Assembly: GCA_963664435.2 (NCBI GenBank)
Contig: CAXXKM010000002.1
Coordinates: 864,001 to 928,000 of the forward strand
Direction of reading: 5' to 3'
Length of the DNA: 64,000 nt
From: Longimicrobiales bacterium
Lineage (GTDB): Bacteria > Gemmatimonadota > Gemmatimonadetes > Longimicrobiales > Gaopeijiaceae
Shown: positions 1 to 64,000 of the stretch, piece after piece
How positions within the stretch are numbered: the stretch's first letter is position 1
How the letters are laid out: the number at the start of each line of letters is the position of its first letter
Notes under the pieces: generated by a model
What the model saw: only the letters and a program-made list of their open reading frames with translations
What the model was told of the DNA's origin: nothing
Databases searched by the model: none
Program-made: the position numbers and the translations under genes

Positions 1-2
1 GC

Positions 3-2867
3 TTGGAACTCGACCGTTTCCGGGCGCGCATCCGCGAAGCCTTCGGCGGCCGCGCGCCCCGCGTCCTCGATCCCTTCTCCGGTGGCGGTGCGATCCCGCT
101 GGAGGCGATGCGGCTCGGCTGTGAGACGTTTGCGGCGGACCTGAATCCCGTCGCGTGGTTTGTGCTGCGGTGTACGCTTCACTACCCGCATCTGGTCGGT
201 CCGGGCGATGGGACGCTCCCCGGCTTCGCCATAGCCGACCGGGATTTCGCCACCGCTCTGGTGAAGGCCCGACTCAAATCCCAAGGTGTGAATCACACAC
301 CGGCCCGAATCCGAAATGCCCTTGCTGAATTCGGCCATCGTGACGGGGGCGACGTGCAGCTCACCACTGCTCTGGCCGCCGCTGCGCCCACGGGCGCGAA
401 CTTTGCTTGGCACGTGAGGGCGTGGGGGTTCCGGGTCCGGGACCGCGTGCGCCGGAAGCTGGCCGCGCGGTATCCGGTGTATGCCTACTTCGAGCCACGG
501 CGGCGGAAAGGGCGCGGGAGGAAGGCGGTTGGACCGCTGATCCCGTTCAGAACTCGAGCTCCCCGCCTGCTAAGGCCTGATTCGCAGGGACAGGTGTCCG
601 TCGAAGCTCTGAACCGCGAGTACGACCGGAGGTACCTCGAAGACGACCGGAACCCGCGCTGGGTCGCCAAGCCGGTTGTCGCCTGCCTGTGGGCACGCAC
701 GGCCGAGTGTGGGGGGTGCCGCTCCGAGATACCCCTACTCAAGACACGGTGGCTGTGCAAGAAGAGCGACCCGGTCAAGCGCGTCCTGCTGTCGATGGAC
801 GCGGACGCCGATTCCCGCCGTGTCGACTTCGGAATCGAGTCGGACGTGCCCCTATCGACTGGCTCGGCGGCGCAGAAGCGCGCTCAAGACCAGAGGCTGG
901 GCAAGGGGGCCATGAGCCGCAGTGGCGCCACCTGCCCCTGCTGCGGGGCGGTAACCAAGATGAAGGAGTTGCGTGCGCAGGGGCGGTCGGGACGGTTGGG
1001 TGTCCGAATGACTGCCGTGGTGATCGACGGGCAGAAGGGAAAGGAGTACCGGCTGCCAACAGACGACGATCTGGCCGGGGCGCAGGTGGACGCGGATGAG
1101 ATCGCAGCGCTGTACGAAGCGATTCCGTTCGGGCTGCCAGGTGAACAGACGCCGAAGGCGGGCATGGGAGCTTCGCGGGCGTTTTCTGTTGACGGGTACG
1201 GCTTCGATACTTGGGGCACTCTGTTTACCGACCGGCAATTGCTCGCGCTCGGCACGATTCTACGCGAGATCCGCGACGTGCGCGAGGAGATCGCTGAGCA
1301 CGGCTACCCTGAAGAGTGGCAAGAAGCGCTGACGGCATATCTGGCATGCACCCTGAGCAAGCTCGCCGACTACAGCAGTTCCATCTGCTCTTGGAACAAC
1401 AGTGGGGAGAAGCTCCGCCAGACCTTTGCCCGGTTCGCCCTTCCGATGGTCTGGGACTATTGCGAGGTGAACCCGCTTTCGGCTACTACGGGCGGGTTCA
1501 TGGCGATGCTCGACTGGGTCGCCCGCTATCTGGACCACGGGCTGGCCGCCGTTGCGGATGGTCCGGCCCCGGACATCGCTGCGCGTAGCGCCCTCGCTTC
1601 CCAGCCCGGAACCCTCGATCTCGTCTGCACAGATCCGCCCTATTACGATGCGATCCCCTACTCCGACCTGATGGACTTTTTTCAGGTTTGGCTGCGGCGA
1701 GCGCTCCGTGGCGTCTCGCCCGAGATCGATGAAGTTTTCGCCGATCCGCTTGGCCCCAAGTGGCAGACGGCGGACGGGGACGGCGAACTCATCGACGACG
1801 CCAGCCGGTTCGGAGGCGACCCGGAGGCGTCCAAGAAGAACTATGAGGACGGGATGGCTCGGGCCTTCGCCCGGTGCCACGACGCGCTACGGGATGACGG
1901 ACGCCTCGTGGTGGTGTTTGCCAACAAGGACCCGGATGCTTGGGAGACCCTCGTAGCGGCGCTTGTTCGCTCTGGATTCATGGTGACCGGCTCCTGGCCC
2001 ATCCAGACCGAGATGCAGACCCGGCAACGGGCCATGGCGTCCGCTGCCCTCGCCTCATCCATCTGGCTCGTCTGCCGGAAGCGTACCGCCACCCGACCCG
2101 GGTGGGAATCCAACGTGCTCGGCGAGATGCATGAGAAGATCACCGGCAAGCTCCGCGACTTCTGGGATGCGGGCATTCGCGGACCTGACTTCGTGTGGTC
2201 GGCCACCGGCCCCGCGCTTGAGGCATTCAGCCGGTACCCGGTGGTCAAGCGCGGTGTCGGCGAAGGGGAAATGCAGGTCGGGGAGTTCCTTGCGAGCGTC
2301 CGGCGCATGGTGGTCGGCTTCGTCGTGGGGCGGCTTCTGTCGCAGAGCGATGGCACCGCTGGCGACCTCGACGAACTCACGACCTACTACCTTCTGCACC
2401 GGCACGACTTCGGGATGGACGGAGCGCCGGCGGGTGCCGTCATCCTCTACGCAATGTCGTGCAACTTCAAGGACGCCGACCTGCTCGGCCGTTACGACCT
2501 GCTGGTGCGCGGGAAGGCCAGTCAGGGCGATGAAGATGCGGCCGGAGGATCGGACAGCGAGTTCCGACTCAAGCGTTGGAGCCGGCGGAAGGCCGGGTCG
2601 GGCGGGACAGATGGAGAAGTAACCCCGCTGATCGACAGCCTCCACGGGACCATGCGCCTCTGGAGGAAGGGGGATCTGGCTCAGGTTAACGAGTTCTTGG
2701 ACGCGCGAGGGCTACGTAAGAGCGAAGTGTTCGCAAGCGTCGTGCAGGCCGTGCTGGAGATGGCCGCGCCGGGGTCCGAAGAACGGTCCACGCTGGAGAA
2801 GCTCCAGAATCATCTCGGCAGGGGAAGGCCCTCCGGTCGCGTCCGCGATGCCACGCTGTGGGATTAG
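3..2867 (+). CDS. DUF1156-type adenine-specific DNA methyltransferase with Zn ribbon (5'-partial); component of a DUF499/DUF1156 restriction-like system
   Basis: SAM-binding motif LDPFSGGGAIPLEA, catalytic DPPY motif, CGGC...CPCC Zn ligands; ORF is open at the window edge. Confidence 0.88.
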   Translation: MELDRFRARIREAFGGRAPRVLDPFSGGGAIPLEAMRLGCETFAADLNPVAWFVLRCTLHYPHLVGPGDGTLPGFAIADRDFATALVKARLKSQGVNHTPARIRNALAEFGHRDGGDVQLTTALAAAAPTGANFAWHVRAWGFRVRDRVRRKLAARYPVYAYFEPRRRKGRGRKAVGPLIPFRTRAPRLLRPDSQGQVSVEALNREYDRRYLEDDRNPRWVAKPVVACLWARTAECGGCRSEIPLLKTRWLCKKSDPVKRVLLSMDADADSRRVDFGIESDVPLSTGSAAQKRAQDQRLGKGAMSRSGATCPCCGAVTKMKELRAQGRSGRLGVRMTAVVIDGQKGKEYRLPTDDDLAGAQVDADEIAALYEAIPFGLPGEQTPKAGMGASRAFSVDGYGFDTWGTLFTDRQLLALGTILREIRDVREEIAEHGYPEEWQEALTAYLACTLSKLADYSSSICSWNNSGEKLRQTFARFALPMVWDYCEVNPLSATTGGFMAMLDWVARYLDHGLAAVADGPAPDIAARSALASQPGTLDLVCTDPPYYDAIPYSDLMDFFQVWLRRALRGVSPEIDEVFADPLGPKWQTADGDGELIDDASRFGGDPEASKKNYEDGMARAFARCHDALRDDGRLVVVFANKDPDAWETLVAALVRSGFMVTGSWPIQTEMQTRQRAMASAALASSIWLVCRKRTATRPGWESNVLGEMHEKITGKLRDFWDAGIRGPDFVWSATGPALEAFSRYPVVKRGVGEGEMQVGEFLASVRRMVVGFVVGRLLSQSDGTAGDLDELTTYYLLHRHDFGMDGAPAGAVILYAMSCNFKDADLLGRYDLLVRGKASQGDEDAAGGSDSEFRLKRWSRRKAGSGGTDGEVTPLIDSLHGTMRLWRKGDLAQVNEFLDARGLRKSEVFASVVQAVLEMAAPGSEERSTLEKLQNHLGRGRPSGRVRDATLWD

Positions 2868-2962
2868 CCGACTTGAGAGGGTTCGCGTGCATCCGGTAGA
2901 TTGCTTGCCACCGACAGAGATTGACCGTCCGCGGTGACGATGGCCGCCGCAAGGAGTTGCAA

Positions 2963-3253
2963 ATGTTAGCCAGTGAGGCCGTTCAAGCGGCAAAGGACTA
3001 CGTCCTGGACCTTTTTGAGGACGAGAAGATCGCCCGCGTTGGACTGGAGGAACTTGAGTTCAGGGCTGAGGATGGCATATGGGAAGTCACGATCGGCTTT
3101 CAGCGCCTGTGGCAAACCGACTCTCCCGACCGATTGGGCAATGTCCTTCTCCCGCCGCCCGCGAAGCCCGGCCGGACCTACAAGACCGTCTGCATACACG
3201 ACGACGGGACGGTCGTCTCCCTGAAGCACCGCGATGTCTCCGTCCCGGCCTGA
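2963..3253 (+). CDS. Small acidic protein, putative antitoxin partner of the downstream PIN protein
   Basis: RBS AAGGAG at 2951, ATG at 2963; overlaps the start of the PIN gene. Confidence 0.55.
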   Translation: MLASEAVQAAKDYVLDLFEDEKIARVGLEELEFRAEDGIWEVTIGFQRLWQTDSPDRLGNVLLPPPAKPGRTYKTVCIHDDGTVVSLKHRDVSVPA

Positions 3254-3734
3254 CGGAGTCCATCCAAGCGGGGTCTTCGTAGACGCCAACCTTCTGGTGC
3301 TGCTCGTCGCGGGGGCGCTGGATCCAGAAATCATAGCTCGGCACCGGCGGTTACGGACGTTCGCATCCGAAGACTTCGCGCGCGTGCGGGAGATGGTCGG
3401 TCGCTTCGAGCGTGTTCTGGTCACGCCCAACACGCTCACGGAGGCATCGAACTTGTTGGGGCAGCACCGCGAGCCGGAGAGGTCCCGCCTGTTGACGACT
3501 CTTCGCTTCCTGATCGGCGAGAGCCACGAGGTCGTCGTGGCGAGCGCCAAGGCGGCCGGGCACCCGTCCTTCCCCCGGCTCGGCCTGACCGATGCGGGGC
3601 TGCTGCGTCTCGTCTCGCGGGACACGCCCCTCGTCACCGTGGACCTCGACCTCTACCTTGCCGCATCGAAAGCGGATCCGTCATCGGCCGTCAACTACCG
3701 TCATCACCAAGAGCGATACGCTCGATCCAACTGA
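3234..3734 (+). CDS. PIN-domain protein (putative toxin/RNase)
   Basis: VFVDANLL, LTEASN, GLTDA and VTVDLDL give the PIN acidic pattern. Confidence 0.8.
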   Translation: MSPSRPDGVHPSGVFVDANLLVLLVAGALDPEIIARHRRLRTFASEDFARVREMVGRFERVLVTPNTLTEASNLLGQHREPERSRLLTTLRFLIGESHEVVVASAKAAGHPSFPRLGLTDAGLLRLVSRDTPLVTVDLDLYLAASKADPSSAVNYRHHQERYARSN

Positions 3735-3760
3735 TTCCAGCCACGCCCCGCTAGGACGCC

Positions 3761-6700
3761 ATGCCACCCGCTCTCACCCCTTGGCACCATGCCGTAACGC
3801 TCAAGTCCGAGTTGCGGACCGGGGAGTTATCGCTGTCACAGTTCGCCGCCGACCTCCACGAAGTGGCGAGCCGGGCCGGTCGGCGTCCCCTGTACGAGGA
3901 TCCCGAGAAGTTCTTTGCCCTGACCTATCCCACCTTCGCGCTGCGCGACTTGGCCCGTGACGTGGCCGCGCGGCTGGCGGGACGGAGCGACAAGGCGGTC
4001 CGCCAGCTGGAGATGACCTACGGCGGGGGCAAGACCCACACGCTCATCACCCTGCATCACCTCTTTCGCGATCCAGACCACCTTCCCGATCTCAAGACTG
4101 TCCGTGAATTCCGAAAGCACTCTGACGTTGAACTCCCCAAGGCCGCGACCGCAGCGCTCTGCTTCGACAAGATCGACGTGGAACAAGGGATCACGGATGT
4201 GCGCGGACCCGGCGGCGAGACCCGTGCGCTGCGGCACCCATGGAACATCCTCGCTTTCCAGCTCGCGGGCACCGACGGACTCCGGATCCTGCACGGCGAC
4301 GACTCCGCCGAGGAACGCGACACGGCTCCAGCGGAACCGTTGCTGGTCGAGGTGATCGAACGGCAACAGAAGGCCGATGGACGGGCGACGCTGATCCTTC
4401 TCGACGAGGTGATGATGTACGCCCGCGCACAGGCCGCACGGGACCGGACGTGGGTGGACAGGCTTCAGAATTTCTTTCAGGCCCTCACGCAGGCGGTCGC
4501 CAAGGTGGACCGGGCCGCCATGGTGGCCTCGCTGCTCGCGACCGACCCGGCGAAGACGGGCGACGAGCTTGGCAAGGGCGTGCTGCGGGATCTTGCCAAC
4601 ATCTTTCAGCGCCAGCGCGAAGAGGGAATTCAGCCGGTCCAGAAGGAAGACGTGGCTGAGGTGCTCCGGCGTCGGTTCTTCGAACCCGGAAGCATCGAGG
4701 ATCCGGCTTCGTTCCGACCGCATGTCATCGGGGTGGTGAAGGGCATCGCCAAGATCGACGAGACCACGAAGGGCGAGCAGAAACGGGCGGAGAAGCGATT
4801 TCTGGCGAGCTTCCCCTTCCACCCCGATCTGACGGATGTGTTCTACACCCGTTGGACGGAGATCGAGGGATTCCAGCGGACGCGCGGCATCCTGCGGACG
4901 CTGGCCATCGCACTGCGGGACGCGGAAGAGCGGGGCGACCCGAGCCCGCTGATCGGGCCGTCCGTCCTGTTGAACCGATTGGGGGCGGGCACCGTTTCCG
5001 AGGCGGTCAGAGAACTGGCCGGAATCGCGACCAAGGACACGGTGAAGGGGAGAAGGACGGAATGGATTCCGCTTCTTGAGAAGGAGATGGAGATCGCCCG
5101 CGAGGCTCAGGACGAAGTTCCTTCCCTCAGCGCTTCTCGGGAGTTGGAACAGGCGGTCGCGACCGTCTTCCTCCATTCACAGCCGGTCGGACGGAAGGCG
5201 AGGACCAGCGAGTTGCTCCGACTCGTGGGAGGGGCCGGACCCGACTCAATCGAGTTGCGGAAGGGCCTTCGGCGGTGGCGCGATACCTCCTGGTTCCTGG
5301 ACGACGAGGACGAAGACGCTCAAGTCGAGGACACCGACAGCCTGCCCGGGACATGGCGACTCGGCAACGCGCCCAATCTGCGCCAGATGCACGATCAAGC
5401 GTGCCACGACCGGGTGACCGCCGACGCGGTCGATGAACGTCTCAGAACGGCAATCGGCAAGACCGCAAGTCTCTGGAACGGTGCACAGGCCGCCGGTGCC
5501 ACCGTCCACAAGCTGCCCCGTTCTCCCCGCGACGTGGGCGACACGGTTCAGTTCCGATTCGCGATCCTTGGCCCGGAGGCCGCTTCGTCGTCCGGCAAGC
5601 CCAGCAAGGTGGCCCGGAGTTTCCTCGACCACGCCGCCGGCTCCGACAGTCCGCGGGTGTACCGCAACGCCTTGGTGTTGGTGGTGCCGTCCCCGGAAGG
5701 GGTGGACGCCGCGCGCAGCAAGACTCGAAGCCTCTTGGGATGGGAAGACGTTGAGACGCAGCTCACCGCGCGTTCCATCGACCCCGTCCGCCGCGAGCGC
5801 CTGCGCCGCAACATCAGGCAGGCGGCGGCCGAACTTCCGGGCGTGATCCGGCAGGCCTACGGAATCGTCGTGACCGTCAACGAACGAAATGGAGTCCATG
5901 CCTTCAAGCTACCGGGAAGCAGCCAACTCCTGTTCGAGGAGGTCAAGAACCACGAAAAGGCCCGGATCGTGGACACGCCCGTCAACCCCGAGGCGCTCCT
6001 TCCCGACGGGCCGTACGGCCTCTGGGAGGAAGGAGACGACGCTCGTCTCGCCAGCCAGTTGAGCGAAGCGTTCGCCCGCTTTCCCCGACTCCCGAAGGTG
6101 CTCAAGCCGGAGTTGGTCACCCGCACCGTCCTCGGGGGTGTGCGCGAGGGGCTGCTCGCAGCCCGGCTGAGACGTCCCGACGGCAGCGTCCGGACTTGGT
6201 GGTGGGAAGATGTCGAGGCCGTGGCGGCGGCCGACGCCCAGCTTGAAATCGTCCTTCCCGACAAGGCGCAGCTTGCCCGGCTGGACCATCGACTGCTCAG
6301 GCCCGGCGTGTTGCCGGACCTGTGGACCAGCGGCGACGACGAGCCCTTCGAGCCCTTGTCCGCCAATGTGCTGCTGAAGTACTTCGCTGGTGGACATGTG
6401 GCGACCATCGCGAAAGAGAGCTACGAGGACCACCTGCCGATCCCAGCCTGCCGCGACGACATCTTGTTGGAAGCGGTGAACGAAGCGGTGGCGGACGGGA
6501 CGTTGTGGGTCACGAACCCGCCCGCGACGGTCTGGAAGGAGCCGGTCCCCGCCGGGACTCTCAGCCCGAACGCCGAGTTGCGCCCCCCTCCGGAGCCGGT
6601 GGCAGCCCAGGACCTTACCGAAGGCGCCCTGCCAGAGGCTTGGTCGGAGAACCGGACCAGCGGTCTCTCGTTGACCCAAGCCCTCGGCCAGAAACGATCC

Positions 6701-7072
6701 GAAGCGGTCCCGTGGGGAGTCGTGCGCGAAGGAATCGCCGCCGCAGTCAATACCCGCTGGCTTCTCCGAACGGCGGACAGCGGACCCATCGAGTGTACCT
6801 ACGACCAAGCCCACAAGGTGATCCTTGAGAAGCCGAAGCTCGGCAAGAGGCCCAAACCTCCGCAAAAGGCCACTCCGGTCGCGGCAGAACTGGATGCGGC
6901 GCAAATGCAGGACTTGGCTGACCGGGCACCCAACCTGCTGGCCGCAATCGGCGCGGCCGAGTTGCGGTTTGGCGTACATGTGAGAGCGAGCGACGAAGTT
7001 GCGGACGAAGACCGCGAGCGGGTCAACGAGATCCTTGGCGAAGTATCACCAGGACTCAAGCTCGCGAAGTGA
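3761..7072 (+). CDS. DUF499 AAA+ ATPase of the restriction-like defence system
   Basis: N-terminal FAADL...YEDPEKFFALTYPT, Walker A YGGGKTH, Walker B LILLDE, FPFHP and FQRTRGILR motifs; adjacent to the DUF1156 MTase. Confidence 0.88.
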   Translation: MPPALTPWHHAVTLKSELRTGELSLSQFAADLHEVASRAGRRPLYEDPEKFFALTYPTFALRDLARDVAARLAGRSDKAVRQLEMTYGGGKTHTLITLHHLFRDPDHLPDLKTVREFRKHSDVELPKAATAALCFDKIDVEQGITDVRGPGGETRALRHPWNILAFQLAGTDGLRILHGDDSAEERDTAPAEPLLVEVIERQQKADGRATLILLDEVMMYARAQAARDRTWVDRLQNFFQALTQAVAKVDRAAMVASLLATDPAKTGDELGKGVLRDLANIFQRQREEGIQPVQKEDVAEVLRRRFFEPGSIEDPASFRPHVIGVVKGIAKIDETTKGEQKRAEKRFLASFPFHPDLTDVFYTRWTEIEGFQRTRGILRTLAIALRDAEERGDPSPLIGPSVLLNRLGAGTVSEAVRELAGIATKDTVKGRRTEWIPLLEKEMEIAREAQDEVPSLSASRELEQAVATVFLHSQPVGRKARTSELLRLVGGAGPDSIELRKGLRRWRDTSWFLDDEDEDAQVEDTDSLPGTWRLGNAPNLRQMHDQACHDRVTADAVDERLRTAIGKTASLWNGAQAAGATVHKLPRSPRDVGDTVQFRFAILGPEAASSSGKPSKVARSFLDHAAGSDSPRVYRNALVLVVPSPEGVDAARSKTRSLLGWEDVETQLTARSIDPVRRERLRRNIRQAAAELPGVIRQAYGIVVTVNERNGVHAFKLPGSSQLLFEEVKNHEKARIVDTPVNPEALLPDGPYGLWEEGDDARLASQLSEAFARFPRLPKVLKPELVTRTVLGGVREGLLAARLRRPDGSVRTWWWEDVEAVAAADAQLEIVLPDKAQLARLDHRLLRPGVLPDLWTSGDDEPFEPLSANVLLKYFAGGHVATIAKESYEDHLPIPACRDDILLEAVNEAVADGTLWVTNPPATVWKEPVPAGTLSPNAELRPPPEPVAAQDLTEGALPEAWSENRTSGLSLTQALGQKRSEAVPWGVVREGIAAAVNTRWLLRTADSGPIECTYDQAHKVILEKPKLGKRPKPPQKATPVAAELDAAQMQDLADRAPNLLAAIGAAELRFGVHVRASDEVADEDRERVNEILGEVSPGLKLAK

Positions 7073-7094
7073 TTCGCGCCACCTACCGGCGGCG

Positions 7095-7238
7095 GGGATT
7101 CCCGCCAACCGACCCCGATTTTCCCGCTTTCGTGACCTGATCGGATCGGATGCGGTCCAATGGCAGGAGTGGCAGATCGTGCAGTCCTGGTTAGACTTAC
7201 GTGATCTCCTGCCGTGATGTTGGCCGTTAGAAATCCGC
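7095..7238 (+). repeat. Element-end repeat, copy 1 (right end of an integrative element lying to the left)
   Basis: GGATTCCCGCCAA ... GCAGATCGTGCAGTCC ... GATCTCCTGCCGTGAT-N13-AATCCGC; aligns with copies at 13159, 30081(-) and 49614. Confidence 0.85.
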
Positions 7239-8826
7239 CTACGCGGCCGAACTGGCGCGTGTGTCGGTGTGGATCGGTGAAATCCAGTGGATGCGCCGCA
7301 ACGGGTTTCCAGGTGCGCGGCAGCCCGTGCTCGACCCGCTGGAGACGATCGAGTGTAGTGACGCAATCGTGACGCCGGAGGGTGGAGAGCCGGAGTGGCC
7401 CGACGCGGATGTCATCATCGGCAACCCTCCGTTCCTGGGCGGCAAGCTGCTCATCACGAACCTCGGCGAGGAATATGTCTCGACCATGTTCGACGTGTAC
7501 AATGGCCGGGTGCCGCGCGAGGCCGATCTGGTCTGCTACTGGTTCGTGAAGGCTGGCGACCATCTGGAGGGAAGGAGCTCGACAAGGGTTGGCATGGTGG
7601 CGACCAACTCCATTCGGGGTGGTGCCAACCGGCGGGCGCTGGAGAAGGCGACGGACGGCAGGCCGATTTTCGACGCTTGGAGCGACGAGCCGTGGGTGAT
7701 CGATGGAGCGGCCGTGCGGGTCTCGCTGATTTGTTTCTCGCAAGCGGACGACGAGCTCATCGCGGCGGTTCGGTTCGACGGCGCGCCGGTGGACGAAATC
7801 TACACGGATCTGACGGCGCGCCGGGACGGGGCTGGGGTCGACCTGACAAAGGCGCAGCGCCTCTCCCGGAACGCGGGCGTTGCCTTCATGGGCGACACCA
7901 AGGGCGGGCCGTTCGACGTTCCAGGTGACCTCGCCAGGGAGTGGCTGCGGGAGCCAGCCAATCCCAATGGCCGCCCCAACTCGGACGTACTCAGGCCTTG
8001 GATGAACGGTATGTCCATCACCCGACGGCCTGCCGACAAGTGGATCGTTGACTTCGGCTTGACCATGGTGAGGGAGGAAGCCGCCCTGTACCAAACTCCC
8101 TTCCAGCACGCCCAGGAACACGTCCGGCCCACATGGAAGGGACAACGGGCAGCCGGGAGACGAAATCAGTGGTGGTTGCACCACCGGCCACGACCGAAGA
8201 TGTGGGGGGCTCTCGATGGGCTGGAGCGGTACATCGTCACGCCCACCGTCGCCAAGTATCGCCTTTTCGCCTGGCTCGATATCCGGATCTGCCCTGACCA
8301 CCAACTGATCGTCATCGCCCGCGACGACGACACCACTTTCGGGATCCTGCACAGCCGATTCCACGAAGTTTGGTCGCTCCGCAAAGGCACTTGGCAGGGC
8401 AAGGGCAACGATCCCCGCTACACTCTCACGACGACATTCGAGACCTTCCCCTTTCCAGAAGGACTCTCACCTGACGTGCCTGGCAGCGACTACCTCACGG
8501 ATCCACGCGCGCAGGCCATCGCTTCTGCAGCGCGGCGACTCGTCGAACTCCGGGAACGCTGGCTCCACCCTCCGGAGTGGGTGGAGTGGGTCGAGGAACC
8601 TGTTTCCGGCTATCCCCGGCACCCGGTGCCGCGTGACGAGAAAGCCGCAATCGCGCTCAAGAAGCGGACCCTGACCAACCTCTACAACGCCCGGCCCCAG
8701 TGGCTCGTCGACGCTCATGCTCAGCTCGATGCGGCCGTGGCGGCCGCCTACGGGTGGCCCACCGACATCACGGACGACGCGGTGTTACGCGAACTGCTTA
8801 TCCGAAACGGCGCGGAAGGGCACTGA
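7237..8826 (+). pseudogene. C-terminal half of an MmeI-like type IIL/IIG restriction-modification enzyme, 5'-truncated at the element end
   Basis: Homology starts mid-domain (YAAELARVSVWIG) just after an in-frame stop at 7228; contains GNPPFLG, ADLVCYWF, TNSIRGG and the C-terminal LTNLYN...LDAAVAAAYGW; SAM motif I and the nuclease domain are missing. Confidence 0.82.
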
Positions 8827-8952
8827 CGCAATCTGTCGGGGGGTAGCGAGTGTCAGCCCACAAGATGTTGTGGCGGGGCTTGAACAGCCCTCCGGAATCC
8901 GGTAGAATACCGATCCTTTTCCTGAACCTCGTAGCGAAGGAGTAATTTCGTA

Positions 8953-9177
8953 ATGGGTAACAGTCACCACGTAGTGCCGAATCCGGATGGCGGGTGGGAC
9001 GTGAAGCGCTCGGGGGCGTCGCGAGCCAGCCGTCACTGCGACACGAAGGCGGAAGCTGTTGACGTTGGCCGGGAGATCAGCCGCAACCAGCGCACCGAGT
9101 TCGTCGTTCACCGGCAGAATGGAACCATCCAGCGGAAGGACAGCCACGGCAATGATCCGAGGCATATCCCCGGCTGA
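8953..9177 (+). CDS. DUF2188 domain protein
   Basis: HHVVPNPDGGWDVK...TKAEAV...HRQNGTIQRKDSHGNDP; RBS AAGGAG upstream. Confidence 0.85.
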   Translation: MGNSHHVVPNPDGGWDVKRSGASRASRHCDTKAEAVDVGREISRNQRTEFVVHRQNGTIQRKDSHGNDPRHIPG

Positions 9178-9217
9178 AGCCCGCAAGGGCCTTCATCTGC
9201 GCTACGCCAGATAACTC

Positions 9218-10168
9218 ATGTCTCGACTGGGCCAGGGCGACCTGCGTTTCCGCAACTACCAGCTGGGGACCGTCTGGGTAAGCCGTGTGGCAGCTGATGT
9301 CGCGCTTCAGCCGCGCATCGGGCTGTCGGCAGGGTGTCAGGTGCAGGACTTATCCGCGACGGAGGAGTTCCCCGAGGGTGTGGCCGGGTTTACCATCGCC
9401 ACGCTCGGCGGGCAGCTGCGCTGGCGGTCACAAACCGGCCCCGTGGTCGGCGACCTGTCCATCCCGAAGGGCCTCCAGTACCTCCGTTCGACAAACCACC
9501 CGCACGAACACACGTTCACGATCTGCTGTGATGTTCCTCACCATGTCCTGAGTAGTCTGGAGGCCGAACGGGGCGGGGCACCCCCGGTCTTCTGGATGGA
9601 CTTGGCAGGCTCGTGGGCATTGGATGGAAGCATCCAGCCCATCTACCAAGACCCCTGGCGGTTCGAAGTACCTACGGACATGTGGCTCACGTTCCTGGCG
9701 GCATCTGGCTACGAGGACATCGACGTGGTCGAGATACGCCGTATCCTGCAGGGGGGCGGAGACTTGCAACGGGCGGTCGACTACCTCAACGCCGCCCGCA
9801 ATCTCGTGTCGAGCGACCCATCCAACGCCGTCGGGATCTGCCGCCTGCTGGTCGAGGCTGTAGAAAGGACACTTGAGGATCAGGGATACGGAAAGATCGC
9901 TGACTACCTGATATCCTGTACCGACGAGCGACGCGGCAAGCAGTACGGGCGTATCCTCTCGTGCGTCAAGCAAATCGCCAGCCTGAACCACCACGATTTT
10001 GGCCGGAGTAGCGTCTTCAGTCGTCCCGAGGCGCTTGCTCTTGTCCGAGTGTGCGAAGCGTTGCTCCTGATGGTGGGCGACTTAAGGCCAGCACCTCGAG
10101 GAGGGTCAGACGAGGGTGATCGGGCTGATGCATCCAGTCCGCTGGCCGCTGGCGGGGTAGGCCGATGA
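9218..10168 (+). CDS. Hypothetical protein; helical C-terminal domain resembles HEPN/Abi-C-like folds
   Basis: 316-aa ORF with ATG; AVGICRLLVE and SLNHH...EA motifs. Confidence 0.55.
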   Translation: MSRLGQGDLRFRNYQLGTVWVSRVAADVALQPRIGLSAGCQVQDLSATEEFPEGVAGFTIATLGGQLRWRSQTGPVVGDLSIPKGLQYLRSTNHPHEHTFTICCDVPHHVLSSLEAERGGAPPVFWMDLAGSWALDGSIQPIYQDPWRFEVPTDMWLTFLAASGYEDIDVVEIRRILQGGGDLQRAVDYLNAARNLVSSDPSNAVGICRLLVEAVERTLEDQGYGKIADYLISCTDERRGKQYGRILSCVKQIASLNHHDFGRSSVFSRPEALALVRVCEALLLMVGDLRPAPRGGSDEGDRADASSPLAAGGVGR

Positions 10169-10298
10169 CGCGATACTGGACAGATCAAGAGTATGGGGCT
10201 CGACCCCGGACAATTGATGTAAACGGCGAGCGCGTGTGGAACGGCCTCCGGAGTCACATTTGCACGGGCCTCGACGACGGGCCTTTCGGTTAGGCTAC

Positions 10299-11036
10299 AT
10301 GAGGGACCGGTTCACGCGCAGGAGCCGCACAACCCGGGGTTCAATCCCGAAGCACATGCGGCACGAGGTCTACCGGCGGGACGACCGCGTGTGCGTCTAC
10401 TGCGGGGCTGAGTGTCGAGCGGAGGAACTGACGATCGATCACCTGATTCCCCTGGCGCTGGGCGGACTCGATGAGATGACGAATTGGGCGACCTGCTGTC
10501 GCGCCTGTAACGAGCGAAAGGCAGCTCAACCACTTGAGGAGTTTCTTGAGTCATTGGCGATGCCCATCGAGGAGTTGCCGGTATACGGCGATCCGGTAAT
10601 CGATAATCCCGCAATCCCAATGCAGCTAAGGTTGCTGCGGCGGCGGGTCTTCGACCGCATCCGGCGAGGTGAACTCGCCGTCTCGGGAAAGGGTGCCCAG
10701 AGAAAGATCGAGAAGGCGTATCGACGAGACCTCTGGGAGACTGCCGACGGCAAGCGACTCGAAGCCGAGTTTCCAAACCTTCCCGGCCAAGTTCGAGCCG
10801 TAATTCCGGAGATACGGTCAATCGCCAAGTCCAAGCGGGAATTCCTGCTGCTTGTCGAACTAGCGAAGTCGGCCCGGACCCGGAGTTTGATAGGATCGGT
10901 GCTCACCGGCAACGTTGATGTCGAGGCGCGGGTTCGCTCCCTGCGTGAGCGTGAGCGGCAGTATGCCATGAGGAAGCGGCTCGCTCAGGCGCTGAGAAGG
11001 TTTGAGCGGGCCGTCAGAGCCGACTCTCCAGAATAG
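10299..11036 (+). CDS. HNH endonuclease with C-terminal extension
   Basis: RRDDRVCVYCG...TIDHLIP...GG...N..TCCRACNERK. Confidence 0.88.
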   Translation: MRDRFTRRSRTTRGSIPKHMRHEVYRRDDRVCVYCGAECRAEELTIDHLIPLALGGLDEMTNWATCCRACNERKAAQPLEEFLESLAMPIEELPVYGDPVIDNPAIPMQLRLLRRRVFDRIRRGELAVSGKGAQRKIEKAYRRDLWETADGKRLEAEFPNLPGQVRAVIPEIRSIAKSKREFLLLVELAKSARTRSLIGSVLTGNVDVEARVRSLRERERQYAMRKRLAQALRRFERAVRADSPE

Positions 11037-11075
11037 GCGCGGCGAATGGTTTTCGCGAAAGGTAGGGTTTAGGCA

Positions 11076-11594
11076 GTGGAACAAGTCCCAACAGCTTCCT
11101 CGGCGTTTGCGGCCGTGGGTTTGCTCAAGAGGATCGATTGGTCGAAAGCAAGCCTTTGGGTGCGGTACGGGAGGCTCTCAGGCCTTCGCGTGCGGGCGGG
11201 AAAGCGACGTGTGCCGGCCACCTACGAGAAGGGTTTTATGGGTGCCGAGGTCGAGGTATCCGTAACCAACGCAAGTAGGCGTCCCATCGTCGTCCGCGAC
11301 GTGCGGCTGATGTTGTCGGGCGGCTACGGTGTCCCGGTGGAGTCCTCCGTACTTGGTGAGCGGAGGGACCCCTCGCTACCGTCAACCCTCGATCCGGGAG
11401 CCGAGCGGCACTGGTACGTCCGCGGCGAGAAGCTTTCTCAGTTGCTCGCCTTCCTCTTCCACCCACCGAAGAAGGCCACAGGGTACGAAGCCCCGTCGGT
11501 GGCCATGTATGCCAGATGCTTGACGAGTGCCGGGCGTATCGGCATGAGCCCCACTTTCGAGTTCCCGACCGATGTGAACGCCCATTGGCCGTGA
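11076..11594 (+). CDS. Hypothetical protein (Ig-like beta sandwich pattern)
   Basis: VSVTNASRRPIVV...LPSTLDPG pattern; co-oriented with the preceding genes. Confidence 0.5.
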   Translation: MEQVPTASSAFAAVGLLKRIDWSKASLWVRYGRLSGLRVRAGKRRVPATYEKGFMGAEVEVSVTNASRRPIVVRDVRLMLSGGYGVPVESSVLGERRDPSLPSTLDPGAERHWYVRGEKLSQLLAFLFHPPKKATGYEAPSVAMYARCLTSAGRIGMSPTFEFPTDVNAHWP

Positions 11595-11689
11595 CCGGGC
11601 ATTTCGCGGCGAAGCCCTTGGAGTCGTGCGCGCGTCGCCCCGGGCTACTCGTCCTCGGCGGCGCCGACGCGGATCCCAGTGCTCGGGCT

Positions 11690-13006
11690 CTACGACATAC
11701 TCCACGGCACGGGCTCGACTTGCCCTACCCACGTCGCCGTCGTCCGGTTGAAGTAGCTGCCGCGATATTCGAGCAAGCGGAGCAGCGCCAGCCCCTGATA
11801 CCAGAGGGACAACTGCAATGCGCCGGGGGTTGCCGCCTTGCCGTCCGGCGCGAACACGATCCTGCGTCTCTCTTCTTTCGCGTGGACGAATCCGTTCCTG
11901 AGTTCCGCCAGCGCTTGGCAAGAGTCCCAATTGTTGTTCTTGGCGAACCTGCTCAGCGCTTCGTACCTCTGCGGGATATCCGGCTGGAGCTTCAGCGCCT
12001 CCAGCAGCTTTCGCAGCTTCTCGGCTCCAGCGAGCCCGTCGTATCGCCCGGCTGACATCGACCCATTGCGATCCACGACGATGAGCGCACCAAGGCGCTC
12101 CAGCGCGGCCATGCCGAGAACGAGCGACCCTTCCAGGCCGCTCGACTGCGTGTTGCAGTGGCGGTACCAATGCAACGCCACGACCACTGATTCGAGGAGA
12201 TTGGGGTCCTTGTGGATCCTGCAGAATGGGTCGAACAGCTCCGCAAGGATCCCTCCGGTATGTAGGCCTTCGCCAAGCCAAGAAAGGTGTGATCGCCGCC
12301 ACGGGTCGACGATCGGTGACTGTAACCGCCGCCACACGATGTCGTCGTCTTCGCCGCGCCCCCAATGAATCGGCAGGGCGCACGCCGCACCGCGCGCGAA
12401 CGACAGGAACTGCCGCAGCGACTCGAGGACGTCCTTCGCCTGCTCCACAGAGAACGCCGAGGCATCGACTCTCGTCAACTGTCCGACATGCGTGAAGGCG
12501 TATCCGCCCGTAGCCTTCAACTGCCCGCGACGGTCCCCGGACTCCGGCACAGCAACGAGGCGGATCTCCCATCCGTCATGATCCAGGACGACCGTTTGAA
12601 TCGTCCCAAAGTCCCCGGCTATCGCCGTTGGATCTCCCGGAACTACGGAAGGTCCCGGTGTGATGACGTCGGGGAAATTGACGATCTGGAACCCAACCGA
12701 GAGAAGGCGTCGTTCACCGCCCCATTCCATCGCCGAAGCGAAGGCGCGGATCGCGCCCGGGGCACTCGTTGAGTATGCTACGACGTTCGTTGTCGTGAAG
12801 CCCGGCAGTTCCACGATCAAGGAATCAAGATCGAGTCCGACCGGTTCATCTGCCTCGATGTCGAACTCGATGCCTGGTGACGGCAGCCATCGCAGGCGCG
12901 CCGAGCCGCTCGCCTCAATGCACTGATCGCCTGACCGAACGCGGAATCTGCCCTCGTGTAGCAGGACGGGTTCGTTCACGTCGCGTTGTGGATACTGCTG
13001 GAACAT
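11690..13006 (-). CDS. ApeA-like HEPN-domain protein (putative defence RNase)
   Basis: 438 aa; C-terminal helical domain with ALERL and an Rx4H motif (LRNGFVH). Confidence 0.65.
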   Translation of the reverse strand: MFQQYPQRDVNEPVLLHEGRFRVRSGDQCIEASGSARLRWLPSPGIEFDIEADEPVGLDLDSLIVELPGFTTTNVVAYSTSAPGAIRAFASAMEWGGERRLLSVGFQIVNFPDVITPGPSVVPGDPTAIAGDFGTIQTVVLDHDGWEIRLVAVPESGDRRGQLKATGGYAFTHVGQLTRVDASAFSVEQAKDVLESLRQFLSFARGAACALPIHWGRGEDDDIVWRRLQSPIVDPWRRSHLSWLGEGLHTGGILAELFDPFCRIHKDPNLLESVVVALHWYRHCNTQSSGLEGSLVLGMAALERLGALIVVDRNGSMSAGRYDGLAGAEKLRKLLEALKLQPDIPQRYEALSRFAKNNNWDSCQALAELRNGFVHAKEERRRIVFAPDGKAATPGALQLSLWYQGLALLRLLEYRGSYFNRTTATWVGQVEPVPWSMS

Positions 13007-13158
13007 GACTCGTCGCGAATCTGGGTTGCAGGGGAGTCGGATGCACCGAGGAACTTGGCCAATGTCGATGCCGTGCGACAGCTTTAGTTAGGGCCAGCAC
13101 CTCACGCTATGGGACTTCCGGTCGTGCTCGGCGATCGTGGAGGCAGAATCGGTGCCTT

Positions 13159-13300
13159 GGATTGCTCGCTAAATGACCCGATTTCCGGCCCTTTCGGTCC
13201 GGCAACCCCTGACACGCCCCAACGGCAAGAAGCGCAGATCGTGCAGTCCCAGTTAGATTTATGAGATATCTTGCCGTGATTTGCATCCCTGTTGGAGCGA
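13159..13300 (+). repeat. Element-end repeat, copy 2 (most diverged)
   Basis: GCGCAGATCGTGCAGTCCCAGTTAGATTTATGAGATATCTTGCCGTGAT at 13232-13280; lacks the terminal ATCCGC. Confidence 0.78.
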
Positions 13301-13377
13301 TTTGGGAGCAGGAGCAGGAAAAGGAGTGCCGGCGCGGCGACGGCGCGGGCGGTCGCCACGGGTCGGTGCATGTGCAT
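13300..13377 (-). pseudogene. Signal-peptide-only remnant of a gene cut by element-end copy 2
   Basis: MHMHRPVATARAVAAPALLFLLLLP runs directly into the repeat. Confidence 0.45.
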
Positions 13378-13438
13378 GAGTACCTCGCCATTGGGACAAA
13401 CATCCGAGAGAGACGCCCGGGACGGGCGCTACTGAGGC

Positions 13439-13798
13439 TCAGATGTGGTGGCGAGGTGGCGGGGGATCGACACTCGATGCGACGAAGGAGGGGGCCTGCT
13501 GGACGAACGGGCCGGCCTGGAAGGCGACCCCGGGGAACGATCGGATGTCTGCCGGGCGCAAGGACTCACCCGAGGTGACGGCGCAGGCCAACATCATCGC
13601 GCACTCTTCACGCTCGGGATCTTCGTGCTGATGAGAGTGGGAGGATTCTTCGCCCGTGGGGTGCGAGGTTTCGTGGTGGTGTGCCGTCGGGGCTTCGGTT
13701 GGCTCCTGCAAGATCGGTCCGCCCGTGGCGCATCGGATCGCGGCGACGTGGGACCACGAGAGGGCCAGGAAGGCCAAGAGGGCGATGGGGCGTTGCAT
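13439..13798 (-). CDS. Secreted His/Cys-rich leader-type protein (DUF2946-like)
   Basis: Signal peptide, His-rich linker, CAMMLAC, C-terminal DPPPPR. Confidence 0.6.
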   Translation of the reverse strand: MQRPIALLAFLALSWSHVAAIRCATGGPILQEPTEAPTAHHHETSHPTGEESSHSHQHEDPEREECAMMLACAVTSGESLRPADIRSFPGVAFQAGPFVQQAPSFVASSVDPPPPRHHI

Positions 13799-13866
13799 GG
13801 GGGAAGATGCTGGGGGGGTGGGGGGGACAAGTGCCGGTGGCGCCAGCTGCTTCCCACGGACCATCA

Positions 13867-15738
13867 TTAAGGCCCGAGCGAGGGCTTGCGGAGTCCAAGA
13901 TCGCCACTTGGGTGAGGGCCGTCCAGCAGCTTCGCGACCCATGAACGAGGGTCTTCACTAGACTCGTCGTCGTTCTTCGTGAATGCAGAGCGATCGATGA
14001 ACGATACTCGCCTATCGGCCAGCAGTTGTAGGCCAGTCCTCTCCCGATACGACTGCGTCTCCGGGGCTTTGTCGCCAACCTCGTGGACCAATAGCCAGTA
14101 GCGATCGTACCCTTCGTCCGTGCTGTCAGCGAGCTCCGTCCTTACGAATGCGATCACGTCCTCCTCGGCTTGTCCGATTGCCCAGAGCGAAGCGATGGCC
14201 ATGCAGTCATCTGTCTCTATGACCGCCTCCGCCAAGTCAGACGGTAGTGTCTTGGTACCGGCTGTTTGCTCCCGCCAGGCGAACAGGGTCCAGCACATGG
14301 CATCGGTGGGTGCCCGCTCCTCCGACTGCTTGCGTAGCAGGCATTCGAGTTCATCGGTTCGCACCGCGGATGGGTCTTCTTGAATTATGCGGGCCAAGAT
14401 GGGCATGACCGAAGGGTAGTGAAAGGCGATCTCCAAGATGTGTCGTGTACATCGCTGCCGCAGATCGTCCGCTGTGGCATGGCGAGCAAGCGCACGGGCG
14501 GCGTACTTCACCACGTTTTGGAAGGGCCACCTAGCCTGCAGATTGGTGGCGAGATCAAAGAGGTTTCCGAGGGTAGAGGGCTTGGAGATGTTGATGGCAT
14601 CCAGCTGGGTGCGCAACTGGATTACCCACGGGTCATTCGTTGTGGCCGGAAGGGGGGTGATACTGGTCTTGCTGGAGTTGAGTTGGAGGCCATACTCGGC
14701 CAATTGATCTTCCAGTGCGACAATGAAGGCATCGGCTTCGTTTCTGGAGACACAGTAACACCTGTAGTCGTCGATGAATCGCATGAAGGTGTATTTGTCC
14801 CGCAGGGCGGCATCGACAGGATGAAGCAACAGTTCCGAGAGAATGTTGGATGTCGCGGGTCCTATCGGAATCCTGAGGGTCTCACCGCGTTGCATACTGC
14901 GCGAGCGTTCGTCGAGCACGTTGCCGTAAAGGCTCTTGTCGTGCCTGCGTCTTTTGGCAATCTCCTTGGTGTGGATGGCCCAAGGAATCGCGTGCGTATA
15001 CACGGAGGGGAAGAACACAGCGATATCGGCACGCGCCAGATAGCGCTTCCCAATAGCTTGATCCAAGCGTCTAGTGGTCGCTTGGTGCCGCTGGGCTGAA
15101 TATCGCAGGATGCTCCTGTGAGACTCTGATTCGTCCGCGTCATACGGTCCCATCGAAACCAGTTCGTTGTCCCTGGACATCTTGGGCACGATCTGGCTTT
15201 CTTTGTTCTCCTCGATGCGGGTCATGATTGCATCCCACTGATCGACGATCGCACGGCACAGGCGGACGTAAGCCTCGGGGTGCGGGATCTTTAGTAGTCG
15301 GGTGCTATTTGCATGCCGGGTAAGCCGAAAGGCGATCGAGTCACAGCTTCGGTCCTGGACATGACCGGCACGACCGGCGCATCGGCGGTTCTTGGCTGTG
15401 CGCTGGGCCGTGGTGTGGGCAATCAGGTCTGCAGCGATATCAGGGCTCAGGAGCTTGCTCGAGAAACAAGGTGGCAGTTCGTCACGTTCCTGAGACCGCC
15501 CAGGCAAGTAGTCGCTCTCAAGAAGCGCATGGTGGGCGTATTCGGGGTCGGGAATGGGCAACCGGTGACGTTCCATTTCGTCAGGGGGGGCCTCATGTTC
15601 ACCGTTGGCGCACCGCAATCTCGTGGTGGCATCGCCATCCGATTCCTCCACCGTGATGAATTCGACTGGGATCAGCTCTCCGGTGAACTCACGGCATTCG
15701 ACACAATAGAGATCGTCGCCATCCACGTAGACCCGCAT
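13867..15738 (-). CDS. Defence-associated reverse transcriptase, Drt4 (UG15)-like, with extra N-terminal Cys/His domain
   Basis: YLP...ELPPCFSS, LKIPHPEAY, ADIAVFFPSVYTHAIPWA, IPIGPATS, RFIDD, LNSSKT; RBS AAAGGAG 8 nt before ATG 15738. RT call is firm, subtype is from recalled motifs. Confidence 0.82.
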   Translation of the reverse strand: MRVYVDGDDLYCVECREFTGELIPVEFITVEESDGDATTRLRCANGEHEAPPDEMERHRLPIPDPEYAHHALLESDYLPGRSQERDELPPCFSSKLLSPDIAADLIAHTTAQRTAKNRRCAGRAGHVQDRSCDSIAFRLTRHANSTRLLKIPHPEAYVRLCRAIVDQWDAIMTRIEENKESQIVPKMSRDNELVSMGPYDADESESHRSILRYSAQRHQATTRRLDQAIGKRYLARADIAVFFPSVYTHAIPWAIHTKEIAKRRRHDKSLYGNVLDERSRSMQRGETLRIPIGPATSNILSELLLHPVDAALRDKYTFMRFIDDYRCYCVSRNEADAFIVALEDQLAEYGLQLNSSKTSITPLPATTNDPWVIQLRTQLDAINISKPSTLGNLFDLATNLQARWPFQNVVKYAARALARHATADDLRQRCTRHILEIAFHYPSVMPILARIIQEDPSAVRTDELECLLRKQSEERAPTDAMCWTLFAWREQTAGTKTLPSDLAEAVIETDDCMAIASLWAIGQAEEDVIAFVRTELADSTDEGYDRYWLLVHEVGDKAPETQSYRERTGLQLLADRRVSFIDRSAFTKNDDESSEDPRSWVAKLLDGPHPSGDLGLRKPSLGP

Positions 15739-15859
15739 TGCGCTGCTCCTTTCGCTCGGCTTTTGGCGTACTCGCGGTCATCAGTTATGATCGACTTGGT
15801 GACTGCCGTCCTGTCAAACATAGCGCATGGTCGACGCGTTCAAGCTCGATCGCGCGGCA

Positions 15860-16220
15860 TCCCCCAGCTCGTTTCCTCTCTGGGGAGGCCTAGATTCTGT
15901 GGAGATGCACTACCTGGAACGCGCGTTCGCGGTCGCAGCGCCACCCGCAATGCCGTCTGGCGGCGGGGAGTGCAGCCTGGCCGGGTGTACGGAATCGAGC
16001 GATGAACTGTTCTGCCTCAGCTTTCGACATTCCCATCATGGCTGACGGCAGCGGAGCCAGCATCGCCTTCGTGCTCCCCTACCCAGCCCGTGACCGAGAG
16101 CTGGCAAGCCTAACGCTTGTCGGCCCGGGCGAAGCCGCCACCCGGATGGCGAGACCGATGTCCCGGTGGTGATCCAGCGCAGTCCGCGCACCGGCCAGAT
16201 TCCCCTGCCGTGATTCGCGC
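15860..16220 (+). pseudogene. Degraded C-terminal remnant of an extracellular protein gene
   Basis: LWGGLD..YLERAFAVAAPPAMP..GG...DELFCLSF, then after a frameshift MADGSGASIAFVLP..LASLTLVGPG; no start or RBS. Confidence 0.4.
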
Positions 16221-16449
16221 CAGTAGCGTTCCGCGAGCGGGGCAGAGCCGAATCAAAGAAGGCCGAGACCAAGGACCGAGTTTAGTGGCCACGCAGCCGT
16301 CCCATTCCCTTCCTCGCTCAACGGGGATACTCATGCTACGTTGCTCGACCGAGGCAGCCGCAGCCTTCGCTAGCGGCTCCCTTGACGATTGCATGTTTGG
16401 GACAGCGGAACCCGTTTTCTCGCGACGATCTAAGGGTTACTTTATCTAA

Positions 16450-17421
16450 ATGCTGCGCCAGCCGAAGTCCTACCAACTTCTCGGCCTGCTGCCAAGGCTG
16501 TTCACGGCTTCGCATCTCCAGCAGCTAGCTGGGTACGGCTTCTCCGACCTAATCCCCTACGCGCAAGACTTCATTAAGAGCGAGTCGCCGCGCGCGAACA
16601 TTGCCACCCTGGCGGACCTGCTCGACGAAGCCTTCCGGCTCATGCGACGCTGTTACCCAGTAGAGTACGTGTACAAGGCGTACCTGCTGAAGCGGTTGCT
16701 CTTCGGTCGGCATAGCCCCCGCACGACCGCGTGTTACTTCGAGTTCCCGGTGGGCGAAGCGAGAGCTGATATGTTGCTCGTGAACGGCGAAGCAATGCTG
16801 TTCGAGATCAAGTCTCGTTTCGACGATCCAGCGCGACTGGCATCGCAGCTCCGGGAGTACTACAAGTGTTTCACGCGAGTGACGCTCGTCGCCGAGGACG
16901 GACACGAAGCAAGATACCTAGACCAGCTACCAGACTACGTCGGGGTGGCGACGCTCACGCCGAGGCTCTCAATTAGCACGAAGCGGGAGGCCGCGCGCCG
17001 TTTCGATGAGTTGGAGCATGAGAGCGTGTTCTACTTGTTCCGCAGAGCCGAACTCTATCGTGCAGCTGAAGAACTCTTGGGCATCCGTGTAGAAGATTAT
17101 CCCGTCCTGGCAAGGTATGAGCACCTTCTTCAACGGTTCACATTGGACCTGCCGGTGTCACGATTCCACGAAGAAGCGATTTCCGCTCTCCGCAATAGGC
17201 AGCGCACAAGTCAACTGGCGGAACGCTGTGAACAGCTGCCGCACTCGCTGCATGTTGCCGCGTTCTCGTATCGCTTGCTCAAGTGCGAGTGGAACGCTCT
17301 TACGGAGGTCCTGCACCTTCCCCCCATGCAACCCCCTACCGGGAGTCCTTATGTATTTTCCGTATCTACGCGCCAAACAGGAGGAGGTTTTCGCAGTTCT
17401 GGAAGCCGATTTTCTGACTGA
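16450..17421 (+). CDS. sce7726-family PD-(D/E)XK-like protein
   Basis: EYVYK, EFPVGEARAD..LVNG...FEIKSRFD...RLASQL..Y. Confidence 0.82.
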   Translation: MLRQPKSYQLLGLLPRLFTASHLQQLAGYGFSDLIPYAQDFIKSESPRANIATLADLLDEAFRLMRRCYPVEYVYKAYLLKRLLFGRHSPRTTACYFEFPVGEARADMLLVNGEAMLFEIKSRFDDPARLASQLREYYKCFTRVTLVAEDGHEARYLDQLPDYVGVATLTPRLSISTKREAARRFDELEHESVFYLFRRAELYRAAEELLGIRVEDYPVLARYEHLLQRFTLDLPVSRFHEEAISALRNRQRTSQLAERCEQLPHSLHVAAFSYRLLKCEWNALTEVLHLPPMQPPTGSPYVFSVSTRQTGGGFRSSGSRFSD

Positions 17422-18340
17422 CCTCACTGTACCGATCTTTGAGCCGGTCACTAGCACCTCGAAAGACACCAAGACAATCAGCAAGACCACAATTGACCGA
17501 TGGAAGCGAGCACTCGACCGAGGCCGTCGATTCGCGATCGTTACGAATAGTGCAAAAGGATTTCCGCCACCAACATCGGAAGATGCTTGTTCCCGGATTG
17601 AGGATGATCTGGGACCTGACGAAAGGGTGTTCCCCGCTATTGAGATCAGAAAAGACACCAACCTAGACAAGATCGACGAGTTCGCACGGCGGTTCTGGTA
17701 CCGCACCTGTTTCGTGATCCACCGAGACCATATGCATAGCGCACGTGATCTGCGTCGCGTTCTCCGGCCGCTGAGTGAGCCTAACACGACCGCTCCTGTT
17801 CAGGTGCTCATGAGCGGCGGCGTGCCCGAAGCAGTGTTCCGAGAATTGCCGGCGGGCGGCCGAGTCTTCTTGAGAGATGGGTTCGTCCGCCAGGAGCGGA
17901 ACGCAGACTACCCTCCTCGAACCAGCTTCGACAACCTCTTTTGTACTTTTGGCGAACTGGGCTTCGATGGCTTCGGTGACTTCACGATTGTGGGGGATTT
18001 CTTCCCGCGCAGCCCAGGGGGAGGACCGGCGCGCCAAGCAGCCTTGCATCTCACCGAGATAGAGAATGAGCGAGAGACCGTGGTCACCAATCACTTTGTT
18101 TCTCAAACGCCCCCTACCCGAAGCCTTCCTGACCGGAAGTACTTCGACGCTCTCCAGCAACTTGTAACTCACACCAAGGGCCGATTAGGGTTCGACACTG
18201 TTGGTGTTCATGCCTTCTACGATTCCCATAGCAAGGGCCATTATCCAAGTCTTGGTCCACCCAAACGTTGGAGCATCCTCCATCACTTCGAGATCATTGA
18301 GAGAGCGTTGGCCAAGAATGGCGCCCAATCCTTTTTCTGA
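17351..18340 (+). CDS. sce7725-family protein (T4 beta-protein-like)
   Basis: Starts MYFPYLRAKQEE after RBS GGGAG; PIFEPV, DGF..Q.RNADY, GFGDFTIVG, HFVS, YPSLG..KRWSI.HH. Confidence 0.85.
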   Translation: MYFPYLRAKQEEVFAVLEADFLTDLTVPIFEPVTSTSKDTKTISKTTIDRWKRALDRGRRFAIVTNSAKGFPPPTSEDACSRIEDDLGPDERVFPAIEIRKDTNLDKIDEFARRFWYRTCFVIHRDHMHSARDLRRVLRPLSEPNTTAPVQVLMSGGVPEAVFRELPAGGRVFLRDGFVRQERNADYPPRTSFDNLFCTFGELGFDGFGDFTIVGDFFPRSPGGGPARQAALHLTEIENERETVVTNHFVSQTPPTRSLPDRKYFDALQQLVTHTKGRLGFDTVGVHAFYDSHSKGHYPSLGPPKRWSILHHFEIIERALAKNGAQSFF

Positions 18341-18739
18341 TGGCTGGTCCCATACATAGTATAGCACAGAGGCTCTGATCGCTCCCCAGCCGCTAACTCC
18401 ATGTTGGAGTTGCCCCACTATGACGGACACCTTTCCCTTTGGGGATTATCAGCCTGACTCGACCCCGCTTCCTCGTTTCAGGTGAGCGCGTACCATGCCA
18501 GTATCAGTATAACCGTAATTCCCCATAGCCATGTGCTAAGTTTGGGTCGGCTGGGTCCGTGGGGTTCATTCATCGGTCTTGCCCGTGGCTGTTCCTCGGC
18601 TTTTCCCCTGAATCCGATCCAGCACCTTCCGCGCGTCGGGATTCTTTGGCCGGGTGAGTATGCGGGCGGCATCGGATAGTCGCAGGCCCTTGTATCGGGG
18701 GTTTATGGCTTGGGGGTTGGGGTGTCGTCGTCATTGGTC

Positions 18740-19231
18740 TTAGTCGATCCGGGTTTCTAGGTCGTTGATCCGCTCGTCTTGGCGTTTCATCCAGTCGTGC
18801 AGGTTGTCAACCTTGCTGTCTATGGCACCGACGGCCTCGGCTACGGTTCCAAGTTGTTCCACCAACCCACCAACCGATTCCTGCAACTCCCTGATCGGCC
18901 CGTTCATCAGTCGGTCGTGAACGGCTTCGGCGGTTGCAAAGGCTAGGGGGTAGCAGTAGGCTTGCGCGTCGTCGTGCGTGATGATCGCCGGTTTGTCGGC
19001 CTTGCGGATGATCTCGCGGAAATGATCCACGATATTCTTTCGTGTGCGCGCACCGTCGGCCTCGGCAACCTTGAGTATGGTGGACGCTGGCGCTTCCATA
19101 ACAAACCAGCCACACGAGGGACACCGTTGTTCGTATGCCGGATGGCCGTTGTTGTCGGTTCGCCCAGCGTCGGAGCCGTCGATCTCGGTCTCGCACAGCA
19201 CGCACTCGGCTTGCCCGTCAGTCGGGTTCAT
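18740..19231 (-). CDS. Hypothetical Zn-ribbon protein with C-terminal coiled coil
   Basis: CVLC...CPSCG followed by a heptad-like C-terminus. Confidence 0.6.
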   Translation of the reverse strand: MNPTDGQAECVLCETEIDGSDAGRTDNNGHPAYEQRCPSCGWFVMEAPASTILKVAEADGARTRKNIVDHFREIIRKADKPAIITHDDAQAYCYPLAFATAEAVHDRLMNGPIRELQESVGGLVEQLGTVAEAVGAIDSKVDNLHDWMKRQDERINDLETRID

Positions 19232-19240
19232 CGCTTGATC

Positions 19241-19432
19241 CTAGTCGTTGGCGGTTTCCAGTTCGCTAACCCGCCGATTCAGATCTTGGAACCACCCGTG
19301 AATGTCGTCCACCTTGCGGGGCGTGTCGCCAAGAGCTTCGCCGATTTCTTCCCGAATCATCTCCCGCAGGGGTCCGTTCATAAGCTGCTCCGTGACGGCT
19401 TTCGCGACCCCTGCGATCTCATCCTGTGTCAT
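19241..19432 (-). CDS. Small coiled-coil protein, paralogous to the C-terminus of the next gene
   Basis: RBS-like AGGGG; LMNGPLRE...KVDDIHGW...RVSELET matches LMNGPIRE...KVDNLHDW...RINDLET. Confidence 0.6.
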   Translation of the reverse strand: MTQDEIAGVAKAVTEQLMNGPLREMIREEIGEALGDTPRKVDDIHGWFQDLNRRVSELETAND

Positions 19433-20279
19433 GTCCGCCCCTGCCTGTGTTCGTCTGTCATTTCTTCGCGACGCTAATTTTGTCAGGTGTCAACCCCTAA
19501 AACCTATGCCCGAACGCATCCCGAAGCAAGGCCAACGCCGCCGCCTTGACCGACGTGCAACCGCGCGCCTATCTTCCGGTCGGTTGCTTCTTGCGTGGAA
19601 GCCCATGTCGGGCTTCCTGCTGAATACAAAAGCTGCTGTGTGGACGGAGGGTAGCTCCCCGAGTCCCCGGCGAATGGGCAGGATCTTTCCGTGGTAATTC
19701 TTCCATGCGAGAGGCAGCCAAGGGCCCGGCTCCCGTTGAGTCGAAGCGGCCAGGAGAGAGTTTGCCACGGCGAGCTCCAGCGGCGAATGTTGCCTTGGTC
19801 GGTCTCTTTTTGACCTCATGTGTCCTTGGAAGCCTTTGGGATGCCGGTTGGTCAGGCAAAGCCAGGCAATCCGCGAGCTGGGTCAGCCAACTGTCATGCG
19901 GTGGGACCGTCTGTAGCGTGTCTACCAGGTACGTGATCTCGCGGGACCGGAAGTCCGTCCCGGACTCGCGCCAGTGAGGCAGGCTCTCGATGATGTCGCG
20001 CTCCACGCTTCGTTGCTCGTCGGCGACGTAGTCCGTAGAGCGGAGCGCCCTCTGGTCCACCAGGGCCGATCTCCTCCAGCCACCGGTCGATTCGCTCCAC
20101 CCCTACTCGGACCGCATCCCGCTTGCGCCCCTCCCGCACGTCGTTCAGTCTCACCGTATCCGTGTTGAGCCAGCCATCGCTGGTGGTCACGTGCCTACGG
20201 CTTTGCTCAACCCGCGCCGAAGCTGCAAAGCGTCTACAGAAGCACTACCCGCCCCTCAGCCCACCGCGAGGTACCCGCC

Positions 20280-22880
20280 ATGACGACCCGACGAACCCGC
20301 CGACTCGTCCCCCCCACCCCCCTCCTCACCCTCGCCATCGCCGCCGCGACCGCGTTTGCCACGGCGGCCTTGACCACCCCGTCCCCCGCAACCGCCCAGG
20401 ACCTCCCCACCATCGAAGCCCACACCGAGGGCGCGACAGCCATGGAGGGCTTCTTCAACCTCTACTGGGACGACGACACCGGCGCCCTCTTCTGGGAGAT
20501 CGCCGAGCTGGACACCGAGTTCCTCTACCAGATCTCGATGGGATCGGGCCTCGGGAGCAATCCCGTGGGGATCGACCGGGGGCAGCTGCGCGGGACGCAC
20601 GTCTTCGAGGCGCGGCGCATCGGGCCGCGGGTGCTGCTCGTCGAGCCCAACTACGAGTTCCGGGCCATCACCGACAACACCGCCGAGGCGCGGGCCGTGC
20701 GCGACGCCTTCGCGCCGTCGGTGCACTGGGGGTTCGACATCGTGGCGCGCACCGGGGATCGCGTGCTGGTGGACGCCACCGAGTTCTTCATGCGCGACGC
20801 GCGCGGGGTCGTGAACCAGATCGCGCAGCGGGGGCAGGGGCAGTTCGAGCTCGACGCGTCCCGCAGCGCCATCTATCTGCCCAACACCAAGTCCTTTCCG
20901 GAGAACACCGAGGTCGAGGCGATGCTCACGTTTACGAGCGACCGCCCCGGCAACCTGGTCAGCGGCGTCGCGGCCACGGGGAGCACCTTCACGGTCCGGC
21001 AGCACCATTCCTTCATCCAGTTGCCCGGTCCCGGTTACGAACCGCGGGTCGCCGATCCGCGCATTGGGGTGAACGGGCCGACCGTGCGCGACTACGCGAG
21101 TCCCATCGACGAGGACATGCGCATCCGCTGGGTGGCCCGCCATCGCCTGCAGAAGGCCGACCCGGACGCGGAGCGCTCCGAGGCGGTCGAGCCCATCGTC
21201 TATTACGTGGATCCGGGGACGCCCGAGCCCGTGCGGAGCGCGCTCATCGAGGGAGCCGAGTGGTGGGCCGAGGCCTTCGAGGAGGCCGGCTTCATCGACG
21301 CCTACCGGGTCGAGGTGCTGCCCGAGGGGGTCGACGCGCAGGACATCCGCTACAACATGATCCACTGGACCCACCGGCGGACGCGCGGCTACTCATACGG
21401 CAACTCGGTGATCGATCCGCGCACCGGCGAAATCGTGCGCGGGGTGGTGAACCTGGGGAGCCTGCGGCTGCGCCAGGACTACCTGCACGGGCAGGGGATG
21501 GTGCCGCCGTTCACGGGCGGGATCACCTCCGACGACGGGGGCGGCTACTTCGACATTCCCATGAGCGCCGAGGAGCGCGCCTACTGGGAGGCGTGCATGC
21601 TCGCGGGGGCGCCGGACTTCGAGTACCTGGCCCAGGTCGCCGGCAACTCCGACGCCGTCGAGATGGCGCTCGCGCGCGTCCGGCAGCTGTCCGCGCACGA
21701 GGTCGGGCACACGCTCGGCTTCCCGCACAACTATCTCGCCAGCACCTACGGCCGCGAGAGCGTCATGGACTATCCCGCGCCCCTGGCCACCATCGACGAC
21801 GACGGCAACATCGACCTCTCCGACGCCTACGTGCCGCGCATCGGCGAGTACGACAAGCTCTCCGTCAACTGGCTCTACCGGGAGTTCCCGGACGGGACCG
21901 ACGAGGCGGCCGCCCTTAACAGTATCGTCATGCAGGGCATCGACGACGGGCTCATCTTCATGGCGCACACCAACAACAACTTCATCGGGGCTGCGCATCC
22001 GGGGGCGAGCGTATGGGACAACGGGGCCAACCTGGTCGATCATCTGAAGCTCGAAATCGACGTGCGCGAGATCGGACTCGAGAAGTTCGGCACCGACGTA
22101 ATCCGCACCGGCGAGCCGCTCTCGGACCTCGAATACGTCCTGCTGCCGCTATACATGCACCATCGCTTCCAGCTGCGCTCCGCGGCGCAGACCCTCGGCG
22201 GCGCCGACTATCGCTACGCGCTCAAGGGAGATGGGCAGACGCCGTTCGCCATCATCCCGGCGGAGGAGCAGCGTGACGCGCTGGAGACGATTCTCTCGAC
22301 GCTGACGGTCGACTTCCTGACGCTGCCCGAGGACGTCGTGTCGATGCTCCCGCCCCCGGCCTACCGCCATGACGAGGGCGAGGCCTTCCCCGGCTACACC
22401 GGGCTGATCTTCGATCCGGTGGGCGCGGCGGAGGCTGCGGCCGACTTCGCGGTGGGTGAGGTCCTGCACCCCAACCGCATGGCCCGCCTGCTGGTGTTCG
22501 GCAGCATGGGCGACTACCCGGGCCTGGAGGAGGTCGCGGACCGGCTGATCGAGCACACCTGGGGCGCGGACGCGGCGGCGGACGCCTACCGGCAGCGCGT
22601 GCTGCACGCCATCCAGCGCTCGGTCGCCGACCGCATGATGCAGCAGGCCGCGCGTGACGGAAACGCGGCCGAGGTGCGCGCCGTGCTCGCCGACCGCCTG
22701 GAAGGGCTGGCCACGGACCTGGAGGCGATGTCGGACCCGTCGCCCCACCAGCGCCTCGTGGCCGCGGACATCCGCCGCTGGCAGCAGCGCATCGAGAACA
22801 CGGTCCCCGGCGGTGCGCTGGTGATGCCGCAGGGCGATCCGATCGGAGGCAGCAGCCGGGGAGGCGGGCCGCCGCGGTGA
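20280..22880 (+). CDS. Secreted zinc-dependent metalloprotease (DUF5117/DUF4953, EcxA-like)
   Basis: Signal peptide, PRVADPRIG, IVYYVDPGTP, HEVGHTLGFPHN zincin motif, SVMDY Met-turn. Confidence 0.92.
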   Translation: MTTRRTRRLVPPTPLLTLAIAAATAFATAALTTPSPATAQDLPTIEAHTEGATAMEGFFNLYWDDDTGALFWEIAELDTEFLYQISMGSGLGSNPVGIDRGQLRGTHVFEARRIGPRVLLVEPNYEFRAITDNTAEARAVRDAFAPSVHWGFDIVARTGDRVLVDATEFFMRDARGVVNQIAQRGQGQFELDASRSAIYLPNTKSFPENTEVEAMLTFTSDRPGNLVSGVAATGSTFTVRQHHSFIQLPGPGYEPRVADPRIGVNGPTVRDYASPIDEDMRIRWVARHRLQKADPDAERSEAVEPIVYYVDPGTPEPVRSALIEGAEWWAEAFEEAGFIDAYRVEVLPEGVDAQDIRYNMIHWTHRRTRGYSYGNSVIDPRTGEIVRGVVNLGSLRLRQDYLHGQGMVPPFTGGITSDDGGGYFDIPMSAEERAYWEACMLAGAPDFEYLAQVAGNSDAVEMALARVRQLSAHEVGHTLGFPHNYLASTYGRESVMDYPAPLATIDDDGNIDLSDAYVPRIGEYDKLSVNWLYREFPDGTDEAAALNSIVMQGIDDGLIFMAHTNNNFIGAAHPGASVWDNGANLVDHLKLEIDVREIGLEKFGTDVIRTGEPLSDLEYVLLPLYMHHRFQLRSAAQTLGGADYRYALKGDGQTPFAIIPAEEQRDALETILSTLTVDFLTLPEDVVSMLPPPAYRHDEGEAFPGYTGLIFDPVGAAEAAADFAVGEVLHPNRMARLLVFGSMGDYPGLEEVADRLIEHTWGADAAADAYRQRVLHAIQRSVADRMMQQAARDGNAAEVRAVLADRLEGLATDLEAMSDPSPHQRLVAADIRRWQQRIENTVPGGALVMPQGDPIGGSSRGGGPPR

Positions 22881-22958
22881 GGGGGCCGCGAAGGGCAGAG
22901 GTGTTGAGCACGCATTACAAGATGTTGATGCCAACATTACAAACAGTCGAACCTCGCC

Positions 22959-23681
22959 ATGCCCGGTAGCGACACGGTGGTTGATCGAGCCCCCTCTTGG
23001 GACGCGCACATTCGTGCGATGAAACGCGAGTGGGGTGAGATCTCGGTGCGCCGGACCGGAGCTCTCCTGGCCGGCTGGCATGAGGCCATGTCCGACATGC
23101 AGGCGCAGCAGGACCGTCTGGTTTCCGACGGGCTGTGGGTGACCGGTCCATCGGACTTCCTCGACATCATCGGTCTCGCCCGTCACGAGAACACCCATTC
23201 GCGTATGCTCGAGTGGCTCTTGAAGCCGACAGGCCGACACGGGCTCGGTTGCGGGCTTGTCCGGCAACTGGTGGAACGTTGCACCGGAGTGCCGGTGTCG
23301 GAACCCGTGTCAGTCCGGAAGGTGGCGTTCTCGGTCTGGCGGAACGACAGGGAGGCCGACCTCGTCGTATGGGGCGAGAACTTCACTCTCGTCATCGAGA
23401 ACAAGGTCGACGCGTTGGAGCAACCCGACCAGTGCGATGACTTGTACCAGAACTTCAAGAACGAGAACGCGCCGCTGTTCCTGTTCGTGACCCCGGACGG
23501 CCGCAGGCCCGACACGGTGGCCACGCCGGACGCGCAGCTCGCCTTCCAGGCTCTCTCCTGGCGGGAGGTCCGCGTGATGTTGGAGGCGGCGTTGAACGAG
23601 TCACAGCCTCCGACCGGCGTTGCCGACGCCGTTGATGTCGTCAGGAATTACCTGCGGACGCTCAGGGAGCAGTTTGGATGA
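22959..23681 (+). CDS. PD-(D/E)XK nuclease family protein (PDDEXK_4-like)
   Basis: ENTHSRMLEWLL.P...HGLG, ADLVV...VIENKV.A.EQ..Q. Confidence 0.8.
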   Translation: MPGSDTVVDRAPSWDAHIRAMKREWGEISVRRTGALLAGWHEAMSDMQAQQDRLVSDGLWVTGPSDFLDIIGLARHENTHSRMLEWLLKPTGRHGLGCGLVRQLVERCTGVPVSEPVSVRKVAFSVWRNDREADLVVWGENFTLVIENKVDALEQPDQCDDLYQNFKNENAPLFLFVTPDGRRPDTVATPDAQLAFQALSWREVRVMLEAALNESQPPTGVADAVDVVRNYLRTLREQFG

Positions 23682-24223
23682 ATCGGATTGAAGACGAACG
23701 GATCAAGTTCTACCTGGAGCACGAGGCGCAGATCAGGGAATGGGCCGGTCTGCAAGCCGAAGTCTGCAGATTTGTGGATCAATTCTATCGCAGCCTCAAG
23801 GACGACGTCGACGCGGCTCTCAAGACCGGAGAGATTTCCGATGACGACGTCGAGTCGTTCCTGCATAAGGGAGACTGGCCAGGAGTGGGGCTGCGCCGGC
23901 AGGGTTGGCCCAAGGGCGATGGGGGTCCGGTGGTGAGATTGGAATGGTCACGCAAGTCAGCGTTCTTCCCTCCGCATGGATGGCTGATCTGCGGAGTGCA
24001 GACGAGCGTGAAACGCTACAAGCAGCCCTTTACCAAGGAGGCGCGTCCCGGCTATCCAAGCCGCAGCCCGGGGTGGCCGGCGTACAAGGCCGTGGAGCCT
24101 CCTGCTGGCAAGTTCTGGGAAGGTGACAACCTCAAGGAATACCGCGACCACCTCGTGGCGACCATCATTGAGGCTTGGAAGGATCTGGCTCCTTTGGTGG
24201 ACGAAGCAGTGAAAACCGAATGA
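23678..24223 (+). CDS. Hypothetical protein, translationally coupled to the nuclease
   Basis: ATGA overlaps on both sides; 181 aa. Confidence 0.65.
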   Translation: MNRIEDERIKFYLEHEAQIREWAGLQAEVCRFVDQFYRSLKDDVDAALKTGEISDDDVESFLHKGDWPGVGLRRQGWPKGDGGPVVRLEWSRKSAFFPPHGWLICGVQTSVKRYKQPFTKEARPGYPSRSPGWPAYKAVEPPAGKFWEGDNLKEYRDHLVATIIEAWKDLAPLVDEAVKTE

Positions 24224-24990
24224 CCCGCGATCTCTCCCTCCGCGGCATCCTCTCCGAATGGTTGCGGGAGGTGGTCGGCATCGAAGGCCGTCTTCCGCGC
24301 ACGCTGGGGAAGCTGTTCGCGCATCCGGGCTTTCTGACCCGGGCGACGCTGGAGGGAGAGCGTGACGCCTACCTGTCGGCGCTCAAGCTGTTTCTGGTGG
24401 CGAACCTGGTCATCTTCCTGGTGGGTCCGTACATCGGTGCCGTCGCTTTCGGTCTCGACGGGTATCTGGATGAGCGTACCGCCGGCTCTGTGTTCCTTCG
24501 CGCGTTCGTGGAGCGGGAGCTGCTCGACCTGGGGATGAGCGCGGAGATGTATGGGCTGCGCTTCGATTTCACGATCGCGCAACATGCACCCACCTTCTTC
24601 TTCCTGATGATCCCGGCTATCGCCAGCCTTACCAAGGCGTTGCTTCCCAGTCGGCTATTCGGAGAACACCTTGTCTACGCAACGGATTTTGTTGCGTGGG
24701 TCATTGTCATGATCCTCTTCGGCAACATCTTCATGCGCGTGATGGGGATCCCTCTGGACCCGCTCCTCGAGGACCCGATCGTGTCCCAGGTAGCCACGTT
24801 GGCGGTTGTGGCCGCGCTCATCGGGCTGACCGCATGGCACCTGAACCGGTCGCTACGAACCGTTTTCGGGCTCCGCGGCGCGGGGCTCTGGACGCGAACG
24901 GTGTTGATCGCCGCGAGCCTGGTCGGCTGGCTGTATGCCTACTCGTTCTTCCTGTTCTGGAGCACGGCTGTCGCGGTGCGTCTGAGCTGA
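24220..24990 (+). CDS. DUF3667-like membrane protein
   Basis: EGRLPRTLGKLFAHPGFLT...G.R..Y..ALKLFL, EHLVYA, several TM segments. Confidence 0.7.
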   Translation: MTRDLSLRGILSEWLREVVGIEGRLPRTLGKLFAHPGFLTRATLEGERDAYLSALKLFLVANLVIFLVGPYIGAVAFGLDGYLDERTAGSVFLRAFVERELLDLGMSAEMYGLRFDFTIAQHAPTFFFLMIPAIASLTKALLPSRLFGEHLVYATDFVAWVIVMILFGNIFMRVMGIPLDPLLEDPIVSQVATLAVVAALIGLTAWHLNRSLRTVFGLRGAGLWTRTVLIAASLVGWLYAYSFFLFWSTAVAVRLS

Positions 24991-25072
24991 TACCGCGGGG
25001 GGGCTGGCACTACGACGGTCGTGCGGGGTCCAAGGCGGGCTTGCACGGCCCGAATAGGAGGAAGGCAGACCT

Positions 25073-25435
25073 GTGGAAAGCGACCTGCGGAAACTGATCG
25101 ACGATCGCCTGTTCCGGAATTACCATCGAGAGTTCCTGAAGCCAAGGGAATTCAACACGTTCGATGTTCTCCGGTACGCGGATTACAGACAGAAGCCAAG
25201 CCAATACCCCATGAAGGACAGTAGTGACGGCTGGTGTCGGGTCTACGATCAGAAGCTCGTGTCCAACGACGAGCTTGCCGACATGTCTGGATCCGCAACC
25301 AAGGACCAAGTACTCCAGAGACTTACGGACTTCATGGAATCGGACGAGTCGGAGTACCGACGCATTGACAACTACTTCCAATGCCTTGCCTTCAGGCCCG
25401 ACGAGTCGGCATCCACGCAGAAGGATTCGCCATAG
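25073..25435 (+). pseudogene. Internally deleted PD-(D/E)XK nuclease-like gene
   Basis: N-terminus FNTFDVLRYADY is typical of PDDEXK_4 starts but the catalytic core is absent; RBS AGGAGG. Confidence 0.45.
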
Positions 25436-25507
25436 CTACGGCTGTTCCGCGTCCTTCCGAACCGGCTATCTGCGAAGTGTACAGCCTTCCGCCCCGAATA
25501 CCCCGGG

Positions 25508-25897
25508 CTAGCGCAAGGACTCCGCGGCGGCCCTCAGGGCGCGGTCGAATGTCTGGATGCGGGTGACGCCGCGGCGCTGACAGCTGGCGAGGTGGCACAG
25601 GTCGCGGGCGCCGAGCGCCGGGTGCCTGCCTGCGAGCTCGATGCCGAGCATCACGTCGTCGCGCTCCAGGGGCCACACCTCGGTCCGGGTCCGGTCGATG
25701 AGCAGCAGCGCAGCGCCGAGGGCCTGCGTCCGCTCAACGGGCAGATACGCGTGGGCCAGCTCCTGGAGCACTTCCGACGATGTTGCGAGCGGTTGCTGCT
25801 CCGTCGTTGCGGCGGCGAAGAAGCGCCGGGCGGCCGGACGTAGCGGGTGCTCTCTCCCCACCGCGTACATGAGGACGCTTGTGTCGACGAACACCAT
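25508..25897 (-). CDS. vapC: VapC-family PIN toxin
   Basis: MVFVDTSVLMYAVG..HP, EVLQE, ARDLCHLA, TFDR. Confidence 0.9.
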   Translation of the reverse strand: MVFVDTSVLMYAVGREHPLRPAARRFFAAATTEQQPLATSSEVLQELAHAYLPVERTQALGAALLLIDRTRTEVWPLERDDVMLGIELAGRHPALGARDLCHLASCQRRGVTRIQTFDRALRAAAESLR

Positions 25898-25908
25898 GGC
25901 TCGGAGGG

Positions 25909-26184
25909 TCAGGTCCCGGCTGCGCCCCGGCTCCGGGACGCGCGTATGACGTCGAGGTGCTGCTCCCAGTCGGGCTCGGGGCCGCAATCCATCTCCGCGT
26001 CGCGGTCCGCGAAGAACCGCCGCACGTCATCCTCCGTGCGAAACGATTCAGCGCCTGCGTGGTCGGCCAGGCGGTCGGCGGCGGCGGCGCGAAGCCACGC
26101 GCTCAACGAGAGGCCTTCGCGGCGGGCAGCCGCGGCGTAGCGGGTGCGGTCCGGCTCCGAAACGACCAGGTGGATGCGCGACAT
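25909..26184 (-). CDS. vapB: RHH-type antitoxin (VapB-like)
   Basis: MSRIHLVV...AAARREGLSLSAWLR, directly upstream of vapC; TGTGTA/TACACA inverted repeat at 26211-26235. Confidence 0.75.
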   Translation of the reverse strand: MSRIHLVVSEPDRTRYAAAARREGLSLSAWLRAAAADRLADHAGAESFRTEDDVRRFFADRDAEMDCGPEPDWEQHLDVIRASRSRGAAGT

Positions 26185-26287
26185 CGACTTTCGGGAATGG
26201 GTAACTGTCATGTGTAGACACATGCACAATACACACGACGGGTGCGTCCTGCAATATGGGCGACCGTGCCCAACCGCCTGGAGCTCG

Positions 26288-26683
26288 TCAGGTCTGACGC
26301 TTCTCCTCGGAAATCTGGATCAGGTTGCCGCATGAATCGTCGAAGACCGCGCAGATGACGCTCCCGAGGTCTGTTGGCGGCTGAACGAATCGCACGCCCT
26401 TTGCCACGAGACGCTCGTGCTCGGCTTCGATGTCATCGACCGCGAAGCTGGCACTGGGGATCCCGTCCTCGACAAGCGCAGTCCTGAATGGACGGACTGC
26501 GGGGTGGCCATCAGGCTCGAGCAGCAGCTCCGTCCCCTCCGGATCTTCCTCGGATACGACGGTGATCCAGGCGTGTTCTCCCAGAGGGATGTTGTGCTTT
26601 ACCCGAAAGCCGAGCGTTTCCGTGTAGAAGCGAAGTGCCTTCTGCTGGTCGTCGACGAAGACGCCGGTCAGGTGGATTCTCAT
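26288..26683 (-). CDS. VOC/glyoxalase family protein
   Basis: VFVDDQQKALRFYTETLGF, ELLLEP, FAVDD, AVFDDSCGNLIQI. Confidence 0.92.
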   Translation of the reverse strand: MRIHLTGVFVDDQQKALRFYTETLGFRVKHNIPLGEHAWITVVSEEDPEGTELLLEPDGHPAVRPFRTALVEDGIPSASFAVDDIEAEHERLVAKGVRFVQPPTDLGSVICAVFDDSCGNLIQISEEKRQT

Positions 26684-26991
26684 TTCTCGATGCCCTCATC
26701 CGTTGAGTGTGAAGTGTCCTCGTCCGCTGGGATCGGCCATCGCTCCCCGATCGCCTTCAGCGGGGCGCCATCGAACCAGTGGAGCTTGGACCGCCCCTCG
26801 CGCCTCGTGCGAATGAGCCCGGCGGCTTCCAGGACGTCCAGGTGTTGCGAGATCGCCTGCCGCGAGGAGTGGATGCCGTGTTTCATGATGAGGCGCGCAC
26901 AGAGTTCGAAGAGCGATTGCCCCGACCGATCGACGAGTTCGTCCAGGATGGTCCGCCTGGTTCGGTCAGCGATCGCGCGATAGATGTCCAC
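26680..26991 (-). CDS. ArsR/SmtB family transcriptional regulator
   Basis: YRAIADRTRRTILDEL...SRQAISQHLDVLEAAGLI..RREGR; ATGA overlap with the VOC gene. Confidence 0.88.
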   Translation of the reverse strand: MDIYRAIADRTRRTILDELVDRSGQSLFELCARLIMKHGIHSSRQAISQHLDVLEAAGLIRTRREGRSKLHWFDGAPLKAIGERWPIPADEDTSHSTDEGIEK

Positions 26992-27015
26992 ATGCAGTCT
27001 TAGGCGAGTGTTCGC

Positions 27016-27085
27016 TGCCGAGCGCCGGGTGCCTCTGCGATTTCGATGCCGAGGATCACGTCGTCGCACTCCAGAGGCCACACCT
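27016..27085 (-). repeat. Degenerate copy of part of vapC (matches 25609-25680)
   Basis: GCCGAGCGCCGGGTGCCT...TCGATGCCGAG.ATCACGTCGTCGC.CTCCAG.GGCCACACCT is present at both loci. Confidence 0.8.
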
Positions 27086-27100
27086 ACCGCCGCCGGCGCG

Positions 27101-27499
27101 CTAGTCGGCGATATCGGGTGCGATTACCCACTTGGCTTGCTTTGCGAGCCTGCGCCTGATCGAATTCGTCTTTTTCCCGAATACCCACACATGTCCGGGG
27201 TCCTCGGTTGGAGGTTGCGTCGCAACTCCGAGCCCCAGACCGCGCACGAAGCCCACGTTGAGCCCGGCCATCAGGTTGTCTCCGGTATTCGCCTCGATAG
27301 GAGAGGCGTAGCATTTCGCCCGGTGGGCCGACATCGGCGAACCATTACGGGAATCGCTGAACATCCCGCTTGCAGGCCTCCTTCGGCCCGTGACTCTGTC
27401 GCGGTGGACCATGTTTGAGGGGATTCGCCGCCAGATATCCTCTTCATCCTTTACGGACGGGTCGTCGGCGTACTCGGGCGTCTCATCGGGGAGACTCAA
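27101..27499 (-). CDS. Hypothetical protein, possible ADP-ribosyltransferase-like toxin
   Basis: WRRIP, F..S..MS, DPGH.WV.GKK pattern; third gene of the TIGR04255 operon. Confidence 0.55.
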   Translation of the reverse strand: MSLPDETPEYADDPSVKDEEDIWRRIPSNMVHRDRVTGRRRPASGMFSDSRNGSPMSAHRAKCYASPIEANTGDNLMAGLNVGFVRGLGLGVATQPPTEDPGHVWVFGKKTNSIRRRLAKQAKWVIAPDIAD

Positions 27500-27505
27500 C
27501 CGACG

Positions 27506-28009
27506 TCAGAACGGCTGCACGCCAGCAAGCAAGCTGACAAAGCGCTCGATGTCGCCAACCAGTTCGCGTTCTCCGGGAGACTCGTAGGCGAAAGAGAAGC
27601 CATCGGTGCCGTCCAGGTCCACGCTCAGTGCCCTGTCGGATTGCTCCCACTCCAGAAAAATGCCACCCGAAGACTCCGGGGAGACCGCGGGTCGAGAGAA
27701 GCCGAATCTGGCCATGATCTCTACGATGAGGATTGCCATGTCCACGATTTCCGTCCGCACTGGCCCACCACCGTACGAGTCCCAGTTGGGAGCGAGTTCC
27801 AGATATCTCTGCATCTCCTCCTCGACATCGGCAAGCCAAGGGACATTGTGCAAGCCTTCAGGAGCGGCGGAGCATCGAGGCGCAGTCAGGAACAAGTCGG
27901 GCGCCGACTGCTCGGCCAGCCGGATGCGTCTCGTGCTTGGCCTTCTGGAATCCGTCAAGCCCGCCCAGGTGTCGACCTGAGGGTCCCCAATAGATTGAAG
28001 AGTGTTCAC
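27506..28009 (-). CDS. Hypothetical protein with NWDSYG motif
   Basis: GTGA overlap with the upstream gene; LAPNWDSYGG.PV, P.VSP..SGGI.LEW. Confidence 0.65.
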   Translation of the reverse strand: MNTLQSIGDPQVDTWAGLTDSRRPSTRRIRLAEQSAPDLFLTAPRCSAAPEGLHNVPWLADVEEEMQRYLELAPNWDSYGGGPVRTEIVDMAILIVEIMARFGFSRPAVSPESSGGIFLEWEQSDRALSVDLDGTDGFSFAYESPGERELVGDIERFVSLLAGVQPF

Positions 28010-28812
28010 CGTTCTCGCTCCCAGTGTCGGTGCATTCTCGCCGAAGTCACATCCGCAAAACCTCGTACGATCCATTTACGGCCCAGATCCAACTGAGATT
28101 CCAGCGACCCCTTTGAACGTTGCCCAAGCCCACCCCGCGCCGTCAGCGTGAGCACAATGCCCGGCTTCCCAGACGGATCGAATCCGGGATCTACCACGAC
28201 GTGAAGGCGGGACAGGTGGCCCTCGCCGTCCGTTATCGGGTATCGAACCCGAAGCGCGATGTCCTCCGGTTCGGGCAGGAACGCACCCTGCTTGCTCCCA
28301 ACCAGCAAGGGCACAACTGCGCCAAGCTCACCGTGTCGGTGCCATCCGTCGCCAGCCGGGATATGGTTTACGTATGTCAGTTCCCACTGATTGAGTCTTG
28401 GCTCACCCAGTTGTTCGTCCGCGAGGAAGTTCCGGAAGAGGCCATAATTCTTCTCAAATGAGGCCTTCACATGCTCATACCTGGGGTAATCCTGGCCTTG
28501 GATGCTGCGCCAATTGAAGACGAACCTGTCCTGCTGGACCTGAATCAGGTGCGCTCCGTCGCTCCCGATGAACCACGCGCGAGGCGTTGGGACCGTCTCA
28601 AATTTGACGGTAATCCCTTCACTGGGAGCCGGCTTGGATCGCTCGAAGCGCGGGTCCAGGGCGGGATGTACTTCAAGTTTCGGAAACGACTCGCGGTATC
28701 GTCGCCACAACAGCCCCATGTGCGGACCGGTGAAGCCGCGGATCTCGCCGAACTGCGCTGCGATTGCTACTTCGGCCACCGGAGGCTTCTTGAACGAGGG
28801 TAGAGGGTTCAC
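28006..28812 (-). CDS. TIGR04255 family protein
   Basis: LPSFKKPPVAEV, R.WF...LIQVQQDRF.FNWR...YPRYE, ELTYVNHI, F..VTS..MH..W. Confidence 0.85.
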   Translation of the reverse strand: MNPLPSFKKPPVAEVAIAAQFGEIRGFTGPHMGLLWRRYRESFPKLEVHPALDPRFERSKPAPSEGITVKFETVPTPRAWFIGSDGAHLIQVQQDRFVFNWRSIQGQDYPRYEHVKASFEKNYGLFRNFLADEQLGEPRLNQWELTYVNHIPAGDGWHRHGELGAVVPLLVGSKQGAFLPEPEDIALRVRYPITDGEGHLSRLHVVVDPGFDPSGKPGIVLTLTARGGLGQRSKGSLESQLDLGRKWIVRGFADVTSARMHRHWERER

Positions 28813-29229
28813 ATAGTCTCCGCGTGTCGGCCGCTCCGTCTGTCCTCCCTGCTCGCGGGATCCAACGGCCTCAAGCTACGCTGACCAATGGAGATAGTCG
28901 TTGCTTGGGCACCTGGGGGTTGCCTGTCGGATTCCTCTTCCGGGGTCGAAGGCATCACACCGGTTACTACTTGAAGTACACGCGGGAGGGTTCCCCGACG
29001 CGCTTTCACGCCGAACCTCGGGGTGCCTTACGGCAACCCCATCGTGCGGCGAACGTGCTCACGTCATCGGCACCGTTCTTGACCAAACCGAGGGCGTGGA
29101 AATCGGACTGCTCCGGGCCCTCGGTAGTACCGTTCGCGCGGACGAGGATCAATGGCGGTCAGCATGAGGCGAATCTAGGGCGGCCCACCGAGGCTTTCAA
29201 GGCGCGGGACCGTCAACGCCGCCGCGACC

Positions 29230-30105
29230 CTACCCCCTCCTCCAGAACGGCGCGATGAAGTGTCCCTTGCGCCCGGCCTTCACCAGGAACCAGACCCCGG
29301 TCCCCATCCCCAGCGCCAGCGCGAAGATCGACGCCTCCACCCCGAACTCCCCGCCCGAAAGCAGCGTGGGGCCGCTCAGCTGCGACTCCAGCAGGCCGTC
29401 CACCGTGATCCCCGACATGCGCACGCCGAAGATGCCGCCCTGGGTGAAGTTCCAGGCGAAGTGGATGCCGACCGCGAGCCAGAGCCGCCGGGTGAGGACG
29501 TAGGCGGCGCCCAGCAGCACACCGGCCTCCATGGCGATCGCGAACGAGCTGAACAGCGTCGCGTTGGGGTTCATTATGTGCGCGAACCCGAACAGCAGCG
29601 AGGTGAGCGCCAGGGCGATCCAGGTGCCCAGGCTCTCCTCGACGATCCGGAACAGCACCCCGCGGAAGAGGACCTCCTCCACGTACCCGGAGATGATGGC
29701 CATGGCGAACGCCGGCATAATCACGCTCACGGGGTTCGACCCGGTGACCTCGTAGTATCCCAGCACCGCGATGATGGTGATGCTCGCAGCCAGCAGGCCC
29801 GCACCGACCGCAATCCCGGCACCCGTCTCGCGCACCGCCCCCTTCCCGGCCAGCTCACTGGCCCGGCGCCGCTCCACCAGGCGCACGTAGCCGATGTATG
29901 CGAAGTGAACCGCAATCACCAGCGGGATGACGTACAGGAGGGTGTCCCTGCGCAGCGGGCCGGCGCGCAGACCGCCCAGCACGCCCCCGAGGACCGCCTG
30001 GACCACGACCGTGGCGGCCAGGATGGCCAGCGTTGCCAGAACGATCCGGGTGAGCCCGAACTGGAGGATGCGGTGACCCAGCGGATTGGAGATAGCTGAA
30101 ATCAC
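29230..30105 (-). CDS. CPBP/CAAX (Abi) intramembrane glutamic endopeptidase; native N-terminus displaced to 53111-53176 and replaced by element-derived MISAISNP
   Basis: EEVLFRG, FGFAH, H.AWN motifs and TM helices; attL lies at 30074-30083. Confidence 0.9.
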   Translation of the reverse strand: MISAISNPLGHRILQFGLTRIVLATLAILAATVVVQAVLGGVLGGLRAGPLRRDTLLYVIPLVIAVHFAYIGYVRLVERRRASELAGKGAVRETGAGIAVGAGLLAASITIIAVLGYYEVTGSNPVSVIMPAFAMAIISGYVEEVLFRGVLFRIVEESLGTWIALALTSLLFGFAHIMNPNATLFSSFAIAMEAGVLLGAAYVLTRRLWLAVGIHFAWNFTQGGIFGVRMSGITVDGLLESQLSGPTLLSGGEFGVEASIFALALGMGTGVWFLVKAGRKGHFIAPFWRRG

Positions 30106-30224
30106 GGCGGGAGATCGTCTAAAGTCATACGGGACTGCACGATCTGCGCTTTCCGTCGTTGAGCTTCATTCGAACGCGTCGTTCCCAATTGGCCGGATTC
30201 ACGGGGTCGATTTGCGGGAGTCCG
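30081..30224 (-). repeat. Element-end repeat, copy 4 (left end of element A)
   Basis: Reverse complement reads GGACTCCCGCAAATCGACCCCG...GCGCAGATCGTGCAGTCCC...GATCTCCCGCCGTGAT-N13-AATCCGC. Confidence 0.85.
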
Positions 30225-30278
30225 GCGGGTTGTTTCGACACCATCCAACGGCCTCTCGGGCGGGATACATGGTCGGCT

Positions 30279-33200
30279 TCAGAACACAAGATCGACTCCG
30301 AGTCTGAGGCCGAGGCCCTGGGGTTGTCCGGGCATGAGCGTTCGCGAGCCTTCGGCACCGATTCTGAGCGTCCGGTTGACGCGGTATCCGGTGCCGAGGA
30401 CCAACGAGCGGGCTTGTGCGCCGGTCGAGAGTCGCGTGTAGCCGTCGAGCGCGCCGCCCGTGCGCGAGTCCTTGAGGGCGTACCCGGCTTCGGCGTCGAG
30501 CCTCCATGGCCGCCCGTCGTGTCCCGCCGCCGGAGCCATGCCCTGGAACGTGCGTCCGTCCATGAGTCCGTGGATGCCGACTTGGTCATGCCCGTGGACG
30601 GGGCTGATCGCGAGCCTGAACCCTTCGCCGCGTGTACCGGGATCGAACGCGAGCCGGAGCGCGGCGCCCCATTCGCGGTGGCCCTCGGACCCGAGGGCGA
30701 GCCTGCCACGCAGGTCGAGGTCGAGTCCGCGGCCGGCATAGCCGATCGAGGCTCCGGTCTCGGCGCCACCGCCCGTGTCGGCGTCGCCCGCGTCGTAGCG
30801 GGCTCCGGCCTGGGTGGCGAGCTTAAGGCCACCGGCGGTCCATGACGCTTCGAGGAGCGCGCGTGCGCGCGATGCCGAGCCCTCGCGGTCGCCTTCTGCG
30901 GCGCGCATGCCGACGGTGAACGCGTCGCCGGTGAGCGCGAGGCCGAACGCGCCGCTCCGCGCGAGCGGCACCCTGACGCCGCCGGAGAGCATGCGGAGGG
31001 TGGCGCCGGAGTCGCCGCCCCGGTTCTCGTCGTGCACGTCCCCGCTTCCGTATCCGGCCATGGCCCAGAGCCCGATCCCCGGCGAGAGCCGGAGGAACAG
31101 GTAGGGGTGCACGCTGTTCATGGCGTGGCCGAGCGAGCCGTCCGCGGAGCGGCGCGCGTAGTCGAGTTCGCCGTCGCTGCGCATGAGGGACACGCCGATG
31201 AGTGCGGAGGATCCGATGCGTGCGTCGGCCCCGACGCTGAGCGCGCGAAGGCCGCCGTCGTATCTGGTGCCGGGCTCGCCGCGGAACGATTGTGCCGAGC
31301 CCTCGGCCCAGAGGCCGAACCGTGTCCGTGTTCCGGCCGCTTCCTGGCCGAGTCCGGTCGCGAACGAGACGCTCGGCAGCAGTCGCCGTGCGGCCTCGCG
31401 CGCGGTGGGGAGTTCGAGCGATTCGGAGCGGCGGGCCATGTCGGCGGGTGAGGACACGCCGAGCGGCAAGCCGGAGAGCGAGGCGAGGGTGCCGGCTGCG
31501 CGGCCCACCCATTCGGCCGCGGATCCGGGCGCGGCGGTGCCGGAGCCGCCCCGCTCCGGCCGCATGACGGCGTCGAAGCGTCCGCCGACCGCTTGCCGCG
31601 CGCCTTCGGCCACGGCGCGCCCGAACACGGCGAGCCCGACATCGAACGCCTCGTCGTGAAGCGCTCCGTCGTCGTGCGCCGCGATGTCGAGGGTGGCGGA
31701 CGCGACCGTTCCCGTGCTCACGGCCTCGGGCAGGGTGCCGAGCCCGAGCGCGAGGCGACCGGGCGCGGCCCCGGCCGGTATGTCGAGCGTGAGCGTGACG
31801 AGCGAATCTCCGGGCTCGAAGACGACCGGATCCGCGACGAGGAGAACACCGGCATCGGCGTCGAACGGCTCTTCGTCCATGCGCACCGCCGTGACGGGCA
31901 CGGCCACGAGCCGGTCGGCAGCCGGGCTGATCCTGAGCGTGATCCCGGTGCCGGGTCCGCCCGCGACCGCCGTGTACGCGGTCTCGACGTACTCGACCGC
32001 AAGCTCGGTCTTGGCATCGTCCCGGGCCACGGCCCGCGCGGCCCTGTCGCCGGCAGTGGCGGCGACGACGATCCGCGTGGTGGCAGGCACGCCGACGGCC
32101 ACCCCAGCGGGCAGGGTGCCGAACCCGACATCGAGGGTGTCCGACGCCGCGAGCCCCGCTACGCTCAGCGCGAGGGTGCTGGTGCCCGCTCCGGCCTGGA
32201 ACGTGACCGTGTGCGTGGCGTCGCCCGCCGCGACCTCGACGGCCAGTGCCGCCGTGGCGGCGGGAGAAAGGAGCACCTCGACATCGGCCGACCCTCCCGG
32301 CGCGGCCGTGTACTCGTCCGCGCCGAACGATACCACCGGCGTGGTCGCGCCGACCACCATGACCGGCGGGCTCTCGGCCCGCTTGCCCGGCCCGTGGCGG
32401 TCCGTGTAGGTGAACACCGCCCGCAGGTACCTGCCCTCGTCCGCTTCGGTCGGCGTGTAGGAGCGCATGTCCGCGCCCTGGACGACCATCGTCCACGCGG
32501 TCCCGTCCGGCGAGCGCTGCCAGGTCCGCATCTTGCCCCGCTCGATCGAGCGGTCCTGGTCCATCAGCGTCGCCGTGAGCCGCACGCCGACCCGGCCCAC
32601 CGCCGCGCTCAGCCTGATCGCGCCCGGATCGTCGTCGTTGGTCACGCGGATCGTGACCCCGGCCGTGTCGGCCAGCGTCCCGTCGCTCGCCTCGACGCTC
32701 ACGGCGTAGAGCGTGTCTCCGCTCTCGTAGTCCAGGGCCGCGCCGCCGGCCACCTTGATCAGCCCCGTGCCGGAGTCGATCTCGAACGGCAGGCCGGCGT
32801 CGGCGTTCACGAACGAGTAGGCCAGATCGTCGCCGTCGGCGTCGGTGGCCGCGATGGGAGCGCCCAAGGCGGTCCCGGCCGCCGAGTTCTCCGGCACCTC
32901 GCGCTCGTACAGCGCGGGGAACGACGGGGCCGCGTTCGCGGCCGCCACCCGCACGGCCGCGCTCTCGGCCCGCTTGTCCGGCCCGTGGCCGTCGGCGTAC
33001 CTGAACACGGCGCGCAGGTACTTGCCGAGGTCGGCCGCCTTCGGCGTGTAGGTCCGGGTGCGCGCGCCCGCGATGTTCGTCCACGCCGCGCCGTCCTCCG
33101 AACGCTGCCAGCGCCGGATCTTGCCCCGCTCGATCGACATGTCCTCGTCCATCAGCGTCGCGGTCAATCGCGCGCCGACCCGCGCCGTCTCGGGACTCAG

Positions 33201-34878
33201 CGCGATCCTGCCCGGATCGTCGGCGTTCGTCACCCGGATCGTCACCGGGACCGTGTCGGCAAGCTCGCCGTCGCTCGCCTCGACCGTCACCGTGAACACC
33301 GTGTCGGCGCTCTCGTAGTTCAGCTTCGCGTCCCCGTCCACCGTGATCTGGCCCGTCCCTTCGGCGATCTCGAACAGCGCCTCGTCCCCGCCCGCAACGA
33401 AGGCGTAATCGAGCGCGGTGCCGTCCGGGTCGCTCGCCGCCACGGGCTCGCCCACCGCCGTGCCGCCCGGCGAGTTCTCCGGCACCGCGCGCTCGTACTT
33501 CACGGGGAACGACGGCGCCGCGTTCGAGGAGGCCACCTCGACCGCCGCGCTCTCGGCCCGCTTGTCCGGCCCGTGGCCGTCGTCGTACGTGAACACCGCG
33601 CGCAGCAGCTTGCCCGCGTCGGCCGCCACCGGCGTGTAGGTCCGGGTCAGTGCCCGCGCGATGTCCGTCCACGTCACTCCACCGTCGTCCGAACGCTGCC
33701 ACTTGCGCCGGATGCTCGGGCGCAGCGAGCCGTCCTCGTCCATCAGCGTCGCGGTCATTTCGTCGCCCACGCGCGCGGTCCCGGGACTCAGCGCGATCTT
33801 GCCGGGATCGTCCGCATTCGTCACGCGGATCGTCACCGAAGCCGTGTCCGCAAGCGTCCCGTCGCTCGCCTCGACCGATACCGTGAACAGCGTGTCGGCG
33901 CTCTCGTAGTTCAGCACGGCGTCCTCGGCGACCGTGATCCCGCCCGTCGCCTCGGCGATCCAGAACGAGACCTCGTCTCCGCCGGACAGCAGGCGATACG
34001 CGAGATCGTCGCCGTCATCGTCGGTCGCCGCCACTGGCTCGCCGACCGCCGTGCCGGCCTCCGAGTTCTCCGCGACCTCGCGCTCGTAGGTGTCCGCGCC
34101 GAACGCCGGCGCGCGGTTGGCCGCCGCCGCCGTCGCACCCTCGCCCGACTCCGACCACGCGCCCGCGCCCTCCGAACTCTCCGCGCGCACCTGCACCTCG
34201 TAGGTGGTGCCCGCGTCGAGTCCCGCGATCGTGTGCGACAGCACCGCCTCCAGCGTCACCGCGTCCGACCACCCGGCATCGCCCCGCGCCCGGTACCGAA
34301 GATGGTAGGCCGTGATCTCCGGCCCCTCGTTCGCGGGTGCCCGCCACGTCGCCGACACCTCCGCGGTTTCTCCCGTCACCGCCGGCGCGTCCGGCCGGCC
34401 CGGCGCGGGAACGTCCGTCACGCGGATCAGCACCTTCGCGGTGTCCGCGAGCGCGCCCTCGCGCGCCTCGATCTTCACCGTGTGCGTCGAGACCCTCTCG
34501 TAGTCCAGCGCCGCGCCACCGGCCACCGTGATCTGGCCCGTCCCGCCGCCGATCTCGAATAGTGCCTCGGAGCCGCCGGGCACGAAGCTGTACGCCAGCG
34601 GCTCCGCGGGGCCGCCGCCGCCCGCCGCCACGGGCTCGCCCACCGCCGTGCCGGCCGCCGCGTTCTCCGCCACCTCGCGCTCGTAGCCGTCCGCGCCGAA
34701 CACGGGCACGAACGCCGTGGCGCCCCTGCCCGACTCCGACCACGCGCCCGCGCCCTCCGAACTCTCCGCCCGCACCCGCACCTCGTAGGCGGTGCCCGCC
34801 TCAAGCCCCGTGATCGTGTGATCGAGCGCCGACCCCGGGATCGCCGCGTCCGACCACGCGCCCTGACCCCGCGCCCGC
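30279..34878 (-). CDS. Adhesin/autotransporter-like protein (FN3, cadherin-like and Ig-like repeats, C-terminal beta-barrel); native 5' end lost, fused to an integrase N-terminus
   Basis: Two FN3-like units (TYEVQVRAESSEGAGAWS), four cadherin-like units (VAENS..GT.VG, LDYE/LNYE), three WQRS.DG...YTP...DGHGP units, C-terminal LGVDLVF; no signal peptide. Confidence 0.82.
32360..34120 (-). repeat. Three ~590-bp tandem coding repeats (cadherin + Ig-like unit)
   Basis: Repeated blocks such as CTCTCGGCCCGCTTG.CCGGCCCGTGGC and GTCCATCAGCGTCGC near 32370, 32960 and 33550. Confidence 0.85.
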
Positions 34879-35193
34879 CGCCGGGTCCTCTCGCCCTTCG
34901 TGGGCGTCACCTCTTCACCGTAGATTTCAAAAAGCCTTCCCAGCGTGAGCGGCTCGGGCTCGGCTTCGGCCTTGCCGTTGGGCTCGTACATCGCGAAGCC
35001 CGCGGCGGCCTCGTCGGCTTGCCGCTTCGCGCGAGCCCAATCGCGGTGTTTCAGCGACCGGCTCAGCCTGCGACCGTTCTCCCGCCACTCGATCTGAAGC
35101 AGGCCGGTCTTCGGATCTGGGAACACCCTCACCCGGTTCCGGCCCCACTCTCCGGCGCTGTAGCTGCGCCGACCTCGTTTCGTGCGTGCCATC
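34879..35193 (-). pseudogene. Truncated second integrase (N-terminal ~105 aa), belonging to element B
   Basis: MMARTKRGRRSYSAGEWGRNRVRVF...VTPTK is nearly identical to the integrase at 51850; catalytic domain absent. Confidence 0.92.
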
Positions 35194-35311
35194 ATTCGAT
35201 TCCTCCGAGTGATGGACTGCACGATCCGCCTATCGGAAAACTCGTTGGGAAGCGGCTTGTTCGCCAGTCGCGGATTGGCTCGCGCTTCGGGGGGCGGACT
35301 CACGGCGCGCT

Positions 35312-37333
35312 TCATATCCGCCCCTTCTCGCGGAGCCGCCAGTAGCCCGTCTCCCTCGGCAGGTAGTGGGGCTTCAGGTAGACGCGGCGGGCCGGAAGCG
35401 ATTTGACCCCGTCGTACGGAAGGCAGATCGCCTGGTAGTTGGCGAGGAGCCCGAACTCGCGCGGCGTGAACACCGGCTCCCTCTGCTGCCGGAACGACTT
35501 GCTCGCGCCGATGGTGCCCCGTCCCCCTCCGGCGCGGCCGGAGAGGAGCGAGAACTCGGGCCTGCCGGTGGTCTCGGTGAACGTGTAGGAGGGCTGCGTC
35601 TTCATGACGGAGCCGCACATCTCCGACGCGATCCGGGCCGACGCCTCGTCGGAGAGCGACAGGAAGATCCGGGTGCGGAGCGTCTGGACGAGCGTGCGCC
35701 ACGCCTCGCCCGAGGGCAGCACGGAGCGGAGCGAGGAGATCGACTGCGTCGCGACGATCGGGATGCAGCGGCACTGCCGGGTGAGTGCGAACGCCTTCTC
35801 GTCGCCCGAGGGGTCGTCCTGTCCGACGGTCGCAAACGCTTGATACTCATCACAGATGAACACGGCGGGCCGCATGTAGCGGCCGGGGCGGCGCGCGGCC
35901 TCGGCCGGACGCCGGAGCAGCGCCTGCATCCAGGCATTCTTGAGAAGCACGCCGATGGCGCGGGCAAGGGCGGGGTTCGCTCCGGCGGGCATGTTCAGGG
36001 CGAGCACCTTGCCTTCGTCGATCAGCTGCGCGAGTGGCGGCAGCCTCCGGCGCAAGCCCGGCACGGGATGGCTGTTGATACTGGTTTCGTTGTTCTCGGC
36101 GGACGGAGTCTCGGTGGGTGGCGGCGGACAGAAGACGCCCGCGACCTCCGGCAGGTCGAAGAGCGATAGGAACACGCTGATGCCCTCGACGATCGAGGTG
36201 CGGAGCTTGGCGTCGAGCTCCAACCAGTCCTTCCGATACCACCGCTCGATGGCCTCGACCTGTTCGGCGACCTCCCGGCCCGCGCCTCCGCCGGCCTCTT
36301 CGGTCTCGTAGGCGACGCCAAGTTCGTCGAGCCGCGATTCCAGCACCGGGTCGAGACGGCACGCCACGTTGCCGGTGCCGGGCACGCGCTCGCACGCCCA
36401 CTCCTCCAGCGCCTGCGGGTGGGCGATCATGTCCTCGTGCGAGATGACGGCGCGCTTCGGACGGAGCCGGTCCGCCAGCTCCCGCGCCTCGCCGATCCTC
36501 CGCCCCAGGAGTTCCGCGTCCACCGTGCAGCGGTAGATGTCCCGGAGCGTGACCCAGCCGCCCGGCAGGATGCGGTGGACCTCGATGATCCACCGCACGA
36601 GGTTCGTGTAGGCCTGTTGCCAGAACGGTTCCCCGCTCTTGCCGAAGAGCTGGTTGATGAGCGACGCGACACCGTAGGCCGCCGAGTAGGAGTCGAGCAG
36701 CGGGTCGTCGAGCGGGTTCCACTGCCACGAGCCGCCAAGCCCGATTTCGAGGTAGTCGTCGCCCCGCCCGGCATCGTCGAGGATGCTCCGAACCTGATGG
36801 CAGAAGTCTCCTTTGACTTCAAGCACGAGCGCGCCCGCGCGCTTGTGGGGATCGTCCGCGCGCCACGAGAGAAGCTGCTTGGCGAACGGGTACATGCAGG
36901 CCGTGGTCTTGCCGGTGCCGACGGCCCCGACCACGAGCACGCCGGTGTAGAGCCCCTTCTCGGGGACGACGAGCCACGAGGGCCGCTCGCTCTCTCTCGC
37001 AACGGTCGGATGGTGCATCTCGCCGATCACCAGCGATGGCGCTTCGTCGTTCGGCGAGGTGGGCCACTTGGGCAGCCTGCCCCTGCGCCGGAACCTGAAG
37101 AGGGGCTGCAACCAGACCCGCCAGACCGAGAGGACGAGCGCGCCCGCGAGGATGACCGCGACGCCGGGCGCCGCGTAGTACCAGATGCGGATGGCGGCGT
37201 GGATGCCCGGATCGTTGTAGGCGATCAGGTCGAGATAGGGGTTGTCGCCGATGGCGGGGAACGGCAGTTCGAGCGCGTGCGCGCCCGCCGTTCCGATGGC
37301 GGCACCGATGACGGCGACCGTCGAGTTCCTCAT
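35312..37333 (-). CDS. VirD4/TraD-like type IV coupling protein
   Basis: N-terminal TM segments, Walker A GAVGTGKT, LEVKGD, WNPL, FW, Walker B FICDEYQ, VATQSISSL; RBS before ATG 37333. Confidence 0.88.
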   Translation of the reverse strand: MRNSTVAVIGAAIGTAGAHALELPFPAIGDNPYLDLIAYNDPGIHAAIRIWYYAAPGVAVILAGALVLSVWRVWLQPLFRFRRRGRLPKWPTSPNDEAPSLVIGEMHHPTVARESERPSWLVVPEKGLYTGVLVVGAVGTGKTTACMYPFAKQLLSWRADDPHKRAGALVLEVKGDFCHQVRSILDDAGRGDDYLEIGLGGSWQWNPLDDPLLDSYSAAYGVASLINQLFGKSGEPFWQQAYTNLVRWIIEVHRILPGGWVTLRDIYRCTVDAELLGRRIGEARELADRLRPKRAVISHEDMIAHPQALEEWACERVPGTGNVACRLDPVLESRLDELGVAYETEEAGGGAGREVAEQVEAIERWYRKDWLELDAKLRTSIVEGISVFLSLFDLPEVAGVFCPPPPTETPSAENNETSINSHPVPGLRRRLPPLAQLIDEGKVLALNMPAGANPALARAIGVLLKNAWMQALLRRPAEAARRPGRYMRPAVFICDEYQAFATVGQDDPSGDEKAFALTRQCRCIPIVATQSISSLRSVLPSGEAWRTLVQTLRTRIFLSLSDEASARIASEMCGSVMKTQPSYTFTETTGRPEFSLLSGRAGGGRGTIGASKSFRQQREPVFTPREFGLLANYQAICLPYDGVKSLPARRVYLKPHYLPRETGYWRLREKGRI

Positions 37334-37364
37334 CGGTGGAACCCCCTTCCCGGAGGGATCGTTG

Positions 37365-37457
37365 GTACGGGAGCGACCCGGCGGGGAGGGCGGCATGGGC
37401 CTGCACATGCCGAACCGCCCCGATGCCGCACCAGGCATCCCAAAGGGCCGGGTCGCT
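37365..37457. repeat. Inverted-repeat target locus of the IS110 (left arm empty, right arm interrupted by the IS)
   Basis: ACGGGAGCGACCCGGC (37367-37382) is the reverse complement of GCCGGGTCGCT (37447-37457) + CCCGT (38812-38816). Confidence 0.88.
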
Positions 37458-37477
37458 TGTCTCTTCCATTCTTGGAG

Positions 37478-37705
37478 ATCCCTGCTTGATTTGCAGGTCC
37501 GGGTCACGGGGATGGCCCGGTGTGCTGGATGCCCGCAGAGGCGAGCGGAGCGAGCCGGAGCGGGCATCCAGCACAGACGGTGGTCGGGCCGTCGGGTCGC
37601 TGGCCGCAAGGGCCGTACGGGAGTTTGGTCGCCACCGTCTTTCCCACGTCCTGAATGGATACTTGAGCATCGAGGCTCGCACGACAAGCACAGGAGAAAG
37701 GGAAA
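37478..37705 (+). ncRNA. Predicted bridge RNA (5' hairpins, target-binding loop 37575-37640, donor-binding loop 37641-37704)
   Basis: Guides CGGGTCGCT (37593-37601), GTACGGGAG (37615-37623), ATGGATACT (37655-37663) and GACAAG (37683-37688) match the flanks and ends; closing stems AGACGGTGG/CCACCGTCT and TCCTG/CAGGA. Transcript ends are approximate. Confidence 0.88.
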
Positions 37706-37709
37706 GCAC

Positions 37710-38711
37710 ATGAGCACCAGCCGTCGCACCGTCGGGATCGACATCTCCAAGGACTGGCTCGACGCCTTCGCGGCGCCCGAGGGGAGAGCGTCCCGGTTCT
37801 CGAACGACAGGGCCGGCTTCCGGAAACTGATCGCTTGGATCGGCTCCGGGATCGACCGGATCGCGTACGAACCCTCCGGAGCCTTCCACCGCGACCTCGA
37901 GGACACCCTCCTGAAGGCCGGACTCCCCATGTATGCGATCAACCCCTTCCAAGTCCGGTCCTTCGCCCGGTCCCTCGGCCAGCGAGCCAAGACCGATGCC
38001 GTGGACGCCCGGATGCTGGCCATCATGGCGTCGGCCATCGAAGACCTACGCCCGGCGCAGGCGAAGTCCGAGGGGCAGCGCGACCTTGCCGAGCTCCAGC
38101 AGATCCGCGACGCGCTGCGCAAGGACCGGACCGCCACCTCCAACCGCGGCAGGCACTTGCGCACTCCCGTGGGCAAGCGGGTCACCAGGCAGAGGCTGAG
38201 GCAGATCGAGCGCCAGCTGAAGCTCATCGACGCAGAGATCCGGCAACGGGTGGAGGAGGAGAAGGCGCTGGAGCGCCGGGCCGAGATCCTGACCTCGATC
38301 CCGGGCATCTCGGACATCACCGCCGCGGGACTGATCGTCCACTTGCCGGAGCTCGGCACCCTCACCGGCCCCCGCGCCGCCAGCCTCGCCGGACTGGCCC
38401 CGGTCACCCGGGAGTCCGGACACTGGAAGGGACGCAGCTTCATCCAGGGCGGCAGGCGCCGGGTGCGCCAGTTGCTGTACATGCCCGCAGTGGCTGCGGT
38501 CCAGCACAATCCCGACCTCGGGCGCAAGTACGAAGCGCTCGTGGCTCGGGGCAAGCCGCCCAAGGTCGCCCTGACGGCCGTGATGCGGAAGCTCCTCATC
38601 CTCGCCAACGCCCTGGTGCAGCAGGACCGCACTTGGACGGCGCACCCGCCGCGGGAATACTCCTGCCCGGCCTTCCCGACGCCCAGCCCGGCGGGGAGCG
38701 TTCACGGATGA
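37710..38711 (+). CDS. IS110 family recombinase/transposase (333 aa)
   Basis: GIDISKD, YEPSG, AKTDAVDA (DEDD), SIPGI, GLAP..RESG, A.MRKL. Confidence 0.96.
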   Translation: MSTSRRTVGIDISKDWLDAFAAPEGRASRFSNDRAGFRKLIAWIGSGIDRIAYEPSGAFHRDLEDTLLKAGLPMYAINPFQVRSFARSLGQRAKTDAVDARMLAIMASAIEDLRPAQAKSEGQRDLAELQQIRDALRKDRTATSNRGRHLRTPVGKRVTRQRLRQIERQLKLIDAEIRQRVEEEKALERRAEILTSIPGISDITAAGLIVHLPELGTLTGPRAASLAGLAPVTRESGHWKGRSFIQGGRRRVRQLLYMPAVAAVQHNPDLGRKYEALVARGKPPKVALTAVMRKLLILANALVQQDRTWTAHPPREYSCPAFPTPSPAGSVHG

Positions 38712-38797
38712 TCGAGCCGGGCAAGAACGGGCACCGCAACGGAAGCATCGCGAGGGGCGCTGCGAGACACGTCGCTCCAAGAAAATCGGGCATCCGC

Positions 38798-38803
38798 TTG
38801 ACA
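38798..38803 (+). promoter_or_regulatory. -35 box TTGACA; forms a 17-bp-spaced promoter with CATTCT (37467-37472) only in the circular IS
   Basis: TTGACA + TGGATACT (8 nt) + TGTCTCTTC (9 nt) + CATTCT. Confidence 0.7.
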
Positions 38804-38991
38804 TGGATACTCCCGTCCACGGCCCGGAGAGGCGGATCGGCACCGGCAATCCGCAGGCCGTGGCCCAACCCCAAGCCGTTCGGCGACTTGCGGAACCCTC
38901 GTTCCGCACAACACGGCCGCATTTCGCTGCACAAGCACCCCGATGTCGTTTTCACACCTCCGGATCGGCAACGGGCTCCCCCGAACGGCAC

Positions 38992-39927
38992 TCAAATCCG
39001 GACTCCGGAAAGATGGCTCGAACGCCATACCGAATGCCCATCGATCGTGCCTTCGGGACGAGCCGACCGGAGCAGGTCCCGCATCTCGACGAGGCGGCGA
39101 AGGCAGCCGTTGAGACCGCCCAGTTCCTCGACCGTCGCGTCGTCCATGCCCCGGATGGCGTTCTCGACCCGTGCGGCCTCGCGCCGGGCCGCCGCGACGG
39201 TCCCGGGCGGATGCACGGGACGTGGGGCCGTGTCCGCATTGGTCCAGTTCCCGAGGATCGTCCGCGCCCGGTCAAGCGGTCTCCGGGCGCACGCGACCCC
39301 GACGGCCCCGACCGACAAGCCATCCTCCCTCAGCGCCTCCCAGAGCCTCTGGTGCCGGTCCCGCCACGAATGGAGCGCGGTCGAGGTGTCGTAGCCGGGA
39401 TCGGCGTGGACGAACACGGCGCGGCGGGAGTCCAGCGCCACGGGCATCCCGCGCGGGAAGTAGCGCCGCGCGCCGCCAGCCGCTCCCCGGTAGACCCGGA
39501 CGGGCAGCAGGGAGCGGTGGATGCCGAGCGCCTCGAACGCGCTCACCTTCTCCGACTCGGTCGGGAGCCAGGGCAGGTCCGGATGCTCGATCACGTAGTC
39601 GAAAGAGAGCAGGCGGCGAACGACCACCTCGGTCGAAGTGGTCCTGCGGTGGCGGATATCCTCGGCACCGAGCGCCCGGTAGACCCCGCGCGCGCAGACC
39701 CGGCAGACCTTCAGGCCCCCGACCGTCTCCTCGGTCAGCAGCCTTCGCTCCGTCAGAGCCTGAATGAGCCGGAGCACCTTGAAGCGGCTGGCCCCGAGCC
39801 AGTCCGAAAGCTGCGAGCGGGTGAACACGCCGCCGTGCAGGCTCGCCAGCGCGATCCACTCGGCGCGGCGGCCCGTCAGGCCGAAGGGCTCAAGCGCCCG
39901 TTCGCGTCCCTTCAGGTGGGCGATCAT
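38992..39927 (-). CDS. Hypothetical wHTH-containing protein, possible replication/relaxation initiator of element B
   Basis: RBS GAGGGG, ATG 39927; N-terminal wHTH-like segment; WLPTE.EK and RYFP..MPVA; upstream of the T4CP gene. Confidence 0.6.
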   Translation of the reverse strand: MIAHLKGRERALEPFGLTGRRAEWIALASLHGGVFTRSQLSDWLGASRFKVLRLIQALTERRLLTEETVGGLKVCRVCARGVYRALGAEDIRHRRTTSTEVVVRRLLSFDYVIEHPDLPWLPTESEKVSAFEALGIHRSLLPVRVYRGAAGGARRYFPRGMPVALDSRRAVFVHADPGYDTSTALHSWRDRHQRLWEALREDGLSVGAVGVACARRPLDRARTILGNWTNADTAPRPVHPPGTVAAARREAARVENAIRGMDDATVEELGGLNGCLRRLVEMRDLLRSARPEGTIDGHSVWRSSHLSGVRI

Positions 39928-40472
39928 CGGTTCCCCTCTTCCGAGCCTCCTCGGCTCGGGGAACCGCCGCGACCCGGAACGCACCGACACCGGGGGACGG
40001 TCCTCGGCGAGACATCGAACTGCTTCGTCACGATCTCCATGCGCATCAACCCGAACACGGTGTCAGCAAGCCACGCAAGTGAGTGGGGAATAGGCCATTT
40101 CCCACGTCTCGACGGGGCAACGGGTTGCCGGATCCGGGTTCGGCCACCCGTCGCCAGTGACCGCTCGACGCTTGCTCCGCATCCCTGCGGAGGAGCGCCC
40201 GCGTCTGTACGCCGGATCGGTGGTCTAACTTCTCCATGCCCGAACGGTGAAAGATCGTTTGTAGGGAAGTCAACTCATGGGAAACGTCCCATTGTGTCAT
40301 GACGGATCATGACGTGTCATAAAGGGTCAGAGCCTTCGGATGCCGTCGCCAGCGGCGTGGCGAACGACCCCCATGGAGTCTCCGTGGTGGAGCGGCTTAG
40401 GGGTGGCCGTCGAGCTTGCGAGGTCGGCCAAATTGGCCAAGACTTAGATTGCCACCTAGTCGGAGGGATCGC

Positions 40473-40661
40473 ATGCGGACGCTGAGCGCGAAAGACGCGA
40501 AGTACGGCTTCGGTCGATTGATCGACCTCGCCCGCGCCGCGCCCGTAACGGTCGCCAAGTACGGGCGACCGGTCGTTGTGGTGCTCTCGGTCGAGGAATA
40601 CGAGCGGCTGAAGGCGCTTGACGCGGGTGAGGCCGGCCGGGAGACGGAGGATCGGCAGTGA
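40473..40661 (+). CDS. Phd/YefM family antitoxin (orphan)
   Basis: MRTLSAKDAKYGFGRLID.A...PV.V.KYGRP.VVVLSVEEY; palindrome GGCCAAATTGGCC at 40426-40438. Confidence 0.88.
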   Translation: MRTLSAKDAKYGFGRLIDLARAAPVTVAKYGRPVVVVLSVEEYERLKALDAGEAGRETEDRQ

Positions 40662-40692
40662 CACCGAACGGAACGGGAGGCCGCTGAGACGG

Positions 40693-43056
40693 ATGGACAA
40701 GCGGAGCCTATCGGAACGCGACATCTGCACGAAATTCATCACGCCCGCCCTCCGCGGGGCCGGATGGGACGAGATGTCGCAGCTTCGCGAGGAGGTGACG
40801 TTCACCGCGGGTCGCATCGTGGTGCGCGGCAAGCTGGTGACGCGCCGCAAGCGGAAACGCGCCGACTACATCCTCTCCGTCAAGCCGAACATCCCGGTCG
40901 CGGTGATCGAGGCCAAGGACAACAACCACAGCGTGGGCGACGGCATGCAGCAGGCGCTGGGTTACGCCGAGACGCTGCACATCCCCTTCGCGTTCTCTTC
41001 GAACGGCGACGGCTTCGTGTTCCACGACCGCACGGGCAGCAGCCACCCCCGTGAGACGAATCTGCCCCTCGATGCCTTTCCGTCGCCGGACGACCTGTGG
41101 AAGCGCTACCGGGCCTGGAAGGGGCTGACGCCCGAAGCCGAGAAGATCGTCCTTCAGGACTACTTCGAGGACAGCGGCGGCAAGACGCCGCGCTACTACC
41201 AGGTCAATGCTGTGAACGCGGCCGTCGAGGCCATCGCCAAGGGGCAGGACCGCATCCTGCTGGTCATGGCCACGGGCACGGGCAAGACCTTCACGGCGTT
41301 CCAGATTATCTGGCGGCTGTGGAAGGCGCGGCGAAGGAAGCGCATCCTGTTCCTCGCCGACCGCAACGTGCTCGTCGACCAGACGATGGCGAACGACTTC
41401 CGCCCGTTCGGCGGCGCGATGACCAAGCTGTCGCGCAGCATCGACACCTCCTACGAGGTCTATCTCGGGCTCTATCAGGCGATCACCGGGCCGGAGGAGC
41501 ATCAGAAGGCCTACAAGAAGCTCTCGCCCGGGTTCTTCGACCTGATCGTGATCGACGAGTGCCACCGGGGCAGCGCCGCAGCCGATTCGGCATGGCGCGA
41601 GATCCTCGAATACTTCTCCTCGGCGACCCAGATCGGCCTCACCGCCACGCCGAAGGAAACCAAGTATGTCTCGAACATCGCCTACTTCGGGGAGCCGGTC
41701 TTCTCCTATTCACTCAAACAGGGCATCAGCGACGGGTTCCTCGCGCCCTACAAGGTCGTCAAGGTTCACATTGATCGGGACATCGCCGGCTGGCGGCCCG
41801 CAAAGGGCCAGCTTGCCCGCGACGGGAAGCCGGTGGATGACCACATCTACACCGTTAGGGAGTTCGACCGCACGTTGGTCATCGACGGACGCACGAAGGC
41901 CGTCGCGGAGAAGATCACGGCGTTCCAGCGGGAGAGCGGCGACCGCTTCCAGAAGGCGATCATCTTCTGCGTCGATCAGGAGCACGCCGCCCGGATGCGC
42001 CAGGCGCTGGTCAACGAGAACGCCGATCTCGTTCAGGGGCACTCGCGGTACGTCATACGGATCACGGGCGAGGATGTGGCCGGAAAGAACGAACTCGGGA
42101 ACTTCATCGACCCGGAATCGAAATACCCCGTCCTCGTCACCACGTCGCGCCTGCTGTCCACGGGCGTCGATGTCCAGACGTGCCGGCTGATCGCGCTCGA
42201 CCGCGAGGTTGGATCGATGACCGAGTTCAAACAGATCGTCGGGCGGGGCACCCGCGTGCACGAGGACACGGGGAAGTACTATTTCACGCTCATCGACTTC
42301 CGGGGAGTGTCCGGCCACTTTGCGGATCCCGAGTTCGACGGCGAGCCCGAGCAGGTCTACGAGCCCGGCGAGGGTGATCCGATTCTTCCGCCTGAGCCTC
42401 CACCGAACGGCTCGGACGGTCAGGACCACGGCGAGATCATCATCGATGGAGGCGATCCACCGCTCCCCCCACCCCCGGGGACAGGACCACGGAAGAAGAT
42501 CTACGTCGATGGGATCGACGCGACCATTGTCGCCGAGCGGGTGGAGTATCTCGGTCGGGACGGAAAACTCATTACCGAGTCGCTCCGCGACTTCACGCGC
42601 AGGGCGCTACGTAGACGCTTTGCGAGCCTAGACGACTTCCTGAATCGGTGGAAGGGGGAGGAGCGGAAGCAGGCGATCATCGACGAGATGGCGTCCGAGG
42701 GGCTACCGCTAACGGAGATCGTCCAGGAATTGGGTAAGGATCTCGACCCCTTCGATCTCATCTGTCACATCGCCTTCGACGCCAAGCCCGTGACCCGCCG
42801 CGAGCGGGTGGAGAGCGTTAGGAAGCGGGACGTGTTCACCAAGTACGCGGGCCAAGCCCGCGCCGTGTTCGACGCGCTCCTCGACAAGTACGCCGACGAC
42901 GGGGTGCTCAATCTCGACGACGCCAAGGTGCTCAGGATCCCGCCTCTCGACAGCATCGGCACGCCCCTCGAACTTGTTCGCGCCTTCGGCGGGAAAGCCG
43001 GCTTCGAGCGGGCCGTGCACGATCTTCAATCCGAACTCTACCGGGAGAGCGCCTGA
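40693..43056 (+). CDS. hsdR: Type I restriction enzyme R subunit (EcoAI/EcoEI-like)
   Basis: SERDICTKFITPAL, ADY..IEAK...QA..YA, MATGTGKT, DECHRG, GLTATP, QIVGRGTR. Confidence 0.95.
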   Translation: MDKRSLSERDICTKFITPALRGAGWDEMSQLREEVTFTAGRIVVRGKLVTRRKRKRADYILSVKPNIPVAVIEAKDNNHSVGDGMQQALGYAETLHIPFAFSSNGDGFVFHDRTGSSHPRETNLPLDAFPSPDDLWKRYRAWKGLTPEAEKIVLQDYFEDSGGKTPRYYQVNAVNAAVEAIAKGQDRILLVMATGTGKTFTAFQIIWRLWKARRRKRILFLADRNVLVDQTMANDFRPFGGAMTKLSRSIDTSYEVYLGLYQAITGPEEHQKAYKKLSPGFFDLIVIDECHRGSAAADSAWREILEYFSSATQIGLTATPKETKYVSNIAYFGEPVFSYSLKQGISDGFLAPYKVVKVHIDRDIAGWRPAKGQLARDGKPVDDHIYTVREFDRTLVIDGRTKAVAEKITAFQRESGDRFQKAIIFCVDQEHAARMRQALVNENADLVQGHSRYVIRITGEDVAGKNELGNFIDPESKYPVLVTTSRLLSTGVDVQTCRLIALDREVGSMTEFKQIVGRGTRVHEDTGKYYFTLIDFRGVSGHFADPEFDGEPEQVYEPGEGDPILPPEPPPNGSDGQDHGEIIIDGGDPPLPPPPGTGPRKKIYVDGIDATIVAERVEYLGRDGKLITESLRDFTRRALRRRFASLDDFLNRWKGEERKQAIIDEMASEGLPLTEIVQELGKDLDPFDLICHIAFDAKPVTRRERVESVRKRDVFTKYAGQARAVFDALLDKYADDGVLNLDDAKVLRIPPLDSIGTPLELVRAFGGKAGFERAVHDLQSELYRESA

Positions 43057-43059
43057 GAC

Positions 43060-44511
43060 ATGTCCGTCGGCACCCTCGTGAAATCCATTCAGAACATCAT
43101 GCGCCAAGATGTGGGCGTGGACGGCGACGCCCAGCGCATCAGCCAGCTGTGCTGGATGTTCTTCCTCAAGATCATCGACGACCAGGACCAGGAGTTCGAA
43201 CTCCTCGACGACGGCTACCGCTCGCCGGTCCCTGCCCCTCTGCGCTGGCGGAACTGGGCCGCCGATGCGGAAGGCATTACGGGCGAGGAACTGCTCGCCT
43301 TCGTCAACGGCGACCTCTTCCCGCAGCTGAAGGAACTTCCGGCCCGATCCGGGCCGCGCGCGAGCGTCGTGCGCAACGTTTTCGAGGACGCCTACAACTA
43401 CATGAAGTCCGGCCACCTGCTCCGGCAGGTCGTCAACAAGATCAACGGCATCGACTTCAACAATCTGACCGACCGGCGACACTTCGGCGACCTCTACGAG
43501 CAGGTCCTGAACGACCTGCAATCGGCCGGCAACGCGGGCGAGTACTACACGCCGCGCGCCGTGACCACGTTCATGGCACGAATCATCGACCCGAGGCCGG
43601 GCGAGACCCTGCTCGATCCGGCCTGCGGCACCGGCGGGTTCCTCACCTGCGCCATCCGCCACATGCGCGAACGTTATGTGAAGCGCACCGAGGACGAGGC
43701 GGGCATGCAAGCTTCGCTGTGCGCGGTCGAGAAGAAGCCGCTTCCCCACATGCTCGCCGTCACGAACATGCTTCTGCATGGTATCGAGGACCCGTCCTTC
43801 CTGCGTCACGACAACACGCTGGCGCGGCCCTACATCTCTTGGGGCCGGGACGAGCGCGTGGACATCGTGCTGACCAATCCGCCATTCGGCGGCAAGGAGG
43901 AGGACGGCATCGAGTCGAACTTCCCGCAGCACTTCCGGACTCGCGAGACGGCCGATCTGTTCCTCGCCCTGATTATCCGGCTGCTCAAACCCGGAGGCCG
44001 GGCCGCCGTGGTCCTGCCCGACGGCTCGCTGTTCGGCGAGGGCGTCAAGACCCGGCTGAAGGAGCATCTGATGGAGGAGTGCAACCTTCACACCATCGTG
44101 CGCCTGCCGAACTCCGTGTTCCGCCCCTACGCCTCGATCGGGACGAACCTGCTGTTCTTCGAGAAGGGCGAGCCGACCCAGGACATCTGGTTCTGGGAGC
44201 ATCTCGTGCCCGAGGGCCAGAAGGCCTATTCCATGACCCGGCCTATTCGGGTCGAGCATCTCGACGACTGCGCCGACTGGTGGGGCGGAACGGAGCGCAC
44301 GGGCCGGCAAGAGGGTGAGCGCGCCTGGAAGGTGAGCGCCGACGAGATCAAGACGCGCGGCTACAACCTCGACATCAAGAATCCGCATACGGAGGAAGAG
44401 GACCTTGGCGATCCCGAGGCGCTCCTGGAGAGACTGAACAGCGCCGAAGCCGAAGTGGTGTCGGTCCGAAACGAGTTGAAGCGGATCCTCGCAGAGGCGC
44501 TGTTGCGATGA
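43060..44511 (+). CDS. hsdM: Type I RM methyltransferase subunit
   Basis: GEYYTPR, DPACGTGGFL, TNPPF. Confidence 0.96.
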   Translation: MSVGTLVKSIQNIMRQDVGVDGDAQRISQLCWMFFLKIIDDQDQEFELLDDGYRSPVPAPLRWRNWAADAEGITGEELLAFVNGDLFPQLKELPARSGPRASVVRNVFEDAYNYMKSGHLLRQVVNKINGIDFNNLTDRRHFGDLYEQVLNDLQSAGNAGEYYTPRAVTTFMARIIDPRPGETLLDPACGTGGFLTCAIRHMRERYVKRTEDEAGMQASLCAVEKKPLPHMLAVTNMLLHGIEDPSFLRHDNTLARPYISWGRDERVDIVLTNPPFGGKEEDGIESNFPQHFRTRETADLFLALIIRLLKPGGRAAVVLPDGSLFGEGVKTRLKEHLMEECNLHTIVRLPNSVFRPYASIGTNLLFFEKGEPTQDIWFWEHLVPEGQKAYSMTRPIRVEHLDDCADWWGGTERTGRQEGERAWKVSADEIKTRGYNLDIKNPHTEEEDLGDPEALLERLNSAEAEVVSVRNELKRILAEALLR

Positions 44512-46241
44512 ACGCCGACCGCCTGTTCACCTTATACGACCGCGTGGCGGACGCCCCGAACGCCATTGACCGTCTGCGCCGGTTCGTGCTTGATCTGGCC
44601 GTGCGCGGCAAGCTGGTGGAGCAGGACTCGGCGGATGAGCCGGCGTCGGAACTGCTGAAGCGCATCGCCGCCGAAAAGTCCCGATTGGTGAAGGCGGGGA
44701 AGCTCAGGAGGCGGAAGCTCGCTTCTCGCCTCGATGAGCGGCCCTTCTCCCTTCCATGGAGTTGGAATTGGGCTCGGATTCGGGATGTTGTGAGTGATCG
44801 AGGTCAGAAGGTTCCCGACCGTCCGTTTACCTACATCGATGTATCGGCCATCGACAAGGAGGCAGGTCTGGTTGCCGATCCGAGGGTGCTGGATCCCGAG
44901 AACGCACCCAGCCGAGCGCGCAAGGTCGCGCGACTCGGTGATGTCGTATACTCCTGCGTTCGACCGTACCTCTTGAACGTTGCCATCATCGAAGTCGACT
45001 TCGATCCGCGCCCGATCGCCAGCACAGCATTCGAGGTCTTGAATGGGCACGGGCTTGTGCTCTCTCGGTATACCTGGATGGTTCTCCGCAGTTCGTTCAT
45101 GATTGCGTGTGTTGAGCAACGCCAGCGTGGCCAAGCTTACCCTGCGATCAATAGCACTGACTTCGCGGTCCTGCCCTTCCCCCTTCCGCCCCTCGCCGAA
45201 CAGCACCGCATCGTTGCCAGAGTGGATGAGCTCATGGCGCTCTGCGACCGGTTGGAGGAAACCCGAGCAGCACGGGAAGACACCCGCGACCGGCTGACGA
45301 AGGCCAGCCTGACCCGTCTCACCGCACCTGAGACGGACGCGGGGGCGTTTCGGTCTCATGCACGGTTCGCCATCCATGCCCTTCCTGCGCTGACCGCCCG
45401 CGCCGATCAGGTCAAGCACCTGCGACAGACCATTCTGAGCCTCGCCGTGCGGGGGAAGCTGGTGGCGCAGGATCCGACCGATGAACCGGCGTCGGAACTC
45501 CTACGGCGAATCTCGGAAGAAAAGGCACGGCTGGTGAAAGCGGGAGGAATCAGGCCGCGCAGGCTCACTTCTCGACGGCGAAGGAAGTCGGTCGAATTCA
45601 CGACACCGAGAAGCTGGGAGTTGACAGATCTGGGTTCCACATCGCTGAAGATCACAGATGGAGCGCACAAGACCCCCACCTACGTCGCTTGTGGGGTTCC
45701 GTTCGTGAGCGTGAAGGATTTCAGCTCGGGACGACTGGACCTAAGCAATACACGCTTCATCCCGCAATCAGAGCATGAAGTGCTGTATCGGAGGTGCGAT
45801 CCTCGCCGCGGGGACATCTTACTTGCACGTATCGGGACTCTTGGCAGAGCAGTAATCGTCGATACCGATGTGGAGTTTAGCTTATTTGTTAGCGTCGCCC
45901 TCATTCGTTTCGACCGTGCGAACGTCGATCCTCGATTCTCGCAAATCGTTCTCAATTCTCCACTCGCCGTACAGGAATTCAATCGAATTAAGGTTGGTGG
46001 TGCCACACACACCAACAAGCTAAACCTTGGCGACTTACACACAGTTACGTTTCCCCTTCCACCACTGATCGAGCAACAGCGTATCGTCGCCAAGGTCGAT
46101 GAACTCATGACCCTCTGCGACCGTGTGGAGGCTGGCCTTGCTTCCACACATGATACTCGAGGACGCCTTCTCGAATCCCTCCTGCGAGCCACGCTGAAAT
46201 CTGCCGTGTGCGAACCTGCCACCGTCGGGGCGGTGAGTTAG
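44508..46241 (+). CDS. hsdS: Type I RM specificity subunit
   Basis: Two TRDs separated by repeated LAVRGKLV.QD..DEPASELL and PLPPL.EQ.RIV blocks. Confidence 0.95.
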   Translation: MNADRLFTLYDRVADAPNAIDRLRRFVLDLAVRGKLVEQDSADEPASELLKRIAAEKSRLVKAGKLRRRKLASRLDERPFSLPWSWNWARIRDVVSDRGQKVPDRPFTYIDVSAIDKEAGLVADPRVLDPENAPSRARKVARLGDVVYSCVRPYLLNVAIIEVDFDPRPIASTAFEVLNGHGLVLSRYTWMVLRSSFMIACVEQRQRGQAYPAINSTDFAVLPFPLPPLAEQHRIVARVDELMALCDRLEETRAAREDTRDRLTKASLTRLTAPETDAGAFRSHARFAIHALPALTARADQVKHLRQTILSLAVRGKLVAQDPTDEPASELLRRISEEKARLVKAGGIRPRRLTSRRRRKSVEFTTPRSWELTDLGSTSLKITDGAHKTPTYVACGVPFVSVKDFSSGRLDLSNTRFIPQSEHEVLYRRCDPRRGDILLARIGTLGRAVIVDTDVEFSLFVSVALIRFDRANVDPRFSQIVLNSPLAVQEFNRIKVGGATHTNKLNLGDLHTVTFPLPPLIEQQRIVAKVDELMTLCDRVEAGLASTHDTRGRLLESLLRATLKSAVCEPATVGAVS

Positions 46242-46244
46242 GCC

Positions 46245-47393
46245 ATGATCCGGGTCTCCGTGCCGCCCGAGATGCTTCGCTGGGCCTGCGAACGTGCGGG
46301 CCACGACGTGGCGTACGTCGCCGAACGCGTCCCGCAGCTGTGGGCTTGGGTCAGACGCGAGCGTCAGCCGACGCTCAAGCAACTGGAACGGCTGGCCAAG
46401 GTCACCCATACGCCGCTCGGCTACTTGTTTCTCCCGGAGCCGCCCGACGAACGCCTTCCCGTGCCTGACTACCGTACCGTGTCGGGCACCGCCGCAGCCA
46501 AGCCGAGTCCCGACCTTTTGGACACGCTGTACACGATGCAGCGCCGCCAAGCCTGGCTGAGGGATTCTCTCGTCGAACACGAGGCGGAACCACTGGCATT
46601 TGTGGGAAACGCCCGCCTTGCCGACGAGCCGGACGCGGCGGGTCGCGAGATGCGCCGTGCCCTCGACCTGGACGAAGGCTGGGCGGGCGGAGTGCGAACT
46701 TGGCAGGACGCCGTGGGCGAATTGCGCCGAGCGATCGAGCATCTAGGTGTGATGGCTGTGATCAACGGCGTGGTGGGGAACAACACACACCGCCGACTAA
46801 GGGTGGATGAGTTCCGCGGCTTCGCGCTCACGGACCCCTACGCGCCGCTGATCTTCGTGAACGGTGCCGACGCGAAGTCGGCACAGATGTTCACCCTCGC
46901 CCACGAACTGGCGCACATCTGGCTCGGCACGGAAGGGGTTTCCGGCTTCGATACGCTGCTCCCTGGCGGTACGGAGGTGGAGGACTGGTGCAACCGGGCG
47001 GCGGCTGAACTGCTCGCGCCCGCCAAGGAGGTCAGAGCGCGTTGGATGGAAGTCAGGCGGTTGCCGAGTCCACTCGATTCGCTGGCTCGGACGTTCAAGG
47101 TGAGCCCGGTGGTCGCCGCCCGCCGCGCTCTTGACCTGACTCTCATTGACCGCAGCACCTTCTTCGACTTCTACGAGCGCTATGTGAAGCGGGAACGCAA
47201 GAGGGGCACGAAGGCTACCGGAGGCGATTTCTTCAACAACCAGAACACCCGCGTCGGCGAACTGTTCGCGACCCAAGTCCTGCACGCGGCCATGGAAGGC
47301 CGCATCGGGTTCAAGGAAGCCTATGACCTGACCGGGCTGCGTGGAGGAACCTTCCAGAAGTATGCGAGGCGGCTGGGGATGGACCTCCCATGA
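46245..47393 (+). CDS. XRE-HTH + ImmA/IrrE metallopeptidase
   Basis: N-terminal HTH (QPTLKQLERLAK), FTLAHELAH, VE.WCN.AAAE.L.P. Confidence 0.92.
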   Translation: MIRVSVPPEMLRWACERAGHDVAYVAERVPQLWAWVRRERQPTLKQLERLAKVTHTPLGYLFLPEPPDERLPVPDYRTVSGTAAAKPSPDLLDTLYTMQRRQAWLRDSLVEHEAEPLAFVGNARLADEPDAAGREMRRALDLDEGWAGGVRTWQDAVGELRRAIEHLGVMAVINGVVGNNTHRRLRVDEFRGFALTDPYAPLIFVNGADAKSAQMFTLAHELAHIWLGTEGVSGFDTLLPGGTEVEDWCNRAAAELLAPAKEVRARWMEVRRLPSPLDSLARTFKVSPVVAARRALDLTLIDRSTFFDFYERYVKRERKRGTKATGGDFFNNQNTRVGELFATQVLHAAMEGRIGFKEAYDLTGLRGGTFQKYARRLGMDLP

Positions 47394-47914
47394 GGGTAGA
47401 TCGGGCCTACCTTGTGGATTCGGATGTCTTCATCACGGCGAAGAACCTGTACTACTCGTTCGACATCTGCCCCGGCTTCTGGAAGAGCCTGCTTCATCAC
47501 CACCGGGCAGGCACGGTCTTCAGCATCGACCGGGTGCGTAGCGAACTTCTCGCGGGTCGCAAGACAGAGGATCTCGTGCAGTGGGTGAGGAGCGATGTCC
47601 CGGAAGGCTTCTTCCTCCCCGTGGACACCGCCGACGTTGCGGATGCTTATACGGACATTATGATGTGGGTCCAGCGCCAAGCGCGGTTCTTCGACCACGC
47701 GAAGGCGAAGTTCGCGACGGGTGCGGACGGCTGGCTCGTTGCTTACGCGCGGGTCCACGGCGCGATCCTTGTGACCAACGAGCAGAGTGCGCCGGAGTCG
47801 AAGAAGGAGGTAAAGCTGCCTGATCTATGCGCTCAGTTCGGAGTACAGCACGATAACACTTTCGCGATGCTGCGCGCGCTGAACGTTCAATTCGATTGGG
47901 CTGGGAAACGCTGA
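47390..47914 (+). CDS. DUF4411 family PIN-like protein
   Basis: YLVDSDVFI.A...YYSFD.CPGFW, ADGWLVAYA, VTNE, K.PD.C; ATGA overlap. Confidence 0.9.
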   Translation: MRVDRAYLVDSDVFITAKNLYYSFDICPGFWKSLLHHHRAGTVFSIDRVRSELLAGRKTEDLVQWVRSDVPEGFFLPVDTADVADAYTDIMMWVQRQARFFDHAKAKFATGADGWLVAYARVHGAILVTNEQSAPESKKEVKLPDLCAQFGVQHDNTFAMLRALNVQFDWAGKR

Positions 47915-48020
47915 ATGTCTCTTCGTCACGGCGGATCGGCGCTGGCGGCCCCTTGACTTTCTGCCAGGAGGGGTTGCGGACCTTGTTACGTACGCACACA
48001 CCATTGCCTCAGGGATTCGC

Positions 48021-49481
48021 ATGACCAAATGGAAGCACGGTGAGAACCCGTACGGAAAGTCCATCGGTGCTGTATTCGACCTCGGAATGAACCAGCGGCT
48101 CCACGGACGCATCGTTCTCGATCGCGAGGATCTCATGTACGCCAGCACGACCAAGATCTTTGACAACAAACCCTTCGACATTCCCCAGGGGTCCAGTGTC
48201 CATGGCGTCTCTGAGAAGGGCAAGGTGTCATTGCTGTCGTGTTACGGAGGGAGCTTCGGACACCTCGCCTCGCCGGATGGAGTGCAACAGGAGCCAGTTT
48301 GGAGTGGTGCTTCATCGTCCTGTGATCTCAGATCTGAGTACGCTCTGTTCGGCAACGAATACCTACGCCGTAACGACCCTGTTATAGGTGGCATTCGCTT
48401 CTCATTCGAGGACTTCCACAGTCTGCTCGACAACCTACTAAGCCGCGACTCGTTCGGGTGCATCATTGATCCCGACCCGCGCATTCTCGAAGCCATAGAA
48501 AAGCACAAACCCCATGGCGCTCCGGGAGGGCTGAGGGAATACGATAAGCCTTGGATCCTCTACTTCAACGGAAGATACGAAGTGTTGCCGACTACGCAGA
48601 CCGTATTGGGGTCCATAAGCGTGCTGCGCACCTTGCACGTTACGATGTCCGGGGGAGCGAACGCGAGCGATGCACCCTACGTCAACATTTCCTTTGACGA
48701 TCAGCGGGTAACCTTAGACGGCGCTATCGAGAGTATGCACGATGTGCGTCAGTTCTTCTCGTGGATGAGCGGATACGCGCCCAAGTGGATGGATGTACGC
48801 GTTTTGGCGGGAAAGAGGCCTCCTGCAAGGGGGCATCACCTTGTGACCGATGAAGGGCAGGCGGTCGAGGAACTCGATGTGTTCACGTCATACTTTGGTG
48901 GAACCACAGGTGGGGTACACCAAGCAGGGAAGATGCTGATCAGCCCGGTGCGACAACCGAGCCATTTCATGGAGGTCATGAAGAACTGGCTAGAGCGAAA
49001 CAGCGAACGGACGCGACCCAACCGCATGTTCTTCGCATCGACTCGGGGGATGTTCACAACTGTCCTTGACGACAGGATGTGTGCCGCGGCGAACGTCTTC
49101 GAGCAACTCCCCGTAGGCGATAGGCCCAACAAGCAGACCAAGATGCTCGACGCCGCACTCCGTCGATACCAGAAGGTCATACGTCCTCGGCTCCGGTTGC
49201 CACGTATGGAACAGGTCATCAGGTCGGCGATAAGCTGCCGTCAGCACATCACACACGGGAGGAGCACGGCCAAGAAGACTCCCGACGTTGACTTTGCTGA
49301 CTTGAGAGCGGTTGATTTTCTGACGGAAGCGCTCCGGTTTGTTTACGGAGTTTCCGAGCTCCTCGACTGCGGATGGGACATGGAGCATTGGCTGCAGCGC
49401 CCCCTCAAGCGAGGCCATCCGTTCGGGTGCTTCTTGGAAACCTACGAGGAGGCTTTGTCGGCAGTGATGCCGGAAGGGTAA
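48021..49481 (+). CDS. ApeA-like protein with HEPN domain
   Basis: Beta-rich N-terminus (VHG....GKVSL..C); C-terminal Rx4H motif (CRQHITHG). Confidence 0.72.
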   Translation: MTKWKHGENPYGKSIGAVFDLGMNQRLHGRIVLDREDLMYASTTKIFDNKPFDIPQGSSVHGVSEKGKVSLLSCYGGSFGHLASPDGVQQEPVWSGASSSCDLRSEYALFGNEYLRRNDPVIGGIRFSFEDFHSLLDNLLSRDSFGCIIDPDPRILEAIEKHKPHGAPGGLREYDKPWILYFNGRYEVLPTTQTVLGSISVLRTLHVTMSGGANASDAPYVNISFDDQRVTLDGAIESMHDVRQFFSWMSGYAPKWMDVRVLAGKRPPARGHHLVTDEGQAVEELDVFTSYFGGTTGGVHQAGKMLISPVRQPSHFMEVMKNWLERNSERTRPNRMFFASTRGMFTTVLDDRMCAAANVFEQLPVGDRPNKQTKMLDAALRRYQKVIRPRLRLPRMEQVIRSAISCRQHITHGRSTAKKTPDVDFADLRAVDFLTEALRFVYGVSELLDCGWDMEHWLQRPLKRGHPFGCFLETYEEALSAVMPEG

Positions 49482-49613
49482 TGTGGTTGTGAAACGCTGG
49501 GGCGGATGCGAAGCAGTGGGTAGAACCGTATCACGCCCGTAGAGCACACAGCCATCGCCCTTTGGGCTCCTGAGGGAGACGAGCCACCCACAAGCGGGCG
49601 TGTGACGATGACT

Positions 49614-49757
49614 GGGATTCCCGCCAATCGATTCCGGTTTTCCCGCAGTCCGCCGACGGAAGAAGCAGATTCCTCCGAATGGCAAGAGTGGCAGATCGTG
49701 CAGTCCCTATTGAACTTACGTGATCTCCTGCCGTGATTTGAACCTCGGGTGATCCGC
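49614..49757 (+). repeat. Element-end repeat, copy 3 (distal end of element B)
   Basis: GGGATTCCCGCCAA...GGCAGATCGTGCAGTCC...ACTTACGTGATCTCCTGCCGTGAT-N13-GATCCGC. Confidence 0.88.
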
Positions 49758-49759
49758 AT

Positions 49760-49845
49760 ACTCCTTGGGGCCACACTCCGTGCGTCCCCTGCGGAGGCTG
49801 GCGGGGGGCCGTGCCCCCTGTGACCCCCGTGACGGAAACGGCGCG
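49760..49845. promoter_or_regulatory. Putative oriT region
   Basis: Non-coding stretch directly upstream of mobC with a GGGGGC-CGT-GCCCCC hairpin; position as in ColE1-type mob modules. Confidence 0.4.
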
Positions 49846-49847
49846 CC

Positions 49848-50186
49848 ATGAGCGCCGGACGCGCCGTTTGGGTGAAGGTTCGCGCCAGCGAGGCGGAGCG
49901 TGCCGAGTGGCACGCCAAGGCGCGCGCCGCGGGCCTCACGCTGTCGGATCTGGTGCGCCGGTCGGTGGGCCGGACGCACACGTGGACCGTGGCGCACGCC
50001 GAGGTCGAGCGCGAGCGCGTCCAGCAGGTGGCTCGCGTCGGGAACAACCTCAACCAGATCGCTCGGTGGGCGAACACCCACCGGGGGGCCATCGAGGCGG
50101 TCGAGGTGATCGGCCACCTCGTCGCCATCAGGCGGGCGCTCGCGGCACTGTCCCCCGCCGAAGGCCCGGCCTCCGATGCTGATTAA
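49848..50186 (+). CDS. mobC: Relaxosome accessory protein MobC/MbeC
   Basis: RHH N-terminus, RVGNNLNQIARWAN. Confidence 0.92.
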   Translation: MSAGRAVWVKVRASEAERAEWHAKARAAGLTLSDLVRRSVGRTHTWTVAHAEVERERVQQVARVGNNLNQIARWANTHRGAIEAVEVIGHLVAIRRALAALSPAEGPASDAD

Positions 50187-50909
50187 GTTCCTGGCGCACG
50201 GGACCGGATCGGCCGGCAAGGCGGCTGGCTACCTCCTCGGCGAGCGGGACGCGGCCGGGAAGCCGCGCGAGGGCGTCGAGGTCCTTCGGGGCGATCCGAA
50301 CCAGGTGGCCGCCGTAGCCGACACGCTGGCGTTCGAGCACAGGTACACCTCGGGCGTGATCGCATGGGCGCCGGAGGACGAACCGACCGACGCAGAGATC
50401 GAGGCGGTCGTGGACGCCTTCGAGGACACGGCCTGGGCCGGACTGGAGCGCGACCGCTACGCATGGACCGCCGTGCTGCACCGCGAGCGCGGCGGCGGCG
50501 CGCACGTCCACGTCCTCGCCGCGCGGTGCGACCTGGAGACCGGCCGGAGCCTCAACATCGCCCCTTCGGGCTGGGAGAAGACCTTCGGGCCGCTGCGGGA
50601 CGCCTTCAATTCCGAACACGGCTGGGCTCGCCCGGACGATCCGGCGCGGGCCAGGGTGCAGCAACCCGGCCACCGCGCCTACATCGAGGCGACCCGACTG
50701 CGGGCAGGGCTCCGGCTCGAAGCCTCCCCCCGCGACCTCATCCGGGACTACCTGCTCCAGCGCGTCGAGCACGGCACGGCGCGGAACCGGGCCGATGTCG
50801 TCGCCGCCCTTCGGGAGGCGGGCCTCGAAGTGCCGCGCCGGGGCAAGGACTACCTCACCGCGCTGGACCCGGAGACCGGCAAACCGGTGGCGGCTGAAAG
50901 GAGAACTGT

Positions 50910-51410
50910 ATGGAAAGAACTTCGACCGCGAACGATTTGACCGAGCGGCTGCGGAGGAGGCTGGAGAGCGAGAGACGGGAGATCGAGGAATTGACCGCGA
51001 GCGAGCTCGAGCGGCTCGGCGAGAACTCGCGGCGCGCCGCGAGGAACGCGCTGCGTTCCATCGAGCGCGATACGGAGGAGGCGACCGGGCGGATGCGCGA
51101 GCTGCTGGCAAAGGCTTGGCTCCGGCCCCTGATCGTGGGCCTGAGCCTTTGGCTCGGTTTCTTCGGCGGAAGCTGGGCGACGATGCGGTGGTTGTCGAGG
51201 AGCATCCAAGACCGGATCGAGAGGCTGGCGATCGCGAACGTGCGGATCGAGGACGCGCACGAGACGCTGGCCGAGCTGGAAGCGAACAGTTGGGGGATCG
51301 CGCTGCACGAGATCGAGGGAGAGAGGTACGTGGTGCTGCCGCTCGGGACATGGGCCGATCCGGGCTGGGAGGTGCGCGATCGTCCGGCCGTGAAGCTGTC
51401 GAGAGAGTAA
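50910..51410 (+). CDS. mbeB: MbeB-like protein nested in the relaxase gene
   Basis: RBS AAAGGAG; coiled coil plus one TM segment; nested position as in ColE1. Confidence 0.7.
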   Translation: MERTSTANDLTERLRRRLESERREIEELTASELERLGENSRRAARNALRSIERDTEEATGRMRELLAKAWLRPLIVGLSLWLGFFGGSWATMRWLSRSIQDRIERLAIANVRIEDAHETLAELEANSWGIALHEIEGERYVVLPLGTWADPGWEVRDRPAVKLSRE

Positions 51411-51419
51411 AGGAGCTCT

Positions 51420-51701
51420 ATGACCGAATTGGAGAGGCAGTTGACGGAGGCCTTGAAGAGGCTCTCCGCGCAGTACGAGACGGCACAGCGGCGGCACTCC
51501 GGGCAGGTCGAAGCCTTGCGGCGGCACGTCGAAGCCTTGCAAGGGCGCGTCGAGCGGCAAAGCGCGGAAAACGAAGCCTTGAGGCAGCACGTCGAGCGGC
51601 AGAGCGGGGAGAACGAAGCCTTGCAGAGGCGAATCGAGTGGCTGGACGGGCAAGTTACACGCTTAGCCGAGTCGTACGGCACGCTCGCCGCGACCTTGTG
51701 A
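51420..51701 (+). CDS. mbeD: MbeD/MobD-like protein nested in the relaxase gene
   Basis: RBS AAAGGAG; starts MTELERQL..AL..L; internal 42-bp tandem repeat (~51549-51632). Confidence 0.8.
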   Translation: MTELERQLTEALKRLSAQYETAQRRHSGQVEALRRHVEALQGRVERQSAENEALRQHVERQSGENEALQRRIEWLDGQVTRLAESYGTLAATL

Positions 51702-51849
51702 TGATGATAGCGGCGCTGAGCCAGCGCAGGCCGGACCGCGATCGCGATCAGGGTCCGAGCCGTTGATAAACGGGAAATCTGGCGCGGACGGCCTCCCGCA
51801 GCGAGCTTTCAGGCGCGCAGATCGTGCGGTCCATCACACGAGGAATCGA

Positions 51850-53007
51850 ATGATGGCACGCACGAAGCGGGACCGGCGCAGCTACAGCGCCGGCGAGTGG
51901 GGCCGGAACCGGGTGAGGGTGTTCGCCGATCCCAAGACCGGCCTCTACCAGATAGAGTGGCGAGAGAACGGACGCAGGCTCACGAGATCGCTGAAGCACC
52001 GCGACTGGTCGCGGGCGAAGCGGCAGGCCGACGAAGCCGCTGCGGGCCTCGCGATGCACGAGCCCAACGGCAAGGCCGAGCCCGAGCCGCTCACGTTGGA
52101 AATGCTTTTTGACATCTACGGCGAAGAAGTGACGCCCACCAAGGCCAAGCGGACGCAGGAGCGCGACAGGGTCGCGATGCGGATGTTCCTCGGATTCCTG
52201 GGACCGAACCGAAGGCCGGAAACACTCTCTCAGCGGGATTGGGATCGATTCATCCGGGAGCGCAGGGCGGGCAGGGTGGGTCCGAGCGGGAAGCCCGTGT
52301 CGAACCGAATGATCGAATGCGACCTGAGGTTTCTGGTCGCCATCCTGAATTGGGCCGCGAGGTCCAGGGACGAGCAGGGCCGCTTGCTCTTGGAATCGAA
52401 TCCGCTGAGGGGCTTGAAAACGCCCGTCGAGAAGAACCCGCTCCGTGTCGTGCTTTCCGGCGAGGAGTACCGGGCGCTTCTGAAGGTGTCCCGCCGGGTC
52501 GACTGGCGGTTCCACGTCGCGCTCGTGCTCGCGCACGAAACGGGGCACCGGATCGGCGCGATCCGCAAGCTTCGGTGGTTCGATATCGACTTCGAGGACA
52601 AGACCATCCGGTGGCGCGCGGAGCACGAGAAGACCGGATACGAGCACACCACGCCGCTGACCGACGAGGCGATCGCCACACTTGAGGGGGCGCGAGCGAG
52701 AAACCCCGCGAGAGGCAACTCTCCGGTGCTGCCCTCCACGCAGGATCCCTTGATCTGCGTGAGGCCCTGGATGCTCGGCCAAAGGTGGCGGACAGCCGAG
52801 AGGCTCGCCGGTCTCGAACCGAAGCGTGGTCGCGGCTGGCACTCGCTTAGGCGGAAGTTCGCTTCCGATCTGATGGACCTTCCCCTCAAGGTCTTGTGTC
52901 AGCTGGGCGGCTGGAAGAACGCGAAGACGGTCCTCCGCTGCTACCAGCAGGCCGACGAGGGACAACTCAGGGAGGCTTTGGAAGGCCGCCGCGGGGTTCA
53001 GGCCTGA
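51850..53007 (+). CDS. int: Tyrosine recombinase/integrase with N-terminal arm-binding domain
   Basis: TGHRIG (R), EKT (K), HSLRR, LGGW, RCY (Y); RBS GAGGA. Confidence 0.95.
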   Translation: MMARTKRDRRSYSAGEWGRNRVRVFADPKTGLYQIEWRENGRRLTRSLKHRDWSRAKRQADEAAAGLAMHEPNGKAEPEPLTLEMLFDIYGEEVTPTKAKRTQERDRVAMRMFLGFLGPNRRPETLSQRDWDRFIRERRAGRVGPSGKPVSNRMIECDLRFLVAILNWAARSRDEQGRLLLESNPLRGLKTPVEKNPLRVVLSGEEYRALLKVSRRVDWRFHVALVLAHETGHRIGAIRKLRWFDIDFEDKTIRWRAEHEKTGYEHTTPLTDEAIATLEGARARNPARGNSPVLPSTQDPLICVRPWMLGQRWRTAERLAGLEPKRGRGWHSLRRKFASDLMDLPLKVLCQLGGWKNAKTVLRCYQQADEGQLREALEGRRGVQA

Positions 53008-53115
53008 GAATCCCATTTGGCGGGACTCAAACAGCAGGAATCCAACCTGCTTCACTTATAACACCAACGTTTACAACAAGATACGAATCTGACGGCATCC
53101 GTTGACCCAGCGACC
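53008..53115. other. attR: arm-type repeats and core
   Basis: TTTGGCGGGACTC (53016-53028) and GCAGGAATCC resemble left-end TTTGCGGGAGTCC and TTGGCCGGATTC; core ATCCG-TTGACCCAG-CGACC. Confidence 0.75.
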
Positions 53116-53176
53116 GCGGTTGCGGCGCGGGAGTCTCCCCTACCGTTGGACTGCCTGCCTTTTCGGAATCATCCAT
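53111..53176 (-). pseudogene. Displaced native 5' end of the CPBP gene (MDDSEKAGSPTVGETPAPQPRS)
   Basis: RBS GGGAGAGG and ATG at 53176; in frame with LGHRILQFG across the reconstructed attB. Confidence 0.82.
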
Positions 53177-53211
53177 CTGCCTCTCCCGCTTCGAATTGTG
53201 TTGTCAGCTTT

Positions 53212-53544
53212 TCAGTGGATCAGCAGACGAGAAAGCACGTTCTTCACGCGCTGCCCATCTCGCGGATGTATCGCGCCGATCCTTCGGATGATCAGCGCAT
53301 GGTCGAGAGTGAAGAGCTTGAAGCGGACCTTGCATGGGACGACCAGCCCCGCATGGTGCCATTCCTCGATCACCACGTCGCTCGGCCACGTGAGCCGGGA
53401 TGTGGTGATCATCGCCAGGACGGACTGTTGATGGAGCTCGTTGAAGTTGGCCGATGAAATGACGAGAGCTGGTCGGCGCTTGACGGTTGGCTGGTCCGTG
53501 AAGGGAAAGGGAACAACGACTACGTCGAGAGCTTCACAGGTCAC
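53212..53544 (-). CDS. mazF: PemK/MazF family toxin
   Basis: DVVVVPFPFTD...KRRPALVIS, AMITT. Confidence 0.92.
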   Translation of the reverse strand: MTCEALDVVVVPFPFTDQPTVKRRPALVISSANFNELHQQSVLAMITTSRLTWPSDVVIEEWHHAGLVVPCKVRFKLFTLDHALIIRRIGAIHPRDGQRVKNVLSRLLIH

Positions 53545-53758
53545 GCCAGGCCTCCTCGTCCTCCGGCGATACCCATTCGCTCATCACTTCGGCAAGGCCC
53601 TCCAGATAATCATCCTGCCCCGGCTCCACCTTGCGCAGCCGCAGATAATCACCCGCGATTTCGAAGGCGACTACATCACCGGCGCGCAGGTTGGCAGCTT
53701 CACGGATTCGCTTGGGAATCGTCGTCTGGCCGCGCGATGTGATCTTGGACATTTCCAT
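53534..53758 (-). CDS. mazE: AbrB/MazE family antitoxin
   Basis: SKITSRGQTTIPKRIRE..L..GD; palindrome ATCAGAAATTCTGAT at 53786-53800. Confidence 0.92.
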   Translation of the reverse strand: MEMSKITSRGQTTIPKRIREAANLRAGDVVAFEIAGDYLRLRKVEPGQDDYLEGLAEVMSEWVSPEDEEAWRDL

Positions 53759-53902
53759 CTTTGGGTCCTCGCAGAAGTTCTTACGATCAGAAATTCTGAT
53801 TTTTCAGAATAACGAAAAGCTGAACTGAACGCTATCGCGCTTCAGATGCGCGACGCGTTCAGCCCAGCTTCTCTACTTTCCGGGATCCGGGCTGGCGATT
53901 CC

Positions 53903-55954
53903 CTACGGCAGACTCACCGCCATCAGCATGTTCGGCGCCTGGATCACCACCCGCTGCTTGCCTTCGTGCATGTAGGTCATCATGCCGTAGCGCGGGTTGC
54001 CGGGGAGCTCGACCTCGCCCAGCCGCTCGCCCGTCGCCTTGTCCACGGCGTACAGCTTCGGCGTGCCGTCGCTCGCGTTGCCCGTGTACATGAGCATGTC
54101 CGGGGTCACGATCTGCGCGGCCTGCCGCCCGGTCCCCGTGTTGGGGAGGTCGATGCCTTCGAGCGCGGGATGGTTGAGCACGTTGTTGGGCGTGTCGCCC
54201 ACCGGGATCCACCACAGGTGCTCGCCGGTGTTCATGTCGATCGCGGTGATCTTGCTGTACGGGGGCTTGTACATCGGCAGCCCCTGTACGCGCCCGATGC
54301 GCGCGCCGCCGGCCACCGCATAGTCGTTGATGGTTGTGCCGGTCGGCAGCTCGGTCCGCTCGTCGACCTCCTTCCCGGGCACCAGCAGCCGCGCCGAGCA
54401 GCCCTTCTGCGATGTCACGAAAATGACGCCGCTCTCGGGATCCACCGCGGGTGTGCCGTCGATGTTGGTGCCGCCCACGTCGCCGGGGCACCAGATCGCG
54501 CCCAGCTTGCCCTCGTCGTTGTCGCGGTGCAGCGGCGGCTGGAAGAACGGACCCCAGTCGTAGGGCTCTAGGAGGTCCAGGGCGGCCTGGCGCAGCTCCG
54601 GCGTGAAGTCGATCAGGTCGTCCACGCTCAGGCCCTGCATGTCGTAGGGCGCGGGCTTGGTGGGATGCGGCTGCGTCTCCGCCAGCTTCTCGCCCGGCAC
54701 CTTCGACTTCGGCACCGGCTTCTCCTCGATGGGCCAGAGCGGCTCGCCGGTCGCGCGGTTGAAGGCGTAGGCGAAGGACTGCTTGGTGATCTGCACCACC
54801 GCGGGGATGTCCTCCCCGTCCACTGTCACGTCCACGAGGATGGGCGCGGTGGAGGTGTCGTAGTTCCAGATGTCGTGATGGACCAGCTGGTAGTGCCACG
54901 CCCGCTCCCCGGTCTGCACGTCCAGCGCGATCAGGCTGGTGCTGAACAGGTTGTCGCCGGGCCGGAAGCCGCCGTAGAAGTCCTGGGTGGCGCCGTTGGT
55001 GGGAATGTAGACGAGCCCCAGCTCCGGATCCGCCGAGAGCGGCGCCCACGACGAGATGTCGCCGGTCCACTCCCAGGCGTCGTTCTCCCATGTCTCGTGC
55101 CCGAACTCGCCGGGGCCGGGCAGCACGTCGAACTTCCACAGGAACTCGCCGGTGCGCGCGTCATAGGCGAGGATGTCGCCCGGGATGTTCTCCTGGCGCG
55201 ACTGGTTGTAGCCCTGCTCGGCGGAGTTGCCGACGATGATCACGCCGTTCACCACGATCGCCGGGGACGAGCTGGTGATGTAGCCCTTCTCGAGCGGGAC
55301 GCCCATGTAGTCGTCGTGCTCGTGGCCCAGGTCGTCGAGCAGGTCCACGGTCCCGGTCTTCGGGAAGCCTTCGATGTCCACCGAGCCTCCGAAGCCCTCG
55401 ATGGGCTCGCCGGTCTCGGCGTCGAGCGCGTGCAGGAAGAACGCGGGCGTGACCACGTAGACGATGTCGCGGCCGTCGACGTTGGCGTAGGCGACGCCCT
55501 TGCCGTGGTTCTTCCGCATCGAGTACTCCCAGCGGAAGGTCTCGGGCTCGACCCAGTCCCAGAGCACCTCGCCGGTGGCGGGGTCGGTGGCGATCACGTG
55601 GCGCTTCTCTCCGGCGACGCTGATCAGCTTGCCGTTGACGTAGATCGGCGTCGCGCGCGCGTTAACAACCGGATACGCGGAGCCGTCCCAGATCCAGTCC
55701 ACCTCGAGCTGGTCGAAGTTGCCGGGGTTGATCTGCGTGAGTTCGGTGTAGCGCTGGCTCCCGGCGTCGCCGCCGATGTAGGCCCAGTCGCCCTCGGTGA
55801 CGACGCTCCCGGCCGGTCCCGCATCCGAGGTCTGAGCGCACGCGCCCACACCGAGCGAAACCAGGGCCAGCAAGCACCAGGAAACCTGGCGGGGGATTCC
55901 CCGTTGCTCGTTTCGCGTAGCCGATGTCCATGATCGACGGTCCTGTCCAGTCAT
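53903..55954 (-). CDS. PQQ-dependent (glucose dehydrogenase-like) beta-propeller lipoprotein
   Basis: Lipobox-like GVGAC, W..IGGD....RY..L.QI, HHDIWNYD, TQPHPTKP, KPPYSKITAID. Confidence 0.9.
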   Translation of the reverse strand: MTGQDRRSWTSATRNEQRGIPRQVSWCLLALVSLGVGACAQTSDAGPAGSVVTEGDWAYIGGDAGSQRYTELTQINPGNFDQLEVDWIWDGSAYPVVNARATPIYVNGKLISVAGEKRHVIATDPATGEVLWDWVEPETFRWEYSMRKNHGKGVAYANVDGRDIVYVVTPAFFLHALDAETGEPIEGFGGSVDIEGFPKTGTVDLLDDLGHEHDDYMGVPLEKGYITSSSPAIVVNGVIIVGNSAEQGYNQSRQENIPGDILAYDARTGEFLWKFDVLPGPGEFGHETWENDAWEWTGDISSWAPLSADPELGLVYIPTNGATQDFYGGFRPGDNLFSTSLIALDVQTGERAWHYQLVHHDIWNYDTSTAPILVDVTVDGEDIPAVVQITKQSFAYAFNRATGEPLWPIEEKPVPKSKVPGEKLAETQPHPTKPAPYDMQGLSVDDLIDFTPELRQAALDLLEPYDWGPFFQPPLHRDNDEGKLGAIWCPGDVGGTNIDGTPAVDPESGVIFVTSQKGCSARLLVPGKEVDERTELPTGTTINDYAVAGGARIGRVQGLPMYKPPYSKITAIDMNTGEHLWWIPVGDTPNNVLNHPALEGIDLPNTGTGRQAAQIVTPDMLMYTGNASDGTPKLYAVDKATGERLGEVELPGNPRYGMMTYMHEGKQRVVIQAPNMLMAVSLP

Positions 55955-56263
55955 CTTCCGCGTCCCCCTTCCAGCAGATGTGTATCGCCTCGCACAACAA
56001 AGCGAGCATCGCAAGATGAAGATGTGCGCGGACGTGGGCAAGGCGAGCGCGCGCCGTGCCGGGCACCGATGTGGGCCGACTCCAGCTACCGGATAACGGC
56101 CTGGAGTGGTGGCCCCCCGGTTCTGGCGGCCAACGCAACCGGCGCCTACCCTTCCGGTTAGTATGAGGGGTCGCCTATCATTCCGCGCCGGGCAGCGCTG
56201 CGAATTGACGCCGTTGCCCGTTTCGCTTCCACGCAACGACATACGGAGAACTGACGAGTGGCC

Positions 56264-57556
56264 ATGGAACTGAGCGGGTTCGCACGGTCGCTGACGGCGG
56301 AAGCCGCCTTTACCGTGCTGGCGGTCGCCAAGCGGCTTCAGTCCGAGGGGAAGGACGTCGTCGAGCTCGAGATCGGCGACAGCCCCTTTTCGACCACGAG
56401 CGCGGCGGCCCAGGCGGGCAGGGAAGCCATCGCCGCGGGGCAGACGCGCTACTGCTCCTCCCTGGGGCTGCCGGAGCTTCGCGACGCGGCCGCGCGCTAC
56501 ATGCAGCGCGAGTTCGGCGTGCCCGCGAGCCGCGACAACGTCGTCATCGCCACCGGCACCAAGGTCTTCGAGCAGTATTTCTGCGAGGCCTTCGTGGATC
56601 CCGGGGACGGGGTTCTGGTCTTCAGCCCCTACTTCCCGACCTACGTGCCCAACATCCTCAGGCGCGGGGGGCGTCCGGTGTTCACGCCGCTTCGCCAGGA
56701 GGACGCCTTCCGTCCGAGTCTGGCCGCGGTCGAGCGGTTCCTCGCCGAGGATGCCCGGCCCAGGGCCATCTTCCTGAACTCGCCCCACAATCCCACCGGG
56801 GGCGTGGCCACGAAAGAGGATTTTCGCGGCATCGTGGAGCTGGTGCGGGGCACGCGCGTCGCCGTCTTCAGCGACGAGCCCTACTGCCACATGGTGTGGA
56901 AGGGGAAGCACGTGTCGCCGCTGGCGCAGCCGGGGATGATGGAGCGCTCGGTGGCCGCCTACACCTTCAGCAAGTCGTACAGCATGGGCGGCTGGAGGCT
57001 GGGGTTCGCGGTGTCGGCGCCCGAGACCGTCGAGGCCATCGGCAAGATGATCAACACGAGCGTCTCGTGCGCGCCGCCCTTCATTCAGTTGGCCGGGGTG
57101 GCCGCGCTCGAGCGGGACGGCGGGGAGCGCGATGCGGCCATGCGCCGCTTCCGCCGCAAGGTGGAGCTGCTCACCGAGGGGCTCAACCGGATCGAGGGGT
57201 TCTCGTCGCTGGACCCGCACGCGACGTTCTACGTTTTCCCGAAGGTGGCCCCGGTGTGCAACCGGCTCGGCATCACCAGCCACGGCCTGGCGATGTACCT
57301 GCTCGAGGGGGCCGACGACGACTTCGGGGTCGCCTGTCTGGGCGGCGAGTGCTTCGGCGACGCCGGCGCCGGGTTCCTGCGTTTCAGCTGCGCGGCTTCC
57401 GACGAGCGCCTGCAGGAGGCGCTGGACTTCATCGCCGAAGCGGTGACCCGGGAGAGCCGGGTGGCCGCCTTCCTCGACGCGCGGCCGGAGTACCGGCTGG
57501 AGTCGCCCTATCCGGGCGCGGGGGTGGACCGCGAGCCGGTGGCGGCGGCGGTCTAG
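56264..57556 (+). CDS. PLP-dependent aminotransferase class I/II
   Basis: [25 protein letters not shown]. Confidence 0.95.
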
Positions 57557-57569
57557 CCGGGCGACGAGG

Positions 57570-59735
57570 ATGGCGGGTCGGGGCGGCGTGATGGTGGATG
57601 GGAACGGAGGAGCCACGGCGACGGCGGTCCGGTTCCGGGTGCGGGACATGGACTGCTCGCACTGCGTGACCCGCATCGAGGACGGGCTGCGCAAGGTCGA
57701 CGGGGTGATGGGGGTGGGGGCCAACCTGGTGGGCCGCACCGTGACCGTCGAGATCGACGCCGGCCAGCTCGAGACCGACGAGGTCCGGCGGGCGATCGGG
57801 CGCCTCGGGCACCTGGCCGAGCCGGACACCGGAGCCCGGCGGGAGCGCGCCACCGCGACCTGGGCGACCCCCGACGCACGGATCACGTACGCGTCGGCGG
57901 CGCTGTTCGCGGTCGGGCTCGCGCTCCAGCTGGCCGGGGTGGGGCCGCTGCTGTTCACGCTGCCGCTGAACGAGGTGCGGGTTCCGTCGCTCCTGTTCGT
58001 CGCCTCGGCCCTGGTTGGCGGTTGGAGGTTCATGCCCGACGGGCTGCGCGCGGCGCGCGAGCTCTCGCTGGACATGAACTTCCTGATGACGGTGGCGATC
58101 CTGGGGGCGGTTGCGATCGGGGAGTACCTGGAGGCGGCCGCCATCGCCTTCCTGTTCTCGACCGCCGAGCTGCTGGAGAGCTACGCGGTCGACCGCGCGC
58201 GGGCGTCGATGGAGTCGCTGATGGACCTCGCCCCCAAGACGGCCGTGGTGCTGCGCGACGGGGTCGAGGAGACGGTGCGGGCCTCCGAGGTCGCGGTCGG
58301 CGACGTGGTGGTGGTGCGCCCCGGCGAACGGATCCCGGTCGACGGCAGCGTGGTGGAGGGGGGCTCGGCGGTGGACGAGTCGCCCCTCACCGGGGAGTCG
58401 CTTCCGGTGGAGAAGGACCTGGGCGACCCGGTCTTCGCCGGCACGATCACCCGCGACGGCTTCATGCACGTGCGCACGGAGAAGCCCGCCGACTCGAGCT
58501 CGCTCGCGCGCATCGTGGAGCTGGTGGAGCGGGCGGGGGCCGAGAAGGCGAAGACGGAGCGGGTGGTGACCCGCTTCGCGCGCTGGTACACGCCGGCGAT
58601 CACCGTCGCGGCCGTGCTGGTGGTGGCGGTGCCGACGCTCGCGGGCGCGGACTTCATCACCTGGCTGGTGCGGGGGCTCACCCTGCTGGTGATCGCGTGT
58701 CCGTGCGCGCTGGTGATCTCCACGCCGGTCGCGGTGGTGAGCGGCATCACGGCCGCCGCGCGCCGGGGGGTGCTCATCAAGGGCGGGGTCTACCTGGAGG
58801 CCATGAGCGGCGTGCGCGCGATGGCGATGGACAAGACCGGCACGCTCACGGTCGGGCACCTGGAGGTGCGCGACGTGCGCTCGACCCGCGGGGCCCCACC
58901 CACCACGGTGCTGGCGCGCGCGTCGGCCGTGGAGGCCCGATCGGAGCACCCGATTGCGCGCGCGATCCACGAGGAGGCGGTCAGGCGCGAGATCTACTCC
59001 CACTACGCCGTTCGCGACTTCTCCTCCCGCCGGGGCGAGGGGGTCACGGCCCGCCTGGACGGCGTGCGCCACTTCGTCGGCAAGCCGGCGACCCTCGGGC
59101 TCGGCGAACCACCCGCGGGCATGGCCGGCGACGGCCGCACGGTGGTGGCCGTGGCGGACGATGACGGGCCGTTGGGGTGGATCTCGCTGGAGGACCGGGC
59201 CCGCAAGCAGGCGCGGGTGGCGGTGGGGCGGCTGCACGCCATGGGCATCCGTCCCGTCGTGATGCTGACCGGCGACAACGCCGCCACCGGCCGCCGGATC
59301 GCAGGGGAGACCGGGGTGGACGAAGTGAAGGCGCGGCTGCTCCCGCACGAGAAGGTGGACGCGCTCAGGGAGCTGGAGCGGGAGCACGGCCGGGTGGCGA
59401 TGGTGGGCGACGGCGTGAACGACGCTCCCTCGCTCGCGGCCGCCTCGGTCGGCATCGCCATGGGGGCGGCCGGAAGCGACGCCGCCATCGACAGCGCGGA
59501 CGTTGCGCTCATGGGCGACGACCTCACCCGGCTGCCCTATCTGTTCCGGCTGTCGCGCAAGTCGCGGGCGGTCATCCGCCAGAACATCGCCACCGCCCTG
59601 CTGGTGAAGCTCGTCCTGGTGGTGGGCGTGCCGCTCGGGATGGTCTCGCTGATCGCCGCCGTTCTGGTGGGTGACGTGGGCGTCTCGCTGCTGGTGACCG
59701 CCAACGCGCTCCGCCTTGCGCGCGTGGATGTCTGA
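57570..59735 (+). CDS. Heavy-metal translocating P1B-type ATPase
   Basis: MDCSHC HMA domain, [24 protein letters not shown]. Confidence 0.95.
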
Positions 59736-62256
59736 CGCGAGAGAGCGGCAGCGGGCCGCCCGCGTCCTCGCGACGGCGGCGATCCTGGGCGCTCTTGCGC
59801 CCGTTCCGGCCATCGGCCAGCAAGCCGTGGGCGACTTCCCGGTGCCGCAGAGCCTCGTGGAGGAAGTGCTCCCGGGCGCGATCTCCTTCGATGTGCGCGA
59901 CGGCGACCCGCGTGTGATCGTCGGCTACGCCGCCGAGGCCCCGGACGAGGAGGCCGTGGTCGGATACGCCTTCCTGACGTCGGACGTCCCTCCGGAGGAA
60001 CTCGGCTACAACGGCCCCATCGAGGTGCTGGTGGGGATGGACCGGGAGGGCGTGCTGACCGGGGTCCGGGTCACCCATTACGTCGAATCCTACATCCGCA
60101 CCCGCGGCGATTTCCTGCGCACCCCGGGCTACGAGGCCCAGTTCACGGGCAAGTCCATCTCCGACCCCTTCCGCGCCAAGCGCGATGTCCGGGTGGTTTC
60201 GCGGGCCACGATCTCGGTCTCGGCCATGTCGCGCGGCATCCGCGCCTCCGCGCGCCGGGTGTACGCCAACTATCTGGCCACCCGGCCGTCCGCCGAATCC
60301 GGGGGCTCGCTCCTGACCATCGGCATCGATGAGCTGGATGAGCTGTCCTGGTCGGACATGGTCGCGGGCGAGCTGGTGCCGCAGATCCATGTGCTCGAGA
60401 ACGACGTCACCCGCATCGTGCTCTCCTTCGCGCACATCCGCAGCGATTCCGTCGGCGAGATGCTGGTCGGCCGAAGCAGATTCGGGGAAGTGGCGGAACA
60501 GTTCGGGGAACGGACGCAGGAAGACCACCTGATGCTCGTGGGGGTCGATGGCGCGCTGGCGCTCCTCTTCTATCCGCGCACGCTCTCGCTGGTGCAGGGC
60601 GCCGACACCCTCGACATGGACGACCCGGACGTCTTCATGCTGGGGGAACCGCGCAGCGGGATGGTTTCGGGACAGTTCCGCAACGTCGGGGTGATGGCGG
60701 TGCCGGGCTCCCTCGATGTCGAGCAGCACTTCGACATCTACTTCGATCTCCGTCCCGGGATGGATCTCTATTCGACGGAGTATCCGCCTCCGCAGGTCGC
60801 GGAGAGGGTGGTGGCGGAGGCGCCTCCCGTGGAGGACCCGGAGCCCGCCAACCCGGTGGATGAGGCGGCCGCGTCCGCAGCCGGTGCGGAGACCGTCGCA
60901 GCCGTGACGGATATTGTCGTAACCGAGCCCGAAAACGTCTCGGGCGATCCCTCGTCCGTCGCGTCCGGGCCGCCCGCGGATCCGGCTGCGGCCGGCGGGG
61001 CAGCGGTCGACGCGCCCGGGGGCGCCGCGGCGACTTCGGCAGGAGCAGATGCCGTCGAGGCCGCTCCGGGGGGCGATCCGGGCATGACGGGCGACGCCGT
61101 CCCCACCGAGGCGGATGCCGCGGCCCGTCCCCCATCCCCCGTCGATGCCGCAGCCGCGGCCGCGGAGGTGGCCGGGACAGAGGCGGCCGGCGCGCCCGCG
61201 GACCAGCCCGCGTCATCCGCGAATCCGTCGGAGGCATCCGGGAACCCGTCCGAGCCAACCGGGAACCCGTCCGAGCCACCCGGGAACCCGTCCGAAGTCG
61301 CAGCCGGGGAGAATCCATCCGCGACGACCCGGCCGACCCTCCCGCCCGACCTCGATTTTTCCCTCGCCGAGGAGCAGACCGTCCTCGAGCGCACGCTGGC
61401 GCGCACCTCGCCCGCGGAAGTCGCCTGGATGCTGGGGCTGCTGGCGCTGGTCACGGTGGCGTTCTTCCTGAAGCGCGACCCGCTGCGCTGGGTGGCCCTG
61501 GTCGCGACCTTCCTTTACCTGGGGTGGTTCGACGGCGGCTTCCTCTCGGTGTCGCACATCACCGCGGCCATCTCCGTGGGGCCGGCGGTGTTCCTGGAGG
61601 ACATCCCGCTGCTGCTGTTCGTGGTGTTCACCGTGGTTACCACGCTGCTGGTGGGGCGCGTCTTCTGCGGCTTCCTGTGCCCCTTCGGGGTCCTGCAGGA
61701 CATCCTGGAGAAGGTGGTTCCCAGGAAGTTCAAGCGAGAGTTGCCACGCGCCCTGCACGAGCGCCTGTGGCTGGTCAAGTACGTTGTGCTGGCGGCCGTC
61801 CTGCTCCCGGCGCTGGCGGGCAGCCGGGCCAGCATCTTTCCCTTCTTCGAGCCCTTCGGGACCGTCTTCTTCCTGAGCTCGTCCATGGTGCTCTGGGGCA
61901 TCGCCGGGGCGGTCCTGGCGGCCTCGGCGATCGTGCCCCGCTTCTACTGCCGCTACGCCTGCCCGCTGGGAGCGGCGCTCGCGGTCGCCTCCACCGTGTC
62001 GCCCTTCCGCATCCGCCGGGTGGAGCACTGCGACCACTGCAAGGTGTGCGAGCAGGCCTGTCCGACGGGGGCCATCGAGGGACCGCGCATCAACTTCCGC
62101 GAGTGCGTGCGGTGCAACATCTGCGAGGCGAAGCTGATCGAGCAGGCGGGCGTCTGCCGCCACGACATCCACGACGTGCGCCGCCGGCTGGTTCAACTGA
62201 AGGTGGCGCCCGACGCCCGGGTCGAGACCGGCGCCCGGGTCGAGACCGGTGCCTGA
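59728..62256 (+). CDS. NosR/NirI-like FMN-binding and 4Fe-4S membrane protein
   Basis: [41 protein letters not shown], two CxxCxxC clusters; Ala/Pro-rich linker. Confidence 0.88.
61219..61302 (+). repeat. Four 21-bp tandem coding repeats (GNPSExx)
   Basis: GGGAACCCGTCCGA unit three times plus one degenerate copy. Confidence 0.85.
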
Positions 62257-63271
62257 GCCGCGACGGAGTCTCTCCCGCCGCCGGGCGCTCCGGATCGGCG
62301 GGGCGGCGGGCCTGCTGCTGGCGATGGGCGGCGGACTCACGGCGGCGGTCCTTCGTCGGGCCGGGCTGCACGGCGCGAGCGAAACCCGAACCCGCATGGG
62401 CACGCTGGTGCAGGTCAGGGTGGTGCATCCGGAGGCCGCCCGCGCGCGTGAGCTGGCCGCCGCCGCTTTCGACGAGATCGATCGCCTGGAGGCGGTTTTC
62501 AGCGGCTACCGGCCCGACACGGCGGTGTCCCGCCTCAACCGGGACGGGGTTCTGAGTGATCCGCCCCCCGAACTGGTGGCGGTGGTGCGCCGCGCCCTTC
62601 ACTTCGCCGAGTTGACCGGCGGCGCCTTCGACCCCACCGTGGCCCCGCTGATGGAACTCTACCGGAGCAGCTTCGCCCAAAATGACGCACCGCCCGCGGA
62701 AACTGACGTAATGCATGCCAGGTCGCTGGTCGGGTACCGGCGCGTCCGGCTTGATGCGGCGGGCATCGCGTTCGCGGGTCCGGGCATGTCGGTCTCGCTC
62801 GACGGCATCGCCAAGGGGTACATCCTCGACCGGGTCGTCGCGCAGGTCACGGCGGCGGGCGCGGCGGGCGTGCTGGCCGACGGGGGCGGGGACGTCTCGG
62901 CCGGCGAGGGAGAGGTGGCCGGGACGGGATGGCCGGTCGGGGTGGAGCACCCGCGCGAGCCGGGGACGATGCTGGGGACGATCGAGGTGCGCCACCAGGG
63001 GGTGGCCACCTCGGGCGACTACATGCGGGCGTACACCGACGACCTCCGCCATCACCACATCGTCGACCCGCGCACGGGCGCCTCGCCGGGCCACACCAGT
63101 GCGGCCACCGTGGTGGCCCCGTCCGCCATGGACGCCGACGCCCTCGCCACCGCGGCGATGGTGCTGGGCCCCGTTCACGGCATCGAACTGCTGGAACGGG
63201 TCGATGGCGCCGAAGGAATCATCGTCACCAGGGAGCTCGACCTGGTGCGCAGTTCCGGGTTCGGAGCCTGA
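62249..63271 (+). CDS. apbE: FAD:protein FMN transferase with Tat-like signal
   Basis: SRRRAL, MGT, GAFDPTV.PL, DGIAKGY, ATSGDY, HHIVDPRTG, ADALATA. Confidence 0.93.
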   Translation: MPEPRRSLSRRRALRIGGAAGLLLAMGGGLTAAVLRRAGLHGASETRTRMGTLVQVRVVHPEAARARELAAAAFDEIDRLEAVFSGYRPDTAVSRLNRDGVLSDPPPELVAVVRRALHFAELTGGAFDPTVAPLMELYRSSFAQNDAPPAETDVMHARSLVGYRRVRLDAAGIAFAGPGMSVSLDGIAKGYILDRVVAQVTAAGAAGVLADGGGDVSAGEGEVAGTGWPVGVEHPREPGTMLGTIEVRHQGVATSGDYMRAYTDDLRHHHIVDPRTGASPGHTSAATVVAPSAMDADALATAAMVLGPVHGIELLERVDGAEGIIVTRELDLVRSSGFGA

Positions 63272-63285
63272 GGCGCTCGACATCC

Positions 63286-64000
63286 ATGTCCGAGCCACCG
63301 AAGGCGGCACGCGAGCCGATGATGTCAGCGCCCGCGCGGCCCGCTTCCGCATCCGGGCCCGTTGCCCCCGTGCGCGCGTCCCTCTTCGTCACCTGCCTGG
63401 GCGACCACTTCTACGCAGACGCCGCCGCCTCGGCCGTGCGGCTCCTGAGGAAGCTGGGGGTCGAGGTCGACTTTCCCGAGGCGCAGACCTGCTGCGGGCA
63501 GCCCGCATTCAACGCGGGCCGGGACGCCGAGGCGCGGCGCATGGCCAGGCACACCCTCGAGGTCTTTCGCGAAAGCGAGTACGTGGTGCTTCCCTCGGGG
63601 AGCTGCGCCTCCATGCTCCGGCGTTTCTACGCCCACCTCTTCGATGAGGACGCCGGCCTGTCCGGGCAGGTCGCCGACCTCGCCGGGCGCACCTTCGAGC
63701 TGGCGGAGTTCCTGGTGCGGGTGCTCGAGGTCACGGAGCTGGGGCAGGGCCTGGAGGGACGCCGGATCGCGTACCATCACGGATGCCACGCCCTGCGCGA
63801 GCTGGGGATCCGCGAGGAGCCGCTCGCGCTGATGGCCAACGCCGGGGCCGAAGTGGTCCCGTGGGAAGCGGCGGAGGAATGCTGCGGGTTCGGAGGCCTG
63901 TTCTCGGTGAGCTTCCCCCAGGTCTCCGCGGGGATGGCCGACCGCAAGCTGGACACGCTCGCCGAGGCGAGCCGGGTCGACCTCCTGACCTCCGCCGACT
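63286..64000 (+). CDS. CCG-domain Fe-S protein, LutA/LldE-like (3'-partial)
   Basis: Read manually: LFVTCLGD, QTCCGQPAFNAG, PSGSCASM, YHHGCHALR, ECCGFGGLFS. Confidence 0.88.
   Translation, partial: MSEPPKAAREPMMSAPARPASASGPVAPVRASLFVTCLGDHFYADAAASAVRLLRKLGVEVDFPEAQTCCGQPAFNAGRDAEARRMARHTLEVFRESEYVVLPSGSCASMLRRFYAHLFDEDAGLSGQVADLAGRTFELAEFLVRVLEVTELGQGLEGRRIAYHHGCHALRELGIREEPLALMANAGAEVVPWEAAEECCGFGGLFSVSFPQVSAGMADRKLDTLAEASRVDLLTSAD

Follow-up and report, generated by a model that had tools for sequence, protein, structure and literature searches.

A probably active IS110 bridge-RNA element with readable guides in an uncultured Longimicrobiales bacterium

Introduction

Bridge recombinases are under development as programmable tools for the insertion, inversion and deletion of DNA, and the RNA of one set of such elements, the IS1111 group, also goes by the name seekRNA. 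The described system against which the present locus is best compared is IS621 of Escherichia coli (PMC11208160, PMC11208158), with which the element shares both protein domains and the aligned catalytic residues. In both, the RNA is placed in the left end; it is predicted here to begin with a 5' stem-loop, after which come, in this order, the stem-loops for target and for donor binding. The two also agree in the polarity of the guides, in a CT core contained in all four pairings, in left guides of 9 nt, in a promoter split between a -35 box in the right end and a -10 box in the left end, and in targets that lie in repeated palindromic DNA.

The differences are of a finer kind. The right target guide of the element is longer than that of IS621, reaching 9 nt at one of its copies (c2), with a signal across the family to about +3 to +5 beyond the core; the published analysis of natural IS621 sites used four right-side bases (PMC11208160/PMC11208158). 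The right donor guide is a simple stretch of core plus four bases, whereas the IS621 pairing is discontiguous. The non-coding ends add up to 352 bp, where IS621 has 298 bp, and the predicted RNA, at about 225 nt with some 40 nt of extra 5' hairpins, compares with 177 nt in IS621. While IS621 inserts into enterobacterial REP elements, the element described here inserts into a motif before coupling-protein genes, and it is known from sequence alone, in an uncultured Longimicrobiales bacterium.

Other described systems are alike in part. The ISCro4 bridge recombinase (PDB 9t56) matches over the full length of the protein (E 3.5e-30), a likeness that covers the protein only. The report on ISPpu10, an IS110-group element of Pseudomonas putida (10.64898/2026.03.19.712850), describes insertions in copies of one conserved intergenic sequence able to form secondary structure, with matching bridge-RNA guides; the repeat at the present locus has two arms about 70 bp apart, with a target in each. 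The IS1111 group has the recombinase family and the RNA-guided logic in common with the element, and is characterised by a long right end, by long subterminal inverted repeats (7-17 bp) and by an RNA that follows the gene (PMC11208160). As far as titles and the opening lines of abstracts go, none of the papers found on IS110 in Gemmatimonadota appears to concern such an element, though the family may still have been described elsewhere.

The window, that is, the whole 64,000-nucleotide stretch of DNA that was analysed, holds what is very probably an insertion sequence of the IS110 group, intact and recently active, that works by way of a bridge RNA. It adds a new ortholog to a known kind and leaves the accepted mechanism of such elements unchanged.

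The element, its recombinase and its copies

The element and its gene lie as follows.

37458 to 38811, forward strand: IS110-family element, 1354 bp, its boundary ambiguous by the 2-nt CT core
37710 to 38711, forward strand: recombinase gene, 333 aa plus stop, a DEDD/Tnp recombinase

Direct reading places a CT core at both junctions (37456-37457 and 38810-38811) and a single core in the paralogous empty sites, in keeping with the IS110-group pattern of a short core at both junctions and no terminal inverted repeats. A left non-coding end of 252 nt (37458-37709), a right end of 100 nt (38712-38811) and an RNA upstream of the gene assign the element to the IS110 group. Membership of the IS1111 group was considered and rejected, given the 100-nt right end and the position of the guide-bearing structured region in the left end.

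The recombinase carries PF01548 over residues 8-148 (E 7.9e-22) and PF02371 over residues 191-274 (E 3.5e-18), each passing the curated cut-off, and aligns nearly over its full length with the proteins of IS621 (8wt6, E 1.3e-31) and ISCro4 (9t56, E 3.5e-30). Residues D11, E54, D96, D99 and S236(G237) align with D13, E62, D104, D107 and S243(G244) of 8wt6_A, which, with a numbering offset of +2, would correspond to the catalytic residues of IS621 published as D11, E60, D102, D105 and S241 (PMC11208158). A longer open frame (37242-38711, 489 aa) was not taken to be the gene, since the ATG at 37710 is where both the relatives and IS621 begin.

Three copies in the same genome (c1, c2 and c3) are 100% identical across 1354 bp with all ORFs intact; each is preceded by CGGGTCG-CT, and all three sites fit the guides. 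Two further copies, c4 and c5, are diverged.

The natural target is a conserved inverted-repeat motif, intergenic and upstream of a type IV coupling-protein gene, itself part of paralogous conjugative-element-like modules. An intact, unoccupied copy of the target lies in the other arm of the inverted repeat that holds the element.

37365 to 37380, reverse strand: intact unoccupied target copy, 16 nt, in reverse orientation

Lying about 70 bp upstream of the occupied site, this is the one place in the genome of 4.5 Mb that matches the 16-mer target exactly, where 0.014 matches would be expected. At c2, whose locus is paralogous, the element sits in the arm that is empty at c1 and the other arm is free, and the paralogous empty sites read CGGGTCG-CT-CCCGTAC and ...CCCGTCC.

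Guides, ends and flanks

The first-pass annotation had read four short strings in the left end as guides to the donor and the target, and direct reading bears out the position of each of them.

37449 to 37457, forward strand: left target plus CT core, 7 nt plus core, the same in c2 and c3
37593 to 37601, forward strand: left target guide, CGGGTCGCT, identical to the left flank 37449-37457 including the core
37615 to 37623, forward strand: right target guide, GTACGGGAG, complementary to core plus right flank
38812 to 38818, forward strand: right target, the first 5 nt fitting the guide and the last 2 mismatching in this copy
37655 to 37663, forward strand: left donor guide, ATGGATACT, identical to the right end 38803-38811 including the core
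38803 to 38811, forward strand: left donor arm plus CT core, the last 7 nt of the element plus core
37683 to 37688, forward strand: right donor guide, GACAAG, complementary to CTTGTC at 37456-37461 (core plus first 4 nt of the left end)
37458 to 37461, forward strand: right donor arm, TGTC, with which the left end opens; pairing partner of the right donor guide

The donor read from the guides is ATGGATA-CT-TGTC and the full predicted target CGGGTCG-CT-CCCGTAC. That all four guides match is exact for three of them; the reverse complement of GTACGGGAG, CTCCCGTAC, fits CTCCCGT at 38810-38816 and thus 7 of 9 positions here, where the flank continues with CC rather than the AC predicted by the guide, while at the identical copy c2 the flanks fit both target guides in full (9+9). 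The diverged copy c5 has two positions altered in its right target guide, which predicts CTCCCAG, and its flank reads CTCCCAG.

When the left end (37462-37709) was shuffled 200,000 times at the mononucleotide level, the four strings, in order, appeared in fractions of 0.0027, 0.038, 0.00035 and 0.053 of the shuffles (product 1.8e-9), and none of the 200,000 held all four together. The strand polarity, with one arm per loop in the same sense and the other complementary, is as published for IS621. The bases also allow a handshake: the U that stands 3' of the right target guide is able to pair with the A at donor position 7, and the C that stands 3' of the right donor guide with the G at target position 7.

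Guides and flanks across the relatives

The strings could be followed through 60 full copies in Longimicrobiales. These occupy 57 distinct sites and have 13 forms of the left guide loop and 19 of the right, in 23 combinations. Over these the guides follow their own flanks. The left match averages 6.14 of 7 positions against 4.85 +/- 0.16 when permuted, and the right match 3.46 of 6 against 2.21 +/- 0.15 (2000 permutations each, with maxima of 5.44 and 2.72), and in a separate run of 1000 the positions -2, -4, -6, -7 and +1 to +3 lay above every permutation. A left match of at least 6/7 is found at 47/57 sites and a right match of at least 4/6 at 30/57; ten of the 57 fall below 6/7 on the left (L038 with 2/7), and 18/57 reach at most 2/6 on the right.

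The second-loop strings, by comparison with the varied first-loop guides (13 and 19 forms), are nearly invariant, and the left donor guide ATGGATAC is present in all 34 of 34 distinct left ends. In L052/L056 the left end reads TGTTTC and the right donor guide AACAAG, the two having changed together; L044 has this guide change without the matching change of the end. Since the donor loop and the ends barely vary, the case for donor pairing is made by identity and the single co-change in L052/L056.

Predicted RNA fold

The minimum-energy fold of 37458-37712 gives a 5' stem-loop and then two stem-loops with internal loops, in which the target guides oppose each other across the first internal loop and the donor guides across the second. 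The two internal loops with their guide pairs, proposed in the first-pass annotation, are thereby recovered. The fold energy is -124.5 kcal/mol against -103.6 +/- 4.8 in 200 shuffles (z = -4.4; no shuffle equal).

37481 to 37520, forward strand: two small 5' hairpins (37481-37497 and 37499-37520), the extra 5' part of the predicted RNA
37521 to 37575, forward strand: 5' stem-loop with a 16-bp stem and a conserved 23-nt loop; 6/15 pairs with compensatory changes on both sides
37576 to 37640, forward strand: target-binding stem-loop with internal loop, from the fold; in helix 7, 2 pairs changed on both sides
37649 to 37695, forward strand: donor-binding stem-loop with internal loop, from the fold; its 3' strand overlaps the AGGAG before the start codon

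Over the distinct left ends, 34 in number, pairing holds in 99.8% of cells, compared with 40-42% with slid partners, and pairs changed on both sides number 8, against 0-1 when slid and 2.5 +/- 1.2 when shuffled (0/500 reach 8). As most relatives share 85-99% identity, few lineages supply these compensatory events. None of the 34 left ends has a compensatory change in the donor-loop helices, which are invariant, so that their structure is consistent with the fold but unproven by covariation.

The 5' region had been described as enlarged, with two small hairpins and a 16-bp stem. The stem is a perfect inverted repeat (37521-37536 with 37560-37575) and is the likely counterpart of the 5' stem-loop of the published bridge-RNA consensus (PMC11208160). 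The fold, on the other hand, shows three small hairpins before it, the first of which (about 37464-37477) overlaps the predicted -10 box and therefore probably lies upstream of the RNA start. The novelty of the 5' region thus stands only in part, limited to the roughly 40 nt of small hairpins at 37481-37520 before the stem, whose sequence is conserved in the 34 left ends; none of those ends has a pair altered on both sides in these two hairpins (helices 2 and 3).

A scan of 37000-39300 with Rfam 15, with E up to 10, returned no family at threshold, in a database that may hold no bridge-RNA family. Eight weak matches were found (best E 0.54), and the best two mirror just the 16-bp stem.

Junction promoter and proposed mechanism

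A promoter is predicted that would form only when the two ends are joined.

37467 to 37472, forward strand: predicted -10 box CATTCT, part of a promoter formed only at the circle junction (sequence prediction)
38798 to 38803, forward strand: predicted -35 box TTGACA of the right end, separated by 17 nt from the -10 box after joining (sequence prediction)

The best -35/-10 pair spans the junction in 60/60 copies with a spacer of 17-18 nt, scored by a sigma-70-type consensus that may not be that of this phylum. In copies whose -35 box is 16 nt from the right end instead of 14 nt, the -10 box is shifted by 2 nt towards the left end and the 17-nt spacing is kept.

By analogy with IS621, the element would excise as a circle in which the right end is joined to the left end at the CT core, and the junction would set TTGACA 17 nt from CATTCT to make a promoter. 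This promoter would drive a structured RNA of about 225 nt from the left end, probably with the recombinase mRNA behind it. The second internal loop of the RNA would pair with the joined ends ATGGATA-CT-TGTC and the first with the chromosomal site CGGGTCG-CT-CCCGTAC, upon which the DEDD/Ser recombinase would swap strands at the CT core. Production of the RNA, its binding by the protein and directed recombination are steps that we infer from this analogy.

Among the assembled contigs of 24 public runs, no right-end-to-left-end junction was found. In one DNA contig (run X1), 37455 is linked directly to 38810, so that 1354 bp are left out and 2 nt are common to both sides; this joint was rejected as a sign of excision, as it may come from a paralogous empty site. 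The contigs from RNA libraries that overlap the element resemble it at 90-95% and continue into other sequence, which identifies them as relatives.

Alternative explanations

The architecture of an IS621-type bridge RNA, CT core included, had been claimed for this locus at the outset and is supported by the protein domains, the fold, the guide polarity and the covariation of guides with flanks. The description as a complete new RNA-guided recombinase ortholog carries over in part: by its sequence features the element is a new ortholog of the known kind, while expression of the RNA and recombination are conclusions by analogy. On these grounds the locus represents a genuine and probably active IS110 bridge-RNA element.

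It is extremely improbable that the internal strings act instead as DNA, either as subterminal protein-binding repeats or as captured target, with the protein alone picking the site and no guide RNA involved. The near-invariance of the donor-side strings is what protein-binding repeats would give, and the RNA contigs in the public runs, which are from relatives, include no RNA from the element itself. The target-side strings, however, match sequence outside the element and change with it over 23 guide combinations; one same-sense and one complementary arm per loop is the two-strand RNA pairing of IS621 and is unexpected for repeats; the strings are located in the internal loops of a structure with compensatory changes; and in its structural family the protein stands close to enzymes proven to be RNA-dependent. 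Nor does duplication of the surrounding mobile modules account well for the copies. The loci of c1 and c2 are indeed paralogous modules (flanks 92% and 88% identical), as would be expected of a well-preserved relic spread without transposition, but the copies are 100% identical, their ORFs are all intact, c1 and c2 sit in opposite arms of the repeat and c3 in a third context. Copies that are identical within modules of 88-92% identity, in differing arms and contexts, imply separate insertions after the modules had diverged, and the probability of a relic is next to negligible.

A bridge-RNA element whose site is set mainly by DNA structure, namely the inverted repeat or hairpin before the coupling-protein genes, with the guides adding a partial, left-sided match ('half-match'/dual-match), is also very improbable, though several observations lean towards it. 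The right match is weak at many sites (18/57 at 2/6 or less) and the targets lie within palindromic or inverted-repeat elements; half-match insertion is described for IS621 (10.64898/2026.08.31.748434) and the target stem-loop of ISPpu10 is named as a second determinant (10.64898/2026.03.19.712850). Against this, the right positions +1 to +3 still lie above all 1000 permutations, and such a role of DNA structure would refine the bridge-RNA mechanism rather than replace it.

Implications

The bridge-RNA reading makes the element an ortholog whose phylum lacks cultured hosts and whose guides are all legible directly in the genome sequence. The 57 natural sites and 23 guide combinations of its relatives, with a near-constant protein and donor, form a ready data set on the length of right guide that is needed, the frequency of natural half-matches and the role of the extra 5' part of the RNA. 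For annotation, the 250 bp before the 'transposase' would be an RNA gene rather than a spacer, and the element is seen to land in a conserved motif of conjugative-element-like modules.

A more speculative reading, which we consider unlikely as a whole, is that the Longimicrobiales clade constitutes a natural reprogramming series, in which one recombinase (85-99% identical) with one donor and donor loop has been combined with at least 23 target loops. Further traits of the clade would be a long guide for the right target, an additional conserved module in the 5' part of the RNA (the two hairpins and the conserved 23-nt loop) and a stem of the donor loop that pairs with the ribosome-binding purines of the recombinase gene. 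Were it true, the bridge RNA would link its own folding in cis to translation of the recombinase, and its scaffold might by nature have a higher specificity than that of IS621.

Sites that fit poorly

The site of the diverged copy c4 fits its own guides poorly (3/7 left, 2/6 right), possibly through an off-target or half-match insertion, guidance in trans or a later change of the loop. Guidance in trans by a resident copy was examined in genomes with at least 2 target-loop variants, with loops drawn from other genomes as the control; 8/39 sites fit another loop better, against 5.3 +/- 1.8 (maximum 11), which lends the idea no support. Three single cases are nonetheless suggestive of it, namely L044 with the loop of L038, L072 with that of L040, and c4 with that of c5.

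Identity of the element and its predicted bridge RNA

The element is a genuine and probably active insertion sequence of the IS110 group that carries its own bridge RNA, and this interpretation, already put forward in the first-pass annotation, is supported by its recombinase, the fold of its left end and the match between guides and flanks. The features of the copy in the window (c1) are as follows.

Features of the element (window coordinates)
37458-38811: element, 1354 bp, CT at both junctions; left end 252 nt, right end 100 nt
37521-37536 / 37560-37575: perfect 16-bp stem
37593-37601: left target guide, CGGGTCGCT; same string in the left flank, 37449-37457
37615-37623: right target guide, GTACGGGAG; reverse complement CTCCCGTAC, agreeing with 38810-38816 at 7/9 positions
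37655-37663: left donor guide, ATGGATACT; same string at the right end, 38803-38811
37683-37688: right donor guide, GACAAG; complement of CTTGTC, 37456-37461
37710-38711: recombinase gene, 333 aa, the sole gene in the element with family support

The recombinase contains the domains PF01548 (E 7.9e-22) and PF02371 (E 3.5e-18), and aligns over residues 7-304 with the transposase of the Escherichia coli element IS621 (8wt6, E 1.3e-31) and over residues 6-304 with that of ISCro4 (9t56, E 3.5e-30). In the 8wt6 alignment, D11, E54, D96, D99 and S236 lie opposite IS621 D11, E60, D102, D105 and S241, named as catalytic by Hiraizumi et al., 2024 (PMC11208158); we infer that the numbering of PDB chain 8wt6 is offset by +2. 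Ahead of the true start, the recombinase frame contains no stop for 156 codons (37242-37709) and spans the entire RNA region, into which gene callers may over-extend the gene.

On reading 37200-39100, the four guide strings and the perfect stem were found where the first-pass annotation had placed them. Its statement that all four guides match their DNA is exact for three, but the right target guide does so only in part at c1. Among 200,000 shuffled left ends, the individual strings occurred in fractions of 0.0027, 0.038, 0.00035 and 0.053 (product 1.8e-9), and all four together in none. The left end folds at -124.5 kcal/mol (z = -4.4; 0/200 shuffles equally good) into small hairpins, the 16-bp stem-loop, a stem-loop with the target strings on opposite strands of one internal loop, and a last stem-loop with the donor strings in its internal loop, which bears out the two loops first described. 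The IS621-type architecture and CT core proposed earlier likewise held, as the order of stem-loops, the guide polarity (left guides in top-strand sense, right guides complementary) and the core within all four guides agree with published IS621, and CT is present at both junctions.

In an alignment of 34 distinct left ends (A1), 99.8% of the cells of the consensus structure are paired; sliding the partners by 1-3 columns lowers this to 40-42%. Eight pairs, a number reached by 0/500 shuffles, have changes on both sides, compared with 0-1 after sliding; six belong to the 16-bp stem and two to the stem of the target loop, and the changes come from at least three lineages (the group of c1 and the relatives L012 and L083; L027; L057). 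Sequence conservation extends to the small 5' hairpins and the donor-loop helices, but no double changes occur in them in A1, and they are compatible with the fold rather than proven by it. No Rfam family matched the element region.

Relative L022 (1238-1503) has a 9-nt duplication (GCGAGCGTA) in the 5' stem-loop, within a loop that is otherwise invariant. Both left guides end in CA in most relatives, though the DNA core is CT; the window's copy has CT at the end of each (A1 columns 154-155 and 220-221). The left target guide lies one base further from the hairpin in c5 (another copy in this genome), L026, L057 and L067.

Predicted junction promoter and RNA length

When right and left ends were joined in silico, the best predicted -35/-10 pair spanned the junction in 60/60 copies, as in the promoter that IS621 and its relatives are reported to reconstitute (Durrant et al., 2024, PMC11208160).

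Predicted junction promoters
18 copies, including the window: -35 TTGACA, spacer 17 nt, -10 CATTCT
31 copies: -35 TTGTGA or TTGCGA, spacer 17 nt, -10 CATAAT; both boxes displaced by 2 nt, the -35 away from the right end and the -10 towards the left end
11 copies: -35 TTGACA, spacer 18 nt, -10 AATCAT or CATCAT

If transcription were to start a few bases past 37472, the RNA would lack the first of the small hairpins and be about 225 nt long, against 177 nt in IS621 (PMC11208160). The difference would correspond to two hairpins at 37481-37520; of the enlarged 5' region proposed earlier, these hairpins are the part predicted to be extra. Neither a transcript nor a circle nor any recombination was seen in the public runs, which are assembled contigs.

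Given that bridge RNAs are predicted in 85.7% of catalogued IS110-group elements (PMC11208160), another is to be expected, and the element adds one member to a kind of system already known. Of modest interest are a right target guide able to read 9 nt, some 40 nt of extra conserved 5' part in the predicted RNA, a donor-loop stem that overlaps the ribosome-binding purines, and a family offering many natural target-loop variants on one scaffold.

Guides and flanks among relatives

A scan of one genome per species gave 103 stretches encoding a relative, of which 80 were kept (74 loci), nearly all in metagenome-assembled genomes of Longimicrobiales or other Gemmatimonadota, some labelled Candidatus Palauibacter. 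The 55 loci with a complete element and at least 40 nt on both sides (19 truncated loci excluded), together with the five copies of this genome (c1-c5), comprise 60 copies at 57 distinct insertion sites. There are 23 combinations of target-loop strands, built from 13 forms of the 5' strand and 19 of the 3' strand; the donor loop and element ends scarcely vary.

Match of guides to their own flanks
Mean match: left 6.14 of 7; right 3.46 of 6
2000 random re-pairings, mean +/- sd: left 4.85 +/- 0.16; right 2.21 +/- 0.15
2000 random re-pairings, maximum: left 5.44; right 2.72
Positions above all 1000 permutations: left -2, -4, -6, -7; right +1, +2, +3

Positions +4 and +5 exceed the permuted mean within the permuted range, and invariant left positions are uninformative here. 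The left match is at least 6/7 at 47/57 sites, and the right match at least 4/6 at 30/57, 3/6 at 9 and at most 2/6 at 18. The pattern is one of a strong left and a weaker right arm, resembling the half-match insertions described for IS621 (10.64898/2026.08.31.748434). Among the poor left matches, L035, L042 and L043 sit in short CTTG repeats beside the expected site, which shift the register; L038 and c4 have no such explanation. Guide-target covariation, the check suggested in the first-pass annotation, is seen in c5 and across relatives, but not in these two. Guidance in trans by other resident copies finds no support, as 8/39 sites fit another loop better, against 5.3 +/- 1.8.

The sole donor-side variation is a left end TGTTTC for TGTCTC in L052, L053, L054 and L056, which comes with the guide AACAAG for GACAAG; L044 has the guide change without the left-end change. 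Hiraizumi et al. (PMC11208158) report that, once strands have been exchanged, position 7 of each DNA pairs with a base located 3' of the right guide for the other. Here a U follows the right target guide and would meet A at donor position 7; a C follows the right donor guide and would meet the G present at target position 7 (position -1) in 57/57 sites. Both would fit the pairing described.

Short tandem arrays occur at the insertion sites of L035, L042, L043, L046, L051 and L072: (CTTG)n and, in L051, four additional units of TGCTGGCT, which corresponds to the end of the left target together with the core. These arrays may have arisen through repeated recombination at the core or through replication slippage. 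Six copies with 82-88% protein identity (L034, L041, L058, L061, L069, L085) lie on contigs binned as Gammaproteobacteria, Acidobacteria or Bryobacterales; at least three of these contigs are short (2.6-3.9 kb), two of them with very high coverage, and a mis-binned repeat and inter-phylum transfer are equally likely explanations.

Copies and landing sites within the genome

The assembly comprises 4.5 Mb at 68% G+C, the window lying on contig C2. A DNA search gave 11 matches: three at 100%, c4 at 88%, c5 at 87%, and fragments. The copies c1, c2 (C3:1259619-1260972) and c3 (C2:851557-852910) are identical over the entire 1354 bp.

Insertion sites of the identical copies
c1: CGGGTCG-CT-CCCGTCC
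c2: CGGGTCG-CT-CCCGTAC; both guides fit, 9+9
c3: CGGGTCG-CT-CCCCGTC; left fit full, right 3/6

The c1 and c2 flanks are paralogous (92% and 88% identity), and each locus has the target twice, as an inverted repeat with arms about 70 bp apart between a coupling-protein gene and its neighbour. The window has an unoccupied arm at 37365-37380 and the element in the other; the c2 locus (C3:1259526) has the opposite arrangement. Since identical elements occupy different arms of diverged paralogous modules, their insertions are separate and recent. The genome has a single exact match to the guide-predicted 16-mer, at 37365-37380 (0.014 expected), and two sites with one mismatch, among them the empty arm of the c2 locus.

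The copy c5 provides a covariation test inside the genome itself: its right guide differs from that of c1 at two positions and predicts CTCCCAGAC; its flank has CTCCCAGCC, and the empty partner arm has CTCCCAGAC. The guides of c4 predict ...TAGGCTGG-CT-CCCGAC, and its actual site, GATCGTCG-CT-CTCAGGC, matches at 3/7 and 2/6. A one-mismatch 16-nt target lies at C3:14150, about 2.5 kb from c4 (C3:10333-11688).

The neighbouring gene left of the element is
35315-37333, minus strand: coupling-protein domains PF12696 and PF10412, both E 4.4e-07

Its start codon is 32 bp from the empty target arm, and it has five paralogues elsewhere in the genome (81-92% identity). The target motif consists, in order, of GGGTCGCTCCC..., GCGATCCC, a short hairpin, GGGAAGG and ATG. 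It is also present ahead of homologous genes in this genome, and insertions in several relatives have it in their right flanks. The element therefore lands in an intergenic motif that is conserved among conjugative-element-like modules, comparable to the way IS621 targets REP elements.

A segment of 350-420 bp immediately downstream of the coupling-protein gene (~34868-35292) is repeated at 23 further places in the genome (78-89% identity) and probably forms a conserved portion of a multi-copy mobile module. Internal repeats of ~470-1190 bp (71-78% identity) at ~32346-34878, in long minus-strand reading frames left of that gene, suggest a large protein with repeated domains. Finally, c1 and c3 lie in opposite orientation about 48.5 kb apart on the same contig, and recombination between them could invert the intervening segment.
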